NCBI GenBank assembly: GCA_001179505.1
Contig: CDMY01000252.1
Coordinates: forward strand, 1 to 64,000
Direction of reading: 5' to 3'
Length of the DNA: 64,000 nt
Source of the DNA: Vitrella brassicaformis CCMP3155
Taxonomy: Eukaryota > Protista > Chromerida
Part shown: in pieces, positions 1 through 64,000 of the stretch
Position numbering within the stretch: position 1 is the stretch's first letter
How the letters are laid out: each line of letters starts with the position of its first letter
Notes under the pieces: model-generated
What the model was told of the DNA's origin: nothing
The model's input: the letters and a program-made list of their open reading frames with translations, nothing else
Databases searched by the model: none
Made by a program: the position numbers and the translations under genes

Positions 1-315
1 CTCGCCGTCTGCATCAGAGTCGTCTCCCGTCCTGAGTCCTTGATCTCGTCGCCGCCACAGAGACGCTCTCGCCGACCGTTGGATCACTCTCGCCGCTGAG
101 TCCTCATTCATCTCCACTGGGGTCAACGCACAGCCCACCCGAGGGCGAAGCACGAGGGTGCATACTTTTGGCAGACGCTGCAGATGATGATGAGGGTACG
201 AAACCCTCGAAGCTAAGCCGAGCAGGAGTATTTGGCGTCATACCGCAACGATCGTCCCTCTCGTGCTGTAGATCCAACGGCTGCTGTTTCATCGCCTTGT
301 TCCATTCGTCAGATC

Positions 316-1316
316 ATGGCAAAGCTGCAGTTTCGTGATCGCCGCATTCATCTGCTGCCCCGCACCATCCTTAAGGATGGCGCCTGCATCCACCGACACG
401 GCTCAACACGGGGCATCCTTCTCACCAAGTTGGATCTCAAGAGGGTCGTGGTCAAGACGGAGCTCCTGCCCTTCCCTGCGCCCATCTGCTGGTCGGTCAG
501 ACGGCAAACTGATTGAGGAAAGGAGGCAGAATCATCATGCCCGCCTTGTCTGTCTGTGTGTCTGTGCCTGCTCGTGTGTGTGGCGTGTGCAGGTCAGCTG
601 TGGCTGCCATTGAGACCTACGACCAATGGCTGCCATTCTGTTCGTCGTCCAGGATTGTGGGCAAGCGGCCGAGCGACGCCGAGAAGTTCGACTGTGTCAT
701 AGACATCTCCTTTACGGAGCTGGGTCTGCCCTTCAAGGAGAGCGTCAAACACCAAGTCACTGTCAAGGTGAGTGCGTGTGGGATCCACACGCACACACAC
801 ACATACCATGGCGTGTCCTTACTGCGGCTGTCAACTGTGTCTGGATGCGTGTGGCTGCATCAATGCATGCAGCCGTATTCGAGCGTGATAGCTACCGCCA
901 ACGAGACGGCCGTGAATGCCTCCTTCCTCGAATACGATTGGAGTTTCCGGCCCGTCAAGCTGACGCCCAAGCTGGCCCGCCTCTCCCACCTGGCCTCCCC
1001 CGCTTCGCACCCCAGCAGCAGTGAGCAGAGCGGGACGGAGGTGACGCTCAAGTCGGTAGTGGTCTTCCGCAGTATGCTGCACGTGCCCATCTGGGATGGT
1101 GTTGGGAACTATGTGGTAGAGGCGATGCTGCTGGCATTCCGGGAGCGCATGGAGCTGCTGACGCGGCACAACAACAGTGAGAATCGGAAGAGAGAGAGGG
1201 AGAGGGGGGAGGGCAGCCAGGGGGGAACAACACGGAAAGAGGGGGAGGGCAGCCAGAGGTCAGCAGGGGAGACGTCGGCATCGCCGTCGCCTGCAGGAAG
1301 GGAAGGGGGCAGCTAG
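316..1316 (+). CDS. COQ10: COQ10/RatA-like START-fold (polyketide cyclase-like) coenzyme Q-binding protein, 3 exons
   Basis: Splicing GT-AG introns 492-592 and 768-872 gives ...ELLPFPAPICWSAVAAIETYDQWLPFCSSSRIV...ISFTELGLPFKESVKHQVTVK-PYSSVIATA...YDWSFRP...VVFRSMLHVPIWDGVGNYVVEAMLLAFRER, matching the COQ10 pattern. Start ATG at 316 and the C-terminus are less certain. Confidence 0.75.
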
Positions 1317-1741
1317 CTTCTCTACTCAGGACAGGTAGGTTGCATGCTGGAAGTGCAAGCACATGTCAAGACTACCAGCGGGAGGAGAAGACCTTGGAAG
1401 ATGCGCTGGCCTTAGTACTGCTCGCGCACTTTCGTCTTCATCTTCAGCTCGAAGTATGGACACTTGCCACTCCTCTGGATGGATGGATGATGGATACAGC
1501 TGAGATGCAGGTCCATGGCTGTGGCTGCTGCCCATGTATCAGGACAGGCCATTGGTAGCAATTGCATCTGTTTCTCCGTGTACCTACCTGTACTTTTTCG
1601 TGGGGGCTGCGTGCGGTGGTGTGTGTATCATGACTGACACCTGTGTATATGTAGTGCAAGGACATTTCGGTTCCCTGGATGGAGGACGGATCCAAGGCCA
1701 ACTTTCAGTTCATTGTCCACGCTCACACATCCACACATCCG

Positions 1742-3844
1742 TCATTCATCATGCGTCTCCATCATGAACCCGCCACTTGCTCCATCAACCATCACCACAT
1801 CATCTTCCCTGAGATCGTCACTGTACTCGTATGGCGGTGCAGGTCCCGTCTCAGCGATGTAGGGCGGCTCCTGAGTGGGCAGGTGTGCCCACTGCTTCTT
1901 CAACTCGATGTAGGGCTCGCAGTACTGGTAGCACTCGGGCCGGTAGTACGGCAGCCACTCGTGCTTGTGCAAACCGTCACCCAACCAAGGCTTCCTCTTG
2001 CCTGCATTGTCCACACATACATGCAGCCCAGCCCCACACAACAAACACGATGATCAGGATAAGAGCTGTCTCCGTCTGCCTGTCTATCTGTCAGCTTACC
2101 GTTCCAGTGGAGCAATTTGCCGGTGGCGCATGACCTGTTGAGCCACTCGGTGTCCTCGCCACCCAGGTTCAAGACGTGCCACCTGGCGGGCAGCTCCTCC
2201 ACTAGCCGACGGCTGAACAAAATGTTCAGCGGGATCTGACTCGACTCGGCCGTCGACATGCCCGTGAACGTGGTCCCGTTGTGCTGCCGCAGCCACTGGA
2301 TGACAATCTCAGCGTCCTGCGTGAGGTTCTTGGCGCGCCACAGATCCAAGTTGGCCACAAACACACCAGCATTGAATATCCCTCTGGCATGGCAACGAAG
2401 GGACGAAAACAGGCAGATGACATGTCTGTGGTGCAAGTATGAGCCTGTTGAATCCGATGCCGAGAGCGGCGATGATGTCGTCAAAAGCGTGGGCCATCAA
2501 TCGACCGAACCTTGAAATTGCCCAGACAGCCAGACAACACATTGTGTAGTCGGTGCGCGTACATGTCTCTCCCTCTCTCTGTGATTTTGTGTGTTACTTC
2601 CATTTTTCCCCCGGTCTTCTCCTGGCTGCGATGAAGGGGTACTCTTCCACCTTCCGCCCGTTGGGCTTCTTGTGGATCAGCTTTTTCTGTGCATCCAAAG
2701 TCATATGTAACGCAGGAATGACATCCCCACGCCTTTTCTTCTTACCGTGAAGACAGATCGGTGGAGGTCGATGACGTCGCCCTTGACGATCGTGTCAACA
2801 TCGAAGTGAAGCGCCTATTATCCACACAGGCGAATAGAGCAACAATGCCCTTGCCGTGGTGTGCTGATGGTGACCAGCTGGAGGGCCCAACCTACCTTGT
2901 GTACGTGAGGCGGAAGGAGCTCAGTGAGGTAGAAGCGGACGTAGTTAAAGACGACCTGCATCTTGTCTCGAGACGCTGACGTCCCGGCGATGCTCACGTC
3001 GCTCGTGTTGATGCCGTGCAGGTCAATCGTGAAATCCTGATGGACAAATCAGCCACAGAGACACCCAAATGACTGGCACCCATCCCTCCGTTGTGTGACC
3101 GCGTACCTGGTCGAATTGGTGGCATTTGATGGCCTTGGCAAGGCAGTCTAGGTGCGTGTCGTTTCGCTCCACGAACGCGTGGACCACCACACGCGAGCGG
3201 TTCCTGCCGAAGACACCGAGGGCCCATACACACACATCTGTGCCTCCACAGACATGCACCCGTACCTGGTGTTGGTATGGATCGAGTTGATGCACGCCAA
3301 GAGCGGCTGACACAGACCACCACAAGGAAAAAAAGAACAAGAGCAGTGTGCCGATCTCTCACTGAGTCACCTTGTATTGCTGCCCGTCTGCCGGCAGCAC
3401 CACATGGACCATCTGCTCGGCGAGGAAGTCCGGCGACAGAGGGGCGGCCGTGGTGACACCCATGCTGGGACTCTGAGGCCGCAGATGAGCAGGCCCCGGT
3501 GTCCTTCCTGGACGGGCCTGCTGAGCCAACGGCACATCGGCCATTTTGCGGGCAGGCGCACGGTGGCTTTGAAGGATCCGTTGCTGACGGTGGTCGCGTG
3601 GATAGTGATCTGCATTGGGAAACGAGGGTGCGAACGGGGTGTTTGCTGGTCCAGATCTTTGCTGCTGACCTTTGATGCCCGTGAGTGCGATGTGGTCGCG
3701 GTGCTCGTGTCGTTGGTGCAGCTGCAGCCGCCAGAATGTCCATGTGTTGATGCAGGCCACAACAAACGCCGACACCACAACTGATGGACGAAACGCAGTG
3801 CGGATGGAAACAACTCTTCTTTTGTGCTCATTGCGGCTCACCAA
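1742..3844 (-). CDS. Glycosyltransferase family 8 (GT8) type II membrane protein, multi-exon
   Basis: N-terminal hydrophobic anchor (VVVSAFVVACINTWTFW), VHVVLPADG, NYVRFYLTELLP, FNAGVFVANLDLWR, SQIPLNILF, WHVLNLG, KLLHWNG-KRKPW are GT8 motifs. The true start codon is unresolved; the first ORF opens on TTG. Confidence 0.8.
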
Positions 3845-4399
3845 GGAGGACGCAGTGCTTCCGGACCATCAGGTGACATCAGATCTTTTAGGATCGCCGT
3901 GCGAGCTATGAAAAATCGGGCAATGCCGGCGATAGAACGCGCGGGTGGAGGGCCTGGTTTGAGGGCTGAAAGGTTGTGCTTCGTACGGGGAGGCCAGGTG
4001 AGGGCTGCAGACAGGGACGGATATCGATGCTGTGAGATGGCATGGACCATCTTCAGCTTTGCAATGCAGATCCACTCATGCATTCATTGGCGAGTTGTAG
4101 CTGATTAAGCCACGGGACCGACACAGCTGCTTCAGCACATCCACAGGCAAGAAACCGACCATCAGAACGCGTGGATGCATTCGCCGTACATGGTGTGTAT
4201 GCATCACGAAGGTTGCATACTGCATCGATGCCATTGCCCGCCTCTCATTGGCCTCTTGTCATCTGTAACGTCGCGCCAAAGGTCAGTCCACGGCCACAAG
4301 ACCGCCAGGAATCGCATTCGTTGTGTGTGTGCGTGTGCGTGTGTATTTGTGGCGGTGCAGGTGTAGGCGTCTGTGCGGCCTGCCTCTGGTACCTGGGAG

Positions 4400-7249
4400 A
4401 TGATGGAGGACCTACTGGGGACCTTCACTGCCAGCGGCAGCGCCAGTCTGTTCTCGACCGTCCCTCCCTCCGCATCCGCAGACCCAGCACCGTCCCCATC
4501 TCACGAGGAGTACATGCAGAGGTGCATCCTGGAAGACACCGACACGGGCGGCGGCGAGTGGCTCGGCACAAGCACAGAGGGATTGCCATCGTCCCCTGCT
4601 GCTGCTGGTCGTGGTGGTGGTGCTGCTGCTGGGCTACTCTCCACCGGGCCTGACAGACAGGTATGCCAGCGGGTGCTTTCCGTCGCATCATGTGTGTGTA
4701 TCGTGTGTGCAGAGGTGGCATCCGATGGGCGACTGGTTCATCCGCAACACCGCCGAAAACAAATCGACCAAAGAGGTGAATGACTGAATGGCAAACAATC
4801 GACAGCACGCGCCTTTCGGCTCTCACCTTTCCTTGATGCATGCGTGTAGGACACCGACTCGGATAACAGGCTTTGGTGGATTGAGGGTTGGCGGCGGGGC
4901 GGTGCAAATGGAGGAGATGGGTGGCTGTCGCAGACCACATTGAACCAGACCGACACCCGCCCCACATCAAACAACACCGACACCGCCCGCGAGGTGGCCC
5001 CGTTCGTCTCGCAGGGCGTGCTCAACGGCACCACCACGGCCGGCGCTTCCCCCCCGCCCCCACCCCCACCCCCACCCCCACCTCGATCCACCGAGCAAGA
5101 TATGAACATCGGCGACGGTGGCGATGCGGGCATGGGGATGGACGCATTTGAGTACTCACTCAACCTGACCGAGCAGGACTCGTTGTCGATGACCATGGAG
5201 GACATCGCTGCGCAGACCCTGCGCATGACGCAGCGTGCCGACGAGCAGCGCTTGGGCACGACCGTCACATCTAGCGGCGGCAGGGGTCCTCCCTCCCTAC
5301 TCGAGCAGAAGTTTCCCCACTTGTTCAGGGCGGATGGCATGGCCTTCCTCAACCACACGCACACACACGGCGGGACGGCCGGGGAGTCCCCTCCTCTTCC
5401 CGTCCGTCGACCCCACCCAAAGGCCATGGTCGACACTGGACGTGCTGCAGTAAGCCGCCACCAGACCGCCCACAGCGCCGATGTGGGTGTCGGAACTGGG
5501 GACGAGGAGGGTGTGGGTGCGGGAGGGCCGATGAGTCATGCCGAGATGATGAAGAAGATCCAGTCGCTGGAGGAGCAGCTGGAGGCCAAAAACGTGCAGC
5601 TCAAGGAACTGCAGGAAAAGGTACGCTTTTGACACGCGAAGAAAGACGCAGTCGCTCACCCACAGTGCACATGCATCTGTCTGTGCTGTGTGTCTTGATG
5701 CAGCAGCTCCTGCACCAACGGGCCACATTGGATGGTTCCTCTGCTTCTCCGGCCAGTAGTACTGCTGCTGCCGCCTCAATGATGCTCTCTTCGCCCGCTC
5801 CAACTGCTGGTGGTCACGCGGCTCGCCCACCCACACCACCCCCGCCCCCTCCCCCGCCCCCGTCAGACTCACCCGGCAAGGACGGCCCGTCCGTTCTCGC
5901 TGGTGCTGCGAACGGCATCAATAGCGAGTCCAATCTGAGGAAGGACCCATCGTCAGCTGCGCAGACCAACACGCAGGCGAGACTGGAGCGGCTCACCCCG
6001 CCGCCCCCGCCCCCGCCTCCCGAGGCACAGATCCTGCAGCAGCTCAGGGCCGCAAAGACGAACGCGTCCAGTCTCCACCGCCGCATCAATAAGGCACTCT
6101 CTCTCATCGAAGGAGCCGAGAAGAAGGGCACCGTGAAGCTGGCGGGGGAGAGCACCACCAGCTCATGCAGCCGCTTAGCTGCGGCGGACCTCGCGCGTCT
6201 CGTACGCTCAATCCATGGCGCCCTCAGACACCCCTCGCCGGTGGGCTGGATACACACGCAATGCCTCGATGTATTGGATGAGTGGTGCAAACGTGCGGTT
6301 GGTTGGGGTCTGTGTGTGTTTCACCTTTGTACTCAGTGTGTTCCCACACGGACAGTCTTCACACAGACCAGATTATCACCGCCGCTCAAGACCGCCAGTG
6401 TCGACTCGCGCCAGTCAATGGTACGTGCAAACAAGAAGGCAGGAGACAGCGAGCAATCCTTGTACGACCGGTCGATTGCACCATTATTGAGCCGCGATGG
6501 ATCGATCGGTTGTCTCTGTGTGTGTCTCTCATTGCCTCAGGCTGGCGACCGTCGCCCCACCACCCAGCAGCCGGCCCCGTCACGCCCAGCCATTCCACAG
6601 GCCAGCTCATCACCGCCGCCCGTCAACACAACCACTGTCGACTCGACCGCCGCTGTACCGTCCTCAACGGCACTGCAGCCGACAAACACATCAAAGGTAA
6701 GAACAAACAAGAGGAACAGCCAGCCAGCAATCTTCATACGATCGGTCAATGGCACCCACCGTCTCTCACAGGTCGTGTTTGAGTGCAAGTGTGTGCGGAC
6801 GAGGCCTGGCGATGAGCTTTGCGTCGCCGGCGGCGTCAGTGAGCTCGGCGATTGGGATGTGGATAGGGCGGTACGGATGGACGGCTACAACTTCCCCATC
6901 TGGAGCAGCGGAGAACTCAGCCTGCCGTCGTTGCGTGTGATAGAATTCAAGTACGTGCTCCGTAGGGCAGACGGCGGGAAGGAATGGGAGACATTCGACG
7001 GTACGTAAGACACACACGGAAAGATGCGGAAAGAGTGTATGATGGCATTACTCGACGCTTCTGTTGGTGCTGGATGGGTGCCCAGGCAATCGCGAGGTCA
7101 CTCTGTCCAACCAGGACGAGCCCACCACCATCAAATCGGAGTTCGGTGAGTGAGCTGCCTCGACGTGTGCAGTTTCCATTTCGGAGTTTGCAAGAATGTC
7201 GATGCTACGGGAGAGGATGAGGGCTGCCAAGGCTGCCCAGAAGCACTAG
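4400..7249 (+). CDS. Pro/Ser-rich protein with a short coiled coil and a C-terminal CBM20 starch-binding domain
   Basis: Exon at ~6772-7000 encodes VVFECKCVRTRPGDELCVAGGVSELGDWDVDRAVRM...FPIWS...IEFKYVLRRADGGKEWE, the CBM20 signature. Upstream exons are low-complexity. Final exons splice in frame to TAG at 7247-7249. Confidence 0.75.
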
Positions 7250-7491
7250 CTAGATGGGGGGAGGGAGGGGAGGGAGCGTGTGGTGCGTCCATACACACAT
7301 CTGATACATGTTTGAGCCTGCAACAAACACAGATATAGACTGACATGACTCTGACTGACGTGAATGCATATGACACACTCACATCTGTCTCATAAACAAA
7401 GCTATTCACCACACACAAAAGGAACGCAACCTCTGAACAAAGCGATCCGAGCTGCGTAAACTTGCCGTTTGGACGAACGGTTGAGAGGTCG

Positions 7492-10160
7492 ATGATGCAA
7501 TTTTTGCTTCGTGGTCTGTTTTTCGCACTCCTTGCGTCTGCTGATGCGCAGACGGGAGGTGAGGAACACACACACTCAGAGGAGAGATGGACAGATGCTG
7601 ACTGACCTTCGTGTCGTGTGGCGTTCAGATGTACAGTACGGCGGCGTCACGAAGCTTGCGGCCCAGCAGACCCGGGATGCCCTTGAGAGGGGCAAAAAGA
7701 GTCCCATCGACAGCACTTTGCGCGCCCTCGGCCAGACCACCCGCAAGGGTGCTGAGCTGTCGGCCTTCATCCCCTCCTCCCTGCACCCGGCCACAAGCGA
7801 CTCCCTCGTCATGCGTGTCCAGGACGGCCGCGTCCTCATCGACGCCGTCGCCAAACACGACGTCACGAGCTCACTCGAGAAGGAGATGAGGGAGGTCGGG
7901 CTCGAGAACGTCACCGCATTCGGCAAGTACGTGTCTGGCTGGCTCCCTGTCGGCTCAATCGCCCGGCTGGAGAGGCTGTCATCGCTCCACTTTGTCGGCC
8001 CCGCGGCTGCCATGACAATGGCAGAGCTGTCATTGCGATTGGAGGGGTTCAATACGGACAGAGCCGCGCAGCAGCAGGGGAGGTTGCGCGGGGCAGCGGC
8101 GAGTGAGAGCGATAACAATCTGGTGGCAGAGTCACAGAAGGGCAAGGTGATGAGCCAGGCGCACCACGCCATGCGGACCGACGTGCTGATGAACAAGCAT
8201 GGTCTGAACGGCATGGGCGTCAACATAGGCATCCTCTCGGACAGCTACGACAACTTCAATCCCGCCAGCGGCTCCCCGCGGACCAGTGCCAAGAAGGACA
8301 TTGCCAACCACGACCTCCCTCCGGATGTCAAGATCTTGGCAGAGGGGCCCAAGGGCATCGATGAGGGCCGCGCCATGATGAACCTCATCTACGACGTGGC
8401 GCCCAAGGCCAAGCAGATCTTCCACACGGCCTTCAACGGCGTGGCGTCGTTTGCGTCAGGCATCAAGAAGCTGCAGGAGGCCGGTGCGGACATCATCGTC
8501 GATGACGTCATCTACTTTGCTGGTGCGACACTCACGGGCCAGTGACCATCTCTCTCTCTCTCTCTCTCTCTCCCTCCCCCCTGACGCGTGTGTCATGTGT
8601 GCAGAGCCCATGTACCAGGACGGCGTGATTGCTCAGGCAGTGGATGACGTCAAAAGCAAAGGCGTGGCCTACTTCTCCAGTGCGGGCAACAACGGCCGGT
8701 CGGCATATGAGTCGGCCTTCCGCAAGAGCGGCAAGAAGGGCTTCGCCGGCCATCGCCACGACTTCGACCCGAGCGACGACAAGGTGGTCGACCTGCAGCG
8801 CGTCAAGATCCCCGAGGGCAGCCGCGTGCTGGGCGTCTTCCAGTGGGTGGACCCCTTCTACTCGGTCAGCAACAAGGAGAACGGGGGCGCCAAGACCGAC
8901 ATCGACGTGGTCATGTACAACGCGGCCGGCCAGCGCGTGTCGTTCGGCGGTGTCAATGGCAACAAGGGGGGCGACCCGGTGGAAATATTTGAGTACTTCA
9001 ACGACGGCACGGTCGATGCCGACGGCAAGAAGGGGCCCGACAGCATCTTCTACCTCGGCATCGAGCTCTTCGAGGGCCCGCCTCCTCCGGCCATGAAGTA
9101 CATCCTCTTCTCGTCCTCTGGCGTCGATGTCTTGGATTTCTACACCCACTCGGGCACCGTCTACGGCCACGCCAACGCCATGGGGGCGTGTGCCGTGGGG
9201 GCGGTCTTCTACAATGACACGCCACCCTACTCCTCCAACCCGCTGAAAATCGAAAAATTCTCCTCCGCAGGACCACAGCACATCTTCTTCAGGAGCGATG
9301 GCAGCAGGCTCAAGGAATTCCAATACCGGGCCAAACCTGATGTTGTCGGACCGGTAGGTCATCAGGCGATACAGCAGCGATGGGCGCTTCTCTGATTGAC
9401 ATGTGTGGTGTGTGTGTGTGCATTGTGTGTGTGTGTGTGCATTGTGTGTGTCTCAGGATGGCACCAACACGCCATTCTTCATCGAGGGCATGGACCCTGA
9501 GAAGGACGGAAACCCAAACGTGAGAAGACAGACCAGCGCCTCCCTATATGTTATGTGTGTATGTGCAACCCGTGTATGTCTCACGCATCCCTTCTGAACA
9601 GTTCTTCGGCACGTCAGCAGCGGCGCCCAACGTGGCAGCGGCGGCATCTTTGCTGCTGCAGGCCCACCCCAAGCTAGCGCCGGGTCAGGTGTACGAGGCC
9701 TTCAAGCAGTCGGCCACCGACATGAACGACCCCAACACAAAGACGCAAGACAAGGGATTCGACCACGGGACGGGATTCGGACTCGTCAACGCCGAGAAGG
9801 CACTCATCCATATCAGAACCAGTAACCGACCGACCGACTTAAGGCGTACTTGTGTCTGTCTCAACTTGTGTGTACTGTGCTGTCTCTGGTGCAGAGATAT
9901 TGCCTCAGGGCCCTGGCAGGAAACAGCCGCCGGGCAAGGGAGGGAAAGGCGACCCACCGAAGAAGAAGCAGGAGCCGAAGCCTGTGGCCCCCCCACCCAA
10001 GAGGCGGCCAGGTGGCGAACAACCGCCACACCATCCGGGCGGCCCTCCAGCACACAAACCTGACGGGCCACGGCAGCACCAGCAGCAGAAGAAGCAGTTG
10101 CAGGCGGGAAGCATGGAGGTGGATTCGACAGTGGACGATGCGATGCTGGCCAGCACATAA
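7492..10160 (+). CDS. Secreted subtilisin-like (S8) protease of bacterial type, Glu at the catalytic His position, Pro-rich C-terminal tail
   Basis: Signal peptide MMQFLLRGLFFALLASADA, GVNIGILSDS (Asp 8240), DEGRAMMNLIYDVAP (Glu 8363), oxyanion SSAGN, FFGTSAAAPNVAA (Ser 9614), GFGLVNA. Confidence 0.88.
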
Positions 10161-11645
10161 ATAGGGGCTGGGGGGCGTTGTGTCGGTCGCTCGTGGGTGG
10201 TGGGTTGTTTGTAGTGGGTATGTACCTGTGTATGGTATGTTGGTTGATACGGTAGTTTGTGTGTGTATGGATGGACATTTTCAACGACCAGGGAGGGAGG
10301 GAGGGAGGGACACATACAGGATGGCTCAGATAGAAGCCTCCCAGGGTGGTTTTGCCTTCGTGTGCGCGTGTCTATATATAGGTATGCTGTCTGTGAGTCC
10401 AGTGCCCTCTGTCTCTGTCTCTCTTTCTAGTACCGACCTACCCATCGTATTTATGTGACCGCGATGCGGCTGCATGGCGAGGCATGATGGATATCCATCC
10501 ATCTATCCATGTTTGTTTTTGGATATGTTGTTTGCAAGACAAGACAGGCTGGCGCTTTTGGACTCCATATACCACACCACACCCAGCCGACGACAGCTCA
10601 GCTGGCAGCCAAGTGCAGTGCTATCACGTGCACACAATAGTAGCTAGCGGCCACGCAAAGGAGCTCTCAATTTTAGCTCTGCCCCTGCTTCGTATTATCT
10701 GTCTGTCTGCCTGCCTACAGCTGCCTGCCTGTGTGTGTGTGTGTGTGTTCGCACAAGTGTGGCATGCCCCCATGCGTTCATTGCGGGGCTCTCTACTGGT
10801 GTGCGTGGTGCGTCGGGTGCGTGGTGGCTGAGGGGTGCGTGTCTGTGTTGTATGTGTGTGTCTGTAGGTGTGCGGGGTCTCGCAGGCCTCTGTCCTCGGT
10901 CTGTCTGTCTGTCTGTTGGTATGTATCTGTCTATCTCTCTCGCAGTGACTCTTTGTCGCGTCCATCCATCAGTGAGTGCGTCGTGTGATGAGCTGCAGCA
11001 TACCCCATGAGTAGATACAGATATTTAGACGGTCATGTGAAAGAATGGAATGCCATCCGTCCCACCATCCACACACGCACAAGCAAATACCATCCATCCA
11101 TCTGTCCATCTGTCTCCCAGCGCACAGCACCCTCCCTGTGGCATCACACAGGAACACAGAACAGCTCTCTTCAGCTACGCAGTACAACTGCAACAATTCA
11201 ATGATCTCACCACCACCTGATGGACAAACAATGGCGCAGAAGCTCAGCTCACGAATGTCCATTTGGCTCTGTGCTCGGTGACCGTCTCAGTCGAGAGAAA
11301 GGAAGATGTCCCAGCGGCAACTGGCCAGTCAAGTGCAAAGGACCTCTCTGCCCTACACTGCTGATTCTCGTCGTCCTCAGTGGCGTACAAACAGCAGCGA
11401 AGGACCAGCGGGTGGAGAGAGCGAGATGTTGAAGTGCCTGTTTATGCCTGTTGCTTCACCTGTTATCAACCAGCGCATCCTCGAAGGCTCTCCATCTCTG
11501 CAAACACACACACACATCACCAGCACAGTGACGCGCGACAGGACGGCCAGTGCGACTTTCGGATCCTGTGAAACCATTTTCGGCGGAACAAATCTTCGAG
11601 GAAGGATATTTGACGTAGTTCAGGTCAAGACGAAGCCATTTCACC

Positions 11646-14600
11646 ATGTCCGACGCAGCGAGCAGTGTGAAATCCGACACTGCCGCCTTTGCGCGACTCG
11701 ACGCCAGCAGCCCTGTGAGTATCGGCCTCGCCACTGCAGGCCTGCTGACAGCCATTGTGAGCGTATTGCTGCCCTTCACCATCCCGATTCCCCTCCCCGG
11801 CGCCCTCTCGCGGCGACTCAAGGTGCCCTTCAACTACGTGACGGTGCCTGCGACGGTGGCGTGTCTGCTGGCGGCCTCTGGGGTGGTGCCGAGGAAGGTG
11901 CTGGAGCTGGGAATACTCGGGGATGACAGCGTGCAGGTACGTCTGCAGAAGGGAGGGAGAGAGGGGAGGTCACAGGGTGTGCCTGTACGTGTTGTGTTGT
12001 GTTGTGGTGATGGGATGGTGTGTGCAGCCACTGGCCCTTCTCGCCTTGTTCTTGGCCGTGGCGTACCTCTCCCTCTCTCTAGACGCGTCAGGAATCTTCG
12101 AGCACCTCTCACATGTGGCCACGCGCTTCTCCCGAGGCTCCGGGCGGCGGCTGTTTGTGATCCTGTTTGTGCTGTCGTCTCTGCTGACGTTCTTCGTCAG
12201 CTCCGACATCGTCATTCTGACCCTGACGCCCATCATTTTGTACCTGGGGAGGAGCACGGACGCGGACACGGTGCCGTATCTGCTGGGTCAGTTCTTCTCG
12301 GCCAACATATGGGGGAGCGCTCTGTATGTGGGGAACCCGACCAACATCATCATTGCTAACGCTACCGGGATTGACGTGCTGGCCTTCTCAAAGTGAGTGA
12401 CTGACTACGGGAGAGAGAGATACATGTGTGAGATGCACTGCACCCACTGTCTGCGCAACGTGCATGTGGGTGTGGTGTGGTGTGGTCATGTTTGCAGGCA
12501 CCTGGCTGTTCCCACCATTATAGCTGGTTTCGCCGCCTTCGCCACTGTCTACTTCATCTTTAGGCCCAAGGCAAGTCACACAATACAATACGCACAGACA
12601 AGTCACACACAGCACAGTGATCAAGCAAGCACACTCTCATCCACCCACTGTGTGGTGTCCTCCCTCCCTCCCCCCTCTCTGCCTCCTTCAGCTGCCCGTC
12701 TACCTCCCTGTCGGCAAGGCCGCCACCAAGTCGGCCCTCAAGCAGCCCCGGCGCGCCAAGGCCGGCATGGCCATCCTCGGCACCTGCCTCGCCCTCATAC
12801 TCATCTCCGACTTCCTGCCCCTTGACGTCTGGCAGATCGCCGTCATCTTCGCCGCACTCATGATGACCATCGACTTCGTGTTCGACCTCTGCACCGCCAG
12901 GCCCTCTCTGTCAACCACCTCGGGGGCGAATGGTGCTGGCGAGAAAGACGAGATGACGCCGGAGGGGCCCTCGCGGCGCATCAGCACGGCATCGACGGTG
13001 ACCGGCTTCGGCGACCGGTGTGACAGCTGGATGTCGGCCATCTCGCCGCAGCCGTCGATGGCCGACTTGTCGGCGGCCGCCACCACCCTGGCCGAAGACA
13101 AGCCGTCCAAACATGACCCACGGGGCTCGGCGCGGTGGCAGGTGGACCGTCTGCCCACTCTGAAGGAGCTGCCGTCCATCGCCCCTTCCGAGGTCTCCGA
13201 GCGCGCCCTGGAAACAGCCGACGTCGAGCTGGGTGGAGTCACCTTGGAGGCCGGGGAGAACAAGAGTGCGGCGGGCCGCTCACGGGCACATTCGCACCCA
13301 CAGTCGACAGTGCTGCCTCCGCTGGTGGCTGAGAGTGACGAGAAGGAGGGTGGTGGGGAGGGAGGGGGCGACGGTGATGACGACGATGAGAGCGACGTCG
13401 AGTCTGGCCCGGCCGACGCTATCGAGGAGGAGATGAAGGACGGGGGATCGCCGGACAGCGACACAGAGACAGGCCACGTAAGGCGAAACAAGCTGCTGCT
13501 GATGGCATCGCATTAACCGTTGCGTGTGTTCATGTGGTCAGGGTCACGTGATTCACCGCATCTGCGTCCATGAGCGTGAGCACCAGACCTCCCCCCCTCC
13601 CCCCTCCCCGCCAGGCGGCGGCGGCGGGGGCCGTGTGGTCGGCCGCACCAACATGAACACCCTTCCCCCCCGGGTCATCACCACCAAGGGCGGCCTCAAG
13701 TTCATCCACCAGTCGCCACAGGTCACTGCAGACGGACCCCCCCTGCCAATCAACACACACACACTCGGATTCAACGTCAAGCGCGTGGCGTCGGACCAGC
13801 AGACCTTCGCTTCTCGCTTCGACACGGACAGCACTCGGGCGACTGAGTTCGACATAGACGGGATGGTGTCGCGGGAGCAGCTTGAGATGGAGGCGGGCGC
13901 GGAGTGGCTGGGGAAGTGGTGTGTGGTGCCTGCGAGGTTGGTGAAGCGGCGGCTGCCGACGGTGTGCGGGACGCTGGGTCAGCTGCCGTGGCAGCTGGTG
14001 CCCTTCCTCCTGGCAATGTTTGTGCTCATACAGGAGATGCAGGAAATCGGTAAGCAATCAGAGAGAGAGAGGCGAAAATCGTCATGTGACGGTGGGGGAG
14101 AATGGTCTCTCTGTGGGTCCCATTTCATCATCAGGTGTGACGAGCGTGTTGTCGTGGGGGCTGGGCCGGGTGCTGGAGCGGATGGATGTGTTCTCGGCGT
14201 CCCTGGTGGTGGGGCTGCTGGGCACGCTGTGCTGCAACCTCCTCAGCAACCAGCCCATGAGCATCCTCTTCGCACACATGCTCAGCAACACACACTTCAA
14301 CGTAGGCGGACCACCTCCACCTCTCCACACACACTCACACACAGACCCGCACGCACCCCAATGGTGCACGTGTGCTGATGTGTGTGTGTGTCGATATCAG
14401 GTGTCCCCCGTGTTGCTGCGCAGCAGCGCCCTGTCGGCCATCTTTGCGTCCAATGCGGGCGCGAACCTGACGCCCATCGCCACGCTGTGCGGCGTCATGT
14501 GGCTGCAAACCGTCAAGAGGAAGGGCACACAAATCAAAGTAAGTACGCCATGAGCAGAGGGAGAGGGAATGATGACACGTGTGTGGGTGTGATGTGATGT

Positions 14601-14720
14601 TTCTCTGTCTCTCTGTGTACGTAGTGGCGGACTTTTGTGTCTTACGGGAGTGTGGTGACGCTGGTGCTGCTGGTGACGGCCTCGGGCATGATTGCCGTCG
14701 GCTCGCTGATCGGCATGTGA
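11646..14720 (+). CDS. ArsB/NhaD (ion transporter superfamily) permease with a long cytoplasmic low-complexity insertion
   Basis: Many TM segments; motifs SSDIVILTLTPII, SANIWGSALYVGNPTNIIIA, LLSNQPMSILF, SNAGANLTPIATLCGVMW. One GC-AG intron (12571-12691). Confidence 0.8.
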
Positions 14721-15106
14721 GCCAGCCATGTGAATACTAGGCGATCGGCGTGTGCGTGCCTGCATGCCTCTGTCGATGTGCGCTGCCAAACCCAAGAGCA
14801 AGGCCAAAGCAGGAGGCAAAGGTAGGAAACCGGGAATTCTCCCGGTTTCCTACCTTTGGTTTTGGCATTGGCCTCGATCTTGGCTTTGGCAGCGAACGGT
14901 CCTACTCGCTCCTGTCTTCCCATTCACTCACTCATCGATGTGCGCTGTGTTTTTCTGGCCATGGTGCATTCAATGGAAAGGTCCGGATCACCTCACCGTG
15001 AGGGACATGACATCCCGGGCCCTTTGTTGGTGTGATGCGCTGACATGGTACGTGTGTTTGTGCTGCATGGGTGGGTCGGGGGGTGGGGCGGGGGGTGCGA
15101 TGGGGT

Positions 15107-15406
15107 NNNNNNNNNNNNNNNNNNNNNNNNNNNNNNNNNNNNNNNNNNNNNNNNNNNNNNNNNNNNNNNNNNNNNNNNNNNNNNNNNNNNNNNNNNNNNN
15201 NNNNNNNNNNNNNNNNNNNNNNNNNNNNNNNNNNNNNNNNNNNNNNNNNNNNNNNNNNNNNNNNNNNNNNNNNNNNNNNNNNNNNNNNNNNNNNNNNNNN
15301 NNNNNNNNNNNNNNNNNNNNNNNNNNNNNNNNNNNNNNNNNNNNNNNNNNNNNNNNNNNNNNNNNNNNNNNNNNNNNNNNNNNNNNNNNNNNNNNNNNNN
15401 NNNNNN
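15107..15406. other. Assembly gap (300 N placeholder)
   Basis: Exactly 300 N flanked by G-runs. Confidence 0.99.
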
Positions 15407-15934
15407 AAGGGGAGGGGGGGAGGGGAGGGGGGTGCGTGAAGGCATCGTGTGTGTGGATGGATGGATGGATGGATGAATGGTGGCTGTGGGTGGGTGGGAA
15501 TTACTGCTCAGTCAGGTTGGCCGTTTTTCAATCCGCGTGCGGCTCTGGGCGGCCTGGCCAGGCCAATCCGCACTCGAGTCATTGAATCTAGTGAGCGGTG
15601 TGTGCATGTGGGTGGGGGTGCGTGTATGTGGGGTGGGTGCATTGATGGCTTTATCTACCTGGAGAAGGGAAACCGACGAGAGTTGTGAGCCTCTACGCTC
15701 ACCCAGCTCTCGTGTGTGGAGTGGAATGGACAGACACGTGCATGCGGCATGTGTGGGTGTGTGGGTGTGGTTGGGGGCTCGCGAGCTGGCTGGCTGGGTG
15801 CATATCTCTACCTATCTATCTCTTGTCTATCTATCGCTCATTGGTCTACCTCCCTAGGTACCTACATTTGCGTATTTGCGTGGGGTGACTGAATGACACG
15901 GACAGGGCAGGTGGCGGGGGGGGGGGGTGGGGGG

Positions 15935-16234
15935 NNNNNNNNNNNNNNNNNNNNNNNNNNNNNNNNNNNNNNNNNNNNNNNNNNNNNNNNNNNNNNNNNN
16001 NNNNNNNNNNNNNNNNNNNNNNNNNNNNNNNNNNNNNNNNNNNNNNNNNNNNNNNNNNNNNNNNNNNNNNNNNNNNNNNNNNNNNNNNNNNNNNNNNNNN
16101 NNNNNNNNNNNNNNNNNNNNNNNNNNNNNNNNNNNNNNNNNNNNNNNNNNNNNNNNNNNNNNNNNNNNNNNNNNNNNNNNNNNNNNNNNNNNNNNNNNNN
16201 NNNNNNNNNNNNNNNNNNNNNNNNNNNNNNNNNN
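15935..16234. other. Assembly gap (300 N placeholder)
   Basis: Exactly 300 N flanked by G-runs. Confidence 0.99.
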
Positions 16235-16797
16235 GGCGGGGCTGGAAAGCCGTCCGTGGACACAAGCAATCACATGTACACTAACCAACTGACTAACTCT
16301 ACCCTGGCTGCGTACTTGGGCCCACACACCAAAGCAAACACGTGGGCAATTTTCCTATCATCCCTCCCTACGTGTATATGTTTTCTCTCTCATCGAGCAC
16401 GGCGGTCGATTCACCTCACCCGCCCACAATATTTCCTCTCCTCTCGACGGGCCATCGAATGATGTCTGGGTGCCATGGCCAGGCAGCCATGCGCTCTCAG
16501 CCGACGGTCGGTGGCTGAGAGCGCATGGAGAGAGACGTCGGTAGGGGAGAAGTGGGTGGAACAGACAGACAGACAGACAGGCAGCCAGCCGTCCGTCCAT
16601 CCATCCATCGTATGTATCGTCACATCACATCACACACGTACAACTTGCTTCAGTTTGTGTTCTGTGCAGCCAGTCGGTCGGCCGGCCGCTGTGCCTCTGC
16701 CCCCACGGCGTGAATCGGCTGGCGATCCCTTGACAGAGATCGGCGTCGTTTAACGTCCAGGACGTATTGGTGCAGTGGCCGGCTGCGAAGGGCCTCA

Positions 16798-16829
<32 letters not shown>

Positions 16830-17519
16830 CGCTATCGTATGATGACCTCTGATGGCTATGGCCCCTTGTGTGTACAGCGGAACTGGCCAGATGAGTGAAA
16901 AAAAGGACCGGCCGTCAATTGGTGTGCTGCCGTGTATTGGCTTGCTGCCTGGCTGATGGGGTGAGGGGAGGGCCGGGCAGGATGCAGCGGACATTTGAGT
17001 CCTGTAGACAACGGTGAGTGAGTGAGTGAGTGAGTGGGTGCATTGCATCTCTCCGTGTGTGTATATGTGTGTGTGTGTGTGCGTGTGTGAGTTGGTCCTC
17101 ACAACAATGACCCCTTCTCCCTTCCTCCCTCCATCCCTACCTCCTTTTCTCAACTCATTTTTTACCCTGACTGACTTGACGACTCGGTCTCCTTGACTTG
17201 ATGATGGACGAATGCACGTGTGTGAGAGAGACACAGGGTGGGACCACACACGAGAATTGAGACCTGCTTCCATTTGCTACACTCCATACCCCGCAATGAC
17301 TCCGGCGCCACTCCGCCACCCTTTCTGTCCTGTTAACGTGGGATCGACGAACGCGTTCCTTCAGGCATGTGAAAGTGCTTTGGGCGAGTTCGTTCGGCGA
17401 CCACATGTGAACAGGCGAGAGGGAAGCGGAGAGGCCAGACAGACAGACAGACAGTGGATGGATGGATGGATGGGGGAGTGCTCGTAGCACCGTGTGTGTG
17501 GGGGGGGGGGGGGGGGGGT

Positions 17520-17819
17520 NNNNNNNNNNNNNNNNNNNNNNNNNNNNNNNNNNNNNNNNNNNNNNNNNNNNNNNNNNNNNNNNNNNNNNNNNNNNNNNNN
17601 NNNNNNNNNNNNNNNNNNNNNNNNNNNNNNNNNNNNNNNNNNNNNNNNNNNNNNNNNNNNNNNNNNNNNNNNNNNNNNNNNNNNNNNNNNNNNNNNNNNN
17701 NNNNNNNNNNNNNNNNNNNNNNNNNNNNNNNNNNNNNNNNNNNNNNNNNNNNNNNNNNNNNNNNNNNNNNNNNNNNNNNNNNNNNNNNNNNNNNNNNNNN
17801 NNNNNNNNNNNNNNNNNNN
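17520..17819. other. Assembly gap (300 N placeholder)
   Basis: Exactly 300 N flanked by G-runs. Confidence 0.99.
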
Positions 17820-18773
17820 GGGGGGGTTGGTTGGGTGCATCGATCGGTCGCGGGTGCCATTTTGCCCGCTGCTAGCGCGGCACTTGTGTGTGTATGACAC
17901 TGACTCCCTCCCTCCCTCCCTCCCTGTTTTTGAACCACAACAATGACTCTACATACCTACCTACTTGCTTGGCTCCTTCACGCCTAGGGGGTGCTAGTTT
18001 CTGTGTTTCTGTCTCGGTCTGCAACAGTGGTGGGTGAGGGACGGACCTATGTATGTATGTGGGGGTGGACTGACTCGCAGACACTGGTGGTGCGTGCCAA
18101 TTCAACACACATACTTACGCTTACGTACCACGCACCGTCTGTCTTATATAAATCAACGCGCACTCACATGGTCGTCTTGTTGCGTACACACACACACACA
18201 TCGCATACGAGAGGGAGGGAGGGACGGCAAGGGTACCTGAGACACACACAGACACAAGAGAGGAGACACATTGCTGAGCATATCAATCAAAGGGAGCCAC
18301 ACACCACAATGCTTGCTCACCTCAATTGGATCTTTTCAGCTGCGGACGGCACGGCAGGCACTTATGTGACTGGTGGGCGGCCCTTTGGCCACCGCCTTCT
18401 GTCTACGGTAGTGCGACAAATAGCATATATAGAGCTTCTTCTTCGTTACGAATTCACCCATCCATCCATCCTCACAAAAAACCACACATTCCTACCGACG
18501 AGTGCCCACGTCTCCCCCTCTCTCCCTCTCCCTGTCCCTCTCCCTCAGCAAAAGTCACGCCGAAAGATTCGCATCGTGTGTTCGCTTCGCTCGCGGAGCG
18601 TCCAACCATATCTACTTAGGCAATTACTGACACGTATGTGTGTGTGTGTAGAAACTCACTCACACCTCCCTCCCTCCCTCCCTCCCTCCCAGCGCCCCAT
18701 ATATCGGAGCACAAGCCAACACAACACAATACAATAGCCCCCAATACGCCACTACTAAGGTTTTGCACTCGCT

Positions 18774-19275
18774 CTACAGGCTGATCGTGTCATTCCCGCC
18801 AGCAGCCTCCTCGGCCTCCAGGAATGACGCCAGTGGCGGCGGCTTGAGGAAGCCCCACCACGGCCGCCGACGCACACGCACAATCCCCGCTATCGTGCCG
18901 GTGATGATCTCATCCGGGCCGATCTCGGTCGCCGCATACGCCGAATTGGTGAACGGGCCTGCAGTAGATGCGATGCGATGCGATGCGACATAGTCACAGA
19001 CACACACACACACACACATGATTGCTGTGGGTGGAATGGAATGGGCTACCAGATCCGATGGGGTGGCTGATGACGTGTTCGCCGGTCTTCCAGTCGAGGG
19101 CCTCCAGCGTCCAGACGCCCTGCAATCACAGACAGATACACACGTGAGCATGAAGACTCTGTCTCTGTCTGGGTCTGTGTCGTGTGCGTTGATATCCTAT
19201 CCTTGCCTGTAGGGGTGCCGCCGGCCTGTTTGTGAGCAGCCGCCGCTTGCCAACGCCATACATCAGACCTGCCAA

Positions 19276-19311
<36 letters not shown>

Positions 19312-19513
19312 TGGATTTGGTGTCTGGGTGGCGCCAGGAAGGTCGGCCGAGCAGACAGACAGACCTGAGGATGCGCTCATGCAGGGGATGCCGTTGGGTA
19401 TGGAGACGTCCGGGTTGGCCCACACGGAGCGTATCCTGTTGGTGAACTTGTTGAACTCAAACTGCTCCACACCATAAGGCGCGTCGCCCACCAGCACCGG
19501 CCACTGCAGCACA

Positions 19514-19548
<35 letters not shown>

Positions 19549-22120
19549 GCCAGGATGGACGCCATAAGGCCTCGTTGGCTGCACCTGGTTTCTCAGAATG
19601 CCGAACAGCACATTGTCTGCAATAATCGACGGGAAGGGAAAGGACACAGTGAGTGCATGGCATGGGGAGGGAGGGAGTCCTTTCTTTTCTCACTGACCCA
19701 CCAGGCTCATCGATGACAGTGGCCGGTTTGCCCAGCAGCAGCGGCCGCCGCTCGCGCAGCCCCGATGTCCTGAATATCTCCCTGACCACCCGGCCCTCGG
19801 CCTCAACCACCATGCCCGTGTTGTTGACGGCCTCGCCCTCACTCTCGGCCAGGAAATTGTATCTGTCGAGGTTTCGGATCGTCGCCCACCTCTGTCGCGT
19901 CACCTCGTTGTTGACCACGGCGAACCGCCAGCCGTTGACAAGGACGGACTGCTCGCTGACGGACGACTCGGCCCAGGGGTCTGTGCAGCATCGGGGGCAG
20001 TCACATCACACACACATGGGTGGCATCGAGAGAGATGGTGGGGTGGGTGGGTGCTTGCAGGTCTTTCCAGGCTCACCGCCAAATGTGACGGGATACTGGT
20101 CGCAGATCTTGCCGGTCTCTGGAGAGAGGGAGAGAGAGAAAGGGGGCAGGGTCAGTCATCATGTGATTGATATGTCTGCGTGCATTGGATGGATTGGTGT
20201 GTGTGTGGTGCCGACCGACCAGCGTCGAAGACGACGACATGCATGAGCTTTTGCCCGTCAGTAATAACGACATAGCGGCCCACATTCTTGTCGCCCATGA
20301 TGCTCGGCGTGCTGCCGCTTCCCTGCAGACACCAACAGCACAGCACAACACAAGACAGCTAATAAATCGTCGCTGTGTGTGGGTGTGTGTGGGTGTGTGG
20401 GTGTGTGTGTGGGTGTGTGGGTGTGTGGGTGGGTGTGTGGGTGTGTGTGTGGTTGTGACCTCTCCGAGTCGCGACAGCTGGTTCCCCGCTGTCGTCTTGT
20501 AAGGGGTCTCCCAGGCCAGCGTGAGCTCCATCGATTTGGGGTCCCACACCACTTTGTGCAGCTTCTTGTTGCTCACCACATAGATGCCGCCGTCCTCGTC
20601 AACCTACACACACCACACAGGCACCCCTTGCAAGAAACAGAAGACGCTCACGGTCCTCTTCCTCGCACCTGTATGTTGTTTGAGACCTCAGTGTCGTCCT
20701 CTCCCTCTCCCAGCTGGAGGTATGCCAGCGTGTTGCGGCCGCCGAACATCCTGGATGGGTCGAAGATGCTGCTCTCCGTCACGCCCACCTTGCCCAGGTT
20801 GGTTGCGAAGGCGAGACGGCCGTCGTATGTCACTGCAGGGATGGACAGACAGATGCACACACATGGGGTGAGCGAGGGATGGGACACTCTGTGTGTGTGT
20901 GTGTGGGGGGGGAGGGGTGTTCGTTGCTATCGCGTCTGTCTCACTTTGTAGAGCGCGGATGACTTCCTTCTTGGATTCGGACCCCTCTGCGAACACATAG
21001 GGTTTGGGGTGCCGCTTGATGTGGTCGCCCAAGGGCAGCTTGGTCGTGTCGTCCAGGTAGGCCTCGATCCGCAGACCAGTGGCTGTGAAGAACACACCCT
21101 GCACACACACCACACCACACCACCCCACCACCACCCATGGCTGCATGGCAGTCAGTCAGTCAGTCAGTCGTGTGTGTGCCTGCAGCACATACCTCGTGGG
21201 AGAGCAGCGAATAGGCCCCGTGGAAGACCTGCATGGACCACCAGCACACCACAAGCCTCATTCACGCGTTTCTCCGTGCCGGACAGTGCGTCTCACTCAC
21301 ATCGCCAAAAATGTCCTCGACGGGCTTCTCCACAAATCCCGCCAGCCGCATCTCCGGCCCGGTGCGGTCAATCTTGAACCTGCCCCACCAGACAAACAAA
21401 CAAGGCCAGCCATGCGATGGGGCAACAGGCAGGCCCAAGCACGGTTGCTGTCTTGTTGGCTCACACAGTGGTCCAGGATGACCCCCAGAGGTACTTGAGG
21501 TCCTCGGTATAGAACAGATTGATGGGATTCAGCACCTAAACACACACACAGAGGAGAGGAGAGGAGCGCGACGGCCATCCACACCCACACCCGCACCCAC
21601 ACCCACACCCACACCGTCATGCCACACGCCACCACTGCCTACCAGGAAGCCTTCGTTGAGGAAGTCATGTTGGAGTTCATCGGCATCGGCCTCCTCCAGT
21701 GACCGCAGTGGAGTCGACCCCTGACTGCAATCACACACAGACACCCGCATTGAGCGTCCTCGAAGACAATTATCTAGATGCTTACGAGTACGGCGTCCTG
21801 TGGCTGGTCGGCCACGGTGAAGCCGCGAGGTACGAGTTGACCTTTCCACAGAGCACCGACGGCAGCTCGCTGCCGTCTGAGCTGCCGTCATAGCAAATCG
21901 TCTCCTCCTCCCTCGTCAGCCTCTCGCTCTCCCGCAGTGCCGTCAGGTAGTCCACCAGGTTCTCCACCAGAAATGGGAGGCTGGCCTGCTGCTCCGATGG
22001 CTGCTGCTGGTCGTTCACCGGCTGGAGGAAGGGGGCGTCCTCCACGGCAGCAGCTGTCAGGCTCAGGAAGGCCAGCGTCATCCCCACGACGCAAAGGCGA
22101 GATCTTCTCCGTTTCGGCAT
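18774..22120 (-). CDS. Uncharacterised secreted protein, probably beta-propeller-like, of a bacterial-looking family; >=12 exons
   Basis: Signal-like N-terminus (MPKRRRSRLCVVGMTLAFLSLTAAA). High-GC3 exons encode SPWPTSHRTPY, VTYDGRLAFATNLG, AVDEDGGIYVVSNKKLHKVVWD, GSGSTPSIMG, YVVITDG, EQSVLVNGWRFAVVNN, GVEQFEF, LEGLDWKTG, NSAYAATEIG; repeated beta-strand/WD-like motifs. Confidence 0.7.
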
Positions 22121-22285
22121 GGCGTTCCCGACAGCCGCTCCTCCGCCAGCCGGCTGACCTCGCTGCAGTGTTTCAGGTGCCCTCCTTGCTTGCTGATCAA
22201 GGTGCGAATCACACACGCTGTTCACCCGTAACGGTTGCACCGGTTTCAGGGAGAACACTAGCACCCGCGCGCAAGCCTGGCTTGG

Positions 22286-22358
22286 AGATCTCCTTTTTTT
22301 GTCTTCCGCCTTTCCGGGGCTTCCGCATCTCAATCTCAGCCGGCCGCAGACACACACG
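22286..22358 (+). repeat. Upstream element copy 1 (second copy at 23325-23384)
   Basis: agatctcc...ttttgt(c/t)ttc..ctttcc...catctcaatctcagccg...cagacacacacg lies 47 nt upstream of ATG 22406. Confidence 0.85.
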
Positions 22359-22405
22359 AAGATAACCGTGTGCTAGGGTGTACAAAACCTGATCCTTTCG
22401 CGAAG

Positions 22406-22616
22406 ATGGGCAGTTCTCAGTCGTCTGTTACAGTAGAGCGGGAGTTTGTGGAGGAGGACCGGATGCGGACGAAGGAGATGGAGAAAGCGATGGACAAGGT
22501 CCCGGAGGCTGTCCGGAAGCTCAGGCCAGATCCCACGGGATGCTGAGCATCGACAGGCAAGGCACACACAGCACACAGCACACAGCACACCACGACGTGA
22601 CACACATACCCACGGC

Positions 22617-22656
<40 letters not shown>

Positions 22657-22985
22657 TTGTGTGTGTGTGTGTGCGTCAGATGATGTCGGCGCTCGAGTGT
22701 CACGGCACCAAGGTCATCGCCGCCATGATGGTCCTGAACATGACCAGTCCACACCACTCGCGAGCCCTCGACAGCTGCAGCAGCAGCGGCTGGCCTTCAC
22801 CCATGCTCGGGGTCGTGGTCCTCGTCAGCAGCGCACTGTTCATCGAAGGCGTGAGCCTGCTGACGAGGACGAGCAAATGGCCTGTGCGAATGCGGCTGTG
22901 CGACATCTGCATGTCATCGAATACATGCGGTATCATCGCTCTGAGTAGCCGCGCTTATCACTCTGTGCTTCTTCTGCATGTTTGA
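22406..22985 (+). CDS. Small two-exon gene; ORF1 (46 aa, MGSSQS myristoylation-like start) ends at TGC-TGA, while the coding-biased frame of exon 2 is +1
   Basis: ORF1 22406-22546; GC-AG intron 22557-22679; exon 2 frame MMSALECHGTKVIAAMMVLNM... has mostly G/C third positions and ends at TGA 22983-22985. How the two parts join is unresolved. Confidence 0.45.
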
Positions 22986-23324
22986 GCACTCATGATGCTT
23001 GTGGCCCTGATGCTCTGCGGTCTGCCGTGCGTGTGAGTCTTTGTAATGTACATATACATGTACTCACACGTTCATTTGGTCGTATCTATCTGCTCTTCTT
23101 CATGTGGTGCGTGTCTGCTTTCGCAGGTCTGTCCATGATAGTGTTATGTTAGATATATATATATCGTCTTGTATCTCTGAATAACAGCTCTCGTGTCTGT
23201 CCGTGATGTTGTTACTGCACATGCTGACTTGTCTTGTGTCTCGGAATAGACAGTTTTTTTGAAGAGCCGTCGACGCTTCATGTATTGCATCGCCGGGTAG
23301 AGCTCTCGTGAAACTGACCCCTGC

Positions 23325-23384
23325 AGATCTCCGTGTTTTGTTTTCGACCTTTCCACATCTCAATCTCAGCCGCAGACACACACG
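23325..23384 (+). repeat. Upstream element copy 2 (first copy at 22286-22358)
   Basis: agatctccgtgttttgttttcgacctttccacatctcaatctcagccgcagacacacacg, 27 nt upstream of the AKR ATG. Confidence 0.85.
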
Positions 23385-23411
23385 CGTGACCTCCACGACG
23401 CGTTGGCAGCG

Positions 23412-24848
23412 ATGGATCTGAATATTGAGACGAGGATCCCTCTGCGAGCAGGGAAGACGCAAGGCATGCCCGCGTTCGGCCTTGGCACATGGCGGTCGGA
23501 GCCCAACAAAGTGACAGAGGCGGTGGAATGTGCCCTGAGCAACGGGTACATCCACCTGGACTGCGCGGCCGTCTACAACAACGAGCACGAGGTGGGCGAG
23601 GGCATCGCCAGGGCGCTGCAGGCCGGCAAGATCAACCGAGACAAGCTCTGGGTCACTTCAAAGCTCTGGTGTAAGTGAAGTGGATGGGCAGGCAGGCAGG
23701 CAGACACTCTCTTGTGTGAGAGGTGCAGGCACCAAGTTCCGCCCTGAGGACGTCAAGCCCGCGCTGCAGAGAACCTTGAACGATCTGCGGCTCGACTATG
23801 TCGACCAGTACCTGCCCCACTGGCCGTGCCCGATGGCGCCCACCGATGTCTACTCGGACCCCATGCCCAAGGACGAGCACGGCGTCATCCGCGTGGCCGA
23901 TGTGGCGCTGACCGACATGTGGCGTGCGATGGAGAAGCTGGTCGACGAGGGACTCGTTAAGACACTCGGCATGAGCAACTTCAATATAGAGGTAGGGAGG
24001 GGAGGGGAAAGCAGCACATGTGCTTTCTTCTGATGGGTGTGTGGGTGGGTGGGTGTGTTGTGCGTGCGATGTTTCAGGAGACCAAGTTGATCTTGGACAA
24101 CTGTGACATACCCCCGGTGGTGGACCAGGTCGAGTGCCACCCTCTGTTCCCACAGCACGCTCTCAGAGACTTCCTCAAGGTGCCTGCCACACAACACAAC
24201 ACAACACAACACACACGCGGCAAGAGACAGATAGGGCACCCACCAGTGGACGGACACGTGTGTGTGTATGCAATGCATGCCTGCGTCTGTCAGTCTGAGA
24301 ACATCGAGTTGGTGGCCTACAGCCCGCTGGGCAACGTCAACACCGACGGCCCGACGGCCCTCACCGACCCACTCATATGCGACCTCGGCAACAAATACAG
24401 CAAGTCGCCCGCGCAGGTACATACCATTTCATTTGCCCGGGCCGATGCGGGACGGGATCGATGCGTTGCGACTCTCACGGCCTCTGCCGTCCGTGTTGTC
24501 TCATCCATCCACCTTGTGTGTGTAGATATGTCTGCGTTGGAACCTCCAGCGGGGCGTGATTGTCATCCCCAAGAGCGTCACGCCATCACGAGTCGTCGAA
24601 AACTCAAAGGTCAGTCAGCGGCACAACAAACGGACCAGATACACACACGCACCGGACCCCCACCAAAGGCATCTCTCTCTCCGTTTCTCCGTCCGTGTGT
24701 GTGTGTGTGTGTGTGTCAGGTGTTTGACCTTCAGCTCTCAGCTGACGACATGGCGCGCATCAACAACCTGAGCGAGCACGAGGGCAGAGGGCGCCGACAG
24801 ATCAACCCGGACTTCCGCCCCGGGGGGGCCAAGGTCTTCAAAGACTGA
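23412..24848 (+). CDS. Aldo-keto reductase (AKR1-like), ~6 exons
   Basis: MPAFGLGTW, HLDCAAVYNNEHEVG, LWVTSKLW, YLPHWP, LGMSNFN, QVECHP, AYSPLG, IPKSVTPSR; D-Y-K-H tetrad present. Confidence 0.93.
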
Positions 24849-25980
24849 CTGACTGTGACTGACTGCCGCACATGGTCTGTCTGGTGCGGGGGAGAAAGGC
24901 GAGGCCTCGTGGACGTTTGGATGTGTGTGTCTGTGGGTCTGTCTGTCTTCATCTGCGCACGCCACGCCACGCCCTTTTGTAAGTGCGTGTGTGTGTGTGT
25001 AAGGGCTGCGAGTGAATGAGATGACTGAGTGAGTGTACATACAGGCAGCCGTAGGTATGTTTCTGCTCCGCTGCCGTCGCTCGGGAAGTTGTTTCTGGTT
25101 GCTTTCAGTGTGGTGCTCCTGGGAATCGGAAGCCCAGGAACGCCGCGATGATAGCAACCAGGAGGAACTCACTCCCGTCACAGCGGCAGACAGGCAGACA
25201 TAGAGGAAGCGAAGAGAGACGCCCACGTGTTGCGAGAAAGTTTATTGTGAGAAGGTGAGCAAGCCACGTCTGTTTCCAGTCCAGTGTGTGTACGATGCTG
25301 CCTGCAATCATCATCTTGCACCCTTGTGTGGCTTGCTCGCTCGTGGTACTTCCGTCGTGGTACACGATACAAGTCTCACAAGTGAGGCCACAAATGGCTG
25401 TAGGATGACGGAAGACATCCATCCATCCATCCTTGATGTGTAGTTGCTGAGAGAGGTGCTGCCGTGATGTGACGTGACGGCCTGGTGGTGCCGTGTCAAG
25501 TGGTGGAAGTTGTTTCGCGTCAAGCGGGCGACACGCAAACATCCATTGATTGATTCATCGACCAGTACAAACAAATAAAGTCCTCGCGCACACACGGACA
25601 CGCAGACACAGCCGAGAGAGACTAGACAAGAGTGGGATAGCAGGTGGGCAGCTGGGGCAGAGCAGCGAAGACCGGAGGACGGCAGGCCGCCCGAGATAGA
25701 TGATAAGACAGATAGAGAACACACAAGCAAGCAAACCAACACATGAAAGGTTTTGTTTGTGTATGTTAGTTATGTGGCACCGCCCGCCCCCAGCCAGACC
25801 TGTACACAGACAGACAGACATCTAAAGCCTTACACACTCCTCCCTTGCCGCTGCCCTGCCCAATACACGCCATGCCCCCACCCACGGCCCCCCATATACA
25901 CACACCTGTCTACCCATCATCTCTACGCACCTGTCCGTCCGTCTCTGTCTCTCTGTCTGTCTTCCGGCGTGTCTGTCTGT

Positions 25981-27252
25981 CTACTCCTCTGCCTCTGGTT
26001 CGGCGGTGCCACCCTTGGTGGGCGCCACCGCCCCCCCGTGTCGCTTTTTCTTCTTAAACAGGCCGGTCTTGGTCTCGTACTGCCGCCTGATGAGGTACGG
26101 CAGCGGCACACACATGGCTATCACGCACAACAGCACCATCTGGGACGCGGGCAGCTTCAGGCCCGCTGAGGGGTCCAGGTTCTTCAGCGAGAGACCCACA
26201 GTCACTGACACATCACACACACACACACACAGAGGGAAAAGGAATACGGATGGCGCGTCTGATCGAGGAGAGGTCACTGTGGCCGTGTGTCACTCACTCA
26301 TTCACTCACCCCACATCATGTTGTTGGGAATGAGGCCGATGAAGGTGCCGAGTGTGAAGGGTAGGATGCCGATCCCGACGATGGGAGCCGCCATGCTGAC
26401 GAGGAAGTTGGGGAACACCGGCAGCACCCGCCCGAACATGACGGCCATCATGTGCCCGTCCCGGACCTCGTGTACGTGCTTCTTGAACTTCTCGATCTTC
26501 CCCGAACCCAAATACAGCGCCACAGGCCGGCCCACGAAATAAAACAGCCCGTAGGCGCACATCGGCCCCACCGTCGACAAGACGCAGCAGAGGGCGAGGG
26601 CGGGCCACCACCCGAAGAGCGCGCCGGCCACCACGGTGATGGCCGTGGTGGTGCCGGGGATCCACAGCGTCAGCACGGCAAAGGTCTGGAAGAAGATGTA
26701 GGCCCCCGTCATGAGCGAGACCACCCACAGTGGGTGGGTGGTGGCGAACTGCTCGGCGGCCAGCTTGAGGTTCATGACACGCTGCCACTTGGTGAGCCGC
26801 TCGTTGCCGAGGTCGAGGGCGGCGTTGTACAGCTTCTGCCGGTCGGCCGCGGGCACGTCAGACACCTTGGTGAAGACGAAGTAGAAGGCCACGCAGTAGA
26901 GGACGGCCAGCAGGATGATGATTAGCAGATTCTGCAGGAAGCCCCTGAACTGCTGCTTGCTCGCATCCACCGGCTCCTTCCCCTGCAGACGAGCGCTGCA
27001 CATGGACATCCACAGGATCTTTCATCCATCAATCTTGCCGCCATTTTTCTCCCTTATTCGGCTGTGTGCGGACCTGCGTCTCTCTGGCTTGGGGGAGTGT
27101 TTCTTGTGCCCCTGTCTGATGGCGTCATAGAGGCGGTCGATGAGGTCCGTCTTGTTGCCGCCGCTGGGCAGGCCGTAGTCCCGCAGGTGAAGTTTGAGGT
27201 CCGCTATCGTCAGCTTGCTCAGCGCCTCCCTGTCTGCGTGCAACTCCGCCAT
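25981..27252 (-). CDS. SAP domain fused to a VTT/DedA (TMEM41-like, SNARE-associated Golgi) membrane domain, 3 exons
   Basis: Exon 1: LSKLTIADLKLHLRDYGLPSGGNKTDLIDRL (SAP consensus). Exon 2: YIFFQTF..IPG..AITVVAGALFG, LCCVLSTVG, GRVLPVFPNFLVSMAAPIVGI...FTLGTFIGLIP (TMEM41/DedA motifs). Basic C-terminal tail. Confidence 0.85.
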
Positions 27253-27528
27253 GGCATCCAACCAGAAACGCCACGCCGCCGCTCACTCAGCGCCCAACTC
27301 GATGCACCGCAGAGCAAAAAATGAAAAGCTTTGAGCGAACGGCGCTCAGAGGCAAGCGCCGCGGCGTACCATACACCACGCCTACACTTCGGAAGACTCT
27401 TGGGCAAAAGGCGAGCTTGAAAAGCTTTTGAAGCTCGCCATTTCGAGAAGCAATCGCGTCGTTTCCCTTTCTGATCCCTATTGGGACGCCGGCGACTCTC
27501 GTCTACTGCGCTCATATGCTACATCGCG

Positions 27529-30016
27529 ATGCCGAAAGGTCTTCCTGGTCTCTACTGGGACGAAGAGAAAAAACGCTACTTCCCCATCGCCCTCAAGCCC
27601 AAGAGCCAACCTGCGGCAACCACAGCCCCCACAGGTGGCCCTTCATCGCTCGACAAGCCGCCCGATGAAGGCCCTGGCCCGCCACAGCCATTGGTGAACC
27701 TCTATGGCGTGCTATCAAGGCGGCGGAGGGGTCTCGACGGCTTGTCGGCGAGTCGGCAGTACGGCAGCGGTTCGAGCGGCAGCTGGCTGAATTCGCATTA
27801 CTATGGGTGTGGGGTTTATCGGTATCGGTGTGAGGGGTCGTCTGTGTGCGGTGCACCTGGGAGCATTGTGCGGGTGTCCGACAGCGAGACGGCCTGCCCT
27901 CGTGTGTGCTTGAGCCATGGGCCTGCTGTGTACATCTCACGGATCGACGACGCCAAGTAAGACCAAACCATCAGATCAGACACGCTCGTGGATTGACTGA
28001 CCCAGACGACACCACATCCACGTGTATTGTATCCCCTTTTCTTTCTCTCAGGTCGATTCCCCGTGACCAGACGACCTACCTGTCCTGCTATTCTCTTTCG
28101 CAAGTCACGTGCCTCCAGTTCTCGTCCAACTGGCTCGCCATCGGCAGTGTGGGCGACGGCGGCGCCCCGGCCGAGTGCCATCTCATCAACTTCACACACT
28201 TCGACTCCCTGCCCTTCCACGACTTCGTCAGACAGATGGGACGCATGGAGTTCGGCAACGCCCTCTTTGACCTAGATCTCCAGGTGAGCGAGAAAACACA
28301 AGTAGATAAATGGATGGACCCCCCGCCTGGTGATGGCCTGTTTGTCGTTCCTGGTCTTGTTGCACGTAGGCCGATGAGAACCGTCTGGTGCTCGGCGGCA
28401 CTGGTCTGGGCGTGTACGACCTCCACGAGTCCCAGCAGGTGTGGCACCCACGGCACAGATACTCAGACGTCCTCCACGTCGCCTCCCTGCCCTCCGACAA
28501 AAACACACTCATCACCGCACATCGGAGCGGCAATGTCCTGCTGTGGGACACACGCGCATCGCCTGAGCAGCCCCCCGTCTGTCTTGCTGGCGACATGCGG
28601 CGAGAGAGGGCGGTGGGTGCTGGGCGTGGGCGGGTGGAGAGGGGCGGCAACAGGCAACGGCCGATCGTCCCGAGGACGCGCCTCGACAACCGGTGAGGAA
28701 GGAACACACAACACAAGCAAATTGGTCTTGACAATGAGCAAACAATCGTTTCTGTCACGGATGCGTGTGTGACAGGTTCGCTGTGCTGGGCCCCTCTGTC
28801 AGCTGTGGTCACTCGCGGGGCGGCTCAGCCTCCGTCCTGTCTTCCTCGCCCACCGCCGCCTCATGTGTGCAGCCCCTTAAGACCCTCCCACACATCTTCA
28901 TCGTCTCACACGTCGACGGCCGGATCGCCATGCGCGACATGCGCTTCTGCCGCAGGGGCGATAGGAGCGACGCCGGTGCTGTCACGCTGTTCACGAGCCG
29001 AGATCGAGGCCCCTCATCGCCGCACAAGCGTGGTCACAAAGAGACGGCCGGGCGGCAGAGGGGTCGGCGGGCTGCCAAGTGGCAGAAACGGTCCAAGCCG
29101 GCCCCTCTGGCGGGGCGAGGGGATGAGAGCGACACCTCCTCAGATGAAGACGGCAATGCCGAAGACGAGATGAGCGACCACCCACCCACACGTACCAACA
29201 GGCGACCATCCCCCTCTCCCTCACTGTCGCCCATTCCCTCCCCCTCCCCCTCCCCGGCCTCTCTGCCGAGCTTTCGCACATATTGTGGCAACACGAACAC
29301 TGGCGAATTCCGCAAGTTCACTCTCGACGCGCAGGAGCGCCTGCTCGTCTTCCCCGGATCTGACGGCGTCGTCCGGCTGTGGAGCGTCTCACACGGCGGG
29401 CACCCGGTCCGAGAGCTGCCCACATACACCAGCGCACCGACGTCGCGCAGCCTTGCGCAGCGAGCGTGGCAGGGGAGTGGAGGGGCGCGGAGCGACGGCG
29501 TCGACCGGTTTCTGTGCGGCAGTGTGGCCTCCCTGGACTCGTTGAGGCAATTTGTGTCTCGTCGCAAGGGCGGCAAAGGAGACGAGGAGCCAGATGAGGG
29601 GAGTGTGAGTGGTCGGGCGGCTCGGTTAGAGCTGCGGCGGGCTGGCCGGCCTGACGGGGAGGGCGAGAGACGGAGGAGGCTGGCGGCGGCACAGACGCGG
29701 GGAGGCTCGGATGAGCCCGAATCTTACTGCATCACCGTGCCAGGTACAAAAGACGAGAAAAGAAAGAGGACGAAGCGACACAAGCCGCATCATATCCCCC
29801 TTCCTTCTGCATGTTGTGTGTGTGACAGCATCCCAGTCTGAGGCCTTCACAGTGAGCAGGCCCGGCCAGCCGTGTGTGCCAATGGAGAGCGTTGCCGGCC
29901 GCGTCCCGTCGTTCCGTGAGGTGTTGCGGAGTTTAACTGTGCGGTCTGCGCGTCGCGGTGTGTCGTCGTTCGTGACCTTCAGTCATGAGGGCGTGTGTCA
30001 TGTCAGCCAGCCCTAG
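27529..30016 (+). CDS. WD40-repeat protein, DCAF4/WDR21-like
   Basis: N-terminal LPGLYWDEEKKRYF motif typical of DCAF4-like proteins; WD segments TAHRSGNVLLWDTR, VSHVDGRIAMRDMR, GSDGVVRLWS. Confidence 0.7.
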
Positions 30017-30605
30017 ACAGCGACACACGGAGACGGAGAACAGGGCAGGGTGGCAGGGGTGCTGGGCTGGTGACTCTGGTCTGCGATTTGGTCTTGGTCT
30101 GTATGGCTTGGCTTGGCTTGGCTTCGGGGGGATTTTTATGTGTCTGTCGTGGTGTCACCCGACGTAGGGATGGCATGCGAAGGCAGGCAGGCAGGCAGGC
30201 AGTAAGGCAGCCAACAAGCAAGGCAGCAAGCCTCCCTCCCTCCATCTGTGGTGTGGGAGGGAGGCTTGCTGATGCTCTGTATGCTGCTCACTCACTGCCC
30301 TTTTACATACAAACATGCACACACACACGCACTTACATACCAAGTGATGCATGCTATGAATACGTACACAAAGTCACACATCACGTGTTGTTGGTGTGAT
30401 TGAGGAGAGGGGAGAGGGGAGGGGAGGCGGGAAGTGCAGTAGGGCAGGCAGTGATGATGATCGCCGGACGACAAGACGTTTTACATGTCTGGCTGTGGGT
30501 GAGCAGCGGTCGTGTCGATTTAAGGACCTGTCTGTCTGTCTGTGCATTGTGTTGTCGCTTGTCCCGGGGTCCCGGTGGGTTGGACGTGATGTCGCCACCG
30601 TGAAG

Positions 30606-30643
30606 CCTGAGACGCACCGGCGCTCTCACCGGTGCGTCTCAGG
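30606..30643. repeat. Perfect 15-bp inverted repeat with 8-nt loop
   Basis: cctgagacgcaccgg-cgctctca-ccggtgcgtctcagg. Confidence 0.95.
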
Positions 30644-31553
30644 TGTGACGATGACGGCACCACGGATGACCTACTGGGACACACAGACGCTGCAGCGACA
30701 TGACTGCCTGTCTGTGTCGTGACGGCGTCACGCGTCGTCAAGACATGATCGATGAGGCTGCGTGTACTGCGTGTACTGAATGGGAGGACAGAGACCGTTG
30801 TGGTGTGGGCAGCCAGTGCGGTTGGATGTCCCTGCTTGGAGGCATTGTTTCCGTTTCTGTGTCGCTCCTCTCGGCGTCTGGGTGGGTGAAAGACTTCCCC
30901 TTCACCCACAAGCCTGAGCCGTACTGACGCTCTCAGGTGCGAGGGTGATGGGGAGGTGCGTGGCCCACCGAGACACCGAGAAGATTGCGATTCGTTGGAG
31001 GAACAGCTCAGTTTCTGCAGTGAGTTGCCTGTGCGTCTTTGGGGATACATCGGGGGCGGCGACACGGACATATGAGAGTTTGCGTGTTTGTCTGGGTCAG
31101 TATGTCGTGCGACGCCAGCCCAGGTCAGTGCGGGCGGGTGTGCGTGTGAGGGAGGGAGGGAGGGAGGGAGTAGACGACAGACCCATTGATTGCGTGTGTG
31201 TTGTGTGTGAATGCCACACTTCTGTCATCGAAAAGATGAATGAAAAAGCTGAAAGAAGGATGCAGCCGGCGTGCACATCCACACTCATCTGACGTCCCAG
31301 CCAGCATCAATCAGGATATGATTGCACAGCAAGTCCACCCCCCCAATTCACGTACTTCCATCACCTCCATCACCTGGCCAGATCCGAGGAGAGGATGAAC
31401 ATACATGTTGCCTTTTCGGCAATGAATGGCAAATTTCTCCATAGTCTTTCGGGTGGGCTATGGAAAACCTCACTCAGATCTGTTGGCGCAGTCCATCCAT
31501 CTATCCTATCATCCAACACAGTCATCCATCCATCCCCCACCCGCTACCACCAC

Positions 31554-34194
31554 TCACTGTGTCTCTTCCCGCCTCTCTGCCGACTGCCCCGGACCCCTCC
31601 CCCCCAGATACGGGGACATCCGCTCCATCAGAGCCGTCGCTGCCTCGATGCAACGCGGAACAGATACATCGACATCGGCCTTTCCGCGCCTCTCACGCAT
31701 ATCCGGCACGCGACACACAGCCGGACAGGACTGCGGTGTCGATCCCCATGGGTTGGTGGCAGCATCAGCATCATGAGCAGAAGCCACCCTGGTGCCGCCA
31801 TGGTCTCGCTGCTTTGACGGGGGTGGAGTGGCGAAGGGGCCCCTCTGGCTCGAGCATGGCGACGGCGAGGCGGGGGCATGTCGACGGTGGAGCCACTCCC
31901 TCTCTGGATGGGGGCTGGAGCGGAAGTACGTCTTTCTGTGGTACTTGGCCGCCAGCCGCTCTGCTCGCGCCTTGATGGACCACAGCAAGGCCGACTGCTG
32001 CGGTGCCACTGCCAGCGGATCTTTGCCCTCTGCAGGGGACTGAGGGGGGCCGGCGATGCGCAGACGAACGGGGCTGGAGCGACCCTTGGTTGCGAAGGGC
32101 TTAGGTGGGGGTATGGGAGGTGGGGTCGAGGGGCTGCTCATCGCATGGCTGGCTTGGGCGGCGAGCGAAGCGCTGCTCGCCAGCTGGTGAGGTGCAACGA
32201 TGTCCTTCTCGACTTGTCGGACGTCGTCACGTGGCTGTCCCCTCATGGGAGCCCTGACACTCCTTTCCGCTATCAAGGCCTTCTTGACGGCAGCCTTTGC
32301 CATGTCCACCCCCCGCACCCCACCCTTTTCGCCAGGCGCCGAAGGTCGATCCTCATCCCGTGCAGCAGCCACCTTCTGGCCAGCAGGACGAGAGCCCGCC
32401 TTCCTGTCGGGCGGCTCCGACGTTCTCTTGGGAGGTAGTGTCCTCTGGCGAATTGTGGTGGACGTCGGCGTGGCTGGACGGGACGATTTACGGGTCGACG
32501 GAAGGGGGAGAGTGGGGGATGTCCGGGATGACGAGCGGATTCTAGATGGGGGAGTGGCCCGGAGATTCGAGAAGGGGGAGGGCTGGCTGCTGCGAGAGCT
32601 AGGGAGGTACACCCGGAGGAGAGGCACTTCTGAAGACCACACAAATCGACAGTGACAGGGGAAGATCCTATGGCTGGTTTTCCTTCTTCGCTCGCTCACC
32701 TCCCTCCATGTTAGTATCCAGCGTGGCCATCGTCGGCGTGAAAGGCGTAGGAGATATCCTAGATCCCGGCCTCCTCTCCCCCACCACTGCAGGCGACCGC
32801 GCGGCCATCGCAGCCCGCGACCGGGGCAGCGCCGGCATCGACTGACTGCGCGGAATCATGCCGTCGAGGTCCTCTCGTGCGGACTGGAAGGGCGACACAC
32901 ACGCACTGCGGGACGACACCTCGCGATAAGAGACGAAGGGGGACGGCAGGCCCAGTCCCAGCTTGCGGCGGCCGAAGAAGGGCGTGTAGTGCGCCTTCGA
33001 CGGCTTTCTCCCATCAGCCCTGGCCGCTGGCTCGCTTACTGGGCTGCTCGGCGACCCCCCTCCCGCCCTCCTCTTTGGCCACTGGTCGTCATACGTATGA
33101 CGCTCCCTCATCAGCTCCTTCACTAGCGCAGTATAGGGCTGCTTAAACAATCCCGGAGGAAGCTCGTCTGACGCATCACGTGGCTGAGAGATGATGTCCG
33201 GCCGCCGGCCCTCATCATCCGCCGACCCCTTGACGTGCATCGGCCGTTCAGCGAACGGAGATGGCCGCACCCTCTCGGTCACTGATTGGCTGTGTGTGGC
33301 AGCAGGGGTGAGGGCGGGAGGCTGCACACGCTGCTGTTGCTGTTGCGGTGGTGGCGGGAGGGAGCGTCGGATGCGCGCCTGTGTGGCGTTGAACAGCTTC
33401 TTGCCGTCCAGGGAGTGCAGCGAGGGGAGGAAGTTGATGAGGGTGGCGCGGTGCGTGGGCGAGTTGGTGAGGGGGTTGCCCTCCAGCACCAGGTCCACCA
33501 GGGATGTGTTGAGCGATAGAGGCCGCAACGACAAAGGGGATGCCAGCGAGTTGTGGCCCAAGTCGAGCCAAACTAACCTGCAGCAGGAAGGAAGGCCGAC
33601 AGACACCAAACAGGATGTGTGATGACACAGACAGACAGAGATGAATGAATGAATGCACTCATCGTTTGCATGTGCGCACCTCTGCAGCGGCTCCAGGTCT
33701 TCTACTTGCCATATCTTGTTCCTTCTGACCGACAGCCGCTCCAGCATGCGGCATGGCCACAAGCCCCGAAGGCTTCCTAGTCGATTCGACGACAAATCCA
33801 ATCGCCTGAGGCCTCTCGAACACGCCTCGAGAGCGGAGTCTGGAGTGCTGTGCTCCGCGTCTGGAGTGCCCGAGGGGCCCGAGGGATACATGGAGAGGCT
33901 CAATGGCGACGGCTGGACCAGCAGAGTTGTGATGTGGTTATTGCTGAGGTTGAGGCTGACGAGATGACGCAAGTGGCGGAGCTCTGAAGGAAAATGCACA
34001 GAAATGCATCCCGATGCATCCAAGTGGCAATGTGTGCATGGAAAGCGGCTGCTGGTCTCACCTGCGAGGCTTTGTATCCTGTTGTTGGAGAGATCAAGAT
34101 GGGTGAGCGTCACAGGGCTGCGATGGAGTTCCAGAGGCCTCAAGTCATCAATTCTGTGGTGGGAGAGGTCCACCTCGAGCAATTCGTCGTCCAT
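31554..34194 (-). CDS. SDS22-like leucine-rich-repeat protein with LRR cap and a long disordered C-terminus
   Basis: LTHLDLSNNRI, LVSLNLSNNHI, LRRLDLSSNRL, LERLSVRRNKI, LVWLDLGHNSL, LVLEGNP...FLPSLHSLDG. Further 3' exons may extend to ~30520. Confidence 0.8.
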
Positions 34195-34833
34195 GCTCAC
34201 CCGGATGCAGGAAATAACGTGCCTATTCCTTCTATACACGCCAAAAGAGAGAAGGCGGTGGCGAGCTCAAAAGATAGCGATCGGCCGGAGACAGCAACCG
34301 CTGCAAAAATCCAACAGCCGCTGCAGACAGACATCTCGCCACTCAGAAAGACATCTTTCCATTGCAAAAAGCCGTATGGTCCATCAAATTTAAAAAGCCA
34401 CCATCTTTCTCCCCATATGCTGAAAACTAGCTGTGTGTTCCCCTCAGATCCCTTCCGTCCGCCGGGCTTGGCGTCCCTGCGTGAGACACACGAGGACGCC
34501 AAGCTGTGTCAGGACGGTACGTTGGTTCTCTCTCTGCCATGATGGGGACATGTCACTCACCTAGACAGACCGCTGGCTGCGTTTGTATCGATATCATGTA
34601 AACTCATTCGTATGTATCCAGTCCAGGTGTCTGTCCATTCACACCCACGCACACACACACGCTAGGGCGACCAACCGCCCGACCTATTCTTACAAATAAT
34701 GCCATAGCTATCATGCAACCAACTAAGAAACACCCGGCCCGTTCGCTACGTCAACTTAGTCAACTTATGCCACACCACGTCACAGCTGGCTTCGCCCACC
34801 GGCACCAGACCTGACCTAAGCTGACCTTTCCTT

Positions 34834-36199
34834 TCAATCCCACGTCGCCTCCCGCCTCAGCTTAGTCACCGGGGTACCCAAGGAACTCTCCACCCGACCT
34901 CCCCCCACCCCAAGCACCCCCACCCCCGCACCATCGTCATCATCCCTCGGCTCTTGTCGCTGGCCACTGCTGCGGTGCCCATAGCCGTCCACACAGCACA
35001 TGACAGAGGAAAGAGGGGCCGTCCCCGCCATGGCCATGCTCGTCTGTCTGTTGCACCGGTGCATGATCCTGGCCTTCCTCCAGGTGAGCACGACGAGCAC
35101 CGCTGCCAAGGCTAGCATGCACCCTGCTGCCGTGCCGCCAGCCACACATACCCAGGGCGAGTGCAGAGAGAAGGGGGAGGGGGGCGGGGCGTGGTCGTCT
35201 GACGCCGATGGGTTGAGGGACTTAATCGCTTTCTCGCGCTGCGGCCCATGGGACAGAGAAGAATTCTTGTCGAGAGGTCGGATGACGACAGGCAGCGGAG
35301 CGGAGGTCTCTTCTTCTATGTCTCGGTGTCGGTCGACTCCTGTGGATGGCGATGAGCCATTGGTGGCGGCTTGAGCGACGGGTGGCTGCTCCGGCAAGGA
35401 CTCACTCTCAAGGACGACCGAGGCCGTGTCGTTGGTTGATGAGATATCGATGTCGTCGATGGACGAGGCGCTCAGTGTCTGGTTCTCGGCACCGTGGCCC
35501 CGCTCATCTGACGCCTCGTCAGTCGACAATGGAGGCGGCCCCGTACGACATGATATGGCGCCCTCACCATCTACACACACACACACACAGACAGAGGCCA
35601 CACGGAACAGACAATGATGTGGCTCCTCTGCATGCCTTTCTCTGTTGCCTCACTCACCGGCACTTGGTTCGGATGGGGTGCCACATGCCCGTGTGCCGCT
35701 GGTGATTGATCTGGTGAGCAAGTCATCCTCCGTCTGCTTCAGCAACGTGCCCTTCGTGGCCTTGAGGTAGCACGCGCCATCGCCAGTGTCCCTGTGGACG
35801 GCATACACGACGAGGTGCGTCCAGTAGCCACAGCCAACGGTGATAGCACACCAATCGGCACCTGCCGGGAGATAGACATATACACAAGACGGCCATGGAA
35901 GGTTCGCGTGTGCTCACATGACTGTGACGTGGGGTATCCTCTCCACGCGCCAGTGAGATCAGCCGCAATGTAATCAATCCCTTCGTCCAACACGCAGCCG
36001 GACACCTGTCCTGCAGACACTGCAGACACCGCATTCGCACGTCAGAGCACGTCCACCAATCGGCTCTCCATGTTGGTGTGAGTGCCGTGTCCATCGCCCC
36101 ACCCACCAACCCACCTGATGAAGCCCTCGGCACGGCAGCCAACAGACAGACTGCACCTGCGATTGCACCTGCGATAATGGCACCTGCGATGGACGCCAT
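34834..36199 (-). CDS. Type I membrane protein: signal peptide, Apple/PAN domain, S/T/E-rich stalk, TM helix, short tail ending W-D
   Basis: Spliced exons give C-VLDEGIDYIAADL...SQS-C-ADW-C-AITVG-C-GYWT...GA-C-YLK...SG-TRA-C (six-Cys Apple pattern); TM VCVAGGTAAGCMLALAAVLVVLTW; tail ...DDDD...REATWD*. Confidence 0.82.
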
Positions 36200-36268
36200 C
36201 CCCCTCCCCTTCTGAGTGATGTTATAAACCGGGCCCGACTGCTCCCGCAGGTGAGTGGTGTGCCTCTT

Positions 36269-36374
36269 TCAGCCAGCGCTGAAGTGGCTGTTTATCTCAT
36301 GGCGAGGCTTCAGCAGCCTCGACTGTCAGCCAGCGATGAAGTGGCTGCTTATCTCATGGCGTGGAGGCTTCAGC
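36269..36374 (+). repeat. Two ~47-nt imperfect direct repeats (36269-36314 and 36326-36374), each with an internal hairpin
   Basis: tcagccagcg(c/a)tgaagtggctg(t/c)ttatctcatggcg..aggcttcagc twice; cagcca/tggctg are complementary. Confidence 0.85.
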
Positions 36375-36532
36375 CGAAGATTGACCGTTGTCACGCTGTA
36401 GAAAAAGCGGTTTCACGGAAAAAAGAAAGCGAGCGAGAACGCAGCGCGAAAGACGTGCGGGCGCGTCCATTGTGCACGTCTGTCTGCTTCCCGCCACTCC
36501 TCGCCCTCGCTGCCCTTGGTCGTCTTTCTCAT

Positions 36533-38942
36533 ATGGCAGCGATTGTCGTTTTTCTCTGCTGCATCGCCCTTGCTCTGGCCCTTGCTCATGCCAACGATAT
36601 CGCAAGCAACATCCGCATCGACCCTCGCACCAGGTGAGCTCACCCAATGCTTCCACCAATGGCTCTGTTTCGACTGACGTCATCTCATCTCATCTCATCT
36701 GTCTGTGTGAACAGGTCTTTGGTTGACGCGTATGGCCGTGTGCGGATCTTCCACGGCCTCAACGTGGTCATCAAGAAGACCCCCTGGGTGCCCCGCACCG
36801 ACACCTTTCACAAGCATGACTCGCTCACGGCGGAGGAGATGGATCAGCTGAGGGATTGGGGCTTCAACATGGTCCGACGTAAGTGTGGTGTGGGTGGGAC
36901 GAATGAGCAAAAGAGGAAAAAAGGATCACACGGACGCAGTGGCTGTGTGTGTGTGTGTGTGTATGTATTGTGTCTTAATGCAGTGAATCTGGCGTGGCCT
37001 GGTGTGGAGCCCTACGAGCAGGGCAAGTACAACATGACTTACTTGGAGAGGGAGCGGCAGGTGGTGGACATGTTGGCGGACAGGGGCATCTACACGCTCC
37101 TCGACGCACACCAGGACCTGCTCAGCCCTAACTACTGGTCAGTGAGTGAGAAACAAGCACACACACACACATGCCGGCCATGCTGATCTACCTTACCTGC
37201 ATTGCTTCATGCCTGTGTATGTATGTGTGTGGGTGTCTGTGTGCTTGATGCAGCGGTCACGGCATGCCTCAGTTCTACGTCGACCGCATCGAAACGGAAC
37301 ACTTCGACCATGTGCCACAGTAGGCCGCTCACATCACAAGCTCATGCGCTCTGATCTTCCCATCTTTCCCTGCCTGCCTGCCTGCCTCTCCGTGTGTGTG
37401 TTTGTCTGTCGTGTCAGTTTCCCCATTCCCGTGCCCATCCCCGGTGCCGAGCAGAACGAGAATGCCAACGACACAACGGACCTCACCCTGCCTGGTCATG
37501 CTTTCGAGCTGGCCCACACGTGCAAGAACGTGTTCTTCTTCATGCTATACTTCTCGGCTCGGGTGTCCAAGCTTTTCCAGGCGTTATACGACGACAAGGG
37601 GGGACTGCTGGAGGGGTTCGAGGGCGTCTGGCGCGAGGCGGCGGCCGCCTTCAAAGACGTGCCCTCGGTGCTCGGCTTTGAGCTCATCAACGAGCCGTGG
37701 TATGGCGACTACATCAGCAAACCTGGTACGTACGCAGACGCATGGACAGAGAGCGACAAACGAGCATGTGTGTCATGTGGCTCTAACAGATCTGTTGATG
37801 CTGCCGGGTCGGTCTGAGCGTCAGAACCTGGTGCCCTTCTACAGGCGGCTCGCCAAGGCCATCAGGGAGAGGGACCCTGACCATCTTCTGTTCTTTGGGA
37901 AGGTGCCGGTCAACCTGGTAGACGGGGGCTTCCCCAAGAACCCCCTCCACCTGCCGTCAGACGACCCCGGCAGCGTCTACTCTATCCACCCATACTGCGC
38001 GCCGACAGACAGCCCCGGCGCCATGCCGGCCAGCGTGCAGCGGGGATTCTGCAAGCTTACCGAAGAAATGCACCTGAGTGGGTGACAGAGGGAAAAGGAG
38101 ACAGACCACTGCGGTGTCCATGGTGCGTGTCTTCAGAGTCTGCCGAGCGTGACGTGCACCGGATGGGCGATAATGTGCTGCCGTTTATCACCGAGTTCGG
38201 GGCCGTCGGCTCGTCGGATGAGGCGCTCATGTCCCTCCACCCCCTCCTCTCGTCAGCCGACCACCACATGCTGTCGTGGGCATACTGGAACTACAAGAAC
38301 CCTTGGAGCGAGGAGGGCATCTACGAAGGCCACAACGGCACCCTCCAACTCAACAAGGTCAAATGCCTCAGCCGCACCTACCCCCAGGCCGTCGCGGGGC
38401 AGCTACTTGCCTTCCGGTATGACCCCTCCACCGCTGCCTTCGACATGGTGTTCGTCCCCAACGCGTCCATCTCCGCCCCGACCATCATCTTCGTCAACGA
38501 GGCTTTCCACTACCCATCCGGCTACACAGTGGACGTCACGCCCTCAGATGGGGTGACCATCGAGCGAGAGGACGCCCACCACGTGCTCATTCGGGTCGAG
38601 CGGGCGGAGGGCATGTCAGAGCAGCAGCGCCCTGTGCTGAGGCGGCCGACCCCTGGACCACCATCAGCCTCTGAGCAGGCCGTGCGAGAGGTCATCGAGG
38701 AGGCGGCGGGGTCACAGCAGCAGCAGCAGCAGCAGCAACAGGAGGCGTCGACCCGAGGGCTGCCATGGTTCATGGATGTGTCCAAGCTGTTTGACAGCAT
38801 GATGCGGCTGGTCCTGGGGGGGCACGTGCCCATCGGCGATGATGCTGATGCTGGTGCAGGGGCCGGTGATGAGATCGACCAAGAGATGGCGGAGATGCGC
38901 AAGGTGGACGGGGCGGTGACTGTGAAAGTGAGGCGGAAATGA
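36533..38942 (+). CDS. Secreted glycoside hydrolase family 5, endoglycoceramidase-like, with C-terminal beta-sandwich
   Basis: Signal peptide; DAYGRVRIFHGLNVV, WGFNMVR, WPGVEP, LLDAHQD, GFELINEP (acid/base Glu), HPYC, FITEFG (nucleophile Glu), SWAYW, LSRTYPQAVAG. Confidence 0.9.
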
Positions 38943-40449
38943 GGGAATGAGGGGATGAGGGGTGCGTGCGTGGGGGAGGGAGAGGTGTGGATGGCTGTGG
39001 ATGGACAGGGGGATAGATGGCACGTACAAGACGATCTATCTGTGCATATGTATGTATGTATGTGTGTGTGTGTGTAAAGACAACCAACGCCGCACGAGAG
39101 AGGATGAGCAAGTGCATTTGTTTGTAAGGACAGGAAGAGAGCAAGGGCGGGTCAGAATAGGTCGGTCCGTCGGTCGGTCATGGATGCACGTGTGGGGCCG
39201 CTTCTGCAGGCAGCGGACATACACGTACTTCCGCTCCAAGCCGAAGCCACACCGTGTACCATACCACTATTGTTTTTGATTGACATGTACACTCATCGTG
39301 CGTACGGCTGCTTTTGCGCATCCATCCGTGGGAGGTGTGGTGTGGTGTTGTTTGTCCAAGCTATCTATAGGGGGGCCGGCTGCATGGCATGTACAGATCG
39401 ATACAATGCAAGGAATGCAATGCTCACCCCATCCCATCTCACCCCACCGGCTTTCTTGCCGCATCGCTTCCCACTTACTGACTCACTCTGCTCGTCTGGA
39501 TGCACTCTCGTGCGTGTTGGAAGTGGACAGCACGCGCGAGGGAATGGCCGGCTGTCTACTGTCTTTGTGCATACAATCGAATCAGATGGATGGATGGATG
39601 GATGGCGGGGTTGGTTGCTCGTTCGTTTAGTGAGCTTTCTCTCTCACTCTCAAGCACATCGCTCTCTCTGTGCTTGCTCGCCGCCTCTGGCACTCACTGG
39701 GGCAGCACACAAGTTCCTGACTCAGCCACTTGAGTTGAGAGCATGTTCTGTGTTCTTCTCCACCTGTATGGCCAGGTGATGGATGGATGGATGGCAGCTC
39801 CGCTGGCCGTGGATGGATGCTGCATGTGCATGGCTGGCTGTGTGCAGACAGACCTTCTTGCATGCATGAGGTGTCGGTTGGATTCGACAGCTGATTGATT
39901 TGCCACAGCGTTCAAAACGCTTCGAGCTGCCACACACACAAGTGCGCTCATCCATCCATCTGCCGCTTGAGATGTAATGTAAGGTGGGCCTATGATTCGA
40001 GCTCTCGTGTGGCGTAGATACTTACGTCTCAACCGATCGATGACGGCTCTGCCATGGCCACAGATATGTACACCACTCGTCCATTCAGGTCAGATGCAGC
40101 TGCTGTCTTTCATATGCACATCAAATCTGCACCACGGCAGCTCCAAAAGCTCTCTTGAGGTATCACCACACAGATAGATGCAGCATTTCTCCATTTCTCC
40201 ATCGAATGCACCCATTTTCGACGATACAATCAGCCGAATTTTTGAACCTCGCTCTCATAGTGTCGCCTTCATCAAGCAGTGCCTGCGCTCCCGCGATGTT
40301 GGCAGCCGCTGACCTGATCAGACAGCGGCAAACCTGCATCGCGCGCGAGTACTTCACTTGACGAAGGACGAATACACGAGAGCGGCACGCTTGCCAGCAC
40401 ACCAAGCGCGAAAGCCCAAGTCAGCCATCCATCTAGCCCAGAGCATTAG

Positions 40450-41622
40450 CTAGTAAGTCAGCTCTTGGCCGTCCCACTGCAGGAACCTCCCGTTGTCCTC
40501 TCTGCCAGCCTCCTCCACTATCTTGGCTATTCCAGCAGCGCTCTCGTCGACGGGCAGTAGCGGCTCCAGCGGCGCACCCCCTGCTCGACCCATCTCGGTG
40601 TCGGCCGTGCCAGGATGCACAGAAATGAATGTGATGCCGTCGGTGTCATTCTTGGACTCCTCTAGCGCGAAATTCTTGACCAGCATGTTGGCCGCAGCTG
40701 CACCCATGCACGGACACGCAGACACCACCGACAGATGGGATTCGTTGAATTTTCATGTCGTGTGTCTGAGGGCGAAGCGCACCTTTGGAGCATCGGTAGC
40801 TGGTGATGGAACCCCTTCGGTGCATCGACAATGAGCCGGCGCGCGAGGAGATGACGACCACCAGCCGCCTGGATGACCGCCGCAGTAGGGGTGTGAATGT
40901 CTGGATGCAGTCGAGCACACCGCACACATTGACGTCGAACACGTGCAGCATGGCCGCACGGTCACAGGTCTGGGGGGGATCGCCGTGGACAGTGACGCCT
41001 GACGCACACACAAAGACAAACACGGGGACAGCGGAACAAGCATGCAGCGATGGCCGGACAGACAGCCTCCATGGTGTGTGTGTACCGGCATTGCAGATCA
41101 GGCAGTCGATTGTGTCGATGCCGTCCCTCTCCATGCTCGCCCTGGCAGCGGCAATCGACTCTGAGCTGCCGACGTCAAGCTGCATCCAACACACAACAAA
41201 CAGGTCACCCACATGGACACATAGTGCCGTGATCGGCCTGTTACCGGGTAGACGATGACCCGCCCCTTGCTGCCGTCCTGCGTGCTATTCGTCTTGCATG
41301 AGTCGGCGACCGCCTTGAGCTCCGTCGCACCCTGTGGATCTCGGCATGTGGCGACGATGGTGTGGCCTTTTGATATCAAATGCTTCGTCAGAGCCAGGCC
41401 GATTCCTCGAGAGCAGCCACTTATCAAGATCGTCTGCGTCTGCATCTTTGCTGTCTGCACGTCGGCTGCATCTGGATCTGTTGCAGCAGCTGCTCCAGCG
41501 GCGGCTGCCTTGCAGGCCGGGCGCTTCGCTGACCTCAGCAATGGCGCAGGTGCTGTCTGCGGCCTCAGCTGAATGAAGGCGCTCGCGAGAGAGATGCAGG
41601 TAGGCAGCAGCCACCACCGCAT
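40450..41622 (-). CDS. Short-chain dehydrogenase/reductase (CsgA/C-factor-like) with a bipartite plastid-targeting leader, 4 exons
   Basis: MRWWLLPTCISLASA|FIQLRPQTAPAPLLRSAKRP leader; ISGCSRGIG, CNAG, ISSRAGS, YRCSK, SVHPGTADTEMG, FLQWDGQEL. Confidence 0.9.
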
Positions 41623-43410
41623 TCACACTCCCCATTGAGCTTAGCTCGCAGACGTTTTCGAGCACCGAACCGCTTCTTTTCGCAAATCATGCAGACACTG
41701 CTGGTCACGGGGGCGTCAAGAGGCATCGGCCTGGCTCTGACGAAGCATTTTGTGTTCATGGGCCACACGGTGATTGCCACATGCCGAGATCCGCAGGGCG
41801 CCAAGGAGCTCAAGGCGCTCGCATCCGGCACAGCTGACACGCAGAACGGCATCAAGGGAAAGGTCACTGTTCACCAGGTGGGCAGGAAGACACCAAAAGA
41901 CCCCGGCGAGATCTCCATTTGCTGCACATGTGTGTGGTTGTGGGTCTGCAGCTGGATGTGTCCGTGTGTTTGTCGCAGGCCAGCAGGGCGTCGGTGACGC
42001 CTGTGCAGAAGGCATATATTGTGTCGTTGCAGGTCTGGAGGCGTCCAAGTCCTTCGAGCCGCCCGCAGCGCTCATCCAGACCATCACACACGCAGCAAAT
42101 GTCGTACCACCAAGAGAGACTCGAGATGCCCGCACGCAAGTATGGAGTTTTCGGCCGGCAGGTGTATGAGCCTGACTACTCGAGTCGGCTGGGTGAGGGC
42201 GACTATGACTTCCGATCGAGCCATGGCAGACAGACGGTCGATGCATTCCTTTGTTATCTGGCGGACACTTCTATGTCGATGTTTGCCATCTGTCGATGTT
42301 TGCCTGATGTGTCAGGTCTAGTGACTCACAGAGAATACATGTGTACATATGACACAAACACGATCGATTGTCTGTACACAATGCATGTGCGACACACTCA
42401 CAGAGAGAGCCGCTGATTGTGTCACACACACTCAGAGAGCACTGACTCACTGCCGCAATCACAGACAAGAGAGAATCAGCAAGTAAGCGCGAGACCCGTC
42501 CGGTGCTGTATAGAGGTCGCAGCCGTCCCCTGGACCTCCTCCACCATTCATGCATCTTTTCCGCCTCTCTTCCGCCTTCTCAGCACTCTGTTCTCGCTTT
42601 CCCTCTTCTCGTTCTCTGCTACCTGCACTCTCTGTGTCTCATGACTGGACTCACACACTCCGCCACAGTGGGCACAACAACACCAGCGTCCTTCTGCTCG
42701 GCGCAGGTGTGTGTGTTGCTGCGTTTGCGTCGGGTGACGCGCGTCCTTCTGCTCAGTGTGACTCGGTATGTGTGACTGAGGGGAGGAAGAGTGGACATAC
42801 ACTGTCAGTGTCACTGTGGCTGTGTGTATGTCTGTGTTGTCTCACTCTCAGGTGCCCTGTTTGTGTGACCAGACCCAAGTGAGCGTCAACTCTACCTTGG
42901 GCAACAATGAGGTCCACCACACACACACACTCACACACACATACACTCAACTGACATGTCTCTTGCAGGACATCACTTGTTCACTGTGTCTCTCTTCATT
43001 GCTTGTCAGTTTGTGTTCCTGCCGGAGTGTGACACCGTACGCACCAACCTGCTCAAGAGAGCTCAGCGCCTCACAACTCACCACAAGCACATCGAGGCAC
43101 CCGACGTGAGATAACTGGAGCTCGCGCCTGAGGAGACACACAACTCACGTCGGGTGTGTTGTGTGTGTTTGTGTCTCCTCAGGCGCGAGTCCGTTCTGAG
43201 GGTATCAGTGCTCATCATGCCCACACCAGAGCATGGCAGGCGGAGTCGGGCTTGACAGACCGCACCATCACTACATGCGCCAAGTCGTCCGTGTGTGCAA
43301 CCGACCGACTCGTCGCCAACCAAGCGCTCAGCTCCCGCTCGGTCGGTGATCCACTCGTGTGTTGGTTGGCATGGCATCAACACATGTGTTGTGTGTTTCT
43401 TTTTCTGCAG

Positions 43411-44711
43411 GTGTTTGATGCGTGGATTGTCAAGACGACCAAGCGCACCGACTCATCCAAGGCCGCACAGCCCAACCCCAAGTCGGTGTCCCACAAGGCC
43501 ATCCAGAAGCGTCAGAGAGCAGCAGCAGCAGCAGCCCCCCAGGCCACAGCTGCAGCAGCAGCAGCGGCGTCTGAGGAGAAGGATGATGACCAGCCCATGG
43601 CCGTTGACCCACCAGCAGCAGCAGCAGCGGCAGCATCCAAGTCACCGCTGCAGCTGGCATTGGAGCAGACGCAGTCCGACGGCCGTGTCATCCGCCGCAC
43701 GAATGACAACGAGGCCGTGGCCCTACCCGGTATGGCCAGATCAGCCACACCGGGATGTATGTGTACTGTGTGGATGGGTGTTGTGTGCAGCATGGGTGGA
43801 GCTCGACCCACTGTTCCATCCGCAGGCCACCCGGTGGGAAGACGACGCCTCTGAGGAGGACGACGCGGCACCACACCTGCCCGCAGAGCAGGGCGGCAGG
43901 CGGGTCCCCGACGATCGCACTCAGTCGGAGTTCCGCGCCTGGGGGAAGCACCTCTGCACCCGCGTACGACGAGTGGGCAGCACGGCTCAGCAGCCGCACT
44001 ACTTCTGCACAGTCGCTGAGGTGAGCGATGTTGTGGGGCGCGGGGGGGGGGGGGGCGNNNNNNNNNNNNNNNNNNNNNNNNNNNNNNNNNNNNNNNNNNN
44101 NNNNNNNNNNNNNNNNNNNNNNNNNNNNNNNNNNNNNNNNNNNNNNNNNNNNNNNNNNNNNNNNNNNNNNNNNNNNNNNNNNNNNNNNNNNNNNNNNNNN
44201 NNNNNNNNNNNNNNNNNNNNNNNNNNNNNNNNNNNNNNNNNNNNNNNNNNNNNNNNNNNNNNNNNNNNNNNNNNNNNNNNNNNNNNNNNNNNNNNNNNNN
44301 NNNNNNNNNNNNNNNNNNNNNNNNNNNNNNNNNNNNNNNNNNNNNNNNNNNNNNNNNTTGGGGGGGGGGGGGGGGGGGGGGGCGTGTGTCCGTCTGACTG
44401 CTTCTGTCTATGTGTGTGTGCTCCAGGTGGATGATCTCTGGTCGGATTTCGAGGTCTTGCGCACATGGTCTCTGGTCCGCAAGCACCCTGACCTTGTGCG
44501 CAAGGCCTTCAAAGACCCGATCGACAACAACACACAATCCGCATTCCTCAAGGCGGTCGGGGCGGTGATGGGGTATACCCAGGTGCATCGTCTCCGCCAC
44601 GGCTACTCGTGGAACATAGGGACGACGTGCGCCAACACCAACGATGCCACCGGCAGGTATGTGAACCCCTCCCCCTCCCCTCATCCAATCCCTCACACAC
44701 ACACCTCTCTC

Positions 44712-44743
<32 letters not shown>

Positions 44744-46620
44744 ATGTCTGTGTGTCTCAGGCTGGGGGTCTACGCCAATCTCGCCATACGCATCTCGGTG
44801 GCCTACTACAGCCCCGACCACATGCGCAACCTCCACATCAACGACTGGCTGGACGCAATGCGCGCGATACCCTTCATTGCCGCCGTCGGCAATGCGCGCG
44901 GCGACCTCAAGAAAGCCCTCAACATTGGCGTCAAGGCCTACAACGAGCTGGCGACCCGACAGGCCAACATAGACGCCATCTATCGTCACGAGTACAACGA
45001 GACGCGTCGCGCCGCCATGGGTGGGTGGACAAGACAGAGAGCAACACACACAGACGGCGCCACACACACAAGCCCATCACACGTTCTGATGTGTGGCAGG
45101 TGGATTTCGTTTGTCGCGCAGTGAGACCGACCCGTTCACCGCCGCGCACGTGACGCCGAACGCCACTCAAGCGATCTCGATGGTACGTGTGCCGTATCGC
45201 AATCATATCGCAGCATTCGCATCTCAGTCTATGTGTCCGTGTCTATGTGTCTAAGGGTGGTTTCGAGCTGCTGGCGAGTGGGCATCTGTGGCGCGAGTGG
45301 AGCGCAGACCCGTTCTTTGTTGAGCGGTTCGACACGTCCAAGGCCCGCGGCGCATGTCAGCCACGACACACACACACGAAAGGGAGATGAGCGGACTTCT
45401 GTGTCTGGTGTGTCCCTTTATCAGCCAAGTGTCAGTTGTTCCGCAAACTGACTCTCGAGTTCATCAAGTCAGTGCCCAACGCAGACCTCCACAAATCAAT
45501 GAGAGAGGTATGACTGAGATGCGCATCAGACTGACATCCATCAGCCTGACTGTAATTGTGGTGTGTGTGTGAATTGTTGGTGTCAGATTCTCGGTGGAGC
45601 CCCACTCCGCGACGTCGTCAGGCGCACAAGTCATCCAAAGTTCGTGGGCCGTGTTGAGGCCATCTCCAACCTCAGATTCGTCGAGCCACAACAGGCAAGC
45701 TGGACTGAATGGGAGACACAGATGTGTTCTGAATCTGTGGCGCTGTCACGTTCCTGCAGCATCTCTCGTTCTCAACGACGCGGCACTTCCTGCCGAGTGG
45801 CATCCCCCGCATCTACAACAGCGAACTCCGCTTCACCACAACCATCTTCAACTATGGTAAGCCACACAGCAGCGAGCATGGGCATTGAGGACTTTGCTGT
45901 CTGGGGTTTGCAGGTCATGAGGAGGCGTTGACAGTCATGTTGGCGCGCATCGAGAGCCTGACAAGCAAAGGCCTCATCGATGCCACGCCGGTGAGGCAAT
46001 CACACACTGGAGACATTGGTGATGCCTAAGGATGATGCACATTGTCTCCTGTCAGTTCAATTCCCCGTCGGACTTCCCCCACGCTGCCAAGCTGGACAAG
46101 GACAACCGTGAGGGCAAAAAGACGTGAGCAACACAAGGGTGCGACACGCCAAGCTCTGTGAATGTGTGTGTTTCTGCTGGCGTTATATTTGCAGGTATTG
46201 GGGTGTCTACGTGTCATCGACCACCAAGCCCTTCAAGGTTGGCATCGATTTCCAGTCCATCGCGACTCACACCCGCAGAACGGTACGAGCACATAGACAG
46301 ACAGACAGACAGTGTCTCTCCATCTCTCTGTATCCGCCACACAGGTGGCGGAGATTCGCGCGGCCGTCAGTGAGGCCCTCGGTCGACCTGTGCAGGCGGA
46401 TGCCAAGACCACGTGCGTCAAAATGCCCAAGGCCAAGACATCGAAGCAGGCACTGGCGATCGCAGATGTCACCCTCGCACAGCTCAAACGACAACGTGAG
46501 TGTGTGACGGATATACGCACACGTCATCTCACGATGATCATCTCATGATGTGTTGTTGCAGGCATCTTGTTCGGCAAGTCGGAGGCGGGCATAGCTCACG
46601 TCGCAAGTCTGAGATCCTGA
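43411..46620 (+). CDS. Element-borne multi-exon gene (>=12 exons; 5' exons probably from ~42099) with a tyrosine-recombinase-like motif
   Basis: High-GC3 exons with canonical splice sites; AFLKAVGAVMGYTQVHRLRHGYSWNIG...GRLGVYANLAIRISVAYY across intron ~44657-44760; stop TGA 46618-46620. The recombinase call rests on the motif only. Confidence 0.6.
44058..44357. other. Assembly gap (300 N placeholder) inside the insertion
   Basis: Exactly 300 N flanked by G-runs. Confidence 0.99.
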
Positions 46621-47878
46621 GCAGTGTCGGTGTACGTGTGGATGGCGTGTTGTCTACACGTGTGGACGGTGTGTACATATTCAGACCGTACATAAAGCAT
46701 TCCTGTTGAACAGGTCATCGAGTAGCCTGTGGCCGTCGGGTACACGGATCTGTGTGCGTGGTGCACTTGCACATCGAGGATGTGTTGAGCCGTCAGTCCA
46801 TCAAGGATGCGTTAAAGAGCGTCCAGAAGGAGGGCATCGACACAATCGACTGCCTGATCTGCAATGCAGGTCAACAACACGTCAGCGCACTGTCACTTTC
46901 TTTGCCGCATTCTCACGTGGCAACTGTCTGTGTGTGTGCAGGCATAGCCACTGAGGGTCACCCCAACGACTCGGCACAATCGTGTGACCGAGCGGCCATG
47001 CTGCACGTGTTCGACGTCAATGTGGCCGGCGTGCTCGACTGCATCCAGACCTTCACCCCACTGCTGCGCCGCTCCGACAAGCGTCTGGTGCTGTGCATCT
47101 CGTCGCGCCTCGGCAGCATCGAGCTCAACGACACCGGCAACATCACGGCATACCGCGTGTCGAAGGCCGCTCTCAACATGCTGGTCAAGACGTTCGCTGT
47201 GGATGAGGCCAAGAGGCAGATCTCTGACGGCCTGGCGGTGGTGGCGGTGCATCCCGGCTGGACTGACACGGACATGGGGCGGTCAGGGGACAGGAAGCCC
47301 CCCCTGCCGCTCAACGAGTGTGTGGAGGGCATCGCCAAGCTGATGGCCGAGTGCAGTGCCAAGGACAGTGGCAAGTTTGTGCAGTGGGATGGGCAGGAGC
47401 TGCCATGGTAGAAAGGTTCTGGGCTGGGCTGCTGGGCTGCTTGAGAGTTTTTTTCTGTCTAATTAGAGAAGGGAGGCGCTCTCGTGTGTGTGTTCGTCCT
47501 TCATTCAGTGGCCTTCCAGTTTGCGATCTCGGTTTGCCGGTGTCTGATCAGTTCAGCGGTTGCCAAGATCGCCGAGTGTGGGGCCAGCTTGATGAAGGTG
47601 ACACTATGAGAGCGAGGGAAGGAAGCTGCATCTACGCGTGCACCCGTGTGGTGAGAGCTCAAAGAGCTGCATGTGTGTGATGTGCACTGCAACTCACTGG
47701 ATGGATGCCGTGGCCGACTTGCCAGCATGTGTTGATAGAGGAGCCAGAATGTATGTGTCCATAGAACATGCACGAGGACTGCCAGCACGTGCGCAACTCG
47801 CATGAAGATCTTCCTCCGCGATCAGACGTGGGGGCGTTGGGGGCGGAGGAAGACGCGACTCAGATGTGGGGCCTCGCG

Positions 47879-49832
47879 ATGTCGAGCGCGAAGCCTCAAT
47901 CCAAGTCGCCTCCGGCACCACCGGCCGATGCACCTACCACCACAACACGCCCCACTTCGAAGAAGGCCGCTGAGCGTCCTCCCGTGACCCACCACCCCAT
48001 CAGCAGCCCTCCCTTCGTGTCAGGGATGGTGCCGAGCGTAGAGACCCCCCTGCTGCCACCCGAGAGCGTCGTGGTGCGGCCTGCGAGCGTCAATGTGACG
48101 ACCAAGAAGAGCCTCAAGAGGGAGCTGGCTTCGTCGAAGAGAGAGGGCGAGAAAGAAAGTCGAAAGAAGAGGAAGAGAAAGACGAAGGAGGGGGAGGAGC
48201 AAGGAGACGAACAGAGGGAGGGGCAGGGGACGGCGGAAGAAGCCAACGCCGCCATACCAGAGGAGACAAGAACTGCGGACAACAACAAGCCGTGGTGAGT
48301 GAGCTGGTGGAACACTGAATGTCACCGTGTTTGTCGATGTTTGGTTGACACTGTTGTTGTGTGTGCAGGGACTTCTGCGAGGATCAGCTACTGCATTCCC
48401 TGTTCATGCAGCTCGGGAGCGACTTCTCAGCCATTGCCAACAGAATGCCAGGCCGTGACTCTCGCAGCTGCTTCGAGCGGTGGACACATCTCTGCCGCAC
48501 GGCGCCCAATGTGGTATTTGCAGCCCCTCCCGTCGCCCACACGCACTTCTCCCCTGCCCCCCGCCCCCAGGTCTCCCTCCCCCTCCACCCAATCGCCACC
48601 GGCGCACGGCCGCTGTCGCCCGTCTTCCAGCCTGAACCTCCGAGCCCGGATCATTCCCCGTCTGATTTCTTGGTCTTCGCGGCCAAGCGGAAGGCTGAGG
48701 CCAGGAAGGGGAGCGAGAAAGATGAAGCGGACGAAAGCCGGAAGGAAGATGAAGCCCGACATCCAAAGGGAGCCGGTTGTGAGAGCGGGTGAGGGCAGAT
48801 GAGGTTTCGATCGCACCGGTTTTCTGTCTGTCTGACATCTTCGCTTCTGTCTCTTGTGTTCGTCAGGTCCTCCCCGTCGAGGAGTCCCCCTTCGGCTCCT
48901 CGACTGGCGAGTGCCTATGGCTACTCGCCTATATTCAGGCCGCAACCAGGAAGGTATATTCTTCACTTGGCTGATTCTGTCCGGCGTCTTCCCTCATCTT
49001 TGCTTTGCTCTCTTGGTCAGGTTCTCGCCACCCAGGGCTCCCTCTTCGCCTCCTCGGATGGCCCATGGCTATTTTTCAGCCTTCGGAGAGCTGCCAACAA
49101 GGTACATGGACTGAGTAGGTGAAGGCCACGATTGTGTCTCATGTCTCCGTCTGTGTTGGCGACAGGATGCCACCCTCCCCACCACTGCGAGCCCCGTTGA
49201 CAGCACCCTACGCATATCCCAATCCCATGGCCCCCTACAGTGCCAGCCGATACCCGATGACCTTCGGGCCCCGTGGCACAAGCCCACCACCGCGGGGCGT
49301 CGCTCCCTTCTGGCCTCGGGGGGGAGGGATGATGCCCATGTACGGTTACCCTGCGCCATCACGAGCACCGCTTATCGCAACCGGCGCCCCACCGCTCTCT
49401 CCTGTTCCCGGGGGCTCGGTTGGCAGGGCCAGTACGGCAACGGCCCCGTCACCTCCACTCGACGCTTCACAGCAAGACGCGCCACACAGGGAAGGGCAGA
49501 ATATGAAGGAGAGGGAGGGGCGGCCGGAGGAAGATGCGTTCTTCTCACCGCCCCCTCCACTCAGCTTTTCGCCGAGCCCTCACCTGACGCCGTCGCCATA
49601 CAATCCCCCGCCACCTCTGCAGATACCGCCTCTCGCCCACACAGACCACGACGAAGGTGGCTCGTCGCCTGAGACGTCACACGGCGGGGTGAGCATCCCC
49701 GAACTGGCACGGCGGGAAGCGGCGGCTAGAAGGGGCAGCACGGTTAGTCAGATGAGCAACCTGGAGGATCTTATTGCGTTGGGCTCACCAGCAGCGATGG
49801 AGAGGTTCTTCTCAGATAAGGAGAGCCCGTGA
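47879..49832 (+). CDS. Myb/SANT-domain protein with basic NLS-like patch and Pro-rich regions
   Basis: KPW-...EDQLLHSLFMQLGSDFSAIANRMPGRDSRSCFERW (single Myb repeat); RKKRKRK patch. Confidence 0.8.
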
Positions 49833-50537
49833 CAGGTGCGTGGCTGGCGTGCGGAGGTTATGTGAGGCTGTGTATGATGATGGTTTGGGGATTGTGGCTG
49901 TCAGTCCAGAGCTCAGTAGGACTTTTTCGCATTGATGGGAGTGGGGATCGAAGCATGTGAGGGCGAAAACCTCATGCTGTGTCTCCTTCAGCCTGTGTTG
50001 ATCTGCGTGCGTGTTTCGTGGACACACACACACACACCGATAGAGCTATAATGTTTTCTGCCAATCTCGGCATCACGAGACAGTCACCCAGAAGGGCATG
50101 AAGTCAGTTCGTCTGCACGTGCACGGCGGGACACACATTGACAGATACGAAGAAAAGAGCGGTGAACAGCTTCACTGTAATCGCGTCTCTGTCTGCTGTC
50201 CATAGGTCGATCTGAAACAGCCAACCGGGATATAAAATGTAGCCAGCGATTCCAAGGGAAACGCCCTCCTCCTTCCACACGCACACACACACACACACAG
50301 AGATAGAGATATATATACAGACACAGATGGGGAACGGGTTTGTGGGTGCGTACGTGGGATCTTGAGGCTGCTCTCCCACACGCAGCGCTGCTGGCTCGGA
50401 AGGTGTTGTGGCGCTCCTCCTCTCCCCTAGGCACCTCCTGTCGTGGTCGTGACGGGCTGGTGTGCTGCTGTCTGTCGGCGGGGATGCGCGGCCAACACCA
50501 CGCGTCGGATTGTTCTTAACAGCAGCCGTTTAGTCAC

Positions 50538-51516
50538 TCATTTGGCGGGGCGGGCGGGGCAGCAGCAGCAGCAGCAGTGGCCGCAGCCACACAGGGGGTT
50601 GACCCACCAGGGGCACATGTGGCTCTCGTCGCCGCCGCCCGCCTCCTCCCCCTCGATGACGACCTCCCTGGCCTCAGGTGCGGGCGATCCCTCGGTGATG
50701 CTGGTGTGCTGGGAGGGCTCCTGAGACGTGTGCTGCTGCGGGGTCGTGGGGGTGGTGTCGCCGCTGCTGGTGGGGTTGGCCTCTTTGAAGGCGTCGATGG
50801 CGGCGTCGACAGCCAGGCCTCGCACCTGTGCTCCGCCTGCAACAGCTTAGCCGCCTGGGCCTGCTGCTTCATCTTCTCCTCCTCCGCCCTCAGGAGCTCC
50901 CGGATCTCCTGCCGCCTCTTCTCCAGAAAAGCCTCCTTGGCCTCCAGCTCCTGCCGCCTCTTCTGGGCCCGCTCCTCCTGGGCCCTCTTGAGCTCCCGGC
51001 GCTTCTCCGCGATCGCGGCCTTCCGGGCAGTCTGCCTCTCGTGGAGTTCCTGGCACGTGGCCCGACGGGCCTTGCGCTCCTTGGCGAGCTGCAAGCCAGA
51101 TGGACACCAAGGGAGAGAAGACACACACACAGATCTTTCACTAGCGCATGCATCCCCGCTCTCATCGCCATACGTACCGGGTGTGGGCGTCCTAGGCTTC
51201 CCTTGGCCCCCTCCTCCCACTTGTGCACCCTCTCGAGCAGGTCGCGGGCCTCCTTCAACGCTACGAACGCGCTGCCGTCCCCGCCCTTGTCGGGGTGTTT
51301 GTAGTCGCCGGACTGCACACACAGCCAGCACATTCAGCCAGCCACCAGCTCTCACGCCCGCCCCCAGTGCACGTGTGGACGTAACAGCGCCTTCTTCTTG
51401 TAAGCGTTCTTGGCCTCCTCAAACTCCGTGAACCACTTGACGCCCAGCGTCTCGCTGGCGGCCTGGGCGCCACGGAGGACTCCTGGCTCGAGCTGAGGGC
51501 TGCTGCAGTTTGCCAT
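50538..51516 (-). pseudogene. J-domain (DnaJ-like) protein copy A, probably degenerate
   Basis: EAKNAYKKKAL...YKHPDKGGDGSAFVALKEARDLL. The first intron donor reads TTACGT where copy B has GTAAGT, and a 1-nt deletion near 50828 shifts the frame relative to copy B. Confidence 0.65.
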
Positions 51517-51993
51517 GATGGATGCACCTCAACAGCCAGACTACCCTGATATACACACACCCAGCAGGCATGATTGATCAGAGGGCAGTGGAGTGCAGCC
51601 ACGTGCTGTGCCTGACCTCTTGCTGAGTCAGCGCGAATGTCTGTTGCTGTGTCGGCGGGTATCTGGAGCCGTGGTGGAGGTGGTCGGGCTGGTTGGGGTA
51701 GGAGGGAGTCACCCACGACGGGAAGCCACTGCCAGACACTGACAACGAGTGGAAGCGAAACACACACACTCTCTCTCTCTCTGTGTGTGTGTGTGTCTGT
51801 GTGTGTGTGTGTTATCGCCACGTACCAATCGGATGACTGAAGTCCATGCGGAAGGTTATCTCCGGCTGCCCGATGACCCGGGGCTCGTACAAACGCCTGC
51901 CGACCACACACGACAAATACTCATATGGATCCCCTCCCTCCTCGGCTTCCTGTGTGGCCTACTGAATGATCTGATTGTCGGGGAGGCACTCAT

Positions 51994-53003
51994 CTATCGG
52001 GTTGAATGGATGGAGCCCACACGCCACTGATTCTGACCCACATGCACCACAACACACACACGCATACAAATCAGACATATAGACACACATACACGTCTTG
52101 ACTTACCTCCCGAGCGGCATCTGAACAGCGACAGAGGGCCACGAGTCGGACCTGGAGCGTACCCATGGCATCCGCCGCGTACGTCGCCTCCTGCTGCTTC
52201 AAACCGATCGCCACCTGCACGCCGTAACGCCAAACCACACACACATACCCACGGTAAATGGACGGTGGTGCTGGTGTGCTGGGAGGGCTCCTGGGGCGTG
52301 TGCTGGGGGGTCGTGGGGGTGGTGTCGCCGCCGCTGGTGGGGTTGGCCTCGATGAAGGCGTCGATGGCGGCGTCGACAGCCACGCCTCCCACCTTGACCT
52401 CCGCCAGCAACAGCTTAGCCGCCTGGGCCTGCTGCATCATCTTCTCCTCCTCCTGCGCCCTCACGAACTCCCGGAGCTCCTCCCGCCATTTCTCCGCAAT
52501 CGCGGCCTTCTGGGCCTTGAGCTTCTCGTGCAGCTCGTGGCACGTGGCCCGACGCGCCTTGCGCTCCTCGGCTAGCTGCAAGCCAAATAGACACCCAGGG
52601 AGAAAAAGCACACACATAGATCTTTCAATTGCGCATGCATCCCCGCTCTCAGTGGCATCTGTACCGGGTGTGGGCGTCCTAGGCATCCCTTGGCCCCCTC
52701 CTCCCACTTGTGCACCCTCTCGAGCAGGTCGCGGGCCTCCTTCAACGCTACGAACGCGCTGCCGTCCCCGCCCTTGTCGGGGTGCTTGTACTCGCCGGAC
52801 TGCACACACAGCCAGCACATTCAGCCAGCCACCAGCTCTCACGCCAGCCCTCATTGCACATCCGGACTTACCAGCGCCTTCTTCCTGTATGCCTTCTTGG
52901 CCTCCTCAAACTCCGTGAACCAGGCGACACCCAGCTTTTCGCTAGCGGCCTGGGCGCCACTGAGGTCTCCTGGCTCGAGCTGAGGGTTGCTGCAGTTTGC
53001 CAT
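51994..53003 (-). CDS. J-domain (DnaJ-like) protein copy B with coiled coil
   Basis: MANCSNPQLEPG...EAKKAYRKKAL|SGEYKHPDKGGDGSAFVALKEARDLL, then a charged helix; 3' end uncertain. Confidence 0.72.
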
Positions 53004-53463
53004 GATGTTTTGCGACAAAGAGAGGGGACGCCCAGCCTCTCCCCGCCTCCCATCACTCACCCGCCCGCACTAGCTGATCCCGAAGCTGCAAGAGCCGCAG
53101 CGATGGGGTAGCGGACAGAGGCTCTTCAGGCAGCAGCGAATGGATGAAGGAATGGTGCAGCGGTGAATTGCTGTTGAAATACACCGTGCCGGTGAAAAAG
53201 AAAGCAAGTAAGAAACGTCTCCGTCTCTCGAAAGAAAGAAACTCCCGACGTTAATTCTCGCCGGAGAATTGCGAACCTTTTGGTGCGAGCTTATATTCGA
53301 CAGTGTCTTGTTGTCGGGCTTCCGGCGTTTCCAAGGCTGCACAGGAGATCCGGACATCCCCACAGCCCCCCTGTGTGGTTCGGTGCTGAGATCTCGGCGC
53401 TTCACTCATCCACGGGGAAACTGCCTGTTGTGTCCCCCTTGGCTTGTGCTCCTCTGCTGCGCC

Positions 53464-55872
53464 ATGTTTGCCCGCTTGACGCTGTCAATGGGTCTCGTCG
53501 TGGCCAACGCCATCAGTGAGATCGGCTTACGAGCTCCACAGGCAGCCGCATTCGATGAAACTGAAGCGTCGATGCGTGGCATCAGGTTGCAGCCGGCCCT
53601 TATTCAGCAGCCTTCGGTGCTGACGGTGGATGGCCCGTCGCGACGCCGGGACGTGGCTGCCTATAGGCAGCCTGGCAACATAGCCCTGATGATATTAATG
53701 GCTGCTGGCGACGCCGGGGTCAGTGAGGGAGAGCGCATCGGCGAATATGAAGTCAAGGCGGTGCTTGGGAGAGGACCACTGGGTTAGCGTATGAAGCACG
53801 TGTCAGAGGGGTAACACTGTCGCCTGTCGTATTCGTCGGTGTGCTCAGACATCACTTACAAGGCCAAGGTATCAGCCGACCACCCAACCATACCTGGGCA
53901 AACGTAGGATGGGCACGTCACCGCAGCATGACAGATGTGGCCGCAATTCTTCTCTCCCTATCTCTTCCTCTTTAGTGTGGCTGTCAAGTGCGTGTCGCTG
54001 CCCAACATGCCAAGCTGGGAGGCCGTGGGTCTGATAGAGAGGGAGGCGGGGGTTCTGCTGAACCTTAGTCAACCCGGCATCCCGGCATACGTCGCCTCTT
54101 TCCAGCAAGATAACACCACATTCTGCCTGGCACAGAAACTGGCGAAAGGACAGACATTGGAGGTCGTTTCCTAAACACACTCGACGGCAGACCGAATTGG
54201 ACGATAATCCGGTTTTCTGTATGTGTGTGTGTTGACTGATACAGGAGCTGATGGCAAATGGAACACGTTTGGACGACTCGACCATCTACACGATTGCCGT
54301 CCGTTTGCTGGAGGTGCTGCGGTACATCCACACCCAAGAGCCCCCGATCATCCACAGAGACATCAAGCCAGCCAACATAGTGGTCGACCAGCTGGCAGGT
54401 GATGGCTTGAATGTTTCGCTGGTGGACTTCGGGGGCGTCACGTCGGCCGTGGCGTCACAGTAGTTCGGCAACACTTTCGTCAGCACCCCCGGATACACGG
54501 CCCCTGAACAGGTAGGCATGTTGACACGACAGGCAGGACAGAGAGAGCGGTCGGTTCTCATGGAATCATTTGTGCGTGTATGCAGTTCAGTGGGGTATCG
54601 TCAGTACAGACGGACCTTTACTCAGTCGGCGCCACGCTGCTGCTCCTCATCACAGGCGGCCGAGAGCCATCAGCCTTCCCTACGCGAAGATTGCGGGTGG
54701 ACTTTGCGTCATCCCTACCGGATCAGTGGACGCCGTTCATGAGTTCGCTAGTGGCAGTCACCAAGCGTCTGATACAACCGGCGCCAGAGGACCGATACGC
54801 ATCGGCAGAGGAGGCTTTGAATGACCTGCAGACCCGTTTGAATGAGGCGAACCAGAGACTCAAGGCAGCCACGGAAGCCCAACACGAGACGCAGAAAAGG
54901 GTGGATTCACTTCACACGAGAGTAGAGTTTCCCCTGCTGGTTGGCTGCAGGTACACACGCGTGTCTGGCTCGCGCGTGTGTGTGTGGCTTATGCAGATAG
55001 TGAAGAATGTGGGCGTCTATGCTCCTGTGACCGGCTCTCGGGTGGGTATCTCGATGGATGAAGAGGGGCTCCTGAAAATCCGCGTACCACCTTCGCTACT
55101 CGGCTTCCGATACTACCTCCTCGACGTGAGTATGTGTGCATGAGCTCTCATCCCTCCGTTCGGTTGTTTGCCCGTCGCTTTCCCTGTATGTGTAGACCTT
55201 CTTTGGATTATGTGTCGGAGCCGCAGCCCTAAAACTGACCACCTACTGGGCAGTAAGTCGGCTGACTGACTGCGGTAGGTATACAAATGTCTCTGCCTGT
55301 GTGTGGTCCGCCATGTCAGAGCAACTGGGAGACGCTCGACAACGGCCGTTGGGTGCTTCCTCTGCTGTTCATTCCGGCGTGGGCGGTCGGCCTGAGGTAT
55401 CTCCGCTACCCGCTGCGTGCTGTGGCGGAGAGGACCAATCTGCTGATCGGCCCTTACACCACGGACATACGCACCTACTTGTTCGGTGTGCGGCGGAGCC
55501 GCGTTGTCGGCTCGACGGCAGGTATGTGTGAGAGAGAAAGGCAAGAAAAGGGGATGCTTCAGTGCGCGTGAATGATGGATGGTGGATGGGTGCAGACCTG
55601 TACGAGCCGAAGATTGAGACGCTTGAGACAGTTTGGGCTCGACCGTACGACCCCAATCCAGAGGCTCTCAAGCTGCAGCAGGGCATTGTGTAAGTAAGTG
55701 CACACACAGATGAATAGCCAGGCTGCCTGTGATCCATCCATTGATTGATGTTATATGTGTATATGGCAGGAACCATCTGCTGGCTCTGGGGTTGACAGAC
55801 ACGGAGCGGCAGCTCATCAAAGCTCAGATCAATCTGTACCTCAAGGAGTTCAACAAGAGCCGGAACAACTAG
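53464..55872 (+). CDS. Cyanobacterial Pkn2-type Ser/Thr protein kinase with C-terminal hydrophobic segment; in-frame TAG at 54461-54463
   Basis: LGRGPLG, VAVK, SWEAVGLIEREAGVL...GIPAYV, HRDIKPANI, DFG, TPGYTAPEQ, DLYSVGATL, RLRVDF, PEDRY. The stop lies in the activation segment, so it may be a pseudogene or a base error. Confidence 0.8.
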
Positions 55873-56170
55873 ATACTTACTGTGGTTGTATGTAGGCAGA
55901 CAGGCCATGCAACGTGCGTCTCTCTCGCTGTTTTGTTCGGCTGCTGTTGGGCGCGATGCGCCTTGATAACCTTAAGCCTGGGGTTCATGCTCGATATGTG
56001 TAACATTAACGTGGACAGAGTGTCCGTGCAGACATATGTACGAACGAACACGCATTGTCCATCAATCAGACTCACATGAGTATCGACAGATGCACGGCTC
56101 CCCCATGCAGTCAGTCCATCCACGCAAACACAACATATATGGCACTCAGCACACCACACGCACTATACAC

Positions 56171-57345
56171 TCAAGCGTCCCGACTTTGCCTGTCTCCCTC
56201 CGTACCCCAGCCGGCCCGGCCGCCTCCCTTCGTCTTCTCATCCGAGCTGCGGCGTGGTCCACCCTCCCACCCTCCGTCTGTGTGTGTTGTGTGTGTTCCT
56301 TTCTCACTTACCTTCTCTCGCAGTGCATCTCGGTGTGTTTGCTCCCTTGTGACGGCTGCGTACGTGTATTCCACGCACGTGACCGGGGGCTCACGCCTCT
56401 CCGCAGAGCAGAGAGCGCCACAAGGGCTGCTGTGGTCCCTCGCCTTCTATGCCATCACGCCTCTCGTTCCTACCTCCACACACACGTACACACACACACA
56501 CACACACAGGTGTCAGTTGGCCTTCCCCAGCGTGTCAAGCGATTCGGACTCACTCAACTTACCGAGGTATGCACCGTTGCAGCCCGACGACTCGTTGCCG
56601 ACCCGTCGGACGACTGGGTGGGCTATGCCCAGCCGCTCCACCCGCCGGAAGGTAATATGCAGACAGCCCTGTACAGAGCCGTCCGCAGAAAGCGCACACC
56701 CTGAAGGATTGCACACTCCTCCCTGACGAGTGTGCTGCCCTGTTCTGGCGGACCCTCCGCCTCCTCTGCCCCCGCCGAGCTGGTGGCTGTCAGTTGGGTG
56801 CGCTCTCGGCTCGTGCACCTGAGTGCACCTGCATGCAAGACCCACATCAGAACAGCTCGAGATGGATGGAATTGATGGAGGGAGGGAGGGTGGGCCACGC
56901 CGCGGCTCAGACGGTATGATGAGGGAAGGGGGCAGGCCGGGGGACGGAGAGGGCGTTGGAGCCGACTCGGACACACAAACAATAGCCAAAGACAACACAA
57001 TTGGGCGAGAACCGTCCGGTGTTTTGTGTCCATCGGGTGTATGCGTGTTGCGTGTGTGCGGGCGTTGACCTTTCTCGCCAATATGGCATTCTCGTCAGCG
57101 TCCTTTAGGGAGCACGGTGACCACCAGCAAGGCCGGGCGGCTGCTCTCGAGGCCGCAGCAAGCCGCCCAGCGAGCGCATCTATGGCAGATCTGCAGCCGC
57201 ACAGCACATCCACAAGATCAACCATCCCATTTCCCCGGCAGGTCTTCCACTGCCGCTACCTGCGTACCTTGCCCATCAAGATCTTGTCGGTGAGGACAGA
57301 TCTCCCCGATGTCTCCCTCGCGAAGGGCGGCCCATCATGATCCAT
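56171..57345 (-). CDS. Hypothetical multi-exon protein
   Basis: Several short exon-like blocks with GT-AG borders (MDHDGPPFARETSGRSVLTDKILMGK; SAIDALAGRLAA...; EYTYAAVTREQTHRDALREK). No recognisable domain; phases not fully reconciled. Confidence 0.3.
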
Positions 57346-57620
57346 GACGATGGTCAGGCAAAGAGGAAAACAGAGGAAAAGGAGCGACCCGGAACAGAGG
57401 TGCTCAGATGGAATTTACAGAGTGTCGGCACCCCCAAGGGTGTTTCTCGCATACGGTAAGCTGGAGAGGTGCCGTTGCACTGTAATCAGTGAGAGGCACC
57501 GTCTGAGGCGACGGCGGGAGCTGCAAAGCCTTCTCAGATCAGCAGACGGGCCCCAAGAAGGAGGGGGAGCTCCAGCGGAAAGGCTGAAGAGGATCTGGCT
57601 GTATCTGGCTGCGCACCGTC

Positions 57621-59429
57621 ATGCCGGCCAATGAGGAAGGTCAGCGGTGGATGGATGGATGGATGCACCATTGCAATTACCACGCTGTCTGTGTCTGAAC
57701 GAATGGATGGATGGATACAGAGGAGCATGACAAGACCTACCAGGTCGACCACCAGCACACCTACTACCACTACTACCCTGACCCCAGAGACCACACAATG
57801 GTCATACTCGATTATGACAACACGTAAGATACGCACTGCGGATGTACTGTACCCGCATCGTGGACATGACGCTTTCTGTTCCATGCGTTGTGGTCTGCTC
57901 AGATTGTTTCCGACGTCTGTATGGCGTAGTGACGCCTTCCGCCGGCTGCTCGACCCCCAAAAGGCCGCACTTCTCGTCGCGAGCGGTGCATCGGCCTACC
58001 GGTTGGTGGCACACTGTGCGGCGTGGTCGCGGGTGGTGATCGTGTCCAATGGGAAACGGTTGTGGTAGGCACACCATCCACTCGCACAGATCTACACCAA
58101 TTGCCAATTCCTCTGGTTGTGCGTGTGTGTCTGCGCGTGTGTGTGTGTCAGGCTGAACACGTCGCTCAAGCTGCCGGGGTACGAGCGCCTGCGGGCCCTC
58201 CTGCAGGACAACGAGATCCCCGTCCTCTCTGCGAAGGAACACGCCAAACTCTGTGGCCTGGATGACCAGGAGGCGTGTGTGTGGAAGGTCAGAGAGACAT
58301 GGCTGGCAGAGACACCAGAAAGAAGGAGGCGGAGGGAGGGAGGGAGGCGAGAAAAGTTTGTGTGTGTATGTGTGTGTGCGTGTGTGTGTCTCATCCGTTG
58401 GATCAGCGTTTGTGCTGCGCGGAGTTGCTGGCATACTATCACGAGAGAGGCATTATGCCGCTGCGCGTCGTGTCAATCGGGGACAAGGAACTAGATCTGA
58501 GCGCTATCGAGGCAAACAGAAGGTGCAGCACACGCACATTTACATGGCCGGATGAGTTGTGTGTGGTGCATCCAGGTATCTCGAGGAGGGCACGCTGCTT
58601 AAGATCAAACTGGTGGAGGGGCCCACTGTGGACGAGCTCATCAAGGTCCGTGGGTCAGAGAGACACATGCGCTCATGTCGTGTGCGCTCTTGACGTACAT
58701 GTGTGTGTGTGTGTGTGTGTGTGTCAGGAGCACGAGTTGCTGAGCACCCATCTGCTGAGCCTTCTGGCCCACTCACACATGGAAAACTATGAGGTGGTAG
58801 GTCTGTCAGGACATGATGGATATGATGCATGCCATCAGTCCATTAATCCCATCCATTGTGTGCCTCACCTCACATGCAGGTGTACCATGACACCGATGGC
58901 GACGATGACGAGGGCGAACAAGAGGAGCTCTCCCTCAGCCCCATCGACCACCCAGAAGTAGATGACCCCCAGACATAGTGAGGAAAACAGCACCCATCCA
59001 CCCTCACACAGAGAGAGAGAGAGAGAGAGAGAGAAACCAGAAAGAGAGAGACACCATCCAGCCATCCACCGACCCACGTGGATGTGTGTGTGCAGCTTCT
59101 CGTCCTTCGACCTGGACGGCACCACCGTGTGCCGCCCCAGCTAGCGCCCGGACCACACCATCGCACGGATCAACATCTGGGACATGGATGACGAAGATGA
59201 CGAGGACCAAACCGACCCTGACGAGGCCGACCAGGAGGACCAGGATGAAGATGGGGAAGACGGCGATGGCCATGAGGGGGCCAAGCGCAAGTGGGCCGGC
59301 GACGGTGTGTGCGACGCGGCGGCCAAGCGTCACTGCTGCAGTGACCAGGAGCAGCTGGCAGAGCGGGACGAGAGTGAGGGTGAGGACCAGGAATGCGAGG
59401 AAGAGGCAGAGGAAGAGGACGACGAGTGA
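57621..59429 (+). CDS. HAD-like superfamily protein (DxDxT) with acidic C-terminal tail
   Basis: Spliced VILDYDNT-LFPTSVW, VVIVSNG, IPVLSAK, VVSIGDK, KIKLVEGPTVDEL; ATG at 57621 preceded by an in-frame TGA. Confidence 0.72.
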
Positions 59430-59811
59430 TGGCCGCCTTCGGTCTGTGCACAGTGCGTGCCATCACGATTGGATGGGTGGGTGTCTGGGTGTGCCAACTG
59501 CCAATGCTCTCGTGGATGGATGGAAGGATGCGTTCAATGGTGTTTGAGGGAGGGTGAGCTGCATGGAGGTGTATAGTGGACGTGAGACACTCACTCACGG
59601 ACGAGATGAATGACATACTGACATGCCAAGTGAGTCACTCGAGGATACGATGGATGCCGACGCGCAGACAGACTGACACACAGACAGACGCTAGCTACTC
59701 ACATCACACACGCACCGCACACCCACTAATTAGCCACTCTGATCTGTACAGACAGGATCGTGACAGACATGAGCATCTGACCTGCCTCCCTCCCTCCCTA
59801 GGTCGGTCACA

Positions 59812-62054
59812 TCACAGCAGGTCCCAGAAGTAGTCGTGTCCCTGCCCAAGCTCCCATATCGACACACCCACACCCACGCGACGCGCCAATTCCAGCCGCT
59901 CCTCCAAGAACTGCACACATACATTCAAACACACAGATGCAGCACCCACCATGCAGCCCAAGGCGTGTTGTCCATAGCGTGTTTGGCAGGTCACCCACCT
60001 TCAGTGTGGGAAAGTAGATGCGCACAGTGCCGTCAGACACCTGCAATGAATGCAATACACCAGGAGAGCCATTAAGGCGATTGATTGTGTTTGTTGTCTC
60101 TGTCAGTGGAGTGGCTGGTCTGACCTGGACGTCGGCATGGTGTTCCTTCGCCTGGTCGTCCCAGTGCAGCGTGGCCGGGGCTGACTTGAGCAAAGTCACG
60201 ATCTCCTGCCCCAAGATGGACGACGCAACTGCACCGAACCGACACACACAGAAGTGCATCGATCTCATGTGTGTTTGGGCGAGTGTGTATGCATACCTGC
60301 TTTTCGGCTCTCTGAAAGATCCCAGGTCCGACCGTAGAACGGCAGGCCCTTCAAGCCCAACACATACACACACACACACCCCACAGGACAGACAGCATAA
60401 ACGAGTAGATGATCGTGCCCCGCTGTCTAGGGTGGTCACCATGAGCAGCTGTGATGCTGCATTGGGTGGAGTAGAGGGGTCCTTCGGCGTCAGCAAGCCA
60501 CTCACAATGCGCTCCAGCCACTGCAGTGACCACACACAGAACCACGATCGACCGATGCATTGAGTCGCACATAACATACATGTGGGTGAAGGCTCACACC
60601 TGGATTGGAGCACTCGGTCCCGGCCTGATGTCGGCACACACACACAGAGAGAGATATGGTCGCTCTGTTGCGTATCGGCGCGGATGCAGTGAGTGGCGGT
60701 CTAATCTAACTTACGTTCGTCCGAGTGTGTGGTCGTATGTCATGAGGACGAAGCGGTGGATGGACGAGGAAAGGTCCCGCATGTCATCGAACGTGAAGGG
60801 CACACGCAGGTCGACGTCATCCAGCCGATTGAAGGGCTGCACCAGGGGAGAGAGAGAGATGACAAGAGGGAGGCAAGCAAGGATGGGCAGAGAGTCCAGT
60901 CTGCTCACTGCACCTACTTACCGGTAGAACGAACATTGCGATGAGCCCCTGGTGCTGCAGACCCTCACCCACACTCTGCAAGCACAACACAACACGACAA
61001 ATGTGCTCTGCGGCGTGGTCTGTCTGTCGAGGATTCATTAGCTGCTGTGTACCTTCAGCCACGATTTGGCCGTCTGTTTGACGCCCTCTACCATGAGGAT
61101 GATGCCCTCGATCACCACACCGTGAAAGCCCCGATCACTGAACACACACACATCCACACGCACGAGGGAAGAGGTGCTGTGTGTGGGATGTTCCCCGGCC
61201 CCCCTCACTGACTGACCTGCACAGCTGTGACACAAAGTCTACGAACACCTGTGGCTGCGTCAGGAATGATTCCAGCTTGCTGCTGTTGCGAAAGTCCTCC
61301 ACCGCTGCACACACACACACAGGGGAGGGATGTGAGTGCATACGCGATCAATGTGCAGTGGCCGTGTCTTTTGTCTGCGTACGTACCGATTCGTGGCACT
61401 ACCAATGTGCGAGTGTTGCTGTCGGTTGGCTCGCTGATGACCTCCACCCAATCGCTGTCTATCACGTCAAGACCCGCAAACTGCACACACAACGACCGAA
61501 ACACAGCAACACCCACCATGATGCAAGTACGTACGCTACTGCGACAGACGGACAGACAGACAGACCTGGAAGTCGCCTGACACCTGCTGTCCCTCCCCTG
61601 TCCCCTCCCCCCTCTCAATCACACGCAGCCAGACAGGCGACACATACGTCAGCTTCCTACACACACCAAACAGACAGACCGGTACGCAGAGGGCATTCTC
61701 TGCTCTGAGCAGTGAGTACACCCATTTGGCCGACCTGCGAAAGTAGTAGCTGGTCTTGAAGCCGCCTTCGTTCCAGGGCGTGACAAAGCCAAGCACCTCA
61801 TTGGCAAAGTTGACCCTCGACGCATTGCAGAAGAGCTTGTGCTGCGCGATGACGTCCTCCGCGCTGATGCCGCTCTTGATCAAGCCCAGCTCGGCAGCAC
61901 ACTTCTCTCTCACCCGCTTCTTGCCTGCAGCCGAGGGCGAAATGCACAGCCCCACGACGATAAGCAACAGATATAGTGAGAGGACGGCAGACGGCCGACG
62001 CTGCCGCGATGCTGCTGGTGCTGAAAATGAAGAGTGCGTCGGCATCCCCTTCAT
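59812..62054 (-). CDS. CHID1: Chitinase domain-containing protein 1 (GH18-like)
   Basis: Signal/TM N-terminus; [51 protein letters not shown] match the CHID1 termini. Confidence 0.88.
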
Positions 62055-63219
62055 GGCCGCCGGGCCTCTGCATAGATCTGCGGATGGGCAGCGAGCAATT
62101 GAAGCATATGATCAATGGAACGCCCTGGGGCTGTGCAGGGCCGTCTGTCGTGCTGGAAACAGTCCTCTTCTCTGCGCAGCAGATTCGACGCCCTAAGCTC
62201 GCAACCGAAGGAGGAGCCGAAGGAGGAAGAGGGGCTGCAGAGGTACACACGACGATAAGCAGACTCACAGATCGCCATTGATAACTGATTGATTCATTAT
62301 TCGATGCATCTCCTACGTGGTGCATTCCAAAGCACCGCCTGTCTGACGTCTGACACGCCATGGGAGGTCAGCAGCACAGCACAGCACGTGCACATCCACG
62401 GTGCAACCAATGCTTGCTGTTGCTGTGTGTGTCTGTCTTCTGGTCAGGAAAACTGTAGGGTGCTCGAGTCGCTCCGCCTCCATCCCCCCGTGGCTGCCTG
62501 TGCATTCCTCTCGATGCCATCGTTGCCACTCGCGAGCTCAGCGACATCTCTGCAACGGCACACTCACAAAGGAGCGGGCGCAAGAGCTGAGGTCGAATCG
62601 CCATGTGACAGCCCATCCCCGTTCCACCGGACGGCTGACAGAGATAGCATCAATCGGATAGCCAACGACTGCCTCCCTGCGGCCTGTTGAAACATGACCA
62701 TCGAGGGGCTGTCAGTGTCGAGGGGCGAGGAGGAGCGACTCCATAGTGCCAATCGAGACCGATCTTTCTGCTGCGCTTGGTTTGAGGTGCTGAGTGTGTG
62801 TCATTTACGAGTCTGTCACTTCGGTTATGAGCTTTTTAGTTGGTCCCTGCACACTGAGCTCGTGAGTGAGACGCGATGTGCGTGCTGCGACATCCTTGCA
62901 TCTGTTTAATCGTCCTTGAGGGATCGTGTTGAGTGTCTGCAGTGAGGTGTGGGCACTCGACACACAAACACAACACGTACGTAGACGCCACCATTCTGCT
63001 GACCACGACAGCGAAGAACAGGCACACACACACACACACACACAAACAAACACGCACATTCCGCACAGGAAGGAAAGCCTTGTCGATACGCGGCACATCA
63101 CACGTATGGCTTTTGTGTGTGCGTGTGTGGTGCCGCCATGCATCAATGCAGTGCATGTGGTGGTCTGTGTGGTGGTCTCTTGGTTACGTGTCAGTGACTT
63201 GAACCCAAATAAGCATGAG

Positions 63220-63287
63220 TGCACAGTTGTTGAATGGACACTCCTATCTGCTAACCTTTCCCCCCATGGCGATTCAACAACTGTGCA
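63220..63287. repeat. Perfect 16-bp inverted repeat with 36-nt spacer
   Basis: tgcacagttgttgaat (63220-63235) and attcaacaactgtgca (63272-63287). Confidence 0.95.
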
Positions 63288-63622
63288 GAATAGGAAGTGC
63301 CTAAGGAAAAACTTACTCACGGCGAACTGACATAAAATCACGTCAGAACAGCACAGCCAGCTACTTTCACACATGCCATGAAGCTACTCTGTTTCTGGAA
63401 GGTAAGCATCGATCAGTATAGTACATGCAGACGGCAGGAGGGACACGCAACACACAACACACAACACGCTGGCTATCCACACAATGCTATCCACATACAC
63501 ACGAACGAGGGACACACCTACGTTCATGCACAGCGCTCATTCGCTCTCCGTCTACACGCTCCAAATGGCACAGTGATTCGCTCTACTCAAGCAGCCAAGA
63601 GCTCAGACAGACTCGTCAATCG

Positions 63623-63940
63623 TCAGGAGGATCTCGTATCATCCTCTGGCTTGACGGCGCACTCTAGCCCAGCAAATGTCGAGGGCCGCGTCGATGGCTC
63701 TCGGTCCGGCTCGCTGACCGCCAGAGACATCGCAGTCACTGTGGCTGTGAGGGGCGGGAGTGCCGTGTGCATCGTCGCGGCAGACGGGATGGTGACCGAG
63801 GGGGGCTGTGCGGGCGACACTGCCGTGCTGACGCGAACAGCGGGCATGCGGAGGTGCCTCTGTCTCTCGGCCTCTTCCACACTGCACCAGATGATGCAGC
63901 AGCCGAGAAAAAGGAGGGCGGGCAAACCCACTAAGAAGGA
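63623..63940 (-). CDS. Exon of a hypothetical membrane-anchored protein; gene starts beyond the window
   Basis: Hydrophobic FLVGLPALLFLGCCIIW followed by a Pro/Thr-rich stretch; acceptor-like gtgcag immediately upstream. Confidence 0.35.
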   Translation of the reverse strand, partial: SFLVGLPALLFLGCCIIWCSVEEAERQRHLRMPAVRVSTAVSPAQPPSVTIPSAATMHTALPPLTATVTAMSLAVSEPDREPSTRPSTFAGLECAVKPEDDTRSS

Positions 63941-64000
63941 CACTGCACGCACACGGCGCAGTGCCAGATGCACTCACTCTCACAGGTCGTGTCGCGTGCT

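What the first reader, a model, noticed from the sequence alone, without database searches (positions are those of the whole stretch)
41954..46785. 4.8 kb gene-carrying insertion with exact 8-bp flanking direct repeats and no TIRs, splitting an SDR exon
Left junction: cag|CT-GGATGTGT-ccgtg; right junction: catcga-GGATGTGT-tgagcc. Excision restores CTG GAT GTG TTG AGC CGT... = LDVLSRQSIKDALKSVQKEGIDTIDCLICNA, collinear without gaps with the paralogue's LDVGSSESIAAARASMERDGIDTIDCLICNA. The SDR halves have intact frames, so the event looks recent. I see no TIRs, LTRs, poly-A tail, reverse transcriptase or DDE motif. The right junction forms a dyad (cacatc-gag-gatgtg, 46770-46784) resembling a recombinase half-site pair. 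Short direct repeats, no TIRs and an intron-rich gene fit Crypton-type tyrosine-recombinase transposons of fungi, oomycetes and animals. I know of none from chromerids or apicomplexans. Best candidate for an undescribed system here.
Basis: partly seen in the sequence, partly recalled or inferred. Interest (0 to 1): 0.88.

Follow-up and report, generated by a model that had tools for sequence, protein, structure and literature searches.

The report
Orphan gene inserted into dehydrogenase exon
In the alga Vitrella brassicaformis, about 4.8 kb of DNA carrying one complete gene with no known relatives sits inside an exon of a dehydrogenase gene, flanked by an 8-base duplication; the insertion is real, but nothing shows it to be a Crypton or any other known transposon.

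Summary
GGATGTGT occurs at 41954-41961 and 46778-46785. Keeping one copy rejoins exon 2 of a short-chain dehydrogenase (SDR) gene in frame and gap-free against its intact paralogue next door.

The window is Vitrella brassicaformis CCMP3155, scaffold CDMY01000252.1. The assembly gap lies inside an intron of the inserted gene, between two phase-0 exons and between two G-runs. It is a 300-N placeholder, so continuity is likely but not proven.

The insert carries one + strand gene of at least 14 confident exons. Its codon bias and intron sizes match the host's. The protein has no Pfam, PHROG, NCBIfam or PDB match and no homologue or paralogue in the large protein collections.

There are no TIRs, no shared subterminal motifs, no tyrosine recombinase, DDE or RT domain, and no second copy. 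The Crypton reading is therefore unsupported.

The public 1087-aa protein CEL97025.1 is a chimera of SDR, insert and SDR.

Best reading: one staggered-cut insertion of a single-copy, gene-sized unit. It is either recent or tolerated because it is spliced out. The only AG-ending register is GA...AG, a pattern known from dinoflagellate introners. The agent is unknown. RNA-seq and whole-genome searches would decide.

The parts
41689..41877 (+). Split SDR gene (SDR-S), exon 1 (MQTLLVTGASRGIG...KVTVHQ); ends in phase 0
   Evidence: The stop-free stretch holding it matches Pfam adh_short profile 2-59.
41878..41951 (+). SDR-S intron 1, 74 nt, GT...CAG; same position and phase as in the paralogue
41952..41961 (+). 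First 10 bases of SDR-S exon 2 (CTGGATGTGT); the left 8-bp repeat copy is 41954-41961
41962..46777 (+). Inserted segment: 4816 positions, of which 300 are gap placeholder (4516 known bases). No TIRs, no shared subterminal motifs, no other copy in the window.
42099..46620 (+). Inner orphan gene. Possible start ATG at 42099, stop TGA at 46618-46620. Confident exons run from 43411 onward (14 exons, 43411-46620). The model exons at 41952-43344 are doubtful: three of their four donors are weak (GTC).
   Evidence: No family, structure or homologue found.
44058..44357 (.). Assembly gap (300 N placeholder) inside intron 44021-44426 of the inner gene; G-runs on both sides
46778..46785 (+). Right 8-bp repeat copy (GGATGTGT), which continues as SDR-S exon 2
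46786..46869 (+). Rest of SDR-S exon 2 (..LSRQSIKDALKSVQKEGIDTIDCLICNAG)
46942..47411 (+). SDR-S exon 3 with the S, YxxxK and HPGW motifs and stop TAG at 47409-47411. Intron 2 (46870-46941) is shared in position with the paralogue.
40450..41445 (-). Intact paralogue SDR-P (P0001, 252 aa), head to head with SDR-S; serves as a paralogous empty site. The inverted duplication extends about 200 bp past both stop codons (40247-40690 versus 47617-47174).
46600..46796 (+). 197-nt 'intron' of the public model CEL97025.1. It joins the inner gene's last exon to a cryptic acceptor inside SDR-S exon 2, skipping the inner stop codon and the LDVLSRQ codons. This is the join that makes the chimera.

Best explanation
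A single DNA insertion event placed a gene-sized unit (about 4.5-4.8 kb, one complete + strand gene with roughly 140-160 bp of flank on each side) ten bases into exon 2 of SDR-S. SDR-S is the more conservative of two head-to-head SDR paralogues in Vitrella brassicaformis.

Shown:
- The target was opened with an 8-base stagger that was filled in, leaving GGATGTGT on both sides.
- The SDR halves are otherwise undamaged.
- The unit is single copy at the protein level.
- It carries no hallmark of any described transposon superfamily.
- The public 1087-aa protein is an artefactual chimera of SDR-S and the inner gene.

Inferred:
- There is no second copy, yet SDR-S shows no decay. The event was therefore a cut-and-paste type move that is very recent. 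My rough estimate, not a tool result, is under about 1% neutral divergence; otherwise a 705-nt coding sequence would be expected to carry a disabling mutation.
- SDR-S is now interrupted and tolerated because the paralogue remains.
- The agent is a transposase-like staggered cleavage acting on a TIR-less unit. Whether the orphan protein is that enzyme is unknown; I put it at about 0.15-0.2. It could equally be a host gene moved in trans or by break repair.
For: - Exact 8-bp repeat in the coding register; one copy restores a gap-free alignment with the paralogue.
- The two SDR halves meet at the same point of the Pfam profile: positions 2-59 and 57-189.
- Chance of a shared 8-mer at this spacing is 5e-5.
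- Both junctions lie inside contigs of a k=75 velvet assembly checked with REAPR, so an 8-bp identity cannot have caused a misjoin (PMC4501334).
- SDR-S is intact and closer to outgroup SDRs than the intact paralogue is. Exon 3 scores 143 versus 105 bits to P0002 and 115 versus 84 bits to P0003.
- The inner protein finds only itself. Searched: 1.84 billion representatives with one exon, and 5.8 billion clusters with residues 280-880 and 420-880.
- No copy of the insert elsewhere in the window.
- The chimeric nature of CEL97025.1 is shown by exon mapping.
Against: - A single locus cannot show mobility.
- No TIRs, no subterminal repeats and no known enzyme domain.
- Eighteen host-sized introns and host-like GC3 are unusual for a transposon gene. 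Woo et al. flagged transposon genes in Vitrella only if they had at most 2 introns.
- Vitrella has very little class 2 transposon DNA and no annotated hAT.
- SDR-S conservation is equally explained if the insert is removed by splicing.
- Unannotated or degenerate DNA copies elsewhere in the genome could not be searched.
- The two halves of the insert are joined only by scaffolding across a gap.
Confidence: 0.5

Rival explanations
1. The insert is, or has become, a working intron of SDR-S that hosts a same-strand nested gene: an intron gained by insertion. Splicing from GA at 41955 to AG at 46777-46778 would restore the SDR message exactly. Splicing from GT at 41958 to the same AG would add one Asp (LDDV). 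The event could then be old, and both repeat copies would be preserved because they are coding or splice-site bases.
For: - SDR-S is fully intact and more conservative than its paralogue.
- The inner gene is single copy and host-like, so no recent donor is needed.
- Among the nine possible registers, exactly one ends in AG, and it starts with GA.
- In dinoflagellates, introner-like elements with 8-nt duplications use the 5' end of the duplication as donor and the element's 3' end as acceptor. GA donors are enriched in newly gained introns there (preprint 10.1101/2020.10.14.339549).
- Autonomous-size and unclassifiable introners are known (PMC12130899).
Against: - A G[ACT]...AG register among nine arises by chance about 1 time in 10 (my estimate).
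- All 20 acceptors of the local gene model are CAG or AAG, preceded by a T/G-rich tract. This one is GAG after gcacttgcacatc.
- No GA donor appears among the 20 local introns, although the predictor would not propose one.
- Local introns are 57-104 nt, apart from three longer ones (615, 406 and 197 nt) that lie in the doubtful 5' exons, hold the gap, or make the chimeric join; none approaches 4.8 kb.
- A same-strand nested gene brings its own 3' end signal into the intron.
- GA-AG use in chromerids is undocumented in the papers I could search.
Confidence: 0.22
2. One reading: a Crypton-like or otherwise novel self-mobilising element. The orphan protein would be an unrecognised recombinase or transposase. 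The 8-mer would be either the crossover site of a circular intermediate or a target-site duplication.
For: - No TIRs, with short direct repeats.
- A single gene tightly bracketed by the insertion ends.
- Single copy plus an undecayed host gene fits cut-and-paste.
- A stretch HRLRH...YY in the exons at 44427-45020 loosely resembles a recombinase box II. This is my reading, not a test.
- A weak dyad at the right junction.
Against: - No Phage_integrase, DUF3435, DDE or any other family at E<=1 in Pfam, PHROGs or NCBIfam.
- No PDB sequence match.
- No homologue anywhere, so no family.
- Structure models were too poor to test the fold: pLDDT 34 and 48, and Foldseek found nothing.
- Crypton repeats are 4-6 bp.
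- The dyad has the wrong geometry and there is none at the left junction.
- Eighteen introns.
Confidence: 0.1
3. There was no insertion. Two tandem SDR-S copies once flanked the inner gene, and complementary deletions removed the 3' part of one and the 5' part of the other.
For: The SDR family has duplicated locally: there is a head-to-head paralogue.
Against: - It needs a duplication plus two independent deletions whose ends overlap by exactly 8 bp within a roughly 700-nt coding sequence.
- There is no SDR remnant in the 158 bp between the inner stop codon and the right junction, nor after the left junction.
Confidence: 0.03
4. Assembly or scaffolding artefact: the SDR halves and the inner gene are not really contiguous.
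For: A gap sits in the middle of the insert, so the left and right junctions are on different contigs. The assembly is short-read only.
Against: - Each junction lies more than 2 kb inside a contig built with k=75, so 8 shared bases cannot create a join.
- The two contigs carry complementary SDR halves in the same orientation, and exons of one gene in matching phase.
- The G-runs on both sides explain the break.
Confidence: 0.04
5. The public model is right: a genuine 1087-aa fusion protein with a large domain inserted into the SDR fold.
For: The frame stays open from exon 2 into the insert for 96 codons, and the model keeps the frame throughout.
Against: - The linker translates as S/R/P-rich non-protein-like sequence.
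- The model skips the inner gene's own stop codon through an atypical 197-nt intron with a GTCGCA donor.
- It drops the conserved LDV motif.
- Augustus cannot model same-strand nested genes (established knowledge).
Confidence: 0.03

Closest known systems
Crypton (tyrosine-recombinase DNA transposons; Goodwin 2003, Kojima & Jurka 2011, PMC3212892)
   Same: No TIRs, short direct repeats at both ends, a single intron-containing gene, and a presumed cut-and-paste move.
   Different: No tyrosine-recombinase domain or R-H-R-Y tetrad is detectable. The repeats are 8 bp rather than 4-6 bp. No family of copies exists. There is no GCR1_C or other known accessory domain.
Cut-and-paste DNA transposons with 8-bp target duplications (hAT, P, Zisupton, Novosib, some MULEs; from established knowledge)
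   Same: An exact 8-bp target-site duplication and one gene bracketed by short non-coding ends.
   Different: No TIRs, no shared subterminal motifs, and no DDE, hAT-dimerisation, MULE or KDZ domain. hAT is annotated at 0 bp in Vitrella.
Introner-like elements of dinoflagellates with 8-nt duplications (Roy et al., preprint 10.1101/2020.10.14.339549; Gozashti et al., PMC12130899)
   Same: Insertion into an exon in a myzozoan. An 8-nt duplication whose 5' part can act as a G[ACT] donor while the element's end supplies AG. Exact restoration of the message if spliced.
   Different: Introners are mostly short, non-autonomous, multi-copy and TIR-bearing. This unit is 4.8 kb, single copy and gene-carrying, has a poor GAG acceptor, and its splicing is untested.
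Single-gene transposition or relocation flanked by short repeats, and same-strand nested genes (described in plants and animals; from my own knowledge, not checked here)
   Same: A complete host-like gene found at a new site, bounded by short direct repeats and lying inside another gene.
   Different: No donor site or paralogue can be identified, and the landing site is an exon rather than an intron or intergenic DNA.

Membership tests
Crypton | Encodes a tyrosine recombinase with the R-H-R-Y catalytic tetrad | tested here: not met
   Pfam on every exon and on P0121 and its parts at E<=1: no Phage_integrase, DUF3435 or DUF3504. PHROGs and NCBIfam: none. A very remote relationship cannot be excluded, because no alignment or confident structure could be made.
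Crypton | No TIRs; short (4-6 bp) direct repeats at the termini | tested here: inconclusive
   No TIRs. The direct repeat is present but is 8 bp. The described range is 4-6 bp.
Crypton | A family of copies with the same termini in different flanks | tested here: not met
   No paralogue among annotated proteins or in the large collections and none in the window. A DNA-level search of the whole genome was not possible with these tools.
hAT and other 8-bp-TSD DDE transposons | 8-bp target-site duplication | tested here: met
   GGATGTGT on both sides.
hAT and other 8-bp-TSD DDE transposons | Terminal inverted repeats | tested here: not met
   The best inverted match near the ends is 7 nt, and one copy is about 29 nt internal. 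No shared subterminal motifs.
hAT and other 8-bp-TSD DDE transposons | DDE/RNase-H-like transposase (hAT dimerisation domain, MULE, KDZ and so on) | tested here: not met
   No Pfam hit on either strand.
Introner / introner-like element | The insertion is removed from the mRNA by the spliceosome, using splice sites from the duplication and the element's end | not testable with these tools
   A GA(41955)...AG(46778) register and a GT(41958)...AG register exist. No transcript data are available here.
Introner / introner-like element | A multi-copy family making introns in many genes | tested here: inconclusive
   No other copy in the window. The whole genome is not searchable here.
Non-LTR / LTR retroelement or retrocopy | Reverse transcriptase, LTRs or a poly-A tail; a retrocopy lacks introns | tested here: not met
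   No RT domain. No A- or T-run at either end. No long direct repeats. Eighteen introns are retained.
Classical short-chain dehydrogenase/reductase (the interrupted host gene) | adh_short domain with TGxxxGxG, NNAG-like, Ser and YxxxK motifs | tested here: met
   adh_short E=3e-19 for the right stretch and 4.9e-6 for the left one, profile 57-189 and 2-59. Motifs TGASRGIG, CNAG, SSRLGS and YRVSK are read.

The most novel reading that the evidence does not exclude
The segment is the only assembled copy of an undescribed, TIR-less mobile element of chromerids. It would make 8-bp target duplications and be moved by its own protein, a recombinase or transposase with no detectable relative. It may survive in exons by being spliced out through a GA-AG register, in effect an autonomous 'giant introner' in the sister lineage of apicomplexans.
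Probability: 0.1. Interest if true: 0.8.

Novelty: new member of a known kind. Interest (0 to 1): 0.4.

Why it matters
If it is only a one-off insertion, the practical value is a correction. UniProt A0A0G4EKE1 / CEL97025.1 is a chimera of two genes: a conserved SDR and an orphan gene.

If the unit proves mobile or is spliced out, it would be the first gene-carrying, duplication-flanked element described from chromerids. These organisms have a transposon-poor genome next to the apicomplexans. It would also tie chromerids to the introner-driven intron gain known from dinoflagellates.

Either outcome can be decided cheaply with the public reads of this strain.

Tried and rejected
**Domain searches.** Pfam on every stop-free stretch of the insert, on both strands, and on the public model and its parts. 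PHROGs. NCBIfam. There were no hits beyond chance-level ones (E>=0.019).

**Solved structures by sequence**: nothing.

**Homologue searches.**
- The exhaustive search with the 86-aa exon found only the gene itself plus spurious TPR repeats.
- Word-indexed searches with residues 280-880 and 420-880 found nothing.

**Collection scans.** The metagenome scan found only an unrelated contiguous SDR. The viral scan found nothing.

**Structure prediction.** Without an alignment, pLDDT was 34 and 48, and Foldseek gave no hit with E<0.2. These models are unusable.

**RNA and repeat checks.**
- Rfam, tRNA and tandem-repeat scans of the region showed only a hairpin.
- Searches for TIRs and shared subterminal motifs were negative.
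- A Helitron reading fails: the ends are not TC...CTRR and the element does not sit between A and T.
- A retrocopy reading fails: introns are kept and there is no poly-A.

I did not build, search or fold a joined sequence of the exons or of the restored SDR. The only full-length sequence used was the public database protein P0121, by id.

**What could not be done here.** Searching the rest of the Vitrella genome, Chromera DNA, or any reads.
Full report
**Where this is.** The best protein match to the right-hand SDR stretch is a Vitrella brassicaformis CCMP3155 protein (P0001). An exact look-up of the public model places the region on scaffold CDMY01000252.1 of GCA_001179505.1. Window coordinates equal record coordinates. 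The public model covering the finding is CEL97025.1 / A0A0G4EKE1, 1087 aa (P0121).

**The gap, tested first.**
- Positions 44058-44357 are N. All four gaps in the window are exactly 300 N, so the length is a placeholder.
- The gap lies in an intron of the inserted gene. The upstream exon ends in phase 0 at 44020 before gtgagc. The downstream exon starts in phase 0 at 44427 after ccag.
- Both edges are G-runs: about 14 G before and 23 G after. This is the kind of homopolymer that breaks short-read assemblies.
- The known bases of this intron add up to 106 nt, close to the 57-104 nt of the neighbouring introns. Little or nothing is probably missing.
- Continuity is still not proven. No homologue spans the gap, because the protein has none. 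The left and right junctions therefore sit on two contigs joined by scaffolding.
- What ties the contigs together independently is that they carry complementary halves of one SDR gene in the same orientation, plus same-strand, phase-compatible exons of one inner gene.

**The observation.**
- GGATGTGT is at 41954-41961 and 46778-46785.
- Upstream lie SDR exon 1 (41689-41877) and a 74-nt GT-AG intron. Exon 2 starts CTGGATGTGT and then breaks off. It resumes at the right copy and runs to 46869, followed by a 72-nt intron and exon 3 ending at the stop codon 47409-47411.
- Pfam adh_short covers profile positions 2-59 in the left stop-free stretch, which holds exon 1, and 57-189 in the right one.
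- The intact paralogue lies head to head on the minus strand (41445-40450). It has the same phase-0 intron before LDV and an uninterrupted exon 2, so it serves as a paralogous empty site.
- With exactly one copy of the 8-mer, the split gene aligns to the paralogue without a gap.
- The 8-mer is over-represented in this GT-rich genome (8 occurrences on the + strand). Even so, pairs at this spacing share an 8-mer only 5e-5 of the time, and both copies sit in the required coding register.
- The assembly used velvet with k=75, SSPACE scaffolding and REAPR checking (PMC4501334). Eight shared bases cannot have produced either junction, and each junction lies more than 2 kb inside its contig.

**What the insert carries.**
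- There is one + strand gene. Mapping the public model gives 21 exons.
- From 43411 to the natural stop TGA at 46618-46620 there are 14 exons. Their donors are 11 GTR (GTG or GTA), one GTC (45356) and one GC; all acceptors are YAG. GC3 is 0.64-0.84 and the introns are 57-104 nt.
- These are the same figures as for the SDR exons and introns.
- The model exons between 41952 and 43344 are doubtful. Three of their four donors are GTC-type, and the coding signal there is ambiguous.
- A plausible own start is the ATG at 42099, which leaves 137 bp to the left end. The stop leaves 157 bp (46621-46777) to the right end.
- The public model is a chimera. It reads from SDR exon 2 straight into the insert. 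At the far end it skips the inner stop codon by splicing from 46600 (GTCGCA) over 197 nt to a cryptic CAG at 46796 inside SDR exon 2, dropping the LDVLSRQ codons.

**What the inner protein is.** It remains unknown.
- No Pfam family for any exon or for the model and its parts.
- None in PHROGs or NCBIfam.
- No solved structure by sequence.
- None for minus-strand open stretches.
- An exhaustive HMMER search of 1.84 billion representatives with the 86-aa exon found only the gene itself and five spurious TPR-repeat proteins.
- Word-indexed searches of 5.8 billion clusters with residues 280-880 (candidates of 598-1902 aa) and 420-880 (candidates of 254-807 aa) found nothing else.
- Scans of metagenome and viral contigs found no relative of the inner part.
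- With no alignment, AlphaFold models were unusable (pLDDT 34 and 48) and Foldseek gave nothing.
- The gene is therefore a single-copy orphan, with no paralogue in the annotated Vitrella proteome and no relative in Chromera.

**Transposon hallmarks.**
- Apart from the 8-bp duplication there are none. There are no TIRs and no long direct or inverted terminal repeats. The small repeats near the two ends share no motif.
- There is no poly-A or T-run, no RT, no DDE and no recombinase domain.
- The right-junction dyad (CACATC-GAG-GATGTG) is real. However, 2.2% of positions in the window lie in such a dyad, the left junction has none, and one arm lies inside the repeat rather than flanking it. This is not the architecture of a tyrosine-recombinase site.
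- Described Cryptons have 4-6-bp repeats and, by definition, a tyrosine recombinase (PMC3212892).
- Vitrella is reported to hold only 1.5 Mb of transposon DNA, with hAT at 0 bp and Helitron at 18 kb.

**State of the interrupted gene.**
- SDR-S has no stop codon or frameshift. It keeps TGASRGIG, CNAG, the catalytic Ser and YxxxK, and both conserved introns.
- Piece by piece, it is more similar to outgroup SDRs than the intact paralogue is. Exon 3 scores 143 versus 105 bits to P0002 and 115 versus 84 bits to P0003.
- The insertion is therefore either very young or does not abolish function.

**Two ways to reconcile the facts.**

(a) *A recent cut-and-paste insertion.* Exon-disrupting insertions seen in a reference genome are usually young. 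A paralogue is present to buffer the loss. The absence of a second copy fits a move rather than a duplication.

(b) *The insert is spliced out.*
- Of the nine possible registers only one ends in AG. It runs from GA at 41955 to AG at 46777-46778 and would restore the message exactly.
- A canonical GT at 41958 with the same AG would add one Asp.
- In dinoflagellates, the neighbouring lineage, introner-like elements with 8-nt duplications use the 5' end of the duplication as donor and the element's end as acceptor. GA donors are typical of newly gained introns there (preprint 10.1101/2020.10.14.339549).
- Introners derive from many transposon types, including unclassifiable ones (PMC12130899).
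- Against (b): such a register arises by chance about once in ten (my estimate). The acceptor is GAG without the usual T/G-rich tract, while all 20 local acceptors are CAG or AAG. Local introns are under about 100 nt, apart from three longer ones that lie in the doubtful 5' exons, hold the gap, or make the chimeric join. A same-strand nested gene brings its own 3' end. I found no report of GA-AG introns or introners in chromerids.

I rate (a) at about 0.5 and (b) at about 0.2. They share the same origin, one insertion with an 8-base stagger.

**Other rivals.**
- Tandem duplication plus reciprocal deletions needs three events with an 8-bp coincidence and leaves no predicted remnants.
- Misassembly is unlikely, for the reasons given above.
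- A true 1087-aa fusion protein is unlikely, given the non-protein-like linker and the atypical bridging intron.

**Limits.**
- I could not search the rest of the Vitrella genome, Chromera DNA, or any reads. 'Single copy' therefore rests on annotated proteins and large protein collections.
- I did not build or search a joined sequence of exons or of the restored SDR. The only full-length sequence used was the public protein, by its id.

**Verdict.** The insertion reading is supported. The Crypton reading is not. This is a real, tidy, single-locus oddity whose nature can be settled with the strain's public RNA-seq and DNA reads.

Noticed in passing
window 43121-43189 (+), inside the insert: A perfect 20-nt inverted repeat with a 29-nt loop (CTCGCGCCTGAGGAGACACA ... 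its reverse complement). As RNA it folds at -55.5 kcal/mol, z = -7.1. It is unique in the window. The public model places an intron acceptor inside its right arm. It has no flanking duplication, and it gives only weak miRNA-like Rfam hits, far below threshold.
   Followed up: partly
window 50693-51520 and 52263-53007: Two tandem segments 88-89% identical at the DNA level, each with long open stretches of similar Pro/Ala-rich translation. This looks like a recent local tandem gene duplication.
   Followed up: no
window 40247-41408 versus 41720-47617: The two SDR genes form an inverted (head-to-head) duplication whose similarity (68-75%) runs about 200 bp past both stop codons. The arms are separated by about 310 bp that must hold both promoters. 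The paralogue has one extra phase-1 intron (about 40698-40781) that SDR-S lacks.
   Followed up: partly
window 15107-15406, 15935-16234, 17520-17819, 44058-44357: All four assembly gaps are exactly 300 N, a placeholder length. The apparent low GC at 15-18 kb and 44-45 kb in the composition table is largely caused by the Ns being counted.
   Followed up: partly
window 41689-47411 (public protein CEL97025.1 / A0A0G4EKE1): The deposited 1087-aa protein merges two genes: SDR-S and the orphan gene. Its Pfam annotation (adh_short) comes only from the two ends.
   Followed up: yes
window 45695-45759: One GC-AG intron (cag|GCAAGC). Six of the 20 model introns have GTC donors, including the conserved SDR intron 2 (GTCAAC). 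Donor sites in this genome therefore tolerate weak +3 to +6 positions.
   Followed up: partly
P0002 (EukProt EP00051_Salpingoeca_urceolata_P013869) and P0003-P0120: After the Vitrella paralogue, the closest relative of this SDR is from a choanoflagellate transcriptome, followed by metagenomic, mostly bacterial-looking SDRs.
   Followed up: no

Follow-up and report, generated by a model that had tools for sequence, protein, structure and literature searches.

A 4816-bp segment, flanked by 8-bp direct repeats and without terminal inverted repeats, is inserted in an SDR gene (SDR-B) of the marine alga Vitrella brassicaformis CCMP3155, which it splits in register, and the gene that lies inside this segment is spliced and expressed. 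Judging from its sequence, we consider it somewhat probable that the segment is a single-copy, highly divergent Crypton-like element with a putative tyrosine recombinase (YR). The window, which is the whole 64,000-nucleotide stretch of contig CDMY01000252.1 that was analysed, also contains an intact paralogue of the split gene (SDR-A). The annotated product of the locus, here called P0002, is a protein of 1087 aa with SDR sequence at both ends. The two parts of the split gene and the borders of the segment are located as follows.

40450..41622, reverse strand: SDR-A, the intact SDR paralogue and reference for the unbroken gene (ORFs, self-BLAST, spliced contigs).
41689..41961, forward strand: 5' part of SDR-B, with exon 1 (41689-41877), an intron and the first 10 nt of exon 2 (P0002 mapping, RNA joint).
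41954..41961, forward strand: left 8-bp direct repeat GGATGTGT, a target core or target-site duplication.
41962..46777, forward strand: inserted element, 4816 bp as assembled including a 300-N gap, without terminal inverted repeat.
46741..46748: candidate right-end feature, a subterminal stretch that matches the left end (41961-41968) over 7 nt in inverted orientation.
46770..46784, no strand assigned: candidate right-end feature, the palindrome CACATC-GAG-GATGTG, overlapping the right repeat.
46778..46785, forward strand: right 8-bp direct repeat GGATGTGT.
46786..47411, forward strand: 3' part of SDR-B (Pfam and P0002 mapping).

SDR-A, which is represented by spliced contigs of ~1320 nt in runs X12 and X16, matches both halves of SDR-B at 68-75% (self-BLAST), and the Pfam domain adh_short matches P0002 in two stretches. 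Deletion of positions 41962-46785, that is, of the element and one repeat, brings the two halves into the register of SDR-A, with 57 of 80 nt matching at shift 0 and only 10-27 of 80 at 12 other shifts. The RNA joint of SDR-B (41874>41949) has GT..AG borders. The 8-mer GGATGTGT has a frequency of ~9e-5 per position within the window, and the best inverted local match in a search for a terminal inverted repeat between the element ends was only 11-12 nt long. The adjoining intact SDR-A may account for the fact that the break in SDR-B was tolerated.

The borders also bear on an alternative that we regard as unlikely, namely that an ordinary lineage-specific gene, together with another DNA fragment, was put into SDR-B by microhomology-mediated repair or by the reintegration of circular DNA, in which case the HRLRH...LG spacing described below would be due to chance. 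The left end of the segment looks as if an intron end had been captured there, next to a piece that is repeated elsewhere, the introns of the locus are commonly rich in GT repeats, and the palindrome at the right junction would fit templated end-joining. However, the 8-bp repeat is clean and no host bases were lost at the insertion, as would be expected of a site-specific crossover.

The window as a whole is intron-rich eukaryotic DNA with ordinary host neighbours, among them a glycosyl hydrolase, LRR, aldo-keto reductase, Myb and kinase proteins and others, as surveyed in 125 of the 487 frames of at least 75 aa. The exons, introns and transcripts of the inserted segment are listed below.

41952..42396, forward strand: chimeric SDR-B transcript (X10, X12 and X16) that enters the element and ends at 42392-42396, ahead of an in-frame stop at 42416.
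42641..43729, forward strand: predicted 5' exons of the inner gene, with a candidate ATG at 42641, followed by 42852-42911, 43010-43105, 43183-43341 and 43411-43729.
43790..46620, forward strand: 13 exons of the inner ORF, corresponding to residues 370-907 of P0002 and 6 further residues up to the stop at 46618-46620.
44021..44426, forward strand: intron enclosing the assembly gap 44058-44357, which has poly-G edges; there is no exon inside.
44657..44760, forward strand: 104-nt GT-AG intron within the motif.

The inner gene, which carries ~17 introns, would start at ATG 42641. The borders of its 5' exons are of the GT..AG type and P0002 maps to all of them except the first, while RNA cover of this part is listed only for 43410-43595; the exon at 43411-43729 is Ala-rich and of low complexity. 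Runs X10, X12 and X16, none of which is registered as RNA, were taken as RNA from their spliced contigs. The exon chain, built from P0002 with GT/GC-AG borders and extended to the first stop, predicts 1847 nt for 43820-46862, and the spliced contig in X10 is 1847 nt long, exactly equal to the prediction. This contig joins 43820-44018, 44425-44653 and 44758-45019 without other letters, ends with 46562-46862, and crosses the assembly gap directly, from base 199 to base 200 of the record. The intron in the motif is therefore real and the N gap is wholly intronic, which refutes the suggestion in the earlier note that an exon might be hidden in the gap. The motif exons are without cover in X12 and X16, which proves nothing.

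Exon 1 of SDR-B is still transcribed into the element, as seen in the spliced contigs. In X10, the transcript of the inner gene continues without splicing past the stop at 46620 and the right junction, up to at least 46862, which rules out an SDR-element fusion protein of the kind represented by P0002. Since the ORF ends at the stop in 46618-46620, its annotated continuation into the SDR C-terminus is artefactual.

The earlier note had reported a box II-like motif in this gene. The motif and the candidate residues upstream of it have the following positions.

43916..44008, forward strand: candidate box I Arg412, candidate Lys422, and Cys442-Thr-Val.
44526..44600, forward strand: a helix, then H500-R-L-R503-H504 (box II-like), with HRLRH at 44586-44600.
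44762..44809, forward strand: L524-G525-V526-Y527 ... Y538-Y539, candidate G-x-aromatic and candidate nucleophile.

With LG at 44762-44767, Val at 44768-44770 and Tyr-Tyr at 44804-44809, the spliced sequence has LG at positions 25-26 and Tyr at 39-40 counted from the first His, compared with LG at 25-26 and Tyr at 36 in XerD, as the earlier note had read it, and the X10 RNA confirms the intron on which this reading depends. The preceding helix, whose likeness to the usual context the earlier note had remarked on, aligns with XerD and Cre and is covered by our YR profile (residues 456-516). The protein shares with these enzymes the H-x-x-R of box II (H500 and R503), where the YR profile aligns, and a Gly as the 26th residue counted from the His. 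When the 748-aa inner protein was shuffled 20,000 times, 0.54% of the shuffles contained the pattern H-x-L-R-H and none contained it with LG at the exact spacing, but the motif pattern was chosen post hoc, the shuffle test overstates its rarity, and scans of many windows meet such cases by chance.

After LG, the register of XerD fails. The Val noted earlier in place of His/Trp, at position 27 from the His, is V526 and is followed by Tyr at +12/13, whereas all 73 Xer-like references have a His after LG and a Tyr 9 residues later. Measured from the His, Y538 and Y539 are placed at 39-40, compared with 36-37 in the 73 Xer-like references and 36 in Cre; Flp has a longer His-Tyr spacing. In Cre, the catalytic Tyr (Y324) is located 9 residues beyond G313-G314-W315, whereas the G-V-Y of the inner protein precedes a Tyr by 11 residues. 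A Cre-type register, with G525-V526-Y527 in place of G-x-W and Y538 a further 11 residues on, would fit better than that of XerD. The inner protein also differs from XerD and Cre in that it has no recognised core-binding domain and that no box I is matched in register.

A box I Arg had not been found upstream of the motif in the earlier reading, and the region is indeed aligned by neither of our two YR profiles, but a candidate is present in R412. It lies 88 aa upstream of His500, within the reference spacing of 82-112 aa (71 of 73 sequences), and is one residue off the R-x-x-E pattern of box I, with S-E-F arriving one residue late. The candidate K422 is only 10 aa past R412. We treat R412, K422 and C442-T-V as candidates only for the upstream catalytic residues. 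A shifted first Arg is known from IntDes and IntCTnDOT (PMC8138268), and some YR groups have shifted or substituted pentad residues (PMC8138268, PMC10104507), which makes the putative catalytic pentad of the inner protein plausible.

To look for relatives, residues 400-907 were compared with 1.84 billion representatives and, in word searches, with proteins of 597-1903 aa and 30-596 aa, and only self-matches were obtained; residues 160-399 were covered by family scans only. The whole of P0002 matched SDR families only, with no YR family at E<=10 in Pfam, PHROGs or the best 25 NCBIfam matches. The 11 inner exons that were scanned against Pfam had no match, no RT or transposase family was matched by the whole protein or these exons in Pfam, and PF00589, PF12012, PF11917, PF16787 and topoisomerase gave no match at E<=10 with the HMMER filters on; the element has one ORF. 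A PDB sequence search gave a single unrelated match (E 0.57), and viral contigs scanned with the motif exon gave 0 of 7 candidates. Two sets of matches were rejected: the metagenome match L003 (40% over 57 aa) comes down to a seed of 8 residues in a phage-like contig, and phage and plasmid tblastn matches (sigma factor, ISNCY and others; E 2-9) are at chance level. This lack of profile and homologue matches speaks for capture of an ordinary gene by repair.

Two profiles were built from YR sequences. The best site of the first profile, based on 73 Xer-like YRs, was on the motif at chance level (1.8 bits, reached by 28 of 1000 shuffles). The second profile, from 43 sequences (29 non-redundant Xer-like and 14 E. 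coli/P4), scored 5.4 bits over residues 456-516, which was matched by 6 of 1000 shuffles, and -1.1 for the reversed protein; the score thus grew from 1.8 to 5.4 bits with the greater diversity of the profile. The Cre relatives were all 99-100% identical, and the P4 alpha relatives were left out of the YR profiles. Prokaryote genomes, as a source of eukaryote-type YRs, yielded DUF3504 in 0 of 5 and 0 of 401 cases and NDC10_II in 1 of 401, below the cut-off. Among the 1049 six-frame ORFs of the window, the motif frame ranked at the top (7.3 bits, E 0.19; runner-up 5.8). The local alignment spans no more than HxLRH with the helix before and the helix after it, leaving out box I, the Lys and the Tyr, and the hhalign probability for the second profile is 7.7%. 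The comparison with integrase-type profiles that the earlier note had proposed is negative for the curated Pfam profiles, with a low positive score for the home-built one.

The ESM Atlas also pointed to the YR clan. For residues 400-700, the top score was 0.87 (a cluster with NDC10_II in 25% of its members and two unnamed clusters), followed by clusters with Phage_integrase in 10% (0.86), DUF3435 in 93% (0.85), and DUF3504 in 54% and Phage_integrase in 61% (0.85). The 10 best named matches all belong to one family or clan, as is also the case for one third of shuffled proteins, and scores below 0.9 with 110 of 256 features shared are at the level of a lead according to the tool's own calibration. 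The signal may read the same HRLRH motif and is in that case not independent of it. The result carries weight because the clan was named beforehand and because eukaryotic Crypton-related clusters rank first. The AlphaFold2 model of residues 400-907, made with no alignment, had a pLDDT of 35, and the lack of Foldseek matches to it at E<=0.001 is meaningless at that confidence. Taken together, the evidence that the inner protein belongs to the YR clan is weak but concordant, and the agreement between the ESM Atlas and the home-built profile argues against a captured ordinary gene. The proposal of a divergent recombinase family is partly supported, by these two results and by the discreteness of the element, and finds no counterpart in curated profiles, sequence searches or fold, nor in the XerD register beyond LG.

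By eye, residues 410-535 resemble the C-terminal pattern of D5 and could be taken for a winged-helix domain (D5-primase or RFX type) in which HRLRH starts the wing. This reading is largely refuted and has very little probability, as a profile of 29 Pox_D5 domains gave no match, with the motif frame outside its best 8, and as no such family is present among the ESM Atlas matches listed; RFX was checked via Pfam scans only. A likeness to GCR1_C around LWREW (648-652), which we had presumed, was also dropped, since residues 606-705 reached at best 0.80 in the ESM Atlas with no GCR1_C among the matches, and since PF12550 was matched neither by the whole protein nor by the inner exons scanned.

The position of NDC10_II as the best named match in the ESM Atlas suggests another possibility, which is that the inner protein is a YR-derived but catalytically dead DNA-binding protein, similar to Ndc10 or DUF3504, and that the movement of the segment is owed to a different enzyme or predates the decay. 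In its favour, the His/Trp is replaced and box I is unclear, and the intron-rich, expressed, single-copy gene would suit such a protein; domesticated Crypton YRs lose catalytic residues (PMC3212892). Yet the inner protein has a His, an Arg and Tyr residues whose position may suit a nucleophile, whereas the DUF3504 genes described there have all lost the Tyr and the second Arg (PMC3212892), and the gene is located within a sharply bounded insertion by which a host gene is disrupted. We consider a dead enzyme distinctly unlikely.

Copies and empty sites were surveyed in eight of 19 sequencing runs. In the three runs that are unspliced and DNA-like, single contigs with flank-like depth (depth not being equal to copy number) and no variant letters cover the inner gene, and there is no second copy of at least 85% among the contigs listed. 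Across the eight runs, the joints listed include no empty-site joint and the contigs listed no second full copy. One part of the element has relatives elsewhere.

42027..42224, no strand assigned: stretch close to the left end, of which the genome has a ~90% copy at another place; several contigs have 42189-42224 in common.

Positions 42027-42203 are present in a second contig with 16-19 differences in X1 and X4 and the same variant letters in X2, and the summed depth in X1 at 42194 is 138.8 compared with ~22. The single copy, together with a host-like base composition (GC 57.5%, GC3 0.77), would agree with repair-mediated capture of an ordinary gene. Sediment run X11 contains the same left junction with no differences, and sediment run X17, from another study, contains identical pieces as well as inner-gene pieces at ~88-90%. 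A diverged SDR-B-like contig in X17 with a depth of 2.3 aligns from 46956 down to 46787, ceasing to align 2 nt beyond the right repeat, and continues with 50 loose letters. This single contig gives a hint of a lineage that has the gene elsewhere and no insert at SDR-B. In the X17 copy, the exon 45587-45694 shows 5 synonymous and 3 changed codons among the differences listed, with the frame kept, which would weakly favour a dead YR.

Cryptons (CryptonF, CryptonS, CryptonA and CryptonI) have no terminal inverted repeats and carry short terminal direct repeats (PMC3212892), and the CryptonF and CryptonS elements are mostly 2.5-6 kb long, of low copy number and with repeats of 5-9 nt (PMC3212892, Additional file 1, in which no alveolate element is included). 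The element in V. brassicaformis is similar in its one YR-like gene, the lack of a terminal inverted repeat, the short direct repeat at both ends, and a size and copy number within range, and its nearest ESM Atlas clusters, NDC10_II and DUF3504, are Crypton-related. It differs in that its 8-bp repeat is perfect, whereas those of the listed Cryptons are mostly 5-6 bp, with one of 7 and one imperfect of 8/9 (PMC3212892), and in that the inner protein resembles none of the known YRs at E<=0.001 and has no detected GCR1_C, a long C-terminal region of no known family and ~17 introns in its gene. Strict Crypton membership is not established, as the termini agree with it while the His/Trp residue, the curated profiles and GCR1_C do not.

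In the Chlamydomonas element CryptonF-1_cRei, recombination takes place between a terminal motif and a target that matches it, and a single copy of the target stays behind after clean excision; such de novo events support the Crypton model (PMC9977147). CryptonF-1_cRei was shown to be active at multiple sites with the 5-bp core CAYCG (PMC9977147), whereas the putative core of the element studied here is the 8-bp GGATGTGT. The captains of Starships (DUF3435) are divergent YRs of eukaryotes, and both structure prediction and mutation have confirmed them as such (PMC10104507). As is proposed for the element studied here, Starships have direct repeats that result from a match between terminus and target, and their captains, an ESM Atlas neighbour at 0.85, tolerate a Tyr for the His (PMC10104507). 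Starships are giant, fungal and cargo-bearing (PMC10104507), however, whereas the element in V. brassicaformis has a length of 4.8 kb, a single gene and no DUF3435 match in Pfam.

The 8 bp could alternatively be a true target-site duplication, made by the unrecognised transposase of an element from another class, either a cut-and-paste or an HUH transposon, which we think very unlikely. Several DDE superfamilies typically make 8-bp duplications, and the 7-nt subterminal inverted match would agree with such an origin. Short terminal direct repeats are also carried by Replitrons (PMC10288648). Nevertheless, the element lacks a terminal inverted repeat, the HUH or HUQ and YxxK motifs of the Replitron and HUH type (as defined in PMC10288648) are absent from residues 160-907, no transposase family is matched in Pfam, and the ESM Atlas points to YRs.

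Under the Crypton-like reading, the orphan gene would encode a highly divergent Crypton-type tyrosine recombinase, with the recombinase fold as an assumption, and the insertion of the element would be the work of this enzyme, through a site-specific recombination at the 8-bp core. H500 and R503 would form box II, Y527 would replace the Trp of G-x-W, the nucleophile would be Y538 or Y539, and R412 and K422 would be the upstream catalytic residues. The earlier observation that the protein continues for several hundred residues after the motif is confirmed by the ORF, which extends 375 residues beyond the first Tyr, and these ~375 C-terminal residues, of no known family, would supply the binding of the DNA ends. 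As in the model for Cryptons, in which excision as a circle is followed by a crossover at the core (PMC3212892), the element would excise as a circle with one GGATGTGT core, and this core would cross with the chromosomal GGATGTGT in exon 2 of SDR-B, leaving one copy at each end. A bolder version, which we put forward only tentatively and with less than even confidence, is that the element represents an active, undescribed lineage of YR transposons in chromerids. Such a lineage would be characterised by a Tyr for the His/Trp of box II, an out-of-register box I, a new 375-residue C-terminal DNA-binding region, an 8-bp GGATGTGT core with short inverted arms, and an enzyme beyond the reach of all profile and sequence searches.

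The literature listed on Vitrella transposons and on Cryptons in alveolates or Chromera, to the extent that it is openly accessible and apart from Repbase and subscription journals, describes no chromerid Crypton. The table of transposable elements in the accessible text of the Vitrella genome paper has no Crypton row and gives 0 bp of DIRS for the species (PMC4501334), and Vitrella is not mentioned in the accessible parts of PMC12130899 or PMC10288648. The element is thus apparently the first Crypton-like element noted in a chromerid. As a correction to the databases, the broken SDR and the ORF of the element are joined only by artefact in the 1087-aa record P0002. If our reading is true, there is a YR that escapes detection by any profile, with an exactly delimited crossover core of 8 bp and an empty site that can be reconstructed, and the poorly tested excision-integration model of Cryptons would thereby become directly assayable. 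It would also mean that transposons with Crypton-type recombinases reach the free-living relatives of the apicomplexan parasites.

P0002, a publicly available protein entry of 1087 aa (window 41689-47411), is a mis-annotation in which both halves of the broken SDR gene, SDR-B, are fused with the ORF of the 4816-bp element that splits it, and its final joining intron was not seen in RNA among the spliced contigs over the locus. A chimeric transcript that starts from the promoter of the broken SDR-B spans window 41654-42396 and is present in three sequencing runs with spliced contigs (X10, X12, and X16). Its first in-frame stop is at 42416, the transcript ends about 20 nt short of this stop, and it may be a non-stop mRNA. 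The likeness between SDR-B and its intact paralogue, SDR-A, reaches into their 3' flanks.

Paralogues and other features of the window
40247-41408 and 41720-47617, SDR paralogues, head-to-head, 68-75% identity (self-comparison of the window)
50693-51520 and 52263-53007, minus strand, tandem duplicate, about 88% identity
15107-17819, three more 300-N gaps, closely spaced

The tandem duplicate is rich in coiled coil and contains an HPDK motif, which recalls a J-domain, and no Pfam match was obtained in the two frames scanned.

In the inner gene of the element, the intron at 45695-45759 is GC-AG, while its other introns are GT-AG. Strand-like and helix-like stretches alternate in the last 100 residues of the inner protein (46195-46620; P0002 residues 816-907), which by eye look similar to a ferredoxin/RRM-type fold. 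The sole match near this C-terminal end is to the Pfam family Fae, with an E-value of 0.019, below the cut-off. Near the left end of the element, a short piece at 42027-42224 has a copy of about 90% identity elsewhere, with a 36-nt core common to several contigs, and this piece could be a marker of related elements or a captured fragment.
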